From assembly GCF_001194135.2 (NCBI RefSeq), contig NC_068989.1, forward strand, positions 69,278,382-69,342,381: DNA of 64,000 nucleotides, read 5' to 3'. The notes under the pieces are model-generated. The model searched no databases. It saw only the letters and a program-made list of their open reading frames with translations, and was not told where the DNA came from. A program made the translations under genes and the position numbers. The stretch is from Octopus bimaculoides. Taxonomy: Eukaryota. Position 1 is the stretch's first letter. Every line of letters begins with the position of its first letter. Positions 1 to 64,000 of the stretch are shown piece after piece.

Positions 1-1943
1 CATAGGACAAACTGGCTGACAAAAGTGATTTGCTTCTCACAACTCACAGCTGTTGCTTTTTTTTTTTTTCATGACACTCCAGCTTTATGCAAAGAGTCAC
101 AATAGGCCATCAAAATAGACATTTAAGTTTATTATCCTTAGGTCATTACAACACTCAAAACAGTTAAGAAAAGTGAAGTTGGAAAACCACTGCCTACCTG
201 GATTTGAATAAATCCTGCCCCTTGTGGTTTTTGACAAACCATGAAGGGTATATTTTTTTGTGGAACAATCAAATGGTTTTGTGCTCCAATGTCTAAGAGA
301 TCTGACAATGCAATCTTCATATTTCATTTTAAAGAAGTAATTGAGAATCATTTTTTCTGTTGGCACATTCACGATGCCATTGCTAATTGCCACTTATATT
401 CTGCTAATTAGCCCCATCTCTGTAATCTATTGCTTTCTAGTATTACTTACATAGTTTTACTCTAAGGGCTCACTTCAGAGAATGCCACTACCAGTTGTTT
501 ACAATCACTCATCAACTCCAGTTTAACTACATTGCTAATCCAGTTACTGTAGGCTTTCCAGGCAGGGAATGACACATTCAGCTTCCAACAATCTGGCTCC
601 TGTCTAAGAATATTATATAGGTCAACTGTGCAGATGATAAACTTGTGATTTGTGCAGCTGACCATCTGACATCATGGATGCCCTATGTTATCCCTATCCA
701 CTAACCTAATGAATATTGATCTAGATTCGATCTGAAAGTGACAGTACCGTTTATCTATGTCTACAATGGCATATTAAAAAAATCCAGTGGGTGCCCACCA
801 GATAGCTGGAACTGGTTGAGTAGACTTGTAATGCCATCACTCACATCTATCAGATAGTCCAATATAATCCCAGTGTGTGTCTAAGATGCCATTCTAAAAA
901 CCCACTAGTATTTATGAGTGGGACATTACAAGAATGTCTCTAGATGCCTGAAGAAGTCACATAGAGACATAACTGGTCAGTAGCTTGAATTGTTGATTTG
1001 CTGTTAAATCTTGGACTCTTGACTTACCACCAAAAATCAGGAAGATTGTCTATATTTTGAGATGCAGACCGTTCCGGAACAACATTAACACTCCACTTGA
1101 ACTAGGCCTGTGTACACTTTTTAGTCACTGACAAGCATGAATGACTGTAAACAAGATATTCTGGTCTCATTACTACATTGAAACATGATCTTAGCTTAAG
1201 TAAGTGACCTTGTTTCCAAGCTAGCTCCAGGTCACGAGATGTTGCTACTGTTGTAGGTGCTAAAGTTCTACTACTGATCTCCTTGTCACTACTGTCACCA
1301 TCACCCTCTTCAACATAACTCACACAGGGATTGTTGGTGACTTGTAATATAGCAGGGCCAACAGTTGTTATGTTACAGTAAATGTCACATGCTGATGAAG
1401 TAAGATGGAGGTGGGAAAGTCACGTTTTTTGCATTCTGTTTAACTGAAGTGAGATACTCTATTTCTCTGTTCATTTTGCCTCTCACTTTTCCATTTTTAT
1501 TGCTTTTAAATACAAGTGTCACCATATTTAAAACATTTCTCTTTAAAAATCATTTCTGCAATGGAAAACAAAAACATGACACCAAAAAAAAGGGCTAGAA
1601 AAACTAGCTGCCAAGTGCTGAGTTGGGTAGGAATCAGTTGATTATACCAACTCCAATACTTGGCTAGTACTTATTTCATTGAATTTGGACTGTAAAGGGA
1701 TGAACTAAATACTAGAAGGTATTTGGTCTGATGCTCTATCAATTCTGCCAATAAAATATCTAATTTTGAATGAACTATCTTATTTTGAATTTCTATAAAT
1801 ACCAGCTTCTAATATGAACACACAAGGCTGTATGTCAAAGTTAAAAGTGAAGGAAAATGGGTGTTGATTTGGTCTGCAGGTGGATTAATTTACTCCAATA
1901 ATTTTCCTAGAGATAACAGTTTTGCTTATGAATTTAAGCTTAC

Positions 1944-2038
1944 CTCGTTAGAGAACTGTGTCCATACGAAAATATGAGATTGGAATGTTCTGTTTGATAA
2001 AATGAACGAGAAATATCTCTAGGGAATTTAGTACATTT
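1944..2038 (-). CDS. UVRAG: UVRAG coding exon 7 (KCTKFPRDISRSFYQTEHSNLIFSYGHSSLT + AG)
   Basis: Acceptor ttcttatttcag|, donor |gtaagc; 95 nt, phase 0 to 2; only open frame; matches the ..NSYDVFSLLR region. Confidence 0.88.
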
Positions 2039-3112
2039 CTGAAATAAGAAATTAAACATGTAATTAATGAATATGCAAGATTCATGTGAGAATAAGAAAT
2101 AAGGAATACAACTTACAATGAAAATATAAGCAAGAAGGCAACTTAAAACCAGTCTAGTTAAAATTAGAAGTTTGGATACAAAATACAGAGAGAAATAAAT
2201 ATAAATTTGTATACAAAGATTAAAGAAAAATTTAAAAAAAAAAGATTTTTCTACTTTCTATGGTTTTATATCTATGTTTTAATTCTAATAAGAGCAATGA
2301 CTCTAGTATAAAGTGGTGTGCCTGCAATGGTAATGGTGGTTTTTTTTTTATCAGTTGATCCTTTGCATAAGGATCTTACATTCGTCTGCCATAGCACAAA
2401 GACTAATCTATAGCCACCTATAGTTGACTGCAGGAAGGCATTGTCACTAGAAAAACTCAAAGTAGATGAGAAGATCAAATGTCAAACTGAATGGTGAAGT
2501 GGTAGAAATTGAAGAACATATGAAAAAAAAAAATAGAGTGGAAAGAACACCAAATATTTAGAAATATCAAATCAGATAGAACTGCAATAGACTTTGTATG
2601 TGACAAGCATAAATTGGATTAGTGTATACTGGGTGATTTTTGTATGGCACCAGCACTAGTAAAGTTGCTATGCAACTTGCAAAACTATGAACCCATGGAG
2701 AGGTGGCATTATGCTAAGAGATGAGTGGTTAAAGTATGAGAGAACATGTTGGAGCAGAATAGGTTTCTTGATGGAGAGAAAAGAAAAAAAACCTTGAAAG
2801 AACCCTGTTGTATATATGTATGTGTGTGTGTGTGTGTGTGTGTGGTTCAAAGGTACAGAAAACAAAAGACAAAGACAGGTGAAGGAACAACAAGCAGGTG
2901 TATTAGTTTGATGAATCCATTCAAAAAGCTCTTGTTGGTCTGGGGCACTTGCCCAAGATGACATGTAGTGGGACTAAACCTGGAACCATATGGTGAACTT
3001 CTGAACTGCACAGCCATGCTTACATCTATTAATTAGACTTTCCCACATTAGTTCATGAACACAAGTTTTGTAGGCCTAAATAATGAATAGTGACAGAAAC
3101 AGCTTTAATACC

Positions 3113-3401
3113 AAAAGGTAATATGTATCCCCTTTTAAAAGGGGATGTAGTGTAAGAACAAAGAATACTGCGATAGTTACCATGAGAGAACCTTTCCTAT
3201 GGTCTTTTGGTGCATATAAACACTCATGTTTATACTGCTAGCAGGAGATAAATCAACTGCCATTGCCACTTCACTAATAATATAAACAAGAGTGGTTATA
3301 TGCATAAAAGACCATATGAGAGATTCTCTCATGGTAACTATCACAGTGTTCTCTCTTCTAACACAACATCCACTTTTAAGTGGGGATAAATATTACCTTT
3401 T
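3113..3401. mobile_element. Fold-back MITE-like element (~120-bp inverted arms, ~46-bp spacer)
   Basis: Arm aaaaggtaatat..gatagttaccatgagagaa..tgtttata is inverted at the right end with scattered mismatches. Confidence 0.7.
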
Positions 3402-3500
3402 ATGTAAGTCTATTTTAATATGAGGGAGATAAAGGAAAATATGTATCAATAAAGAGTGAAGGCCTCCTATGCACATTTAGTAATTAAACTATAAACTCAC

Positions 3501-3593
3501 TTCTAATTCTTCTTCTGTTGGTGCAACAAAGAAATGGTGAAACATGCCAAACACAAGGCTGTTTGGAGGGAACCGGATTCCATCTTTCATAGT
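3501..3593 (-). CDS. UVRAG: UVRAG coding exon 6 (TMKDGIRFPPNSLVFGMFHHFFVAPTEEELE)
   Basis: Acceptor tttgtcttttgtag|, donor |gtgagt; 93 nt, phase 0 to 0; resembles human NQNEIIFGLNDGYYGAP. Confidence 0.9.
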
Positions 3594-4006
3594 CTACAAA
3601 AGACAAACAGAAAAAACAAATTTGACATTAGAAACAATTTCACAAATACTATTTATTAACTGGAAACCTTACACTGGTTAGTTAAAAAACAAAACATTCC
3701 TTATTAAAATTAATAGGTTCATACGTCAATATAATAGTTTTCTATTTAAAAAACATACAAATATCAGCCTTAATACTTTTCAATTTTTATCATGAGTGAA
3801 TTTACAGAGTCATGAGTGCATTGGATAAAAAATGCTTTGCCAGTAAGTATATGTATTCTGAGTTCAAATGAAGTCAAGGTTAACTTTACTTTCATCTTTC
3901 TGGGGACTGATAAAATAAAGTATCAGTAAAATACCACTTAGCTACACACTTTCATCCCAAAATATTAAAGGTTAAGCTGGCCACAGAAGAATTTGAACAC
4001 CTATAT

Positions 4007-4280
4007 CAGAGGTTCCCAACCACTGGGTTATGGATCATTTGACACCAGGCCACATAAAGAATAAATTCTAAAATTTTATTTTTATTTTATTGACTATCAC
4101 AGTCTGCAGGATATTTTTACATTACATATATATATATATATATAGATATAGATATAGAGTAATTAAATATATATTATCTATTTTGCTGTGTTTTGTTATG
4201 TGTATGCTTCTCTAGTCTGAGGAAAAAAATGTCTTGCATGAAACCAGTCTATGGAGCAAAAAAAAGATTGGGGACTGTTG
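4007..4280. mobile_element. hAT (Charlie/MER1-like) MITE
   Basis: Ends cagaggttcccaacc and gattggggactgttg; flanked by an 8-bp TSD acctatat/acctgtat; subterminal gaaaccagtctatggagcaaaa resembles MER1-type ends. Confidence 0.75.
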
Positions 4281-4653
4281 ACCTGTATCATTATCAATAA
4301 CTATTTCTAACCTAAGTACAAGGTTACAAATTTTAGTAGTGGGTAGTTGGGTAAGTAAATTAAATTGACCCCAAAACTTAACTGGTACTTTATTTTATCC
4401 ACTCCAGAAGGAAAAAAAGAAGGTAAAGCTGACTTTGGCAGGATTTGAACTCAGAGCATAATGAATTGGGTGAGCTGTAATTGAATACTGCAAAGTATTT
4501 TGTTCAATCCTCAATGAACTTTGCCAGTCTGCTTCCCTAATATCATTACTGATAATATAACCAAATTATCTTAGCACAATTTACATATATGGAAATGAAA
4601 ATCTTTTGAGAAAAATATTAAAAAACTTAAAAACAAAGATGAAATCAACTTAC

Positions 4654-4748
4654 TTTTGTATCCTGTAGGTGAAGACAGGATAAAAACACTTCCCATTCTA
4701 AGAAAAGTTTGAAGACATCATGACCAACCCAAACCCTAACTAGCAATG
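4654..4748 (-). CDS. UVRAG: UVRAG coding exon 5 ([S]LLVRVWVGHDVFKLFLEWEVFLSCLHLQDTK)
   Basis: Acceptor ttctttaactctcactag| (U12-type branch), donor |gtaagt; 95 nt, phase 1 to 0; resembles CFVVKIWGG..LLIEWKVCLDGL. Confidence 0.9.
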
Positions 4749-6183
4749 CTAGTGAGAGTTAAAGAAAACTTTAAAGCAAGATTTCAAAACCAGGTAGAAT
4801 AGAAATTAAACATTTTACTGTGAGGTTAGAAAGAAAAGAAAGATAGTGAGTTATCTATAAATCCCATAGGAATTTGCAATAAAATGATGCAGCACACACA
4901 CATTCATAATATATAGACATATATAAAACTTACAATAGTCTTTGGCCATTATTGGCTAAAGCCTTGCTTAAACAGCACCACATGGAGTAGCCTTTTAAGT
5001 CAAATCGTGTGTGGGTTTCCAGAAATGGACTGTGCCTAAAATATCAGAGCTTGCTCTTCCTTGCAGTACATACTCTCATCAAATTTTATGCATTTTATTA
5101 ACTTTTTGTTTTGGCTGATGCAGACAACACTAGTTTTCTTGGACAACATTTTTTCCCCTCAACATTTCTAATATTACAACCAACACAATCATTTCAGCAA
5201 AGAGATACATTTTATTTCAGTCCTAATGACATGTTTGACCCTTTAGCATTTAAACCAGCTATATCCGGCCCAAATATTCTATCTGTTTTATGATCAACTT
5301 GGTTAGATCTAGCCTCTTACATATTAGTTGACAATGTCATTCTAAAAATAAACAATCACACCATCAAAATCTCAAAGCTATGAGACAATGCATGATGTCT
5401 TTAAAAGAATCAGAATAAATGAGCATTACATTTGACAGAATAATCTGAATGATAAAGGGTTAATGAAGGCAATGCATCTATCCTACAGGAATATAAATAC
5501 AAAATAATGAGCTACTGGCCACATGACGACGATTCCAAACCTTACTTAGATTGCTTGCATGGTCTAATGGTTAAGCACAAACTTGAATGAATAAGCTATC
5601 ACCATCTTGGCTGAAGTGTCATAATTCCTATTTCATTACTGTGCTCTAAGACAGGGCCAGCTTTAGGCATAGTGAAGTTTCAAGCTAAGAGGTTCTGTAG
5701 AGACCCTATTAAGAAATAATTAACAGAGAACTGAGTTGTATAACAACTAGAGTAAGAATGCAGCCAAGATGATAACAGATCCATGCAAAATAAGAGGGTT
5801 ACTCTTCTCAAATGCATAACTATAAAATAACAAAATCTTTTAAACTGCAAAACTAATAATCCTTTTTTTTAATATTTAGGATTAATTTGTTAATGTTAAT
5901 TGTTCCTAAAAAAGTTAAATCATCATGAATAATGAAACTCTAACAAATTGTAAAAATAATTAAAAAATCCATATTTTGAGAGGTTTCAAGCTGTAGCTTA
6001 TTTAATGAATGTCTAAATCTAGCCATGGTTCTCACTAAGACAGTGAATATATCTTACTCAACTTCCTGGTATCATAGCACTTAAATTTGAAGACAATTAT
6101 TCAACACTAACTGGAATTAGCAAATAGCAGCATGACTTGAGTCAAATCCTGTTTGATGAGAAACCTAATTTGAAAAAGGATAC
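4749..6183 (-). other. U12-type (minor spliceosome) GT-AG intron, UVRAG intron 4
   Basis: 5' splice site GTATCCTTT is an exact U12 consensus. Branch TTCTTTAAC (4766-4758) lies 9 nt before the AG end, with no extended polypyrimidine tract. These junctions restore the UVRAG frame. Confidence 0.88.
5239..5459. mobile_element. piggyBac-type MITE (related copies at ~27436-27615, ~31489-31697, ~60690-60910)
   Basis: TIRs ccctttagcatt / aatgataaaggg with TTAA(-like) flanks; internal sequence shared among four copies. Confidence 0.7.
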
Positions 6184-6247
6184 ACTTTTTACTTGTCTCA
6201 ACCTCTTCAGATTTAGTTGTGAGATCAAAGGCCTGCCATGTTGGATT
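6184..6247 (-). CDS. UVRAG: UVRAG coding exon 4 (NPTWQAFDLTTKSEEVETSKK + T)
   Basis: Acceptor ttttcaattttccag|, donor |GTATCCTTTT (U12 consensus); 64 nt, phase 0 to 1; NPTW is the C2-domain motif. Confidence 0.9.
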
Positions 6248-6367
6248 CTGGAAAATTGAAAATATACAGTAAACAGTATTTTTTCTTTATAAAAAACAAA
6301 CTTAACTGTACATTAAATTATTTAATTAGTGGGAAATTATTTTGTCACAACAAAAACAGCATAACTA

Positions 6368-7597
6368 CAGGGTGTGTCAGATATATGAGGACAGATTTAT
6401 GTTTATAAAAAAACAGATATATAATAACAGATAATCACTTTATCAAGAAATGCTATGAGGATAAAGATAAACCTTTTTTTATGTTATTCAATAAAACCAC
6501 CTTCAGCTTCAACAACTGCTTCTATACAAGATCTAAATCATCTATATACTCGAATCAAGTGGTCCTGGTTCATTTTGAACATTACTCTGACTATGTCAGC
6601 TTTCAAAGAATTTTTGGTGTTATGGGCGTGTTCATTAACCTCTCTCCCAACAACGCTCCACATGTAATAGTCTAATGGATTGAGATCTGGGGGAATTATG
6701 TGATCATGAAAATTTTCAGCCCTCCATTGCTGTGTTATTAAAGCCATGTGTGGTAGTGCAGAGTCTTACTGAAACACATATGGCCTTCCATTGCATACAC
6801 AGTTTATCCAGGATTTAACAATTATTTCCAGGACCTCAATGTAGGTGTCAGAGTTAACTTTAAGGCCTTGTGGAAAGGAGTAAGGAGGTATCACGTTGTT
6901 CATTGCTGACAACCCCTAAAACCATGACAGTTGCAGGAAATTTTACATGTATGACACTTAAAACTTCAGAAGGGTCTGCACATAACCATCTGTCATTTCT
7001 TCAGTTAACTTTTTGATCTTGGTCGAAGTTTTTCTCATTAGTGGCAAACCAAACCAAATATTCTGCTGGATTTTTCAGATTGTTTAAAAGCCTTTTAGAT
7101 CTGATGTAGTGATTTTCTTTTGCTTTTTCTTACAAATTGATTTTTCCTCATCATATAAAACTTATATCTGATGTCTTCGTGAACAACATTTCTAACTGTT
7201 CCTTCTGACACATGGAGATCTTTTGCAATTGACCTCATGGACTTTCTGGGATTGTAACCAATGGTCTGTTGAACTTGCTGGATAAATTCAGGTGTTCTGA
7301 TGATTTTAGAGTGTTGGGAATGCTTTTTATGCTTTGATACTGGTGATACGTTTCTATCTTCAGTCTCTAGCTCCTTACAAACTTTGTAGACGAAAGATCT
7401 AGCAACTTTTAAAAATAGAGTTATTTCTTAATTGCTATGCTCAGCCTTTATAGCCACAATAACAGCATACCTCTTCATTTCTTAAGTAAGCTGAGGGTCT
7501 GCCATTATTATTTTCTGAAACAAAGACTATACAGAGTGAGCAAAATATGCAGCAATGACCCAAAAAAGGTCTATCCTCAAATATCTTATGCACCCTG
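6368..7597 (-). mobile_element. Decayed Tc1/mariner (maT/rosa-like) transposon
   Basis: ~30-bp imperfect TIRs cagggtg..agatat.tgagga.aga with TA flanks; remnant PPDLNPLDYYMWSVV on the - strand (ORF 6538-6747). Confidence 0.8.
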
Positions 7598-9401
7598 TAC
7601 AGATGTGTGTATCTCCTTTGCCATCAAAACACCAACTTTGATTCTTCATAATTTTCTGAAAAATGGCTATTTCTTGATAAAATTTTCTACAAGTACATTT
7701 CAGATGATGTAGATTATGAATGCGTCAAAATTTGATGCCGGGTGAAAAAAATTGGAGTGAGGGTCGGATAATTTATACACTTTAACAAAATGTATGAGGA
7801 AACAAAGTTGAGGGGTGTGAATTATCCAACCTCCCCCAAGTTTTCTTTAAATCAAATTCTGACATAATCGTAATCTACACCACCAGAAATATATTTGTAG
7901 ATAATGTTATTAAAACATATGTAGTCTTCAGAAAGTTATGAAGAAAGTCAGTAGGAGGTCATACATGTATAGTTATACCACAAAAACAATTCAAATATAA
8001 AAAAAGGAAAAATAGTGCAGTAACAAACTAATTAACTGGAAAAGACTACTTAATAACATATTTGATTTCCATCAGAGGAAGTAGATTCAAATTAGCAAGG
8101 TTTTTGCTTTTTAGAGATGAAACCAAGTTGTGCAGTAGAACCATTCTACAATGTAGTTAAGTCCCTTCTCTGACTATCAGCCAAAGACTATTTATAGACT
8201 GAAATGATAATGAATATCTTTGTACTTTTAATATCTGAATCAAAATGCAGTCTAGTTTTTTCTTTCATTAACATAATATCTTTTTGAATCACTCACACAA
8301 CATTTTTGTTCCCATTTTCATTTTGTAGAATAATTTACATTTTTGTATTTTTCAAATAGAAAAGAGAAGTGATTATTTATTGTTTCCCAACCAAATGGCT
8401 TTGTGTTCAGTCCCGCTACAAGGAACTTCAGATAAGTGGTCTTCTACAATAGCTACAGGTCAACCAAAGCCATGTGAATGATTTTGGTAGATGGAAATTC
8501 AAAAGAGCTCATTGTGTACATGTATAAGTGACTGTGTGTTTTTGAGAGTGAATTCATATTTTCTGTTGCTTACATGTGTGATCACATTGTAAAACTTGGC
8601 ATATCAGATGGTTTGTTTGTTTGCAGTCAATTGCAAGAGCATGTTTGGGCTTTTTTAAAATGCCTTGACATGTTGCAATCTTTGTAAACAAATAGCTCAG
8701 CCAAACAGTGACATTTGTTTCCAGAACCCCACATAACCAAACCCAGGCTGTTGGTTGTTTAACAGAATTGGAAATTATTGCCTTGCTTGGAAACAGGTAG
8801 GAGATAGCATCAGGAAGGGCATCTAGCTAAAGAAAAATTCTGCCTCAACATGCTCTTGTCTGAGCCATGCAAGCATGAAAAAGCAGATGTTAAAATGATA
8901 CAAAGCACGGAGTGGATTTAATAATAAATAATACCATTTCTAAAAGACAAAAAGTTATTCTACTAGATAAAAACAGTAGAAAATATCACATGAATGATAA
9001 AAATATGAAAATATTCATTGTTATTTCTGGCTATGTGGTAGAATAATTTTGCTGCACAACAGATGCTGGTTCCATCTTTACTAAAGTATGCCTCCACAAG
9101 TGAGAAACATTTAAATGGCACTGAATGTGTCTATGTTTAGTGGGTGAAGATATTACTGAACCCTATTTAATTTCACAGTGCTTTCTGTACAATTATGTTT
9201 TATACATAACTTTGAGTTAAATTCACAAGCAATAAAAATATAATTGCTTATGGCCAGTACCAATGACAGCAGTATGCAGCTACAGATAATGGATCACTCC
9301 CCCTCACCTCCAATAAACAAAACAAACAACAATATAGAATAGTTAGCTGTAAATAGATGTAAAGTACACAGTGGAGTTAAAAATAAATGGTACAATCTCA
9401 A

Positions 9402-9590
9402 GGCGGTGAGCTGGCAGAAACGTTAGCAAGCCGACCAAAATGCTTAGCTGTATTTCGTCTGTCTTTACGTTCCGAGTTCAAATTCCGCCAAGGTCAACTT
9501 TACCTTTCGTCCTTTCGGGGTTGATAAATTAAGTACCAGTCGTGTACTGGGGTCAATCTAATCGACTGCCCCCCCTCCCCCAAAATTTAC
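9402..9590 (+). mobile_element. tRNA-derived SINE, family A (best-preserved copy; many others, e.g. 17935-18140, 18712-18920, and the tandem pair 51370-51820 on -)
   Basis: ggcggtgagctggcagaaacgttagc..gagttcaaattcc (B box)..ctttcggggttgataaattaagtaccag; body repeated throughout the window. Confidence 0.85.
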
Positions 9591-11837
9591 CTAGTTGAAA
9601 ATACAGTGACCATACTAAAATGTAAAAATCATTTGCTTCCAAAGCAAAGTATATAATAAACAAGCTATTATTAATCATTATGTTACACTTATGAGCCAAT
9701 AGTATAACAACAACCTTTAATCTGTAGATGAAAAGGAAGAAAAGAAAAAAAATACAAAACAGAAGCTTGTATTTGTCATGTGTGCTTGCCACATATTTTT
9801 GGATGGCATCCTGTTATTTTGATACAAAACATACATCTGATCTCTGTATCTGTAAATCACCACTCTCACAACAATTAAAGTTGTTGACCTGGTTTAAAGG
9901 AAATATCCTTATCAATTTAAATTCATCTGTATGTCCATCAGCCTGATGCTTCATGAATGAATAGGGCAACCTGTTTTCATTTCTCTTAAGTTTGTTCACT
10001 GCTTCCTCTTCACCAACCTAAGAGTTGCATGGCTACTTAATAATTATATATTTTTAAGCAAGTTTTTATGATAAAATTCAATAATAAACTGAATATATGT
10101 TATCCTTTCCTTCAAAATACTTTTCTATGTAATAACTGCAGATTAATTTTTTTTCTTCTCACAACTATAAATTATTTTGGGGAGATGAAAATTTGTCATT
10201 TTTTTAAAGTATAAATTAAAAAGAACACTTTTTAGCCTCCCAGTAACATTTCTATAAAATCATCATCATAACATTCACTTTTCCAGGTTTGCATGGATCA
10301 GATGGAATTCACTGAGGTAGATTTTCTCCAGCCAGATACCCTTCGTGTTGCCAAAATTCGCCTGTTTTCAAGCAAAGTAATATTACCCCTTCACCAAGCC
10401 TGTTTTTCTCATAAGATTGGAAACAAATGATATTCATTTACAACCATCATGCAATGTCAAGAAAAGGAGATACAAACACACACACACACAAACATGACAG
10501 GCTTTTTTTCAGTTTCTGTCAACCAAATCCACTCAGATGCTTGGGTCAGCTCAGAGCTACAGTAGAAAACACTGGCCCAAGGTGCTGCACAATGGGACTG
10601 AGCCCAAAACAACATGCTGGAAGGCAATGAAAGCTTTTAAGCAAGTGGGTAAATTTGACCAACATCCCACTACAGCTCATTTATACTAACCAACAAGACT
10701 AATATAATTAATGAAGTTTTTCACATTTTGCCAATATTATTTAATAGCAAAAATACTGGTTGTCAAGCATTGGTAGGGAGCAAACACAAACATGAATTTT
10801 GAATCATACTCTCCATGAGTAGAAGTTTTATGAAGTTTTTAACAGTAGGTAAAGCTGTGTGGTTAAGATGTTTACTTTGAAACCAAATGGGTTTAGATAC
10901 GGTCACAGCTAAGTGCCTTTGCATGGCACCGGTCCTCAAGCCAGCCAATGCCATTTGAAGGAATTTAGTAAATGGAAACTGAGGAATACCATTATGAGTG
11001 TGCATGTGCATGTGTGGATATGTATGTATGTATGTATATACACACGTGCACGCACACATGCATCAATCATTATTACTTTTCCATGCTAGCATGGATCAAT
11101 GGAAAACTAAAAACAGATGATACTGTTTGTACAAACAGCATGCAGCTTGTTTGCTAAGATGGCATAACATGGTAAGAAGCCTGGACATACTTTTGCAGTG
11201 TACTGCAAGCAAATGACACCTCCTGTATGAATAGTGATGTTTTTGTTTACAATTGGAGAATACACATCATCAAGATGAGGGAAAATACAACTTCACTCAT
11301 ACAATTACACCCCATGTGCGCGCGCACACACACACACACACATGCTCATATAAATTAAGGCGTTACCTAACATGACAGGTACAGTGGCCATTTTCATTGC
11401 ATATACAAATATATCCACAAATTTTGACACTGTTTATTTAAGTAATACTATTGTTTATAAATTACATGCATAGGTAGTATATATTAAGTTTGCTTATTTA
11501 CTTATCATCCACAGTTCAAAGTCTATTTTTGTTGTTGTGATTGTGGCTAAAAGCAGTTTAGCATATTACATTACGTTTTTTTTTTTTTTTATGTAAAATA
11601 TTTAAACAAGTAAAGATTTAAAAAAAAACTTGTAGATGTATCTAGTGCCTCTTACTACACCCTTTACCCCCAATACCCACATAAAATTTACCAGCTCCTG
11701 TCCTTCCCTCAGGGGCTATATTACCCACTTTGTGAAGCACTGTTTTAGGAATAGGCATATATAGATTATTGTAGAAAGGATGAAAGGGGAAAGTTGATCT
11801 CGGCAGGATCTGAACCTAGAGTAATGATAATACTTAC

Positions 11838-11872
11838 CAAAGACCCAGAAATTTTTTCACTGGTATAAAAGG
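11838..11872 (-). CDS. UVRAG: UVRAG coding exon 3 ([A]FYTSEKISGSL)
   Basis: Long T-tract acceptor ..tttttacag|, donor |gtaagt; 35 nt, phase 1 to 0; matches FYRSEVIKNSL. Confidence 0.92.
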
Positions 11873-14800
11873 CTGTAAAAAAAAAAAAAAAAAGAAAAAG
11901 AAAAAGTTAGTTATCAAAAGCAAACAATACATAACATTTCTCACATATATAATATATACTTTAAACTGACTAAAACAGGATAATAAAATGATGTGTTTGA
12001 TAGCAGATAAGAAAGTTAGCTCATAGGTGTATCTGACATTTTAATAATTTTGATTTTTTTTCAAAATTATCTTTTTTTTTTACCTCCAGTTTATCTAAGA
12101 GAAAAAAAGGTGAATTTATGAAATTATTCTTAATTATTCTGTGTGATGGGCTGCTTCACAACATGAGTTTCAGTTTGATCCCTCATCATTGCACTTTAGG
12201 CAAATAAGCTGCCACTGTCTCAGGTTAATGAATGCCTTATGAGTGGAATTTGGTAGACAGACACTGAGTAGAAGCTGTGTGTGTGTGTGTGTGTGTGTGT
12301 GCGTGGGTGCATGCGTGTGTGTGTCTGAGTGGCTAAGAAGTTTGCTTCTCAGCTACATGGTTTCAGGTTCAGTCCCCCCGCGTGGCATCTTGGTTAAGAG
12401 TCTTCTGCTATAACCCCAGGGAGACCAAAGCCCTGTGAGTGGGGATTTGTTGGAAGGAAACTGAAAGAAGTTTGTGTGCATGCAAGTGTGCGTGTGTTCA
12501 ATAGATTTTATTTATCTTTACAGATTCGATAAAGTAAGTGCAAGTGAAGTAATCAGGGAATCAATTTTAATCAACTGCATTCTTCCACCAAAATATTTGG
12601 CCATAAGCCTATGCTACATTCACTACCACCATCACCACCGTTAATGGTGGAAATCCTACTGGAATCAAATTTGTTTCTGCTCATTGTGGTTGATAAAGTG
12701 CAAGTAACTAACAATGATTTAATCAGCTCTACATTTATCTGTATAGGATAATATAGAATATATCAATGTGCTAAGTATATCAATATTATTTCTTTTCACA
12801 TGGTATAAAGGCCAAACAATATTGGAAACATGGAGCAGTGATCATTCATAGCTTTCCCAAGAACATTAGAACACTGAAATGGGCTCAATTGGGAATTGAA
12901 AGCACATCATAGTTATTGGTTTGCAAGAGGATTCTTTTTGCTTTACACTGTATGTCACAAGAAAGATATCAATAATAATAGCTTCTGATTTAGGTACAAG
13001 ACCATCAATTGTTAGGGGAAGTGATTAGTCAGTATCTTCAACCCTATACTAGACCGGTACTTTTTTCTTATTGACACCAGAGGGATGAAAGGCAAAGTTC
13101 ACCTAATGTGTGATTTGAACTGAGCGTAGTGGGTCATCACAAAAACTGCACAGTATTTCTTTCAGACACTGTAATGATTCTGCCAATAACCACCCTAAAG
13201 ATATCAATAATGATAAAAAAAAATGTGAAGGTGTTTGTTAAATTGCATAAAAGTTTAAGAAATTGCTTCTAATAACAATGTATTTCACTACAATAAGACT
13301 CTGAAGGTATTTCACTTTCTGAATACATTGTTACTATTTTGATATTTCTGCTAAAATCTAAGAAGTCTCGAACAGTGTTTAATTATCAATTTCCTTAGAT
13401 TCTTCCTGATAACAAAAGCCATTTCAATTTCATCATCATTCACTGTTGTAATATATAATGTTTTACCGTTAATCTGAAGGATTACCCAATACTTATTAAT
13501 AGACTACATACATATGTATTTGGTTGATTCAATAATTGTGTAAAACTATTTTGTTACATCTCAAGAACAAAGGACATTATTTCATATCAGTCACTGGAGA
13601 TAAAAAGAGTGATCTGTTATTTATATTGAGTCAATCTCCAGAGTCATAAATGGGAAGTTATAAATGATAAAAGCTACTTTAAAGAATGGGAGATGGGATA
13701 AATATAACACTATTGAGAGATATCAAAACAATATGATGGCAAAACAAAGAAAGAAAAAAGAAACATGATGGAATGGGACGACATACAAATTGCAACAAAT
13801 AACAGTATTCAGACTTTAATAAAGCACTGCTAGGAGTTACAAACATAAAACCAGCACTTTACAGAAAGGGTAAAACTAAAAGATAAAAATTTACCATGGA
13901 CTAGATTCTCAAATTGTTTTTGATCATGGATAACCTTAGTAATTTAAATTACTCTGTATATCATACTGACATTAGAAATGTTATTTGGAAGTAAACCAAA
14001 GAAAATTGTAAAATTAAGTTCTTTGATCTTTTAATCATTTCATTTATTTGATTTTGGCCATGCTGGGACACAACTTGAAGGGTTTTAGTCCAACAATTCA
14101 ACCCTGATAATGATTTTTGAAGTCTGGTACTTATTCTACCAGTCTCTTTTGCCAAACCACTAAGTTATAGAGACATAAGCATACTAACCAGTTGTCAAGT
14201 GGTAGGGGAACACACACACATACGTATATACATAAGGTACACACACATACATACATATGTATGACAGGCTTCTTATGAAGGTGATGCTTGTTTACAACCT
14301 TCACCTGATGTCAAATTTTGGTGGAAGAAGGTTTTAATTTGGATCACTTTAAAACGTAAAATTTGCTTCATTAAGCCAGGAGTGGTCTCAGGTGAGTTGG
14401 TATCAAAATGGTTAAATGAAGAAGGATACATTGTATAATGAAGTCCTTGATAAGGAAGGTTACAGCTAGAACACCTTTGATCATAAGTCACCTTCATCAA
14501 GGGAGACCTGAGGCTAAACAACACCTATATATGAAAAGTTTTAGTGAAAATAATAAAAATGTGAATCAAATATAATTTACAACCAAAGATGAAAATAATA
14601 TCTCAGAAAAAATTTCTTCTGTAATGCTAATTAAGCTGAAACCTAGCAGCCAATACATTCCCTAAGTAATAGTATAGTAATTAAAGAAAGCACACACTCG
14701 TTAGATGAAATGTTCAAGTAAATCAGTGTGTTCTTACTTCATGGGCAAAAAAGCAATGCTTAAAATTCTGTATTAATATCACAAAATTTTTTAAAGGAAT

Positions 14801-15102
14801 TTTAAGATTTCAGAATTAGAATAAATCTAAATACTTGTGGGTGTAGGTATGAGATTACAAATGAGAAAACATGTACTCAGTACAAAAACAAAAGTACAAA
14901 TATTTTAGTGCATACTACTCAAAAGCTCCACATTTGTTGCTGTGCAAGCAACAGCACACACAAAACTGAGTAGTAAGAGAGTAACATCAGTACTACAATA
15001 TATAGGGGATGTGTTGACTAGAGTTGACCAACACCTTGAAAGTGGAACTAGTAGATGGAAACAGCAGGAAACTCCTATATATATGTATGTGCATGTACTA
15101 TA

Positions 15103-16370
15103 TTGGGTTGAGGAATAATTCATGAGCGTTTTTAAAAATGCACGCAGAAATAAAACACATTGGCAAAATGTTCTGTGTTATTTAAAAGAGAATATTTTGC
15201 TCTACAAGATAGTGTGTTTTGATTTTTTAATTTCATTGATTTTTGTGTATTTTCAGATCATTAAAATGGAATGTCAAGTGGACAAAACTAGGCATTTTCG
15301 ACACCATTTGCTTTTTGCATTTAATCAAGGTGTAAAGATAACTGAAGCTGTTCGTGAGATTTGAGCTGTGTATGGAGAAGGAGCAATGCCTCAAAGTACT
15401 GATTGCCATTGGTTTTCAGGCTTCACAAATAGGAATTTTGACCTCAAGGATGGATCACACACTGGTCAACCAATTGAGTTCGATGAAGAGCAATTGAATC
15501 AACTTCATGAAAATCCACGTCAAACGACCAGAGAATTGGCAGAGCAGATGGACTGTGATAAAAAAAATTGTGGTGAACCACCTTCACTCAATGGGTGAGG
15601 TTCAGAAACTTGGCACTTGAGTGCCACACACTTCGAGTGAAAACAAACAAAATTCAATGCTCCATAATCGCTGCCAGTTTGCTTGCTTGACATTGCTCAA
15701 CACATAGTTACAAACAGCGTTTTCATTACTGCATTGTTACTGGTGATGAAAAATGGTACCTTTACATCAACATGAAGCAGCGAAAAGAATGGCTCAGTCC
15801 TGACGAACAAGAAACTCTGCAAGCAAAACAAGACCGTCATCCTCGAAAGACCATGTGTGTGTATGGTGGGACTGGGAAGGCATAATTCATTACGAACTGC
15901 TTGAGCACAACCAAACACTCAATGCAGAATTCTATGTTCAACAACTGCACTGACTCAACGAAGCAATTCAAGAAAAAAGACCGAACAGACAAAATGGCAC
16001 TCTTCTGCAACACAACAATGTCCATCCTCACATCACCAATATGACCAAAGCCTTGACTCAAGAACTCGAATGGGAAGTGCTGCCTCATCCTCCATACTCT
16101 CCAGACTTGGCACCATCAGATTTTCATCTCTTTTGACTGCTTTCAGACACTGTGTGGTGTGTCGTTCAATAATGATGTGGAATTGAAGGCTTGGTTGGAC
16201 AAATTCTTTGAGTCAAGACCAGGAGATTCCTATTGCTGAGGCATCGAAAAACTTATTGAATGATGGGAGGAAGTCATAAACAACAATGGAGAGTATATTA
16301 TTAATTTGTTGTAGCTTTTTTGTTTAAAATAAGTTTGAATAAAATGCTCATGAATTATTCCTCAATTCTC
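15103..16370 (+). mobile_element. Full-length but inactivated mariner (DD34D-type) transposon
   Basis: TIRs ttgaggaataattcatgagc at both ends with TA flanks. Broken transposase shows MECQVDKTRHFRHHLLFAF, VTGDEKW, HPRKT..VWWDWEGIIHYELL, HPPYSPDLAPSDFHL; stops and frameshifts present. Confidence 0.92.
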
Positions 16371-16734
16371 TATATATTTATTTATTGTGAACATTAATAC
16401 ATTTACCTCTTCCTACTGTGATGACATTTTTCTGCACTGCTTAAAAACAAAAGCACATTTATTTATAAAAGCATTGTCATTGTTTGTTTGCAATCTGCCA
16501 CAAAAACCTATTCAGCCATTGAGATGTTCTTTGTTCATTGTACTAGAAGAAATAGGAGCTGGAGAACAAGCAAAAGTTAGCCAATAGATAATCCAACCAG
16601 TTGTAAAAAAAAGATACCTCAATAAACTTCATCTGATCCATACCAATGTGAAAAAGTGGATGTTAAAACAACAATAATACACAGACACACACAAATACAT
16701 GCAGACAGAGCTACGAAGCGAAAAGTGATATTAC

Positions 16735-16855
16735 CTGGTGATTTTGCATCGGTATGTAGTGTAAAAAATGTTGACAATCTGTTATTGTCTGTCCCTAGTT
16801 CGTCTTTGTACACTAGATTTCGCAGGGAGACACTTTTCAAATGACGGATCCTTTT
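16735..16855 (-). CDS. UVRAG: UVRAG coding exon 2 (KRIRHLKSVSLRNLVYKDELGTDNNRLSTFFTLHTDAKSP + G)
   Basis: Acceptor cttcttatttgcag|, donor |gtaata; 121 nt, phase 0 to 1; matches RRLRHLRNIAARN..DTYFTLH. Confidence 0.93.
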
Positions 16856-17168
16856 CTGCAAATAAGAAGTATATATTTAGTTGCATTGTTTATTTACTAA
16901 TTTAAAAAAATTCCCAAATTAATGATATCACAGTTATTTATTAAAATGGTTATTCAGGTATTTAGAAAAAGGCTTGTAAGAATCTTTTATGATGAAATAT
17001 CTCTAATATTTTTTCACAATGATAAAATACCAACCCATTTTAGTTAAAACTAATTTCTTAAAACAATATTTCATTTATACAAACAATATTTGGTAAGAAC
17101 TTACACTGGCTCAAGCTAACAAGAAAGTTTTGAGGTAGTCACTTGACCTACAAGAAATAGTAGACAAA

Positions 17169-17287
17169 TTGGCACTACTTAAATACAGAGGTCCCGATGC
17201 ATCTACATGCACACTTGTTAGGGTTAGTTTTAGTGTTGGTTAGAGTTACATAGATGCATCAGGACCTCTGTATTTAAGTAGTACCAA
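17169..17287. mobile_element. Small hairpin MITE with telomere-like spacer
   Basis: 37-bp inverted repeats with 2 mismatches enclose ttagggttagttttagtgttggttagag. Confidence 0.6.
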
Positions 17288-17671
17288 CAAATCTCCCTCA
17301 GATCACACTACAGTTTTCTTTTTTGTAAGGACACATCAAATAATGTAGTCCTTGATACACTGAGCTTGAATAAAAAAGATTGAATAGTCAAAGCTACAGT
17401 GCCCTTGATGATAGATCTATTTGATCAGGGCTAACCTGGAGTTACCAACAACAACAACATCTACATAAACTGGCTAATAATTATTGACCCACTTCAGTGA
17501 TAGGAAATGAAGATCAAGTTTCTCAACAGTTTTGGCGTTTTGTTAACTTCTACTCCAAGTTTAAAATGCTGTGGTTTAAGTTAATATAATATTAAGTATA
17601 TCAAATCTAAAGAGAAGACATAGAATGCTCGTATTGGGCTCATCCCCATATTTCTGTTGAAATACACTGCC

Positions 17672-17930
17672 TTTGTTTCAATTTTGAAATTAAAGAAGAG
17701 TTTAGTAAAATAACTGTCATTATTAATCTGGAGTAATTTTGTTTCAATTTTGAAAATAATGAAGAATTTAGAAAAATAATTCATTATTGATCTGGAGTAA
17801 TTAGGTGTCAATTTTGAAAATGATGAATAATTTAGTCAAATAGCAATCATTCTTAATCTGATGTAACTGTTTCAATTGAGTTTTGAAAATAATGAAGAAT
17901 TTAGTTAAATAACTGTCATTACTGATATTG
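17672..17930. repeat. Minisatellite, ~64-bp unit, ~4 copies
   Basis: Repeated tttcaattttgaaaataatgaagaatttag..aaataactgtcattattaatctggagtaa. Confidence 0.85.
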
Positions 17931-20879
17931 CATTTTAAGGTAACAAGTTGGCAGAATCGTTAGCATGCCGGGCAAAATGCTTAGCAACATTTCATCCATC
18001 TGTACATTCTGAGTTCAAATTCCACCAAGGGCAACTTTGCCTTTCGGGGTCAATAAAATAAGTACCAGTTGAATGTTGGGATCGATGTAATCGACTCATT
18101 CCCTCCCAAAAAATTGCTGCCCTTGTGGAAAAATTTGAAATCATTATCAATATTGCATTTGGGACAAAAAGTAATGTAAGATTTTAATGGAAGATATTAT
18201 ATTAGATCATTCTAAAACATGAAAGTTTGTATCACAATCAGGAGTAGCCTCAGGCAGGTTAATATTGGAAAGATTGAAGAAAATACTACAGTTTAAATAA
18301 CCAAGTTTTGAATAATGCAGAGTGTTTTTTTAACATACACTCACAACCATAAATTTGAGGGCTTGAGTCTAATTTATTCAAGCACAATACTTGACAAATT
18401 CTTATTTCATTGAACACTGAAAGATGAAAAGCAGAGTTGAGCTCGGTGAAGTTTAAACTCAGAACATGAAATGATATAAACTAAACACTGATGCTGCAAA
18501 ACCACTGCCATTTTAGAACAATATAATAATAATCATGGTTTCCATATTCATTTCCTCATTTTGGTCTAAGGTAGGTAAATCCACAAAAATGATTTCAATC
18601 ATATTTTGATCTTGATAGTTTTAAATGTTGGCCACTAATACTTACAACCTAATCATTTCATCTAGAGTTTTCATTGACTTTTCTAAATATCATTATTATC
18701 CAATAATGGACAATGGATTGGCAGAATTGTCAGAGTGCCAGACAAAATGCTTTGCAGTATTTCTTTCAGCTCTTCACATTCCAAAGTTAAATATCTCAAA
18801 GCAAACTTTGCCTTTCATCCCTCTGGCATTGATGAAATAAAATACTAGTCAAATACTGGGTTTCATAGTATCAACTAACCCATTTCCTCAATTTTTCAGG
18901 CCTTGTACCTATACTAGAAACAATTATTATCCAACAGAATTCCTTCATGCATTACATACCCTTATTATTTGAGTTTTGTCTTGGAAACAATATCGGTAGT
19001 CTTAAGTGCTTTTTCATTGAACTTACTTTAATTTTCCAGACTAAATGCATTTATCTAGTTTCATTCTTTTATGTTATGAGTTCAAGTCCCACAGGGACCA
19101 ATCTCACTTTTTATCAACACTGCCCACTAGGATAGATAAAATAAGCGATTCATTTAATAGATTATACCTATCCCAAACAAAAATTAGCATGTAATTAGTT
19201 CAAACTGCTTCTATTCCTGTAACAACATAATGAACATGATTTCCATATCCACTTCCTCATTTTGGCCCAATTCTTCTGTCCTCAAAACTTTCAACTTCAG
19301 TTCAGAAATTTCTTTCTGTCTACATGAACTAATTTATAGTCAATAATTCCAGTGAAATATTAATAAGAACTAATTTTACTTGGCTACACTGTATATTTTC
19401 TATGTTAAAATTACATCAAAGACATTGAGCAATGCCTCCTGCAGAGAAATCAATTATAATGCAAATAGACACTTTATTATGTACAGAAATATGTAAATAT
19501 AATGGAAATATTTAATATCTATAATTTTATGCTTTGCTTTTAATTGACTACAAAGAAAAATAAAGATCCATAATTTTAACTCTTTTATTTTTACTTTTCC
19601 AATAGTCACCAAGTATTAAATAGCTGCTTGCTGCTTCAGTGATATATTTGTATAAGTCAGCAATAAACCAGCTGAGTTATAAGAGTGTTGGATGGACTAT
19701 CTTGCCATATTTCTTCTACCTCATTGCATTCTGAGTTCAAACCCTCATTGATGTCAAGTTTGCCTTTCATCCTTTCAGGGTCTACAAAAAAATAAAAAGC
19801 TACCAATCTTGGATGGTTGACTGGCAGGACTGTAAGAGAGTTGGGAAAATATGCCTTGTGGTATCTATTCCAAGTTTTTGTGATATCTCACAGCAACACC
19901 TGTGACAACACTGATGCCAAGATGTATCATGTTAGTAGCCTTTCCTTTGGACAAACATCAGAGGCATGGAGAGGAGAGTCTTGTATGTGTGGGCAACAGC
20001 CAGTCTTCCTCATAATAATCTTGACCAGGGTAGAAGCATGGCTGACTTTGACTTAGAGAGTCCCTATAATTTACGCTGTGTCTTGGCCTATGTATAATGA
20101 TTTTGACTACAAAGTGATTAACAAAAATATCTGAAGACACTTTTCTCTTTGTAGTTGGTCAATTATACATGACATGAATGATAGTCTAAAGCTTGGTTAA
20201 TACAGATAATGGTTTCTGAGAGTACTTCGTAAAGTGATTAGACAGTAGTTATGGAGAACGGTTTCCAAAAATCAAATCACAAATTTCAAAGAAATCACCA
20301 GCAAGATACCACTTTCTTTTCTCATACAATAAATGAATAAAAATCAGGAAAAAAAATAAAAAGTAGAATATTCATTTGCTTTTGATAATAAGATGTTAGT
20401 AAACAAATTTATGGTTTTTTTGAAAATGAAAATGGTGTTTATTTCATTCTAAATGTTACTAAGGTAATGTTAGAAATAATGTTTATTTCTAATATTACTT
20501 TAATAACTAACATTTACAAAAACCATAAATATTTTTATGAACATAATTAGGTTACAGCATATTTTTTCAACTGCTTTAGTCATTGTTGTTAGGACATTTA
20601 GTTAAAGGAAAGGTACCCTACACCACAAAATTCTGATAAAAAGTTAAACTTATTCCACTACACATTTGTGATAGTTAAGTGGACCTTGACCTAAAGCTGG
20701 TTTAAAGATAACAGCTAAAACAATTCTAAATTAATTATATTACTTAGCATGTAAAAAAGACATTAAATTATTGGTGAAGATAGATAAGATATCCATGTTA
20801 AATTATATAAAATTTCTGCCATAACACTTAAAGTGTATGAAAATATTTGCTGATTTGGACATTGTTAAATCCTCTGAAT

Positions 20880-22250
20880 TTGGTTATAAAATTATGAAAC
20901 CTTGCAAAACTTAACAGAAGTAGTATCATGTGGACCTTATCTTCCTGCGCATGTCATTAAAATACTTGAAAAACTTGACAGCAACACCAACAATCCACTT
21001 ATTCCTTTTTCTAACTCAAAACATGGAAGAAGACTTCTTCACTTAACTACCATACAACTTACAAACTATAGCCAAATAATACATGACTGCTTTGATATCA
21101 AAACCCTACCATGAACCATCTTAAGTACAATTGACAGCAGCAGAGCTTCCTCTTTACTACCTGCTTATAAACAAAATAGGTAACATTTTTAAAGTAGTAA
21201 TACAAAATGCTGTTGCAAACTACACATCACATCAAACTTAGTTAGAGTATAGAGAAAAGACATCTAAAATCTGTAACTCCACAAATAGTTTACCACGAGA
21301 ATTCATCCTTTCAGTCTTTTTACTTATATCTAAATGACTTCCCTATATCTCTATAAAGATATGGTATCAAAGCCTCAAAAGCAAATTGTGTCACAATCAC
21401 ATCCTCCCACCTTCACCAGACACAATTGCATGTCAGCTACCTAGAAACTTGGCATCAGACAAATAGACTAAAAGTACCACTTCCCAAATCCACTATCTCT
21501 GATGTCAGATAGAGACACCTTTACATTCAACAAGATAACATGCAACACATACTGAGAAGATTACAAAAGTACAAAGAATTTCATGCAACATCTTTACAAC
21601 ATTCATGCAGAGTGCACATAGAAACTACATTTAATCAACACAATCTGGCCTTTGTGCCAGTGGCACGTAAAAGCACCCACTATACTCTCGGAGTGGTTGG
21701 CATTAGGAAGGGCATCTAGCTGTAGAAACTCTGCCAAATCAGATTGGAGCCTGGTGTAGCCATCTGGTTTCACCAGTCCTCAGTCAAATCGTCCAACCCA
21801 TGCTAGCATGGAAAGCGGACGTTAAACGATGATGATGATGATGATGATGAATCTGATATATTCAAACAATACATCAGATCCATCATGAGTTATGTCAGCT
21901 TTACCTGGAACCCCAGTCTTGCCACAACAAACCACAAAGAACATTAAATGGGACAATTCATGCACACAGACCATTCTTACTCTTTACACAATGAAACACA
22001 CTCCACCTGGGTATGTGAAGAGGATAATTTGTTGATGCAACAAGTCCCAACCTTTATAGTCCCTCTTACTACAATTATAATCATCTGGAAAGACCCAGAT
22101 ACATTTACAACACAGTATTAAAAATACTTTTTCCCTTGCACAATCCAGACCAAAATAAAACAAATATGTACAAAAATAGCAATGGTATCAATTATTCATT
22201 GCCCACTAGTTAGCACCAAATACAGCTAAGATGCACACAACTAATGTTAA
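20880..22250 (+). mobile_element. Highly decayed non-RTE LINE remnant
   Basis: After the insertion, the + strand reads YIRSIMSYVSFTWNP, like the LINE RT C-terminal Y.RP.LEYAS..WSP motif; boundaries uncertain. Confidence 0.4.
21647..21850 (+). mobile_element. Young 5'-truncated RTE tail or RTE-tailed SINE
   Basis: Well-preserved ..ggttggcattaggaagggcatc..catgctagcatggaaagcggacgttaaacgat(gat)n with intact CpGs; interrupts older LINE sequence. Confidence 0.8.
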
Positions 22251-24943
22251 GTGCAGAGATACAACAGCCAAGTTCGAACAGAGTTCACCTTGTTTACACA
22301 CACAAATAGACTGTGGCAGTGGAAAAACAGCAACCCAGTGTGCCACATTGCACAAAATCTTGGGCAAATATCTTCTACCCTAGCCACCAGAGTGAAGTTT
22401 GGCGTACAGAAACTGGCAGAAGACTGCCAGATATATGTATGCACACATACACACATGCAAGTGATGAATGGTAGAATATCTGCTTAAATGTTCATTGATC
22501 AAAAATACACAAGTAGTATCTACATTTTGATTAAGTACCTTTATATTGAGGTTGACTTTGTCTTTCATCCTTAAGAGATTGATAAAAATAATACTAGACA
22601 AAGTACTGGGGTCAGTGTAATTAACATAGCCATAGTTTAAAAGATTGAAATCAGTAAGAGAAAAAAAAAAGAAAAGAAAAGATCCAATTAGTGATTCATA
22701 AGGTTATGACAACAAATTATTTTCCCATTAGCTGTAACTAACTCAAGATAAGAAAAGTACATAAAAAATTATAAAAAGGAAGTAAAACATACTATTAGTA
22801 ACTCCAAAGTCTTCTAAGATTATATTACTATCTCACTTACAAATAGCTGTACTACAGCTTGTTTTATTTTTTTCAGGACTTAAAAACAAACAATATATAT
22901 TCATATCAGAATTTGTTTTTTCACAATATCAGCATTTCTGTGCTTATGTGAGATAGATGGATGATGCAACAGTATACTTTTCACTGAATCTTGATTTTGT
23001 AAACATCACTTCTGAACTGCCAAAGTGTTCTAAATTTGATCTATTTAATACTTTGTAAATCTTCTACCACACGTATGCCTCCCATTCATTGGCATCTTAG
23101 CTTCCAGCATACACTATCCAATAGTATTATGTGTCCATACAAATGTACTTGTTCTTTCTGCATACATCTGCTAATGCTTTTGTATCCCATTCACTTTCAG
23201 TTCTCTTGCACTATCTAATGCCATATGGCAACATATATGTTACTCACACCTCAAATAGTCTGCCTTGTACTTATTAAGTACTTGTATTAGTACAAGTACT
23301 AATTAAGTACATTCAGTAACTAACCAAATAAAGAAAACGGCATAGTCACCAGGGGGAATATTTATAGCTTTATATAGCATCAATAGTCACAGATAGAGAC
23401 ATTACTGCATTATTATTGTATCCAGAAAGGTATTCTATAATAATTTAAAGTCTAAACAATTCTCTGGAAACAAATAAAAAATAAAAAAACCAATATCTGT
23501 GGACCATGCAAACAATTCTACTTACTCCAATCTGTCTGACAAATTACATTTCTACTCTGGATTAGCAATGAGAAGGACATCTGGTGTTCAAAACAAGAGC
23601 ATTACACAAATTTTCAAATATGTTACAGTAACCCCATCTGTTACATAACACCCACACTAGTTTATTAATCTGTTTAAAGTTAAACCTTCTTTCCATTACC
23701 ACTTACAAATAATCTACCTTGAGTTCCCTTATTGTCTCTTGTGTGTTGTCAAACATACACATTACTGTTAAACTTAACATCAAAGTATTAAAAGATAGAG
23801 AATCCTCTTAAACATCAACCAAAATTCCATCAATCTGGAAGAGGTAAAAGACCAAACACTACCTCTCTTCACCTGACAGATTATTGTTATAAACAATGAT
23901 TTCTAATTTAGGCACAAAACCAGAAGCTGTGAAGGAAGTTTAATTTTATAACACTGACCCCACCCTGTATTTGACTGGTACTTTATTCTATTGGCTCTGA
24001 AAAGATGAAAGCAAGGCTGACCTCAGTGGTATTTAAACTTAGAATGTAAAAAGAGCAGGAAGCAATGCTGTTAAACATTTTGTTCCATGTGCTAATGATT
24101 CTACCATCTCTCTACCATAATAACAACAACAATAATAATAATGTGCATGAAGAGACCTTGTGAGACCCCTGACAACAGGCTGCTGTCTGCTCTCACAGAA
24201 TCAACCTGAGGAAACAAAACCGAAGTACAACAACAACAACAATAATAATAATAATAATCAATCGGATTACAACCACCAAATAATCTCTAACCTTATAAAC
24301 AGTAATAATTTCTTATACTTCAAAGAAAGTATCTGATTCACTCACAAATGCTTCATTCTCAATAGTTTCAGGTAGAGTAACTAGAAAGGTCAAACTTAAT
24401 CTTAAGAAACTTTCTTCTAAACAGAATCATATTTAAATAGATATTGGCCCTAACCTATAATTGATCTTCGTGTGTAACATGAAAAAAACCTACAAAAAAG
24501 AAATGGTTTATATAAAACTCTTAAGTAACTATTAAAATAATCTCATTTTTTCTTTCATCTTTCATATATATATCTTTTAGCTTGTTTCAACCATTGGACT
24601 GTGGTCATGCTGGGGCATCACCTTAAAGGATTTAGTCAAACAAATTGACCTCAGTACTAATGTTTTGTGAGTCTGTTACTTATCCTATCAGTCTCCTTCA
24701 CCAAACTGGTAAGTTATGAGGACATAAACAAACCAACACTAGTTGTCAAGCAGTGGTGTAGGGACAAACACAAAGACGCATATGCCATATATGTGATGGA
24801 CTTCTTTCAGTTTCCATCTATCAAATCTGTTCACGAGGATTTTGTCAAACTGAAGCTAAAGTAGAAGATACTTGCATGAGGTACCATGCAATGGGACTGA
24901 ACCAGAAACCATGTGGCTGAGAAGCAAACTTCTTACCACAAAG

Positions 24944-24981
<38 letters not shown>

Positions 24982-27900
24982 ATACGTGTGTGCACGTGTA
25001 TAGTTTGTTTTTCCATGCTAATATGATTTAGAGGTTTAGACAGGTAAGTATTCCCTGCAGAATTTTTATGATTGGATGCTGTTCCTGTCACCAACTCTTA
25101 GCTGTTTTTCAAGTAAGCTTGCTTTTTAATCCAGAGGAACTCGAAAGCACAGAGCTAATAGATGATTTGGTGACAGGAAAAGTCAACAGACATCATTAGT
25201 TGCAGTCAAGTTAGATTGTAAATATTCCTACAGACACACACACATATATATATAGAAATGCATACACTTATACACAAGCACACGCATACATAAAAGATTT
25301 TTTTTCAGGCATTGGTTGGTATGGAGTAAAGCAAAATACATCTGCATAAGGCACAGCATAGTGAGATTGAGCCCAAAGTCAAACAGATTAAAATATAACC
25401 TATTGTACTTGTTTATAAAAAGTTATATTTTTCTTTTAATGCTCTAATTTCTACCAAATCATTAGTGTGAAAAGTATAATTTATGACTAACATAGAAACT
25501 TTTTACAATTCAACCAGTAAAAAAGTAATAAGATTTTCTTATAATTTCATTTATATTATATGATTTACTTAATAGTGTCGAATATTTGACTAACTTATAA
25601 ACAGAAATATTATGCTGATACCTACTTATTTTTATAAGTTAATCAGAAGTTTGAATGCAGTTACCAGGCAGCCCTGTATACCTGGAGAAATGACTTAGCT
25701 CTTAATAGTTGTAACTATAGACAGGCACCATAAGATGAAACCAGAGGAGGCAGAGAAAGTGAGAAAGTGACAGACATAAGTTTTTACTTAAAATCAACTA
25801 AAGCATTAAACAGCTGTAAGAATGAGATGACAGAATGAAAAAAAAAGGGGGTAAGAGATAGTGATGTACAAAGCTCAAACAAATTAAAACAAAAACAAAA
25901 CATAAAACAAAATGTCTGCCCTCAATCCCAACTATTATTGATGTGTGGCATTCTCTCCAGACTATACATAAACATTTCCCAGTCCTTCTTCCCAAGATAC
26001 ATATCCCCTGAAACTTTCTTCATACTACTGCTTCCTCACCAACTAACCTGCAAATTTAATTTGAACATCAATCCAACTGACCAGTTATTCCAATCCATTT
26101 AATTTAGGAGAGATTTATAATGTTACAGCTTTTGGTCTTCATTGGGAAAATGAATAATATCTACCTCAAAGAGAAAAGTTTCAGGTATCACTACTTCTGT
26201 TATATATCATTAACCTTTCTTTTAGTTGCTTCATTCACTGGACTGTGACTATGCTGGGGCACCACCTCAAAAGGTTTAGTTGAACAAACTGACCCTACTA
26301 CTTACATTTTAAGGCTGGTACTTATTCTATCAGTCTCTTTTGCTGAATCACTAAGTGGGGATGTAAACAAACCAACACTGATTGTCAAGTAGTCTGTATG
26401 TGTGTGTGTGTGGGGGGGACAGAAACACATATGATGGGTTTTCATACAGTTTCAATGTCAGCCCAGGACTATAGTTGTCCAAGGGGCCATGCAATGGGAC
26501 TGAATCTGAAACCAAGTGGTTGTAAAATGAGCTTCTTAACTACACAGACATACCTGCACTTTTATTAAAAAAATTAAATAAATAAATAAAAAAAACTGAG
26601 CGAATGTTGTCTTCGTGGTCATTTGACTCTCTAGAAATAGCAGTCAAATCTCTATAAAATTACAATCAATCATCTAAGAAATGAATGACACTTAGGATAA
26701 TGTAACCTTAGATACACAAGCTTGAAAATAATAATAAAATGGATGGTCATGGCTGGAATGCATTTGATGAGGAGTGTTCATCAGACAGAGCAGACCTGGA
26801 TCCAAACAAACAAATATATATTTAAGCAGAAAAATTAAAATTCATTTGAGTATGTTTACATATTCCAGTAGCTATTTAAAAATACATTTAGATCACCAGT
26901 GCATTTCTAAATGTATTTTTAGTAATCTAAGTAGTCACTAGATATTTTGAAAAGATTTAAACATCTAAAGAAATGAAAATATTTCAAAAATGACAGACAA
27001 GTGATTAACATTCCTTTCAACTAGTTAAATATTTTGGAATAACAGTCTTAAGAAGCCAAGACATGTATATTGGCCTTCAGAAATGAAAACATTCAAATAA
27101 GCTTGACAGGAGGATTACAAATGTATAATTTATTCCACCATTTTCTTTTTTTTTTTCCTTTTATTAATTATTCTTGTATAAATTTTATCATATCTTGTCA
27201 CAAATGAGATGCTGGAAATGAGCCAAAACCTAATTAAAAAATGAATAGCATGAAAGTGAATCCATTATCATTACAATAAAACATGTATGGCTTTCCAACT
27301 GCTTTTGTTGGTAGCTGGTACTTCTCAGATTTCTCTGACTTTTGATACCAACTGATCTGAAAACCTTTAAATTCTCTGATACAGAGTTCCAGTTTTGGAG
27401 TGATCTGAAAACTTTTCAACAAACCTTCATATTAGCCCTTTAGCATTTGAACTAGATATAACTGGCCCAAATATTCTGCCAGTTTTACGTTCAAAGCCAT
27501 CAGAACTGGCCTCTCATGCTTACCTTACAATGTCTTTCTAAAAAGAAACAGTCACATCATCAAAATCTTAAATATAAATAAGTATCACATCAGATTACAT
27601 CTGAATGTTAAAGAGTTAATTTATGTTCCAAAAACTGGCTTGATAATGGCATTTTACCAAACTCTTGATCATTTAAAAAATTAATTGAAACTAAGGTAGT
27701 GTATTTCAACAGAAATATGGTGATAAAAAGGTTAAATTACTTGTCATGTTTACCAGCAACTCTTTGAGCAGACGTCCTTAAACTTTTCCAGGCTACTACT
27801 ACCATGATTCACCTGCCATAATTTCCTTGTACACCAAAGTCCTCAATTAAAAGCCTTATTTGGAATAATGATCTACAGGACAAGATGGAAAGGTAATTCC

Positions 27901-28288
27901 ATTCTACTTGTCAAATTGTAGTACCACATGTAGTAGTACACATGTTCTATGTATAATTTCTTGCAGTACACATGCCCTAAGCATAACTTCTTGTACCACT
28001 TACTTCTACAACATTGTGTACCTTATAAGGAGGAGTTGCTGACCAAACAACCAAGTCATGTTCAGCATGAATAACAATGATGGATTTAAAAATGTGAGCA
28101 ATAAAAACACTAGTCAATTTGATAGTATTTCCGTTGCTTATATCAGTGAACTATACTGCTATGTGGTGCCAATTTGGAAACAGCTATTAGAAGTGTCTTG
28201 GCTGTAGTAATAATGACAAGGTATAAGTTCCTCTTGGCTAGCTGTCCAGTAACTCATTAACTTGGTCATCCATATTTTCAAAATGTTT

Positions 28289-29682
28289 AAAATCAGTAAA
28301 AGCTAATTTCATAGTGCTTTTTTTAAAAAAAAATTTCATTACATTTTATGTAATTAAAAGTAATTTAGAAGGTTAATGGTCACCACAATTACTAACTCCT
28401 TTTCAATTAAGTAGAGACTCAATCTGGTCTACCTCAGGAGAATCTCACAACTCTTGCTATCTTTGTCACTTAGTTTTTGTTATCGTTTAGATCAGAGTTA
28501 ACTCTGACCAAGCAGACCTATGAGGAACGATAAGCCAGCCATGATCAAACTATCTTTTCTTTAGACATTGCTGTATGTAATACCACATTCTTTTTATGTG
28601 TGTGTTATATTTTTTTAAACAGAAAAGTATGATTTGAAAGAGATTTAGTTGCAGGTTGAGCAACTGCATCGGGGCCTCTTTCAGCTTTATGTGCACAATA
28701 ACTAACCTCATTTCCACTCAGCAAAATAAGCCAGTCATTGCAGTGTGTTGGAGATTAAGTTTTGTATCTGGGTCAGACATTTTGATCTATTGGTACATCT
28801 TTGTGAGGCAGACATAGTGTATTGGTAAGATTTTGTCTATGGGCCAGTCATAGTGAGTTGGGAAGTCTTTATCGGCAGGCCAGACATTGTAGTGTGTTGG
28901 CGAGTAAGCTTTTGTCTGTGGGCCAGATGTTGTAGTGTGTGAGTAAGTTTTATTGCCCTTACAATCAAATGGCTTTCTGCTTAAACTGGATTTTTTTTTT
29001 CTCTTGTACAGTGAAGCCTGTCAATATTGATTGGCTGCCATTACTGTGTCTTAGACACATCAATGTAAGCTAAAGAAATTTATAACTCTTACAATGTTAA
29101 AAGCTATTTCTCTTTTATTTTATTACAAATTACTCAGAGATTTTAAAGCTTGATGGCATCTTTAGCTTTCAAATGCTGAACTTTTGGTCAGTCAGTAGTG
29201 CGGTGCTTATCCAAGCAGCTGATGCTTATTTTGCTGAGGGGAAATGAGATTAGATATTGTGCACATAAAGCTGAAAGAGGCCCCAATGCAGTCGCTCAAC
29301 CTGCAACTAAATCTCTTTCAAATCATACTTTTCTGTTTAAAAAAATATAACACACACACACACACACACACATAAAAAGAATGTGGTATTACATACAGCA
29401 ATGTCTAAAGAAAAGATAGTTTGATCATGGCTGGCTTATCGTTCCTCATAGGTCTGCTTGGTCAGAGTTAACTCTGATCTAAACGATAACAAAAACTAAG
29501 TGACAAAGATAGCAAGAGTTGTGAGATTCTCCTGAGGTAGACCAGATTGAGTCTCTACTTAATTGAAAAGGAGTTAGTAATTGTGGTGACCATTAACTTT
29601 CTAAACTACTTTTAATTACACAGAATGTAATTAAATTTTTTTTTTTTTAAAAAGCATTATGAAATTAGCTTTTACTGATTTT
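28289..29682. repeat. Large inverted duplication: arms 28289-28731 and 29224-29682
   Basis: The right arm is the reverse complement of the left, with an identical core of over 200 bp, about 10 mismatches in the outer parts and one (CA)n length difference. Confidence 0.95.
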
Positions 29683-31176
29683 GACTGGCCCATAAATAAT
29701 GACTCACAAACCCAGTGCAATGTCAGGCCTACATATGTATTGTCTCATCATTCTGTCCATTATCTCATTTCCATAAGGATGTCTGCTTCTTGAAACTACT
29801 TAACTGCATACTACCTCCACTGAGTTCAACTCAACACACTTGTCTCTCATCCTCTCGTCATCCATACCCTGTCCCTGACTGCTCACAGTGCAGCACTAAC
29901 CATCATGCACAATCTTCTTTTACCCTAAAACATTAGACCTCTGAAATTTATTCCCTGCAGACGACTGTAGGTGTTCAAACTGGAGTTCTATTTTATGTAA
30001 TGACTAAAGCATTACATAAAAAAATTTAGTAGTTAACATCCAGAATGAGTCGAAAACTAAACAACTATGCCCTACATCATCCAAACAGTGTATTCTTTCT
30101 TACATGAAATGTTTTGTGTATTGCTTATTTTTTAAATCTATTTGTAGAAATGACTAAAATAAGATACAGTATCACCAGTACCGAACAACACTGGACAGGT
30201 CTAGAATTGAAGAAAACTAGATTTTTTTAAAAAGTCTAAATAGAAACAAAATCAAAACTCAAAAAATATTTGCCAAGTACTTATTCATTCACTTTCCTGG
30301 TATTACTCCTCTTTTTGCTATCGTTTTCTTTTTTTTCTAAGACAGCTACTATGCTAACTGCAAGAAATAGCAAACAAATCACCTTCAAATCACACATCCT
30401 GTTTTATATGAAACAAGGACTACTCTATGTAATGTTAGTCGTTGACACACAATGTATGACTGACTAGCAGTTAGGATGGTCAATAGTAAGCAAGAAGTAA
30501 ACAACAAGCCTATTCGATGCTTTTTGCTAACTTTTTTCCCAACAGCCCCCTCACTCCCTTTAAACACTGCACTCTTCCTTTTCTCTAACCATTCCTTCAA
30601 ATAATTTTGCAACAGCTCAAATTAAACATCAATTCCATTTGGTTGGTGCTGGTACATTTACACCCCTGTAACTTAGAGGTTTGGCAAAAAGACCGATAGA
30701 TTAAGTGCCAGGCTTAAAATAATAAGTGCTGGGGTTGATTCATTTGACTGAAAAATTTTCCAAAGTGGTGCTCCAGCATGGCTGCAGTCTTATGACTGAG
30801 ACAAGTAAAAGATAAATATGTAAATGTTTGTTTAGAGGGTAAGAAAAAATATATTAAGCATAAGAACTATAAGAGAAATAAACACACACACACAAATCTA
30901 TACATACATAGGGAGTGGTGCTGGCTTTAAGGGTATCATGAAAGGCCTGGTTGAAAGCCTGACCTTCTGCATTCTTTTACAGGGTTTAGTAAAACTGAAG
31001 GATCACTGCAATAATTGTGTGAATTTGAGATGGGAATATGTTGGATAAAATCCTCCTGTATTTTCTTTTACCCAAAACCAGGAACTTTTCTGCACCCCTT
31101 TGTATGTTTAGAGGGTAAGAATAAAATATATTAATAAAAACTGTAGGAGAAATAAACACACACAAATCAATACATA

Positions 31177-31389
31177 CGAGTGGGGTGTTGAAAATTTCCT
31201 GGCTTTAAGGGTATCATGAAAGGCCCGTTTAGAGGCTAACTTTCTGAGTTCTTTTACAGAATCTAGAAAAACTAAAGGACCACTGCAATAAGTGTGTGAA
31301 TCTGAAAGGGGAATATGTTGGATAAAATCATAATTGATCCTCTTGTATATTCTTTTACTTAAAGACAGGAACTTTTGAGCACCACTTTA
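31177..31389. mobile_element. mariner-derived MITE (second, partly deleted copy at ~30908-31102)
   Basis: Imperfect TIRs gtgttgaaaatttcct / aggaacttttgagcac with TA flanks. Confidence 0.6.
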
Positions 31390-31944
31390 TATGTTTATAG
31401 GATAAAAATAAACTAGATTAACCACAAGGACTGTAGGAGAAATAAACACACAGACATACACATACAGAAATCAATACATAGAAACTTAATCTTTCAGCGT
31501 TTAGATTACACTGTCTCATGTAATGCATGTTCACATTTTTTTGAATTTATCATGCATAATTGTGTTGCTTTGAAATTTCAATTATGTGATTGTCTATTTT
31601 TAGAATGACATTGTAGGGTAAGTGTGAGAGGCTACATCTGACTAGTCTGAACATAAAATATATGGGCTGGATATGACCGGCTTAAATGCTAAAAAGTTAA
31701 TCACACAGAAGCAGAATCTGTCAAGCTGACATTTACATTTTTTAATGTAATTAGAATAATTCTTAACTAGAATTTGATTTGATAGCAAAAGTAAATAAAC
31801 ACTAATGTTTAATAATTAAATGTAAAAATAAGACAAGAAAATTTGATATCTAGATAATAATGAATTGAGAAACTCGTATCTGCACAACGATAGACAGCTA
31901 TTAAATTAACTGCTGAGATATTAATGTAAATGATAATTAACATG

Positions 31945-32810
31945 CATCATCATCATCCTTTAATGTCTATTTCCCATGATGGCATGGATTTGACTAGAGC
32001 TGGCTAGCAGGAGAGCTGCACCAGGTTTCAGTCTGATTTGACTTGTTTTCTATGACTGGATGCCCTTCCTAACACCAACCACTTTACAAAGTGTGCTGAG
32101 TGCCTGTTACATGGCACTGGCATGGGTGCTTTTTATGTGGAATTGGCACAGGTACCTCTTTATGTAGTGCTGGAATGAGCACTCATTACTTGATGCCAGC
32201 ATGAATGCTTTTTACATGGCACCAGCACAGGGCTCTTGCAGGCCAATTCTCTTCAGTAAGGAGAGCAGCATTAACACTTCTGCTGTGGAGGATGGGTCTT
32301 CTTGAGTACAGCAAGCCTACAGATATTTTGGTCCTTTGTCATCTCCTTGGTAAGGTTCAGTGTCCTGAGGTTGTCCTTCAATACTCTGTCTTATATCTCT
32401 CTCGGTCTCCCTCTTCCACAGGTTTCCTCCACTTTAAGTGACCGGCACTTCTTTATAGAGCTGTCTACATCCATCCACATCTCATGTCTAAACTAGCGTA
32501 GTCTCCTCCTTTGCACATTGCATCTAATTCCTCTTATGCCTAACATGTACACTTACATTGCACATCCAGTGGAGCATACTAGCTTCATTCCTCTCTAACC
32601 TTTGCATTCCCTCTGCAGTCAAGGCACACACCTCACTACCATGTAAAATTGCTGGTTGTATACATGCATCACACAATATTCCTTTCACTCAGAGAGGGAG
32701 GGAGACTTTGGGCTGCCAACAGAAGTAAAATCTCTCTGTATTTTTTCCATCCTATTCTTATTCTAGCTATGACATTTTCTATACATCCTGCTCAACAACT
32801 AATTTGGTCC
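31945..32810 (-). mobile_element. RTE LINE 3' fragment, same family
   Basis: Parallel similarity to 33195-34150, including the (cat)n tail. Confidence 0.7.
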
Positions 32811-33194
32811 CCAAAATAGCAGAAATTATCCACTACCTCTAAAGAGTCTCTGGGGCATTTGAGAAAATCCATTTCCCAAGTATCTGTAGTTTTTATGGTT
32901 CTTGTACATCTTCCACATACAAGCACTACTTTCTCTGATAATCTTCCACAAGCACAAATTTGTTATGGGAAAGACAAACAGGTGGCACCAATAACTGACC
33001 TGTAAGAAAATTTTTTTAAATGACAAGGCTTCAGATTATATGGTCCCTAGTACTTAACTGCAACTTTATTTTATCAATCCCAGGAGGATAAAAGGCAAAA
33101 CTAATCTCAGCTGAATTTGAACTCAGAGCATAAAGAGTCAAAACAAATACTTTAAGGTATTATGTCAGATACTTTAACAATTCTACCAATATAT

Positions 33195-34150
33195 CATCAT
33201 CATCATTTAATGTCTGCTTTCCATGCTGGCATGGGCTGGACAGTTTCACATGTCTGTTGTGGTATGGTTTCTACAGCTGGATGCTCTTCCTAATGCCAAC
33301 CACTTAACAGAGTGTGCTGAGTGCTTTATATGTGCCACCAGTACAGGTGCATTTACACAGCATTGGCACAGGTGCTTTTTAAGTGGCACTGACACCTGTA
33401 AGGACAAAGTCTGTATGTGTATAAGACAAGAGTTTTACTTAGCTTGACGTGTATCATCAAGTACAGGAAATTACCTCATCTCCTGGTCCCTTGTCATTTC
33501 CTCAGTGAAGCCCAGCATCTGAAGATCCTTTCTTACTATTATGTCCCTTGTCTTCTTGAGTCTAACCCTTCCACAAGTACTCTCCACAATTAGAGCTTGA
33601 CACTTCTTTATGCAGCTGTCCTCATCCATACGCAACACATAACCAAACCAGCATAGTCTTCTCTCTTGCATACACATCTGGTGCCTCTTATACCCAGTTT
33701 TCCTTTTGAATCATTTGCACTCTGTCGTGCATGCACACTGACATTACCCATTCAGTGGAGCATGCTAGCTTCATTTCTTTCAAGCCTTTGTAAGTCCTCT
33801 GTAATCAAGGCCCAAGTTTCAATGCTATGTAACGTAGATGTATGTACAGAGGCATCATACAATCTGCCTTTTACTCTGAGGGAGAGGCCCTTAGTTACTA
33901 ACAAAGGTAGAAACACTCTGAACTTTGCTCAGCCCATTCTTATCCTAGCAAGTACACTTTCAGAACTCCCTCCATCACCGCTAACTTGGTTTCTTAGGTA
34001 ACAGAAGCTATCTGTTACTTCTAATGATCCACCTGAGCATTTGAGGAAGCCTGCTGTCTGCATATTTCTAGTGCTTATTGTACTGCACATTTGCTACACA
34101 CAAAGACTATATTCTCTGTTAACCTTCCTTTGATGCTGCTACACCTCTTA
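33195..34150 (-). mobile_element. RTE-clade LINE 3' fragment (ORF2 C-terminus, 3'UTR, (GAT)n tail)
   Basis: ORF 33471-33677 QERRLCWFGYVLRMDEDSCIKK..RKDL is the typical RTE ORF2 end, contiguous with the catcatcat..ttccatgctggcatggg tail. Confidence 0.85.
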
Positions 34151-36279
34151 TGTGTCCAAAGCTTGCACTGGGTTATACGTAATACAAGCCAATGAGGGAG
34201 CATCTGTACAGGTGCTTGACCTGTTGTTAAAAATAGTAGTCAAATCTCTCTCAAATCATATCTTATTGTCTTTAAAAAAAAAAAAAAAGGAGACACAGGA
34301 TAATATAGTCCTAGGTATACAATGTCTGAAAAAGATAATATGGTCTTCAATCATAGGACTGTTTAATGAAGGCTAATTGTGAGCTAAACAACAACTTGTA
34401 AATATAACAGCATAATTTTGTTTCATTTTATCTAATAAATGCCTTTTCCTATCTAAACATACAACTTAGAAATTTATAGATAAATACTCTGTTTTAATTT
34501 GAATAATTTTATTGTTAAAATGAAAAGGTGATTTAACCAGCCAATTAGCTATGTTAATTACTGGTGTTGGATAACTCAAAGTATTTGCAGAGTGCAGGGA
34601 AACATATTAAAAAAAATAATGTAGGCTGAGACAAACTAAGTTTGAAAAAGAAATAAAAACAAACAAGATACCTGGTCACAGCTGGGATGTCTTTTATATG
34701 TCAACTTGATCATATGAGTTAAAAACTATGACTATGTCTGTTTGGTTAAGAAGTTTGCATTGCAACAATGTAGCCTCAAACATGAGCCCATGTGGCTGTA
34801 AGGGTAAACATGTGGGCCTAACTACATGGCATCTTAGGCAAGTGTCGACTTAAGTGTTAAGCTGACCAATGCCTTCTGAGTGATATTTATAAATGGAAAC
34901 TGCACAGAGAGACACACTCATGGTTTGAGTGTGTCTCTCTGGGGTAACAATCTGGAGATAATGTATTCAATAGAAACAGAGTGGGAAAGCCTGACTTAAC
35001 TGAAGAAGTCTCAGCATGCTGCAGAAACACCAGAGTAACAGCTTGCTGGACCAGCTTAAATAAACTGTGTGTGTGTGTACATGCATTGTGTGCACTGTGT
35101 GCATACATGCATGTGTGTGTACACACTCATTTATCTGTTCTTGGGTGATGATCTAGAAAAAGAGTACTCAATACAGAGTACAATAGTCTGACTTGTCTGA
35201 TAAAGCAGTGGAATGCTGCAGAAACTCCAGGGTAATGGGCTGCTAAACTAGCTTGAACTACTTACGTATGTATGTGCATGCACAAATGTATGTGCAAAGC
35301 AGTTTCTATGCCAGTCCTTATTTTAACACCACTTGAAAAATTGTGGTCAATATAAGTGGCTAAAACCTTTCAAGTAAGTAAATGTAAGATTTAAGCACTT
35401 AAAAATTTATAGAAAATGCTCTGAATCGTCTTGAGTGGTATAAATTTGCTGTTTAAGTCTGTTATTCTCAAATAATGATTTCAGATTAAATGCCCAAATT
35501 TCTTTGTGTTCCAGAGTCATATCTACAATTGTCTATGGGAGTCCTATTACTTAAATAAACATTTCTGCAAGCAGAGTTTGAACTCAGAACCTTCATTTTG
35601 AAGACCCATACAATCAATAATAAAAGAAAAATATGAAATAGCAAACTTTTTTGGAAGTAATAAACAGATTCGTGCAATCACGCAAATAAATCTATTAGAG
35701 AGAGAGAAAAAAAGATAGAGAGGAGGGAGGGGAGAGAGAGATGATGTAAATAGAGTTATTTCTTTGTTGGACCTAATAAACAAATCTATAATCAAAGGAA
35801 TTCAACTATGATCATCCCAACTTTTACTTCAGACATTGTCTATGCAGGACTACATCATCCAATATGTCTTTTCCTTTTCTTAAAATGGTAGAATGTAACT
35901 TGAGGGAGAGCTGGCCACTATTTCTTAGCAGGACGAACAATCACAAGTAGGGCTGTTGATGTTATTGCTGAGTAGCCGTTGTCATTCTGCTCTTTCACTT
36001 TCAATATATCAAACTTCTGTCTGATTTCCAACCATAATTTACATTGTCAGGCAATAAAAGGAAAATCAGGTTATTTTCTTGATGTCCTCCGGCTTCTTTG
36101 TCTGTCTCTTATAGCCAAGCAGCATCACACATTTGGTGAACTATTTTCTCAGAAAGAAACTTTGTTTTTAACAAAGCTGTAACCCTTACTTTTAGTGCCT
36201 TACTTTTATTAACCATGAAGAAGTCTTTCTGATTAAAGTTCATTTTTTAAACCTTAAAACTAATACTACTTCTGTCCTG

Positions 36280-36600
36280 TGCTAGGCTTTACAATGAAAA
36301 TCAAGTGTTGCCCAGCTGTTTCTAAGAGCATCTAGTTTTATGAAGATTAAGCCTTATTGACTTCTCCACTGTAACCCTAAATTCTTCACAAAGTACATTG
36401 CTACCAACTCCTGACAGGTTCCAGGCCTTCATTCATGACCTGGATAGCTCTCTCTCAAGCAACTTCTATTCAGCTACCGTTCTCATTATTCATCAGCCTG
36501 CAGACCATGGAACCCCATCAAATGCCTTCTCTCGATTAACAAATGCAATGTTGTTTATTCTTTGTGGAAGATGTTTTTGTATTCCTATTGTTGACTACTA
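36280..36600 (-). mobile_element. RTE reverse transcriptase fragment
   Basis: - strand reads IAFVNREKAFDGVP (RT motif ..AFVDLEKAFDRVP). Confidence 0.65.
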
Positions 36601-38028
36601 GAACTATACAACAAATGTAGCACTTGTAGTCCCATGTTGTGGCACAAACCCAAATTGCACCCACTCAAGTACATTTGTTATCAGCTTCATTACATTGTTT
36701 ACGAGTCTGAGACCCCTACAATTATTTTATCTCTCTTTGAACAATAGATGCACAATATTTTTATCATGATAATCACATGTTTGACCATAACTATACAGAA
36801 CTAAAGCAATTACATCTATAGTTCATTAAAATTCCTTTCTCATACATAAAAAAAAAATATTTTGCATACATGAAAGCAACAGTGGGTGACATAGAACTTA
36901 ATAATGGGGGTAGAAGAGTAATAGCTATTAAAAAGGAGTATGGCAATGTATAGACAATATGTGACAAGTTGAGTGTAAGTTGAGGAAATGATTAAATATG
37001 AGAATCAATACAAACAACTCAGATGACTGCATTGGTATGTAAGAACCAATGACGTAACCAGAGTAGAAAAGTGATTCTGAGAGGCAAAACATGGTAATCA
37101 GAGTGAAAGAAATGTAAAAGAAAGTCAGGCAACTGAGATTTTAGACAGTTATGTAAGGCACAGGCAGGGCCTGACTAAAGCTTTGTGAATAAGTTCCACC
37201 GTCATCATCCTCATTTAATGTTTGTTTTTTATGCTGGCATGGGTTAGATGGCTTGACTGGAACTGGTAAGCCAGAGAGCTGCACAAGGCTCCAGTCTGTT
37301 TTGGCTTGCTTTCTATAGCTGGATGCCCTTCCCAATGCCAACCATTTCACAGAGTGTACTAGATGTCTTATGCATCACCGGCATGAGTGCCTTTTAACGT
37401 GTCACCAGCAGAGGTTCTTTTCAAGTGTCACTGGCATGGGTGCCTTTCATGCATCACCAGCACTGGTCATGACCATGATTTCACTTAGATTGACATGTCT
37501 TCTCAAGCACAGCAATTTGCCAAAAGTATCAGTCACTTATCACCTCCATGAAACTCAACACCCAAAGATCACATTTCACTATCTTGTCCTATGTCTTCCC
37601 GATCTACCTCTTCCACATGGAAACTCAAAGAAGCTTGTTGTAGATATGTGTATGTATGTACATTAGTATGTGAATGTTTCTCCTTGTAAATGAGCATCAT
37701 TAGTTAAGAGATTTGCCTGCTACATTGAAAAGGTTGAATGTCTTTTTACAATTTCAATTGGTGTAATGACAAAAAAAGATAGTGTGTATGGCTAGAGTAA
37801 AACCTGAAAGGCTATTGGACTGTTTATATTTCAAGTCAAATTTTATAAGTACAACATTCCTCCAGTCTTCAGGGACATGGCATATATTTTCATTTTTTTA
37901 TATATATCCAAGCATGGAAATGTTCTAAGAAGTTTGCTCTCCAACCACTTAGTTCTGAGTTCAGTTTGCCTGTGTGGCACTTTGTTCAAATGTCTTCTAC
38001 TATAGCTTCGGAAACTGAGAGAAGCCCA

Positions 38029-38068
<40 letters not shown>

Positions 38069-39129
38069 ATCTTTGCATTTGTCCCTCACCACCACTTGAC
38101 AACTAGTGTTGTTTTTTTTTTTTTTTTTTACTTCTGTCTAACTTAGCAGTTTGGTAAAGAGAGACTAATAGAATAAGTACCAGGTTTCAAAAATATAAAT
38201 ACTGGGGTTGATTTTTTTTTCCCATTAAAACTTTCAAGGAAGTGCCCCAGCTTGGCCACAATCTAATGCTCGACACAAAATAAAAGATGTATATATTCAT
38301 TAATTACAAGCATGGTTGCGTGGTTAAGAAGTCTGCTTCCCAACCATGTGATTTCAGGTTCAGTGCCATAGTGAGTCACATTAAGTAAGTGTCTTCTACA
38401 ACAGTCCTCAACCGATCAAAGCCTTGTGAATGGACCTGATAGACAGAAACCTGTCAAAAGTGTGTATGTGTGTGTGAATGTGTATCTGACATTACTAGAT
38501 GGTTGAATATATGTGTCACCTTCATACAAGTTGTGTCGTTTGTTTCTGAGCTTTCATGAAAATATGTCCAACCACAGGGAAATATCTTGCTTTGAGATGG
38601 ATGAGAACTGGCAATAGGAAGGGTACCTGGCCATAAAAAATCTGCCTTGACAAATTCTATCTGGCCCATGCAAGCATGGAAAAGAGGATGTTAAAATGAT
38701 GATGATATATTAGTCTGAGGTGAAGCATCGATATTAATAGAATTCTGAAAATCTTTCACATAGCAATTGAAGGCCATGCAAATAATATTTCAATTTGAAT
38801 TGTTACACCTTAGAAGTTAGAAAGCAACCAAAGGACAAAAAAGAATCCCAGAGGAATGTAATTTTGAGAAAGAAGGATTAATTAAAAATAATTACTATGG
38901 AATCTTGAAGTAGGACACAGTAGGAATGGTAAGAGAAGAGAATACATTGATACATTGAACAGGTTTGCAATTTTAAATAGGTACAGATTACTAGATTACT
39001 GTAGTTAGTATGAAAAGGGAAATAGCGAAGAGAATTTGACAGAGAGGTGTGCATGTGTGTGAAGAGACAGGTGTGTGTGCATGCATGTTTTGATATAACT
39101 ACCAAGCTGTGGAGAGCATTTCTTTAAAA

Positions 39130-40100
39130 GTAACATAGATTTTTTAAGTGCTACAAACCAAGTCCATGAGATCAACCCCCTTCATTTCTCAAAAAAATCT
39201 TTGACTCTCTTTGCTGTGTGATAGGGAGCGTTGTCCTGCACGAAGATAGGAGGTTGAACCGACAAGGATCTGAGATGTGGAAGGGCAGGTTGTCTAAGAA
39301 TCTGCTTGTAGATTTCAGCATTGACAGTCCCTTGTAGGCAAATAAATCGACCAGGACCAGCAGCAGAGATCCCTTCCCCTACCATTACACTGCCTCCACC
39401 ACATTTCACTGTCTTCCTCACACATGCACGAGATAACCTTTTGTCACTTCTTCATCAGACATACATCCTGCTGTTGGAACCAATTACATTAAACTTTGAT
39501 TCATTGCTAAAATGAACCTGCGACCACTGTTCTTCTGTCCAAATGACATGTTCTTGAGTAAAATGAAGACGGGCTCTTTGATTCTTCTTGGAGATCAGAG
39601 GTTTCTTTGCCAGTGCCTGAGCAAGCAACCTAGAACCTCATAAGCTCTGAAAAACTGTTTTGTGTGATATGTTGACATCAGAAGTGGAGCTAAACGTGAT
39701 GGATATCTCAGCAGCACTCATAAACCTATCCTTCAGTGACATTCTAACCATAATACAATCCTCACTTGGTGAAGTTTTACGAGGTCTACTGGTTTGGGGT
39801 TTAGCATCTATCAATCCTGATGACTTAAAACGAGCTACAATTCGTTGCACAACACTTGTAGACCTTCCTACAGTAGTTGCTATCACGGAATTTGATATGC
39901 CCTCTTGGTGAAGGCACACAATTCTTTGTTTTTCATCACAGGACACCAGTCATCTCTCACAAGCTGCAATGTTGACAGCTGAATCTTCCAATAATGTAAT
40001 ATCATAAGAAGTAACTTAGCCCATTAATAGTCTTCTAAACAACAAATACCTCGGTTAGTAATTCATTTTTTTCTATGTGACCCTTAACTTTTGGCAGCTG
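39130..40100 (-). mobile_element. Tc1-family transposase pseudogene fragment
   Basis: HTH region (ORF 39638-39946, ..RPRKTS..) and catalytic region (KTVKCGGGSVMV..FVQDNAPYHTAK, ORF 39182-39421) in different frames; Tc1-like end ..gccaaaagttaagggtcac near 40100. Confidence 0.85.
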
Positions 40101-40229
40101 CAATTTGGAAGATTGTTTATTTCCTCATAACTCACGAAATATTTCTATTTACTTGAACTTTTCATGAAAGATAGATATTAGATATATCTAAATATGTGTA
40201 AAATATCTAGTCTCAACGTATTGTCAATC

Positions 40230-40790
40230 TTCTATAATAACTATTTCAATACACTTGTTCTTACTGACCCTTATATTATGGCCACCACTGTATATCTAGT
40301 TCCCTTTATATCCAGATTTTCTCTCAAATCAACAATATCCTATCATTCATGTACACTGACATTACACATCCAGTGAAGCATGTATACTTCATTTCTTTCC
40401 AGTCCACGTCTTACCTTGCTGTCATGTAGCAGTACACTTCATACACAAGCATCATACAATCTAATCTTCCCTCAGATGAAGAAGCCCATCGTTACTAGCA
40501 GAGATTATAGCTTACAAAATCATTTTCTATAAAACTCATTCTTACTCTGGCGACTATGCTTTCAGAACACTCTCCTGCTGCTAATAAGATCACCTCAGTT
40601 GCAGAAGCTATCGACTATTTCTAAAGAACCTTCTGGGTATTTGGTAGAAACTATTTCCTGTGTGCTTATTGTCGCCGAGTACCTGCTGAATATTGAAGTC
40701 TGTTTCTCTGTAATTCCAAGACACTTCTTGAGCGTCCATTGTTTAAACTGGAGGCATGGCCATTTCCTTGATAAAGTCAATATTTACTAA
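40230..40790 (-). mobile_element. RTE ORF2 C-terminal fragment
   Basis: - strand remnant SLEIVDSFC..IVARVR..RLYDACV, similar to 33700-34000. Confidence 0.7.
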
Positions 40791-43567
40791 TTTAACAAGG
40801 GTAAAGTTTGCTTTTTTTATAACCAAATGCCTTCCTTAACTAAACATTCTAAAATGTATGTTAATATTAGCTTCCATGCATGTAAACATATATGTTGGGC
40901 ACGTGTTCATCTCTGAATGAGAGCACACTGTGCGTGTGAGGGACGTCATAGGAGCATTATGGGTTAAAACTGGGACTCTAGACCCGCATGGGCATCTGGG
41001 AAACTACAGTGTGACCGTAACCTATGATGGTGCTGTGCTATGTAGGTTGGAATAAAAGCATACAAAATTCCAGACGCAATATTCAACTGCTATTTATGTT
41101 ACCGATCTCAGGTTAAAAGAAAGGCAAAAATCAAAACAACTACTTAAAAATGAAAGATAATCTGGCGTTCTGCTCTTTGTCATTCAACCATCCCTCATAT
41201 TAACATTATCATAATAATGAATATAAATAAATTTTCAAAGTATTATTTCAATTGTAAACCCATTTTCCGCTTGATAATATATAATGTATGTAGAAAGAGC
41301 ATATTCCATTTACTGATTAGTGTTCAGCGAGGATAAAAAATTAAAAAAAGACACTGCAAGATTTGAACTCACGAATATAGGACACCCAATAATAAAGTTT
41401 CGATACGCGCTGACTTTCACAACATAAGGGCGACAAGAAAGCTTCTATGTTGTTTCTCGACCTGTTAGAAATTGCATCCAAATCTCTCTCAAATCACACA
41501 CTTAAATATCGAAGGAACAGTAAATATAATATAGCCCAACACAATCCTTAAAAGACGGGATCGCCATAACTGGAATGCCTTTGACCAGACAGAAGCCTGT
41601 GTGTTTGATTAGAGCTGGCTTGGTGCTAAATAATTCAACTGAGGAACAGAAACGGTGTCTCTTCTATAAGAGAATGAATAATTAACTGCAAATGGTGTAA
41701 TGAAAGCCACTTAAAAACATCTTGTTACCTCGTCTCCTTCCGACACTTTTAATCATACAAATTATGCTGCATGTATGGTGTATGCAAGCACCTGTGTGAG
41801 TGTGTGCCTTTGTGCATGTGCGCGTTTGTGTGTGCATGAATCATAGATTCCGTGCATGCTCATTCATGCATATAAAATGCGTTTACTTTTGATTACATGT
41901 GGTAATATATTTGTGCTACTTATTGATTCTTTTTCGATAATACTCATATGTGTATGTATGTATGTATGTATATTAGACATGGGACCCTACAATTGTGAAT
42001 TCAAAGGGATCTGGGGTTGTCTAGTTTCGGAGTGTGTGAGTAGGGGGTGTGATTCGTAATCTCAAGCAAGGACCGATGGAAACGAAAGCTAACAAACACT
42101 AATACTAAATAACAATAATACTGAAACAAATCACATACACAAATGCTGAAAAGAATAAAGATTAAGAAGAATTAAAAATTAGTATAATTCATCAAAGCGG
42201 GGACAGACTTCAAATAAATATAACGTATAGCTTCGACGGTCAAATAAAATCTATTTTATAAGACCAATCAACAAACAAACGGCCTAGTGGTTTTATTTCG
42301 TCTGTTCACTTTCTGTGATTAATTAAATACATTACGAAATTACCTCCGTAAAATAATTCGAGGCGATGATTTTTATATTTCCAAGTCGAATTATGTTAAC
42401 AAGAACGTAAAAATAATAGACAGCGTAAATTTCTAACATTCGATTAAATAATTAAAAAGCAAAGCACTACAAGCGAGATTTTTTATATCTACATCATAGA
42501 TTTAGGAGGCGGATCCTTCCTTGCGTGCTTCCCAACAGAATAAGCAACCACAACACTAACAATATTATAGATTGTTGAATATAACAAAACAAGAATTGGA
42601 TTGAAATAATATCTAAAAACTCAATTGTTAACTAACTATTTGATAAATTATAGTAACTATTTTTAATTTCAACCGGTAATTATGATAAATTAGGAAAGCC
42701 ACAATCAAAACGGTATGCAAATAAAAGTCAATAAAAGCAAGTAATAACGAAACCAGACAAAAACGGTATTACTGCAGTAATACACAATTAGCTCTGTGTG
42801 ATATTCTGAATATCTCAGTTAATGTTAACATGATAAGTACTAAATGATTGCAAAAATTGCTTCCTTTGATTTTAAAATTCCAATATATGTTTATTTTATA
42901 CATAGATATAAATTTCAATTTCTCGGTTTATTTATAATGAAATAACAACTGTATGCTTCAAACATGCACATAGATTTTTATTGTATGTGTAATTATGCAG
43001 GCGTGCATTAATTTGGGCGCAAAATAAAATAATGAAGTAAAAAGAAGTAACAATGGGTGAATTTTTAAACCGCTTATTCAATAATACTCTTGAAATATTT
43101 TGTGAGGAAGTGTGGATTTAAAAGGTTAGAATAAACTTAGATGTATGTTATTTATTGATTGAAAATATATTTAAATAACTTTTGTTCTCTATAAGAAAAG
43201 GCTTAAGAATTATTTATGTTTATGTAAAGGGAATATGAGAAGGTTGGTATAAATTTCGTAATAAAATCGTAATTATAAAAAGAGGCGTCATCAGGGAAAC
43301 AAAAATAGCAGCCGAAAGTTAAGTCGACAGATCCAAAAAATTACAACGGGACAAATTCAATTTCTTAAGAGAATAGTTAGAAAATAAATACATTATAAGT
43401 CTCTAACTATTTCTATTTTGTTGATAAATTATTCACAAAGTGCAAAGAAAAATTAAGAGCAATTAAATTTAGCTTGTAAAATATAAATTTATGTCCATAG
43501 CCAACGAGTCCGGTCTGCAAAAAGACAACACATGGGAAAGGAAAAGAAAAAAACAGAATTTCTTTAC

Positions 43568-43624
43568 CTGTTGAGTTGCCAATTCAAAGACATTGCTCAC
43601 GATGCAGTCACTATCACTAGCCAT
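43568..43624 (-). CDS. UVRAG: UVRAG coding exon 1 (MASDSDCIVSNVFELATQQ)
   Basis: ATG at 43624-43622 with an in-frame TAA 8 codons upstream; donor CAG|gtaaag; ELATQQ matches human ELPSQQ; lies in the CpG-retaining region. Implies a 26.7-kb first coding intron. Confidence 0.85.
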
Positions 43625-44275
43625 TACAAAACTGCTTTGCACTAAGACTTATTTCCATGTTTGGTGCACAGATGTTAAGTGGATGTTAATAAGACAGACA
43701 CTCGCTGAGGACAAGACCACCATGTTTGTTATTATGCCAGATCACATGAGGAAGAATTGAAGGTGGGGGCGTCAACATTATAATTGGTTTTAAAAATATA
43801 TATATAATAATTAAAATACAGGATATTTTTTTTTCCACTTTATTTAGTCATCCAACAATTTTAGGTTAGATTTTACATTTAATTATATTATGAGCAGTAT
43901 GACATTTCCGTCCTCGGTCTGAGATATAAATGGATAGGGCTAAATAAATAAATAAATAAATATGCTTATGTATGTGTATATTATATGTATATATATATTC
44001 AGCTGGTCAGAAAAATATACAAAATTAATTATAATTCCAATTACTATTCGACCTAAGTTAATTTAGGAGAATTTATTCCAAGACCTCATCAAATATATAT
44101 ATAAAGCATAAAAAGAAGGTAGACTAGGAAAATTAAATGATTTGATATAGAAACGGTATAAAAAGAAACAGAAATTTTATTGTGCAAATGTTATTAAAGA
44201 ATAAAGAAAAGTATTACATAATTTAATTTTATGCTGTTTCTTAAGAACTAAGCCCGGAGCAATAGCTGCACTTAC

Positions 44276-44320
44276 TTCCGCTTGTACCACCGGTTGAGTG
44301 CTCTCCCTTGTACTTTTAAT
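44276..44320 (-). other. Possible non-coding first exon of UVRAG (5' end unknown)
   Basis: Consensus donor GAA|GTAAGT on the - strand at 44275, inside the CpG/ETS/E-box cluster; candidate acceptor tcttgtcctcag| at 43704. No transcript evidence. Confidence 0.3.
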
Positions 44321-44327
44321 TTACTAT

Positions 44328-44337
44328 AGCACGTGAC
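44328..44337. promoter_or_regulatory. CLEAR-like MiT/TFE (or USF) E-box AGCACGTGAC
   Basis: 8/10 match to the CLEAR palindrome GTCACGTGAC; reads GTCACGTGCT on the - strand. Confidence 0.45.
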
Positions 44338-45006
44338 CTTATGTTTTTCTACAATTTAATATTGAGGACTATCTAAGGTATTTATCAAATTATATTGAAA
44401 TATTTACTGATATTTGTCAGTATTTCTACCTCTTAAACTTATTGCATGCTTCAAATATTATTTTGAAATATCCTTCTCTCTTCAGTTTATTATTTTGATT
44501 TGCAATTTCCTATGCTACACTATAAATATACACTCCGTCGTAATTCAAAATGCTTCGTAATTTTGTGATTCTGTTATAACGCAACAGTAACTTTTTTTAT
44601 ATTTTGCGCATTTCTCGTAAGAAATAGGTTCTGGGTTATTTTAGTAACTGGCTAGATTATCGACTGGTTTTCTCTTGATACAAAATGTTTCACGTCGTGG
44701 TTTACATTGATTTTTTTATAATTGAGACATCAACATTTTAATTTTTGCATAAAGAAAATATATTTGTTCCTTCAAATTAACAATTGTTTTAAGTATATCT
44801 TACTGAAAGACATTTGGATATTTATTTTGTAAAACTGGGCACATTTTTATTAGTCATTCGGGTCGGCGTGGAACATTGAATACAAATAGATTTCTTTAAA
44901 ATTACGATCTTTCATGAAATAATATTTGGGTGTGAGAACATTAATACGAGTTTCAATTATTCGAAAAATTAACTTCTTTAATAAGTGATCTTGAAATTTT
45001 TGTTTT

Positions 45007-45008
<2 letters not shown>

Positions 45009-45084
<76 letters not shown>
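45009..45084. repeat. (TA)38 microsatellite
   Basis: Perfect TA run. Confidence 0.95.
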
Positions 45085-45085
<1 letters not shown>

Positions 45086-45839
45086 CCTCGCGTCTCCCAT
45101 GACTTTGTATATTTTGTAAACTGGGTATTAAAATAGCCGACAAAAGTCTCAAAGTCCATGCGTTAACGATTGAACTGCTAATATCTTAGCTTTAGATTAA
45201 AATATCGATTTATTCAGATTGGACATGCTGACTTATCTGTATTGTAATATTATTTAGCTTTAGTTAAACCGTCTTAAACATAAATATAACTGTTTGTCTA
45301 TGTAATTGTCTACCTGCGATATTCATTTTGAAATATGAATCACTTGAATCTTTCTTAAATAATGGGACACAACATCAAATTTACCACAGTTCAATTTTCA
45401 TGTTAACTTTTCCATATTTTTGATGTATTATTTCAATCATTTCATTTTATTGAACTAACTCTAATACTTTGCTCATATCCAACCCTCTTTTCTATTATAA
45501 TTCCACTGGCGTCTTGAATGCTTAATAGGAATATGTTAGCCTTTGTGTCTACCTTGTGTCCACTACTCAGTTTGACTACCAAGTTGTCAGTCTTTGTGGG
45601 CGGGGCCGTACTTTGATAAACTTCATGCACTCAAAGTTGTATTACTTCCGTCCTGCCTTTACTCAGCGTTTGGTTGGTTGTATTGCAATTTGGCACGCTA
45701 TTAAGCATGCGATTAAAGTATGAAATTCGTCTTTTAACACCAACTCTAACGTCTACTAATTCTCTTTTTATTCGGTACTTCTAGTTAATTTTGATGCAAA
45801 ACATTTGCTTTCATACTCGTCTCATAATAAATTCACTTT

Positions 45840-45897
45840 TGCCGACCCTCTCGTATCGCAACACTTTCGCACTCCTCCTCATAGCAGCGCAGGAGCG
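45840..45897 (+). other. Probable 5'-UTR exon of LAMTOR4 (start approximate)
   Basis: GC/CpG-rich segment ending in donor GCG|GTATGT. The LAMTOR4 ATG at 50961 directly follows an acceptor, so an upstream exon is expected. Confidence 0.4.
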
Positions 45898-46849
45898 GTA
45901 TGTTTGTCATTCTGAACTCTCTACAACAATCAGTATTATCCCCTGTGCAGATTGTTGACCGACATTCTGACGTACTAAATACCTTTGATCTCGTTCTCAT
46001 TTCCAAACCCGACCACTGCTTAATCAAAGCTACTGTCCACATATGCACATAGTACACAATACCCCCAACCACTGCACTCTGGCACTTGCAGTCAGCCAAT
46101 TGGTCAGGGTTCCACCACTTATACTGTAGCAGTCTTCGTTAGTAATATGTAATATGTTACCTTTGACACACACAAGAGAACTGAGCAGATTTCTCTTAGA
46201 AATAACCCTTTACATTCTCACTCAACCAAAACTAAGTTTATAACACAAGTGCAAGTTGTAGCAAATAGATGGTGGCTGTGATGATGATAGTTCAAGACTA
46301 CTATCTGAAATGCAAAACATGTCTGCATTCATTACAAGATGGGTAATCTCAGTTGCATTCCAAATTGGACTTTGTGGGTAAACATCAGGTAGAGAACAGT
46401 GAGTGGGAAATGATTGAGTTAGATATCACACTTACATAAATGCTGTAAAGGTCAGAGAGTGCTATAACATAAATTGTATTGGCACAACCTGACAAAAAGC
46501 TTTCTAATTAGCTAATTATTTGCATGCTGAAACATTCTCCAACCAAACATAGATGTCACTGGCAGCAACTTTGCTTTCAAAGTGTTCAGTACCATCGCTG
46601 TGTGATAGAAGAAATAGCTAGTTTTAACAGAAACATGCTGACAGTGTAAAACAATGGAAAAAGAATCATCACCGGAGTATGGCTCTGTAAGCAGTACTCC
46701 TGTGAAAAAAATTTCCAGTTTGGCCGCCCATTTTTTTGCTCCCATCTCCACTCTGTCAAAACTTTAGTTTTCCACTCCTTGGCACACCACTACAAACACT
46801 AAGTGTAAAACAATTTCAGTCACTTCAAATCCACATGACAACCATCTTT

Positions 46850-48060
46850 GAAAATGTCCTTTCTATTTCCCTCAAATAGTAGTATTTCCCTGAGCTAGAC
46901 AACCATCAATTCTCTACATGATCCTTCCCAATCTTTTAAAACATGCTGCATAGCATGGAAACGTTGCTAGAGAGAAGATAACTCTTCATAGAAATGTGAT
47001 ATTGTAAAATACAGTGGGTGTGTATGCATGTGTTAGATTTCTATGCTGGACATCTTCTCTGACACTGTTTACTATCTACCTTTCTCCTTCCCAACATCTC
47101 AGTGGTGATGAGCACAATCATTAGCATTCACTTCCAATATCTCTCTCTCCTTAGTATTACTAGTATAATGGTCTAGATCCAGGTCTTTATCGTACACCTC
47201 TTGTCTTTGAGAAGTTTATTGAAAGTTATGTCACTACACTTGAAATCACCAAAGCCTTTGAGTATATCAAGGATGTGAACTGCCAGTTTTCAATGCATCT
47301 CATCATTTGGATTGGAAGCTTCCTACCAGATCACATCATTGCAGTGTGTGCTTATGAGGTTCTCTCTAACCCAAATTCAATCAACTCTGGTGTACCACAA
47401 GATTTGTTTATGTGTCTCACACTCTTCCTTCTGTATACTAATGATCTGATTGCTGTCACCTCTATCAACACTGACTCCTATACAAATAATACCACTGCCC
47501 ATTCACTCCTCCTTAACCTCCTGCACACAGGTGTAAACCACATGTAATTTAGACACCTTTTGTTAAACCTACACACACTCAAATTAACAGAGACTACAAA
47601 AACATCTTCCAACTGATTTATGATAATCTTGTATCTTTCAGTAGCACAAAAACATAATTAGTGTTCATATCAAGGAAACAATTTTTCTAGTCTTGGACAA
47701 CATGCAACTAAAACCCTCAAAGGTGCTATAAATGATCTCTGAGCTTTCCGGCTAACTTCACACACACAGTATAACTAAATCTGCAATCCAAAGACTAATT
47801 TCCTTTTCAGGGTCAGAAAATACTTCAGCTCTGATCTATAACTATTTATGCCTTCCCTGCTGTTACCTGACTGTAGGTCTTGAAGCTGCTTAAATAGGGC
47901 CTGCAAAAATCATAGGTGCTGCCTGTCCTTCAGGCTAAGGCATGTAAAGAAAACTTACCGTACACTACTACATCATTAGAGCATTACACTAAACATAAAC
48001 TGCATTGATCTCACTAGTTTGAAATTTCCAATATGTTGTATACAGTGTATTGGAAACTAC
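46850..48060 (+). mobile_element. Decayed CR1/L2/Jockey-type LINE fragment (related 3' piece on - strand at ~52520-52935)
   Basis: ORF 47275-47547 contains INSGVPQDL..TLFLLYTNDL..DSYTNN (RT motifs GVPQGS..LFLLYINDL..YADD). Confidence 0.65.
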
Positions 48061-50475
48061 CTCTTGTACACTGATACACCTTTTATTATTGATTAGCATT
48101 GATAAATGTTTTGTAAATCTATGACTACTGTGAATCATAAGCCTTGTAGTGCTACAATTTTCGAAAAAGGTAATGTTAAATTTGAAGGAGATTTAGCTGC
48201 TAATTGTAGTAAATTGAACAACCATGAAGAGGTTCAGTGTCCATACCTGATATGCTGGAATGTAAGATATGATCTTCAACTAGGGCAGAAGTATCTTACA
48301 TTTAGGGCAACATATTTGTGGGTTGCGCCTTGTCATTTGGTCGACTGCCTGAGTGTCATTGATCAGCTTGAGCAGAGATGCCCTTGGGTTATGCAGCAGG
48401 ATTAGTTCCTTAAAAATCTTTTTAGGAATTAACATGTAATCTCAGAAATAGAAAATTAAAATTTCTTGCTAAAAAAAAAAATGGAATTGGTACTACTTCT
48501 TAGATTTACTAGATATAATACTTCAAAACGATAAATCAATTTGTTTAAGGAATCACAACTAATTAATCTCTAGCTCTGTGAGTCAGAGTGGCTGTTCCAG
48601 TGCACCTCCCTTGCCATCCTCTGAGGTAATACCTTTCCCATTTTGTCTGCTGGGACCATGAGGCAGGAAATCATATGTTCCACTCCTAATAATATTTAAT
48701 TTACTCTGTGAAGAATCACACTACAACCACTGACATATCTACATCACAAAAGTGGGAATTCTTTCAGTTGTATTGTCAGCTTCAAGCAGTGTTCGATAGA
48801 CTTTGGCTGGAGCAAGGCTGTTCTCAAAACTAATTAACACAAGCTGCAAAAATATTAGACTTTGTGCTAATGTTATTTGAATAGTCTGTGATATTGAATT
48901 CCTGTATCCTGTTTTGACTTAAACATTGATACTTGATGTTTTATTATATTGTTACCTAAATTACAGTGTGTCCCTGGAATAAGTTTTGTATAGGTTGTGA
49001 AAGTGTGCAGGCATTATAGAAAGAAGATCTGTTCAAGTGTATTATTGTATTCCAACTGCTCAATTGGTTGTGGGTCAGCCAAGAATCTGTACTCAAGAAT
49101 TAATATTTTGTTGAAGAATTTCTAGCATGAAACAAAATTATTCAAAGTAAATGGAAAATAGTAGTATTTGGGAATCACATATTCTCAAATTTCCCTATGT
49201 CAACCAATCTAACTGTACAATCTTACACAATCAGTGATTCTTCCAACACTACTTTGGCAAGTACAGTGATGAGGTCATAATAGGACTGAAATATTTCTTG
49301 GATTGTCTTTTCCTTGCTAAAAATTTACATTACTCATTAATATTGTCATTTGAAGAATTCTCTGCATTAAATGTGTGAACACTAACTTATGTAAAATAGG
49401 CTCTTTCATACTTCAAATGTAGGGTCAAAAGTGAGTATTATACAAGATGTTCGATTAAAAAAAACTCCTCCAGATTTACCATGCCTGATAAACATTTCAG
49501 CAGCAAACACAGTGTGTACCAATCCAAATCATTATAATAGGGAACATTAAAATATTAGCTACATTAAGACACTGTTACCACCACCTACCTAAGTTTACTA
49601 GTGCCACACCAATAGCCATGTAAAATATGGGAAGTTTTTCTACTGCACACTGTATTTGAGGAGTGTTGCATATCCCATTGAAAAACAGCAAAGATATAGT
49701 TGAGGTTTTCATAGTAATAAAGAAAAGTATAAATATAATGTGATTGAGTTAGCAGTCAATAATAAAAGACTCTAGAGAGAGAGCTGTATAACAGGTCTTT
49801 GGGGAACCCCACCACTTCCTTAGGCAAGTGTTTCAGCCCTTAACTCCTTCCACTATAAGGGAGCCAGGCTGCATCCAGGTCTCGCTTCAGAATAGCTCTC
49901 TTGCTGCCACATTCTGTGTTACTAATGGCATTGCAACCTGCACTTTTGTAGCTGGTCAAAATGTCCCAGAACCAAAATATCTTTGGATGTTGTAACTAGT
50001 TCAGTCTGAAACTTTTTATTTCCAATTCAAGCCACACACAAGCTGTTTCTTTCCTTATGCCCATACAGAAGATGTGGAATTTACACTGCAAGTTGAAAAA
50101 CAGCAATTAATTACATATGAGGGACCCTACTGGATTATGGCTGTGAACTATATCTCCCTATAACACCTGTTGACTGAACAATTAAGACTCAGTGTCATTG
50201 CTAAGTTACTGATAACAGGAGACAACATGGCAACAATGATAGTCAGAAAAAATTTTGAATTTGATTGATTCTTCTTTTTGATCTGTTTTCAGTTTCAGAT
50301 ATCTTTTACTTGTTTCTGTCATTGGACAGTGACCATACTGGAACACTGCCTTGAAGGGTTTTAGTTGAATGAATTGATCCCAGTACTTGTTTTTTAAATA
50401 AAGTCTGGTGCTTATTCTATTGGTCTCACTTTGCTAAACCATTAGGTTACAGGTACTTAGACCAATACTTATTAG

Positions 50476-50539
50476 NNNNNNNNNNNNNNNNNNNNNNNNN
50501 NNNNNNNNNNNNNNNNNNNNNNNNNNNNNNNNNNNNNNN
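50476..50539. other. Assembly gap (64 N)
   Basis: Run of N between a SINE tail and a (CA)n tract. Confidence 1.
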
Positions 50540-50960
50540 ACACAAAGACACACACACACACACACACACACAAAGATGCATACATTTTTATCATCATCAT
50601 CATTTTTTAACGTCCATTGTCCATGCTGGCATGGGTTGGACGGTTTGACCATAGCTGGCAAGCAGGAGAGCTGCACCAGTCTCCAATCTGATTTTGTATG
50701 TGTATATGTGTGTACGCAGATACATGCATACAAAGAAGCTCAGCAAGCTGGGCTTCCTTCAGCTTCTGTCTACTAATCCACTGACAAAGCACTATGGTCG
50801 AGTCTGGGGTTATAGTAGAAGACACCCAAGGTGTCATGCTGTGGGACTGAACCCGAAACCATGTGGTTGGGAAGCAAACTTCTTACCACACAGTCAAAAC
50901 AACCAATATAAACAAATTTCTAATACTTTATTTATAATATTCTTTGTTGCTCTTTTGCAG

Positions 50961-51038
50961 ATGGCTGCTTTAAACATGGACAAAATTCCTGGCTCTGTTG
51001 GATACCAAATACTTAATGAAGAAGGTGCGATTCTGAGT
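50961..51038 (+). CDS. LAMTOR4: LAMTOR4 coding exon 1 (MAALNMDKIPGSVGYQILNEEGAILS)
   Basis: Acceptor ttgctcttttgcag|ATG, donor |gtaagt; 78 nt, phase 0. Confidence 0.93.
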
Positions 51039-53290
51039 GTAAGTAAAATTCTAATCATTTCTTCCTTGTTCTTTCACATTCGCTGTCTCCTCTAAAATAC
51101 ATGATATACATATATTCTCTGAATAATGATGATGATGAAAAGCAGTGTTGCTGGTGCCATGTAAAAAGCACTGGTGATAGTGTCACATAAAAAGCACCCG
51201 GTACACTTATAAATGCAGTTGGTATTAGGAAGTGCATCCAGCTGTAGAGACTAAGCCAAGACAGGCTATGGAACCTGGTGAGGCCCCTGGCTTTGCCACC
51301 TCTCACCAAGCTGTCCAAGTCATGCCAGCATGGAAAATGGACGTTAAATGATGATGATCAATAAATTATAATAATCCTTTCTATAATAGGCACAAGGCCT
51401 AAATTTGGGGGGAGGAGCTAGTCGATTATATCAACCCTAGCGTTTTACTAGATACTTATTTTATCAACCTTAAAAGGATGAAAGGCAAAGTTGACCTTGA
51501 TGGAATTTGAACTGAGAACATAAAGACATGAAATACACTAAGCATTTTGCCCAGCATGCTAATGATTCTGCCAGCTTAATAATATTATTTGAAACCATAA
51601 TAATGGTTTCAAATTTTGGTACAAGGCCAGCAAATTAGGGGAAAGAGTGAAGTTGACTACACCAACCCCAGTGCCCAACTGACACTTATTTTATCAACCC
51701 TGACAGAATTAAAGGCAAAGTCAACCTTGACAGAATTTGAACTAAGAGCATAAAGATGGACAAAATGCCACTATGCATTTTGTCTGGTGTGCTAATGATT
51801 CTGCCAGCATGCCACCTTATTCTTCTGTAAGATAGTGATAAATTGTTTAAATTTACATACACTTTAAAACAAGTCAGCTTTGTATTATAGAAGCAAGAGT
51901 AGTCGTTGAGAGATTGGTATTAAAAGTATTAAAGTATACACTCACAAACTGGTTTTCACTTCTTCAAGTCCTTAATCTTTTACTTTTGCAGTTCTTTATT
52001 TTATTCAGTGTTTTTGCCCATAGCTTTTATTTGAATATTAGCTGTAACAGGGAAATTTGATACAAGTTATGTATGAAATATATTTAGAACTTCATAGCTG
52101 AGTATTGTCTTGTGTATGATATAGAGTGTGACTAAAGATCATATAAGGAATCCAATTTCATCTTGAAAACCTTGTATGTACACATTTTCCCTTTTACTAT
52201 TTGTAAAACGTGTGTGCATACACAAGCACATATCTTACTGGAAACACTACTCACAATTCTATGGCTTGGTTTCAATAGCTGGATACCCTTTCTAACACCA
52301 ACTATTTTACAGAGTTGTAGGTACATTATTTTCATAGCACCAACATTAGAGAGGTTGTCATGTCTTTGACATGACAAAATAAAACCCCACATGTAACAGG
52401 GTGCACTGGGTACATATGGCACTAGCACAAGAGAGGATAGAGATGTTACTCTAATGGATAGAGAGAGCTGAATAACTGTGGCAGTGACTGCTGGATGTTG
52501 ATACCAAATAGCCAATGGAGAGGGAGTGTAGGCAATGTGTATGAAGTAACATGCATACTTGATGGGGTCCCTTATGCAGATTTCTCATGATGGATGAGAG
52601 AGAGCAAAGGTGATAAGGCTAAAAGAGGATGGAGGCAGTTGAAGTGTTAGTGAGAGGGTCAGATAGGTCCAATGGTGTCCCTTGTTACACTGGAAGCAAT
52701 GTTCAGTTAACAGAAGATATTTGTCACCATCCTTAATCAGACTGGCAGCACAGTACAGTCAGAATGAAAAGGGATGAAATTGACTGAGAGATAATAAAGG
52801 CATGGGTAATGTTAGTAGTATAAGTAAATATTAGTAAAGGGTTCTGTTATAAGAAGGATATATGATGGAGGGGCAAGTGTTAGGTGTATTAGATGAGCTG
52901 TCAGAGAGGCTAATGATGTAGACCTAGCAGTATGCATATATACATAAAATGATAATGGTGATATATGTATGTGCATATGCATGTAAACACTCACATACAA
53001 ATACACATGTTCATTTGCATATACTGTTGTAAAACGGTGTACTGAGTTGTGTCCCTTTCCATCAAAGGCAACTTAGCCATTCAACAAATAGAAATCAATA
53101 AAACAAGCAGCAAATTAAAAGGAGTACTGAAGCTGATATAATCATCTAAACCCTTGAAGGGATTATCCCAGCTTGACCAAAGCCCAATGACTGAAAAAAC
53201 GTAATAGAATAAAAGAATCAGTGAAGAATTTAGTTAACAAGTGACAGGAAGAGCTTTGTTGCGGTATACATCTGAATAGACTAAGTCAGT

Positions 53291-53396
53291 GTTCTTGCTT
53301 TGGTACTAAGTATACTAAAATTGGAATGATACAAAGATTAGCATGGCTCCTGCATAAGGATGACATGAAAATTTGTGAAGCGATCCATATTTTTTT
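53291..53396 (+). pseudogene. U6 snRNA pseudogene (near full length)
   Basis: gttcttgctttgg..tatactaaaattggaatgatacaaagattagcatggctcctgcataaggatgacatgaaaatttgtgaagcgatccatattttttt aligns end to end with U6. The ACAGAGA box has a 3-nt deletion and several CpG to TpG/CpA changes are present. Confidence 0.93.
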
Positions 53397-53551
53397 AGGT
53401 GCAGGCATGGCTCTGTGGTTAAGATGTCTACTTCCCAATTATGTGCTTTCAGGTTCAGTCCCTCTGCTTGGCACCTTGTCTTCTATTTTAGCCCCAAGCT
53501 GACCAAAGCCTTACGAGTGAAATTTGTAGACAGAAACTGTTAGCAGCCCAT

Positions 53552-53616
<65 letters not shown>

Positions 53617-53700
53617 ATGCACTAGCTTGTCCCTTTCCCCACAACTGCTTGACAACTGGTTTGGGTTTGCTTGTATCGCCATGTATACATTTGGCACACA
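53397..53700 (+). mobile_element. tRNA-derived SINE, family B with internal (TG)n (others at 37925-38290, 38310-38700, 12325-12480, and 24580-24950 and 50700-50895 on -)
   Basis: ggcatggctctgtggttaag..caggttcagtccc..caaagccttacgagtgaaatttgtagacagaaactg, then (TG)n. Confidence 0.85.
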
Positions 53701-53921
53701 CGTATGTGTGTGTATACAGTTTCCATTGATCAAATTTAACTCACTTGGAATGGGACCAGAAATTATGTTGTTATGAAGTGAATTTCGCAACCACACAGCT
53801 ATGGTTAAATTATACACGAGATTAATATCATTTTCATTTTTTTTTTTTTTTTTTAATCTGAAAGACTTCCTAAAATATAGACTGATTCATAAGAATACGC
53901 CTTTATGATTTATATTTCCAG

Positions 53922-54036
53922 TCGTTTGGTGAACTAGAATATGATGAAGTCACCGCTAACCGAATATACAGATTCCTGCACATAGCATGTAAAATGCCAC
54001 TTGCTGAAAGGAAAGATTACTGGAAAAGAATTATGG
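53922..54036 (+). CDS. LAMTOR4: LAMTOR4 coding exon 2 (SFGELEYDEVTANRIYRFLHIACKMPLAERKDYWKRIM + G)
   Basis: Acceptor tatatttccag|, donor |gtaaat; 115 nt, phase 0 to 1. Confidence 0.93.
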
Positions 54037-55799
54037 GTAAATATAACAGCTGTTTCTTACTATCTATCATTCTGTTTTTCTTTCTTTAAAAGAAACCTCG
54101 GCTGGTAACATGTAAAAGGCACTCAATATACTCTGTGGAGTGGTTTGCATTAGGAAGAGCATCTGACAATAGAAACCAAGTGAAAACAAACTGGAGTTGA
54201 TGCTGCTCTCTGGTTTACCATCTCCAGTCAAAACCGTCTAACCCATGCCAGAATGGAAAGCAGACATTCAGTGATGATGATGATACATGGCTTATTCAAA
54301 ATAGGAAAGGCTTCACTCCTGAATTTTTTCAGGATTCCTATGGCTAGTGGAAGGAAAAGAGAGAGGAATTTATTCTTGAATGTTCATAGCAGAGGTCACT
54401 TTACTAAAGACAGCCAAGGACCATGTCATCATCACTGTTTCATCATTGTTTTAATATCTGCTTTTCTATGTTTGCATGGGTCCAATGAAATTCATTGAGT
54501 CAGATTTTCCAGTGTCTTCTATAGCCTCAAGCTATATCATATCTGTCTTTTGTGGAGTGAACTCTGCTATGAACATTCAAGAATAAATTCCTCTTTTCTT
54601 TCCTTCCACCAGCCATAGAAATCCTGAAAGAAATTCAGGAGTGAAGTCTTTCTTGTTTTGAATAATCCATGTACCATCATCATCATCATCACCTTGCTTG
54701 CAAACAAGGTGAGAGTTGGCAACTGTAAGGGCATCTACCTCAATAAACTGGCCCATGCAAGCATAAAAAAGTGGGCCTTAAAACAATGATGATGATGAGG
54801 GAGGATGACACAAACACATACTTGTTGATTGTGGCTCACTTTCGAAATGAATGTCCTGCCTCTTTGCAAGGTACATAATCTGCTTAATCCAGTTTGGTTG
54901 ACTTATAAAAAAAAGCCTATTTCAGTCTTCAAAGTTGAGTGGGTAGCAACTGCAGTTATTCCAACGGAACTCTGCTGAGCCCATGCATGCATGAAAAAAA
55001 TACATTTATTGATTTTTTTTTATATTACATGTGAATGATGAAACACTGGTGTTTGTGCAATCTCTGCCTTTCAAATTACATGCTAGTGCTATGTATAATC
55101 TATGCCAATACCACATATAAAGCACCTGTGCTGGTACTACATGTAAAGCACCCAGTACACTCTGTAAAGTAGTTGGTGTTAGGAAGGGCATTCAGCCATA
55201 AGGACCATGCCAAATCAGACATGGAACCTGGCCAGCTCCTGTCAAACTGTCTGATCCATGCCAGCATGGGAAACAGATATTAAATGATGATGAAAGCATT
55301 AGCCAACCCAAAACAGTAGCAAAAGACAATTCCTCAAAGAGTTGAGCTTGAACACACAAACCATGAGGTTGTGAAACAAACATTTTAACCATGCAACCAT
55401 GCCTGTGTACTAACATGTGTATTTATTCTCAAGTTATTATCTGGATTTTTAATAATAGTGTAGATAAAACCTATTGGTGAACCAAATTAATTGACATTTC
55501 AGTTTCCATGTGTAACCATTTCATTTAACCTTTATCACTAATGTCCTTGACATAGTCATGAATGTAAAAAATTTCATTCCTCCTCATTTGTAAACATAAA
55601 TCTGAGTCTTTCTATAAGTGACACTTATTAACAGCTGGACTTTTTGGGTTCTTTTCTTCTTGCAATTGCTTGATCATAATTTTTCTTTTATTAGCTAATA
55701 TAAATGATATTGGATTTTAATTTAACTCACTTGGAATGGAACCAGAAACTTTGTGGTTATGAAGTGAATTTCGCAACCACACAGCTATGGTCAATATAC

Positions 55800-56790
55800 A
55801 CTCCTCCACTGCTAATTTGGTCAACTAAATAATGGAAACTGTCTACTACCTCTAACGATCTCCCTTGGCATTGGAGGAAATCTATTTCCTAAGTGTTCTT
55901 TATTATTCCTGCAGATCTGCCACATACACAAAGACTACTTTCTCTATTCACCTTTTTGTGATTTGACTGCATCTCTGTGTTCATAGCTTGCATTGGATAC
56001 ACTGTATGGAATTTCTATCTATGGTTTTTCTACATATCAAGCAGATCCATTTTTATCTGCTTTCCTGCTTACTAGTACTTTGGTCTTTGCTAAATTAACA
56101 GTAAGGGTCTTTGACTCTAGACCTTGCTTCCACATTTGAAATTTCTTCTCTTAATTCTACTATAGATTCAGCTGTAAGAACAAAGTTATCATCATAGAGA
56201 AGCTCTCACGAGCAACCAGTTTTAAATTCTTCTGTTATGGCCTGGAGAATTATGATAAACAAAATTGAGCTGAAAACAAACCTTGGTGGACTCCTACCTG
56301 CATGCTAAATTTACTGCTATACTTATTCCTGACGTTCACCTTACTGACAGCATCCCTGTATATGACTTGACAGCTCTCATCAGTCACTCATCTACCCCTA
56401 GTTTCTAAAGCAACCACCAGATGAGAGAGTGGGGGACCCTGTCAAAGGTTTTCTCCATATTGACAAATGCCAAGTACAGGGGTTTATTTTTGGCCAAATG
56501 CTTCTCCTGCAGTTGCCTCACCAGGAAGATAGCACCAAACCATCTCATCTATGCTAACTCTCTTCCTAATTAGTTGAGCTATGACTCTTTCTGTAACTTC
56601 CATGATCTAGGCCAACAATTTGATACCTCTGTGGTTACTTCTAGGGCATCTCCTTTACCTTTGTAGCAATTGACTTCAATGTTGCTACACCAGTCATTGG
56701 GTATGACCACAGCCTGGTCAAACTGATTAGCTATATGGGTGACTAGGCTGTATCTCACTCTGCCAGATATTTTAAGCTTCTCGTAAATAA
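55800..56790 (-). mobile_element. RTE reverse transcriptase fragment
   Basis: - strand remnants KALGPSG..IPNDW..CYKGKGDALE and KPLYLAFVNMEKTFDRVP. Confidence 0.8.
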
Positions 56791-57112
56791 TTCCTGATGG
56801 ACCAAGAGCTTTGGGCTTTTTCAGTTTCCTCCAATCAAATCTACTCACAAGGCCTAGAACTTTAAGAGAAGACACTTGCCCAATGTACCACACACACAAT
56901 AGGACTGAATCTAAAGTTGCATGGTTGGGAAGCAAGCTTCTTAACCATACAGTCATTCTTTTCACTGTTTATAAAGTAATACTGATGGTGGTTAATTATT
57001 AGGCAGTCACACTTAATACTTCGTAGTTATTATTTTTTTCTTTTTTTGAAACGTAAATAAAATTCCACTATTAAATGTTTCAAGTTTTACAAATTGTATT
57101 TTTATTTTACAG

Positions 57113-57207
57113 TGCTCTGGGAGGATTTCATGTATGTCATCACTGTATCGAATCGCAAAATCTATGTATGCAAACGGATTTATCAACCAGAGGCTGTGAA
57201 TGTTTGA
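57113..57207 (+). CDS. LAMTOR4: LAMTOR4 coding exon 3 ([V]LWEDFMYVITVSNRKIYVCKRIYQPEAVNV*)
   Basis: Acceptor tttttattttacag|; 95 nt ending in TGA at 57205-57207. Confidence 0.93.
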
Positions 57208-57243
57208 AGAAGTGGTACCTGTGTATAAACTACAGATTGTATA

Positions 57244-57249
57244 AATAAA
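57244..57249 (+). terminator. Candidate polyadenylation signal AATAAA of LAMTOR4
   Basis: First AATAAA after the stop codon, followed by a GT-rich stretch; common by chance in AT-rich DNA. Confidence 0.4.
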
Positions 57250-57819
57250 ATGTTATGTGGTAACTCGTTGTACAAAGCCAACGGACTTAAAGACAGAAAA
57301 ACAGCAACACAGACCCTCCTTTCTTTTTTCCTGTCTGGTCTTAAAAATCTTTTCCAAACTGACTGATTCCATGATTGATACATTTGAACATACCTATTAA
57401 GTTCACTTAAGATCACTGTTCCAATCAAATCCTTTCCCTCTAACTTAAATGAACAGGACAAGACGAAAAATATATTGCTCTCTCTACATCTGACTCTTCT
57501 TTCCGAGGCTGTTTTAGCCTTACTTTCTCTTTTAGACTGGATTTCTCTCTTACACACACTCACATCACTATTGAATATGAGTAAGTACGTGTATGTAGAA
57601 AAACAGGAAAAAAAAAAAAAAAGGATAGTAAAGCAGGAGCTTTATTTCCAGTTTATCTATGCATACACCTTACATATTTGTATTTAATAGGCACAAATAT
57701 ATTCTTTGAACTATCCTAAATTCTATTTGCTTTCATGTGCAGACTTTTATGAAGAGATATAATGAATACTGTTTCTCTGACGGTAACTGGAACTGAAATT
57801 ACTGTTAAAACTGTTTGAA

Positions 57820-57854
<35 letters not shown>

Positions 57855-59039
57855 TATACATAAATAAAAATGTGTGTGTGTGCAAAATATTAGTTATTAA
57901 TTTCTTTTTTTTAATTATGGAAATCTTCTTTAGGAGGTGGCCGCCAAGGAAGTACAGTCCAAGATTTGGTGCTTCACTAGGTGCAACTTGGTGTTACTTC
58001 AATTGACAACTCAGTTGGTGTTAAGCCTGGTTAAGAGAAATCAGTTTCAAAATTTCCTTTTATATTTGAGATTTTAATAGCTTTGAAATCATTTACTTTC
58101 TTTTGCAACAGTTTTCTAAGAATTAAAGACTTTTTGGTTTACACCTGACACGTATCTTTTTATCATGAACGAAATATACCTGCACCATGTAACTAAGATA
58201 TGATAGATAAACTCGGTGTATGCAATTAAAACATCATTAAATCAAAATAGCCATCTGTGTACCATACCTAATATATATACACTAGTAAAAGGCATAATGC
58301 TGTGATTTTCATTCAACAAAAAATTTTTTCATAGATATGTATTAAATATACATCAGAGCAAGACAAACTTTCTTGTAGTTGTGTCTCACGAGAGTTCTCA
58401 TGAGTTGCTGCTGTGATGTTTGCTTTACTCCAATATATGTTGTCTGCAAAGAGATTTCCTCACAGACGAAAACCACAGCATCATACCTTTCACTGATGTA
58501 TATATGTTACGTATCACAGTTGGTTATTTTATATAATTTTAAAGTTGGTTTTCAGTCAGACAAAAATTTTTAATGATATAAAACGACATGAAGTTGGAAT
58601 TATTTTCTTTAATTAGTAATAATAATATTTTTATATGGTTTATTTTCCTTAAGTAATTGACTTCTACTATTTAACTAAGTAACTTTATTAAAATATTTTC
58701 ATCTAAGTAAATCTAGGGTATGATTAGAAATTAACTCACCTTGATTACAATATTTCTTTTTACTTACATCATGTTATCTATTATTTTATTTTATACTTTG
58801 TTTTCTTCTTTGTCTTTTCCAGATTTTTTAATTTTTCTTTTTTGTTATATTGACTTTTCATAAGCTCAAAAGTAACTATGATGTGTTCAAAGAGACACAA
58901 AGAAGAAAAATATATAAAGAAATTCACCCAAATGTGTATGCTTCCTTCCTGAATAAGATTCTGAATAAGATCCCCTTGTCCTTCCTTACAAATCCAGCAA
59001 AATTATCATGGCTGATTATTTAATAAAGTATTTATAAAA

Positions 59040-59070
<31 letters not shown>

Positions 59071-59964
59071 TAAATATGAAATTGAAAAAATGATAAAGAA
59101 TCTTTCATAAAAAAATGTGCATTTGTCTTTTTATGTATAGAAACATCAATTCATCATCATATTTATGTTTCAATCATTTTTGTTTTAAATTGGTGCTTCT
59201 GAAGTAACATTATCATTATTAATGTCCACTTTTCTTTGAAGCATGTTTTCTACAACCATATCTTTCTTGTGTCCAACCGTCATGTGCTTTTAAGTATGGT
59301 AATATTTCCTTATGGCCAGTTTCTTACTAAAGACCTGGCCCAACCAAAGATTTGTGAGTGGATCTGGTAGACAGAAATTAAAAGAAGCCTTTTGTGTGTG
59401 TGTGTGTCTTGACACTACATGATATAAGTGAACATCATTCATTTCCTGTGTTTTGTAGAAAATGTCTGGTCATGGGGAAATATATTACTTGTTTGGAAAC
59501 CAGTAAGGGTTGGCAACAGGAAAAGTGGATGTTAAAAAATATGATATATGTATGTATATGTAAACCTACATAGTAATTCTACAAACATGTTATATTTAAC
59601 TATTTCTCTGTAGATTGAAAGAAATTAACAGCCTTCATCAATTTTTTAGCCTTATTGCAGTCGCATTAGAGGTGTCTACATCACTTGACCAATCTCAGAG
59701 AAATAAAGAGCCTATTTGTTTCTATACACAATAAATCCAGTAGTTTCAGGGAATTGGAGCTGCTAATTTTGCATATGGCAAGTCTTTATCACTCTATTTA
59801 ATATGATTGACTTGTCAGTGGGGATCCCAGTCCATACAGTATCAAAGTATGTTATAATTTACGTAAACCTACCAAATCCACTCACGATCTTCAGTCAACC
59901 CAGGGATATTGGAGACACTTCACCCAAGATGCTGTGTAATGAGCCTGAACCCATTTGAGTAAAA

Positions 59965-60260
59965 AGGGTAAAGACCCCCTTCGGTCATGAATGACTATGG
60001 GATTGCATCTAGAAAGTTACTCTCCAAGGCACAAGTCCTAGCAAGGTTGTTTATGGATGACCACCAGTCACTCATACATACCAGCCTCCCTTCTCTTCGT
60101 CACTGATGTTATCTAAGGGAAAGGCACCAGTGAACTGGAGCAACATGAAATAAAAGTGTTTTGCTCAAGAACAACACACAGCCTGGTCTGGGAATCGAAC
60201 TCACTACCTCATGATTGTGAGGAATCCAGCGCTCTTACCACTGAGCCATGTGCCTCTGGT
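59965..60260 (-). mobile_element. tRNA-derived SINE, third body type
   Basis: Reverse tRNA head (gggaatcgaactc..accactgagccatg) with body ggtaaagacccccttcggtcatgaatgac. Confidence 0.7.
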
Positions 60261-60959
60261 TGACTAACCAAGTTACATGGCTCTCAGATCATAAGTTATA
60301 AATCACAGGTTCAAATATTGACTTCGTATTGCATGATATGGCTCTCGCTCTTTTTATCAATAGGCATAATATGCATGTTATAGTTTTAAGTTGGTAAATG
60401 TTAAAAAGAAAAAAATAACTGTCAGGAATAAAGCATCTGTTACAAGAATTTCTGTAAATTTTCAGAATACTACATTCTCAGAGAATCAGTTACAGATGGT
60501 AGATTTACAGTTGAGAGGTTAACCGTTTGTATATTAATGTAGTGTTGCTCTGTAACTCTAGCTTTACTCTCAATTAGTACTCCTAACTGAAACTACTATG
60601 GATTACAGAAATGATCTCTGTGACGCAGCTGGGTTAGGAATGCACTTTAACTTAACGAAACACTTGTCAATTATAATTAATAAATAATTTACTCTTTAGC
60701 ATTTAAACTCGTTATATTTGGCTCAAATATTCTTGCTTTATGCATGAACAGGTCAGATCCAGCCTCTTATGACTACCCTACAGTGTCATTCTAAAGATAG
60801 ACAATTCTGTCATTGAATTTTCAAAGCTACAAGACAAAATATGATTAATTCAAAACAATTTGAATAAATAAACATTACATTTGACTGAATAATCCGAATG
60901 CTCAAAGGTTAAACAATTCTCTGTTTCTATAGCAACTGACTTCAGACTGTGGGCGAGAA

Positions 60960-61735
60960 GGATGCCAAGAAGCAAACCAGTCTGGAACAGAGAGATCTGG
61001 ATGCTTAAGGATCCTCTGAATAGAGATTTAGTAATGTTCTAATTGAAGCATTTGATGAGAAGGAGGTGGAAATATGATAAAGTGAACAACTGGAGGTTCC
61101 TACAGGACAACTTAATGAGGCTCCAGATGTGTGGCTGGTGCAAAGTCCCCTCTAGAGCTAAGGTGACATGGTGGTCGAACAGAAAAATAGACAAGGCCAT
61201 TAGAGTGAAGAAACGGAACTGGAAGAGTGATGGTAGTAAAGAACTATATCAGGAAGCTAGGAGACAGATATATTTAGCTAGGACAGAAAGGAAGATGTTT
61301 GCCAATGTTCTGTGGCATGAGGACAAGAGGGTTGAAATATTTTGGATTGCAAAACAGTGTGTCAGAGAAAATTAAGAAGGTTCACTTACAGTTAGTGATT
61401 TTGCAAAGAAAGAAGCTTGGAAGTGCCATGATGAAAGGTTGTTAAATGTAGAGAATGCATAGTAGGAGAGTCTGCCTAATGTGGACCCAACAGAGAGATC
61501 AGCTATCTGAATCAACAATAGGCTGATAGATAAAGCATAAAAGGCACCCATGCTGGTGCCACAAACAGTACCCAGTATACTCTGTAAAGAACATGATATT
61601 AGGAAAGACATCCAGCTGTAGAAACTTGGCCAAAATAGACGATTAGGGCCTAGTGTACCTCTGACTTGCCAGCTCCTATCAAGCCATGCAACACATGCCA
61701 GCATGGGAAACATGTTAAAAGATGATGATGATGAT
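60960..61735 (+). mobile_element. RTE ORF2 remnant plus 3' tail ending in (GAT)n
   Basis: WWSNRKIDKAIRVKKRNWK..EIFWIAKQCVREN followed by the shared tail. Confidence 0.65.
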
Positions 61736-62029
61736 TTACTATGGTAAGTATGGTGAAGTCTATATGTTTCACTGATGAGGTGACAATAAGACTAAATTAT
61801 GTCCAGAGTTACCTCCCATATTTGCTGGAATAATTAAAACAATACTCATTATGGAGCAATATTTTCTTTCTGTTTTTTTTTTTTTTTTTTTTGGCCTCAT
61901 TATATAGCTATTTCTAATGAAGCTGATTAGCAGAATCAGTAGTTTTGGATGGAATGCCTCACTCTTCTGGCTTTCTGTTGTCCGGAGTTCAAATTCTACT
62001 GATGTCAATTTTCCTTTTCATCCTGACCG

Positions 62030-62775
62030 TGTCATCACACATACACACACATAAAAAACCCCGCAAAATTTGCACGTAGATATATATGAGAGGATGCATA
62101 TGAATTAGGTGTATAGATGTGTATGCATGTACATGAGGATAAATGTATACATGCATACATACACGTACACACATATACATATGCACACACACGCATACAT
62201 ACACACACATGTACATATACACATACATGCATGAATATACAAGCTTCTATGCATATATACACACATATACATGGTAAGTAGACTAAGGTAAAGAATAAGT
62301 ACAGAATAAAATAAATATAAACATAAGATGAAGAATGAATATAAAGTAAAAGCAGCCCTTGTTTTCTTCTTGTTACATGTACATATACACATGCACACAT
62401 ACTTATATACATACATATATATGTACATACACTCATGTAAACACATGTTTATATACACATCCACACACATATTTACGTACACACATGTGAGTGCAATATC
62501 AGACAGTTGTAAATACATGTATTTTGGTGTGTTGTAGGCATGGTGGGGAGCAGTGTTTTACACCATAGAGTATGCATGCCTATACACACTCTTGTATGTA
62601 TTTAAAAGCACAGATGTATATGCATACATATATGGACAGTCATAAATACATAAATATATACACACACATTTGAGCATATATACACATGCATAGATGTAAG
62701 CAAATTCACCCACACATGAACATACAAGCATATATACATAAATGTGCATATATATATACACACATATGTATAGTG
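62030..62775. repeat. Compound degenerate (CA/TA)n low-complexity tract
   Basis: Mixed atac/acac/atat repeats that explain several spurious ORFs. Confidence 0.9.
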
Positions 62776-63111
62776 TTAGGAAATTATAAATTATTATGTG
62801 AAGTAAACAGGAAAACAGTTTTCATGCTGCACTGTAAGGGTGAAGTCCATTGTTAAAATAGGGGATGCTATAGTTATTAGCCAAAACTGAAACTATGACA
62901 AATTGGCTACACCCTGGCAAACTTTATAAATAGAGATAATTTTACCCCCCAGTTTTGTGACAGTTTTATTCAATTGGATTCTGGAGGCTGCGATTGCTTG
63001 TTTGGTTCGTGCACTTTGTGCTTTGTATTGGGCATTTGTGGAATTGTTTATGCTCCAGGAATTCACCAGAACTTTTGTCAAATGTAAGATAATTTCTGTG
63101 TCACATCTGGG

Positions 63112-63325
63112 TCCAAGGCTTCTACATTCCAAGGTTCAACATCCAAGGTTTCCACATTCCAAGGTTCGAAACCCAAGGTTGAACAATGAATTAAAAGACA
63201 GATTTTTATGACATTTCAAGGTTGAACACCAAATTGATAGACAAATTTTATGACATTCCAAGGTTCGAAAACCAGGGTTGAACACCGAATTGATGGGCAG
63301 ATTTTATGAAGTCAAGGTTCGAAAT
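63112..63325. repeat. Nested CAAGGTT-based tandem repeats
   Basis: About 9 caaggtt/cagggtt cores, in short units and ~40-55-bp higher-order units (gttgaacacc.aattgat..cagattttatga). Confidence 0.8.
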
Positions 63326-64000
63326 CCACTGTCAAAATCCGAAATTCGAAAACCGAATTTGTACAAAAATGGAAATCCGGATTTTATGAAATCCAAAATT
63401 TTTGGAATGCTATTTTTGAAAAACCAAATTTGTGTGGGGCCAATTTTGGGGAAACCAAAAACCAGGATATGGAGTCCGAACTTCTGAACTATGTATAAAT
63501 GTTACCCTTGTAACTTTTGACTGCACGTCTGGTGTAGCATTTGCTGTTTGTTTATGTAAATATTTGTTTGTATGTAAGCTGTTTTATGCTGACTGTTAAT
63601 AATATTTTACAAAAAATTCATGGTGTGGTGTTGTTTTAAATTCATTCTATCCACGTTGATTCTGTGAATTCAAGTTATGGCCACTAGGTCGTAACAATAT
63701 GTAGACTTGTGTTGGCATACACACTCACACACACACACACACAGGTGTCTCTGTGGTAATTTGACCTACTACAAATAGCAGCCAAATCTCTCTTAGAGCA
63801 CACATTTTCATCAAAAGAAAGACACAGATTTACAGTATTTCAGGAAGAAAAAAAAAATTATGTGATGGGTCTGCTACATCAGAGGTAATTCTGGGCTAAA
63901 CAAGACACAGACAAACATACTTAACACAAAAAGATTATCTACTAAATAATACTAATAAAGTTGATGGTATATCCTTGAAGTTTCATTCCCTGGTAAAATT

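Follow-up and report, generated by a model that had tools for sequence, protein, structure and literature searches.

The UVRAG gene of Octopus bimaculoides raises the question of whether the intron interrupting its presumed C2-coding region belongs to the minor, U12-type class and, if so, how old such an intron may be and whether the output of the autophagy PI3K complex II would depend on it. In order to answer this question, we examined the window, that is, the whole 64-kb stretch of DNA analysed here, and compared the intron with its counterparts in other animals.

The host gene is UVRAG, since the fragment encoded in the window is identical over 168/168 residues to the O. bimaculoides proteins XP_014768618.1 and XP_014768617.1, and over 167/168 to the proteins of O. 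sinensis and O. vulgaris. Exons were first localised by tblastn with a human UVRAG sequence, which was used as a lead only, and seven were placed on the minus strand by mapping the O. sinensis protein P0293 exactly onto the window (Table 1). The gene extends past the left edge of the window, and the exons for the coiled coil and the C-terminus lie outside it. A vertebrate UVRAG profile run against 1.84 billion representatives gave the UVRAG-like protein of Argonauta hians (P0162) as the closest relative, with 87% identity, and a later search returned the O. sinensis UVRAG isoforms, with the O. vulgaris and O. bimaculoides proteins as cluster mates. The full-length O. bimaculoides protein scores 31.8 bits with PF10186, just below the curated cut-off of 33.2; UVRAG orthologues bear PF10186 together with PF17649.

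Table 1. Features of UVRAG in the window (a slash marks an exon-intron border).
Feature	Position	Strand	Basis
UVRAG exon 1, coding part (MASDSDCIVSNVFELATQQ), donor cag/GTAAAG	43568..43624	-	exact mapping of P0293 and sequence
UVRAG exon 2 (KRIRHLKSV...HTDAKSP), phase 1 end, U2-type flanks	16735..16855	-	exact mapping
UVRAG exon 3, 35-nt microexon (AFYTSEKISGSL), T-rich acceptor, donor GTAAGT	11838..11872	-	exact mapping
UVRAG exon 4 (NPTWQAFDLTTKSEEVETSKK and first base of the Ser codon)	6184..6247	-	sequence, homology, exact mapping
Cryptic U2-like donor caa/GTAAAAAG (caa/GTAAAA, break at 6193/6192), 9 nt upstream of the U12-type donor, same phase	6185..6192	-	sequence, junction scan
UVRAG intron 4, 1435 nt, U12-type GT-AG, phase 1	4749..6183	-	sequence, mapping, MIDB look-up, comparison
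U12-type 5' splice site GTATCCTTT, 9/9 to RTATCCTTT, T at -1	6175..6183	-	sequence, motif scan
Branch-point sequence TTCTTTAAC (8-mer TCTTTAAC at 4765..4758)	4758..4766	-	sequence, motif scan
3' splice-site AG	4749..4750	-	sequence, exact mapping
UVRAG exon 5 ((S)LLVRVWVGHDVFKLFLEWEVFLSCLHLQDTK), donor aaa/GTAAGT	4654..4748	-	sequence and exact mapping
UVRAG exon 6 (TMKDGIRFPPNSLVFGMFHHFFVAPTEEELE)	3501..3594	-	exact mapping
UVRAG exon 7 (KCTKFPRD...SYGHSSLT-R)	1944..2038	-	exact mapping

Some features of the surrounding DNA deserve mention in their own right. The 12-codon block of exon 3 ([AE]FY.SE......) forms a separate small exon in 9/10 mapped genes, from bird to octopus, and is fused with the neighbouring exons in Nilaparvata. 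Intron 1 (16856-43567, minus strand) spans 26.7 kb in octopus versus 12.3 kb for its Argonauta counterpart. CA/TG microsatellites abound in the window, as do repeat-like open reading frames, among them a possibly reverse-transcriptase-like fragment at 56579-56965 (minus strand). Positions 53295-53394 of the plus strand match U6 snRNA (Rfam RF00026, 81 bits, E=4e-19), and a T-run comes after the match. It lies some 10 kb upstream of the first UVRAG exon. It departs from the canonical U6 sequence in its 5' stem-loop and has ACAAAGA in place of the ACAGAGA box; a U6 pseudogene or retrocopy is its probable identity.

Read from the minus strand, intron 4 begins at ...gagacaagtaaaaagt/GTATCCTTTTTC... 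(with a longer stretch of exon, ...GAGACAAGTAAAAAGT/GTATCCTTTTTC), with the break at 6184/6183, and ends at ...agTTTTCTTTAACtctcactAG/cattgctagtt... (likewise ...AGTTTTCTTTAACTCTCACTAG/CATTGCTAGTT...), with the break at 4749/4748, which gives the outline AGT/GTATCCTTT ... TTCTTTAAC-tctcact-AG/CAT. The intron is in phase 1: exon 4 ends with the codons of ETSKK and a single t, which the 'ca' of exon 5 completes to a serine codon. The last base of the branch motif lies 9 nt from the end of the intron and the likely branch adenosine (4759/4760) 10-11 nt from it, while the 8-mer TCTTTAAC differs from TCCTTAAC by one mismatch (C-to-T) and likewise by one from TCCTTRAC. The donor, the branch motif and the terminal AG are all as the sequence-only reading had described them. 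Rfam and tRNA scans of the intron interior gave no matches.

Such motifs could arise by chance in an AT-rich genome, in which case intron 4 would be an ordinary U2-type GT-AG intron. Either motif alone is indeed expected about once per 64 kb: RTATCCTTT has a single copy in the window with both strands counted, against 1.77 expected, and TTCTTTAAC-N5-12-AG also has a single copy, both strands counted, against 0.70 expected. The counts alone are thus not significant. The placement is not chance, since both sole copies are on the coding strand and coincide precisely with the two exon borders that homology indicates. Furthermore, by inspection, the donor AGT/GTATCC fits the U1-pairing consensus MAG/GTRAGT at only 4/9 positions (-3 and +1 to +3), which argues against an ordinary major-class donor.

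The strength of these signals was assessed by looking up identical 12-mers of accepted human and mouse minor introns in the MIDB tables. The 5' splice-site 12-mer AGTGTATCCTTT is identical to one in CFAP46, scored 96.06/95.25, and the branch-site 12-mer TTTTCTTTAACT to one in human RASGRP3, scored 90.97, both scores deriving from human and mouse matrices and not from octopus-trained ones. The published MIDB cut-offs demand, for a minor 5' splice site, a score above 50 that also clearly exceeds the major one, and for a branch site a score above 65; the optimum between branch site and 3' splice site is quoted there as 11-13 nt. The C-to-T variant is a common one in accepted minor introns, the MIDB table containing TCTTTAAC 49 times, against 243 for TCCTTAAC.

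Several pairs of splice sites might in principle join exons 4 and 5. Of the junctions lying no more than 40 nt from the two exon edges, eight keep the reading frame without meeting a stop, so that the proposal that only one junction restores homology was slightly overstated. What stands is that 6184/4748 is the sole junction reproducing the RefSeq protein at the nucleotide level and the only one giving the gap-free sequence common to all cephalopod orthologues. The proteins of O. sinensis, O. vulgaris and Argonauta share SKK-S-LLVRVW across it, and intron-free Logan RNA-seq contigs of another cephalopod encode DTSKKSLLVRVW; proteins with SKKSLLVRVW translated from such contigs are P0295 (3 contigs), P0400 (20 contigs), P0403 and P0404. 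Together, the annotated proteins and the RNA-seq contigs of this related cephalopod suggest that 6184/4748 is the junction used in O. bimaculoides mRNA.

A more complex situation would be that of a dual or hybrid intron, in which a substantial fraction of transcripts is processed by the major spliceosome through the upstream donor caa/GTAAAA, which is of moderate strength, and the same acceptor, yielding an isoform without Ser-Lys-Lys. The junction 6193/4748 is in frame and stop-free, the intron is rich in pyrimidines over its final 20 nt, and Argonauta presents an even better donor, cca/GTAAGA, at the equivalent place (locus L002, about 14079-14086), 9 nt upstream of its U12-type donor; sites used by both spliceosomes are reported in published work (PMC10853781). 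However, the GTAA is formed by the Ser-Lys(-Lys) codons themselves, SKK is kept in every cephalopod protein and in every RNA-seq-derived contig covering the site, neither the Ser-Lys residues nor GTAA are kept in Argopecten or Lingula, and what is conserved across phyla are the U12 signals and not the cryptic donor. We therefore regard substantial dual use as distinctly unlikely, though some U2-type or dual use may occur; the GTAAAA/GTAAGA donor is a candidate cryptic site that may be used if minor splicing fails.

The junction supported here also bears on annotation. The concern that a pipeline could miss this donor proved unfounded, because GT-AG U12-type introns carry the canonical terminal dinucleotides and the junction is present in all annotations examined, namely the RefSeq/GenBank proteins of O. 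bimaculoides, O. sinensis, O. vulgaris and Argonauta and the mapped models of Argopecten, Lingula, Limulus, Diadema and Branchiostoma. Octopus gene models as they stand are correct at this point.

A comparison of position and phase with UVRAG orthologues had been suggested by the sequence-only reading, and we carried it out on ten loci, from Octopus, Argonauta, Argopecten, Lingula, Limulus, Diadema, Branchiostoma, Lottia, Nilaparvata and the bird Upupa epops, by mapping the proteins exactly onto the DNA. Among the 128 introns of these ten genes, exactly seven start with GTATCCTT, and all seven are intron 4; the remaining 121 show at least two mismatches. The six found besides that of octopus read aat/GTATCCTTC ... 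TTTTCCTTAACtgtcccaacAG in Argonauta hians, aat/GTATCCTTT ... TACCTTGACcactgtccAG in Argopecten irradians, ctt/GTATCCTTA ... TTTCCTCAACactggtgctAG in Lingula anatina, tgg/GTATCCTTT ... ATACCTTAACgaatttaatcAG in Limulus polyphemus, ctt/GTATCCTTG ... AATCCTTGACatacgattcctccAG in Branchiostoma belcheri and cct/GTATCCTTA ... TCCTTAGC in Diadema antillarum. In all seven the branch site has at most one mismatch to TCCTTRAC. In six species 10-16 nt separate the branch adenosine from the 3' end; the best match in Diadema, TCCTTAGC, is unusually far, with its adenosine 22 nt from the end. In Lottia gigantea (gag/GTAAGC; locus L006, 2114) and Nilaparvata lugens (aag/GTAATA; locus L011, 2111) the intron instead has a U2-type donor, a polypyrimidine tract and CAG.

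The position of intron 4 is 21 codons and one base after the N of NPTW. In an alignment of 35 sequences the split codons of the eight species placed (8/8) fall in one column, equivalent to human C112, all in phase 1; Limulus, the U12-type species outside this placement, has the same phase. The intron is thus found with U12 signals and identical phase in six lineages other than octopus, and in one column for the five that were placed. The finding of GTATCCTT and a correctly spaced branch site at the orthologous intron of six other lineages, in three bilaterian superclades, and in 0/121 other UVRAG introns leaves almost no credence for a fortuitous resemblance, which this ten-gene comparison effectively refutes. 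Motif identity, MIDB table scores and conservation at one orthologous position all bear out the assignment of 6183..4749 as a U12-type GT-AG intron in phase 1 after ETSKK.

Whether vertebrate UVRAG has a U12-type intron at the same position had been left open by the sequence-only reading. In Upupa epops the segment from NPTW to GQQ forms a single exon of 162 nt, with nothing interrupting the codon that corresponds to human C112, and UVRAG does not figure in MIDB's lists of human and mouse minor introns, in which VPS16, VPS35, MAPK8, UBL5 and USP14 are present as controls. The U12 form is found in cephalopods, a bivalve, a brachiopod, a horseshoe crab, a sea urchin and amphioxus, the U2 form is seen in a limpet and a planthopper, and the intron is absent in a bird.

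Since the U12-type form occurs in Lophotrochozoa, Ecdysozoa and Deuterostomia, intron 4 was most likely U12-type already in the bilaterian ancestor, with two conversions to U2 and a loss in at least one vertebrate lineage. The Lottia and Nilaparvata versions, judged by their splice signals, are best read as U12-to-U2 class conversions. The base at position -1 fits this model, being T in 6/7 U12 versions (G in Limulus) and G in both U2 versions. The class-conversion model is discussed by Moyer et al., and the U2-to-U12 direction is considered very unlikely. The alternative would be that the intron is not ancestral and that gain of a U12-type intron, or U2-to-U12 conversion, took place independently in several lineages. 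The sample is thin in this respect, with ten bilaterian species and no non-bilaterian, which also places an origin before Bilateria outside the reach of the dating. Yet position and phase are identical in cephalopods, bivalve, brachiopod, chelicerate, echinoderm and cephalochordate, and a change from U2-type to U12-type is one that the conversion model disfavours. We find repeated independent acquisition highly improbable. If the ancestral reading is right, a single locus displays all three fates of an ancestral U12-type intron: retention, U2 conversion (with G at -1) and apparent loss.

Taking all these data together, we are highly confident that the interval 6183..4749 on the minus strand is UVRAG intron 4, a GT-AG intron of the U12 type that most likely descends from the bilaterian ancestor. 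From its signals we infer that it would be removed by the minor spliceosome. Following the established steps of minor splicing, U11 snRNA and later U6atac would pair with the GUAUCCUUU donor, and U12 snRNA with UUCUUUAAC, in which the C-to-U change may still permit a G-U wobble, leaving the putative branch adenosine at 10-11 nt from the AG. The U11/U12 di-snRNP would thereby define the intron, and its excision would join 6184 to 4748, creating the serine codon (t+ca) with which a predicted β-strand in the C2-like N-terminal domain begins.

The location within a C2 domain is a reasonable assignment based on modelling and alignment. The Pfam C2 profile (PF00168) gave no match with the octopus UVRAG N-terminus. 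The AlphaFold model of O. sinensis UVRAG, built from the 35 aligned sequences, predicts eight β-strands within residues 25-147, with block-mean pLDDT values mostly of 67-87 over this range, dropping to 55 over residues 121-130. The split codon encodes residue 93, with which the strand 93-101 begins. Furthermore, the spliced octopus peptide aligns with the human UVRAG chains 7bl1/9rx5 (E=8.7e-9) over human residues 40-168 and without gaps over the junction.

Retention of intron 4 would bring a stop after 25 further codons, and a correct UVRAG mRNA therefore requires its removal. The suggestion that the output of complex II depends on minor splicing is true only in the trivial sense in which it holds for any gene with a U12-type intron, and the intron by itself is no demonstration of a special regulation of autophagy. 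The accompanying statement that minor introns are often rate-limiting is contested, as the MIDB paper reports efficient splicing of many of them. One might still imagine the intron as a dosage valve, kept since the bilaterian ancestor, in which slow or regulated minor splicing together with the stop on retention would couple the supply of PI3KC3 complex II to the minor spliceosome in invertebrates, a coupling that vertebrates would have dropped on losing the intron; we hold this conjecture to be unlikely.

With regard to existing catalogues, octopus goes unmentioned in the IAOD paper (Moyer et al.), which deals with 24 genomes. Molluscs as a group retain minor introns, and a genome-wide survey has classified the minor introns of O. 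sinensis, Lingula and Limulus and noted an enrichment in molluscs. UVRAG intron 4 is therefore probably already contained in bulk minor-intron catalogues, though not individually described: the searchable full-text literature gave no paper linking UVRAG with minor splicing. UVRAG joins the genes with a minor intron in many invertebrates, though it is not a minor-intron gene in human and mouse, and human-centred catalogues would miss it.

Compared with known systems, vertebrate UVRAG shares with the octopus gene the intron positions SL/NPTW and GQQ/I, both in phase 0, and the 12-codon microexon (Upupa epops), as well as a gap-free protein alignment across the site (human 7bl1), and differs in the absence of intron 4 in the Upupa epops gene. 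The Lottia and Nilaparvata introns share position and phase 1 with that of octopus, but have U2 donors and CAG acceptors without the U12 motifs. The GT-AG U12-type introns of human and mouse listed in MIDB, such as those of CFAP46 and RASGRP3, have the same 12-mers, a branch site near the 3' end and a phase other than 0, whereas their host genes are others than UVRAG. The orthologous U12-type introns of the six other lineages have in common with the octopus intron the phase (6/6), the GTATCCTT donor, a TCCTTRAC-like branch site and the alignment column (5/5 placed), while their lengths range from 237 to 5173 nt and the branch site is a perfect TTCCTTAAC in Argonauta versus TTCTTTAAC in octopus.
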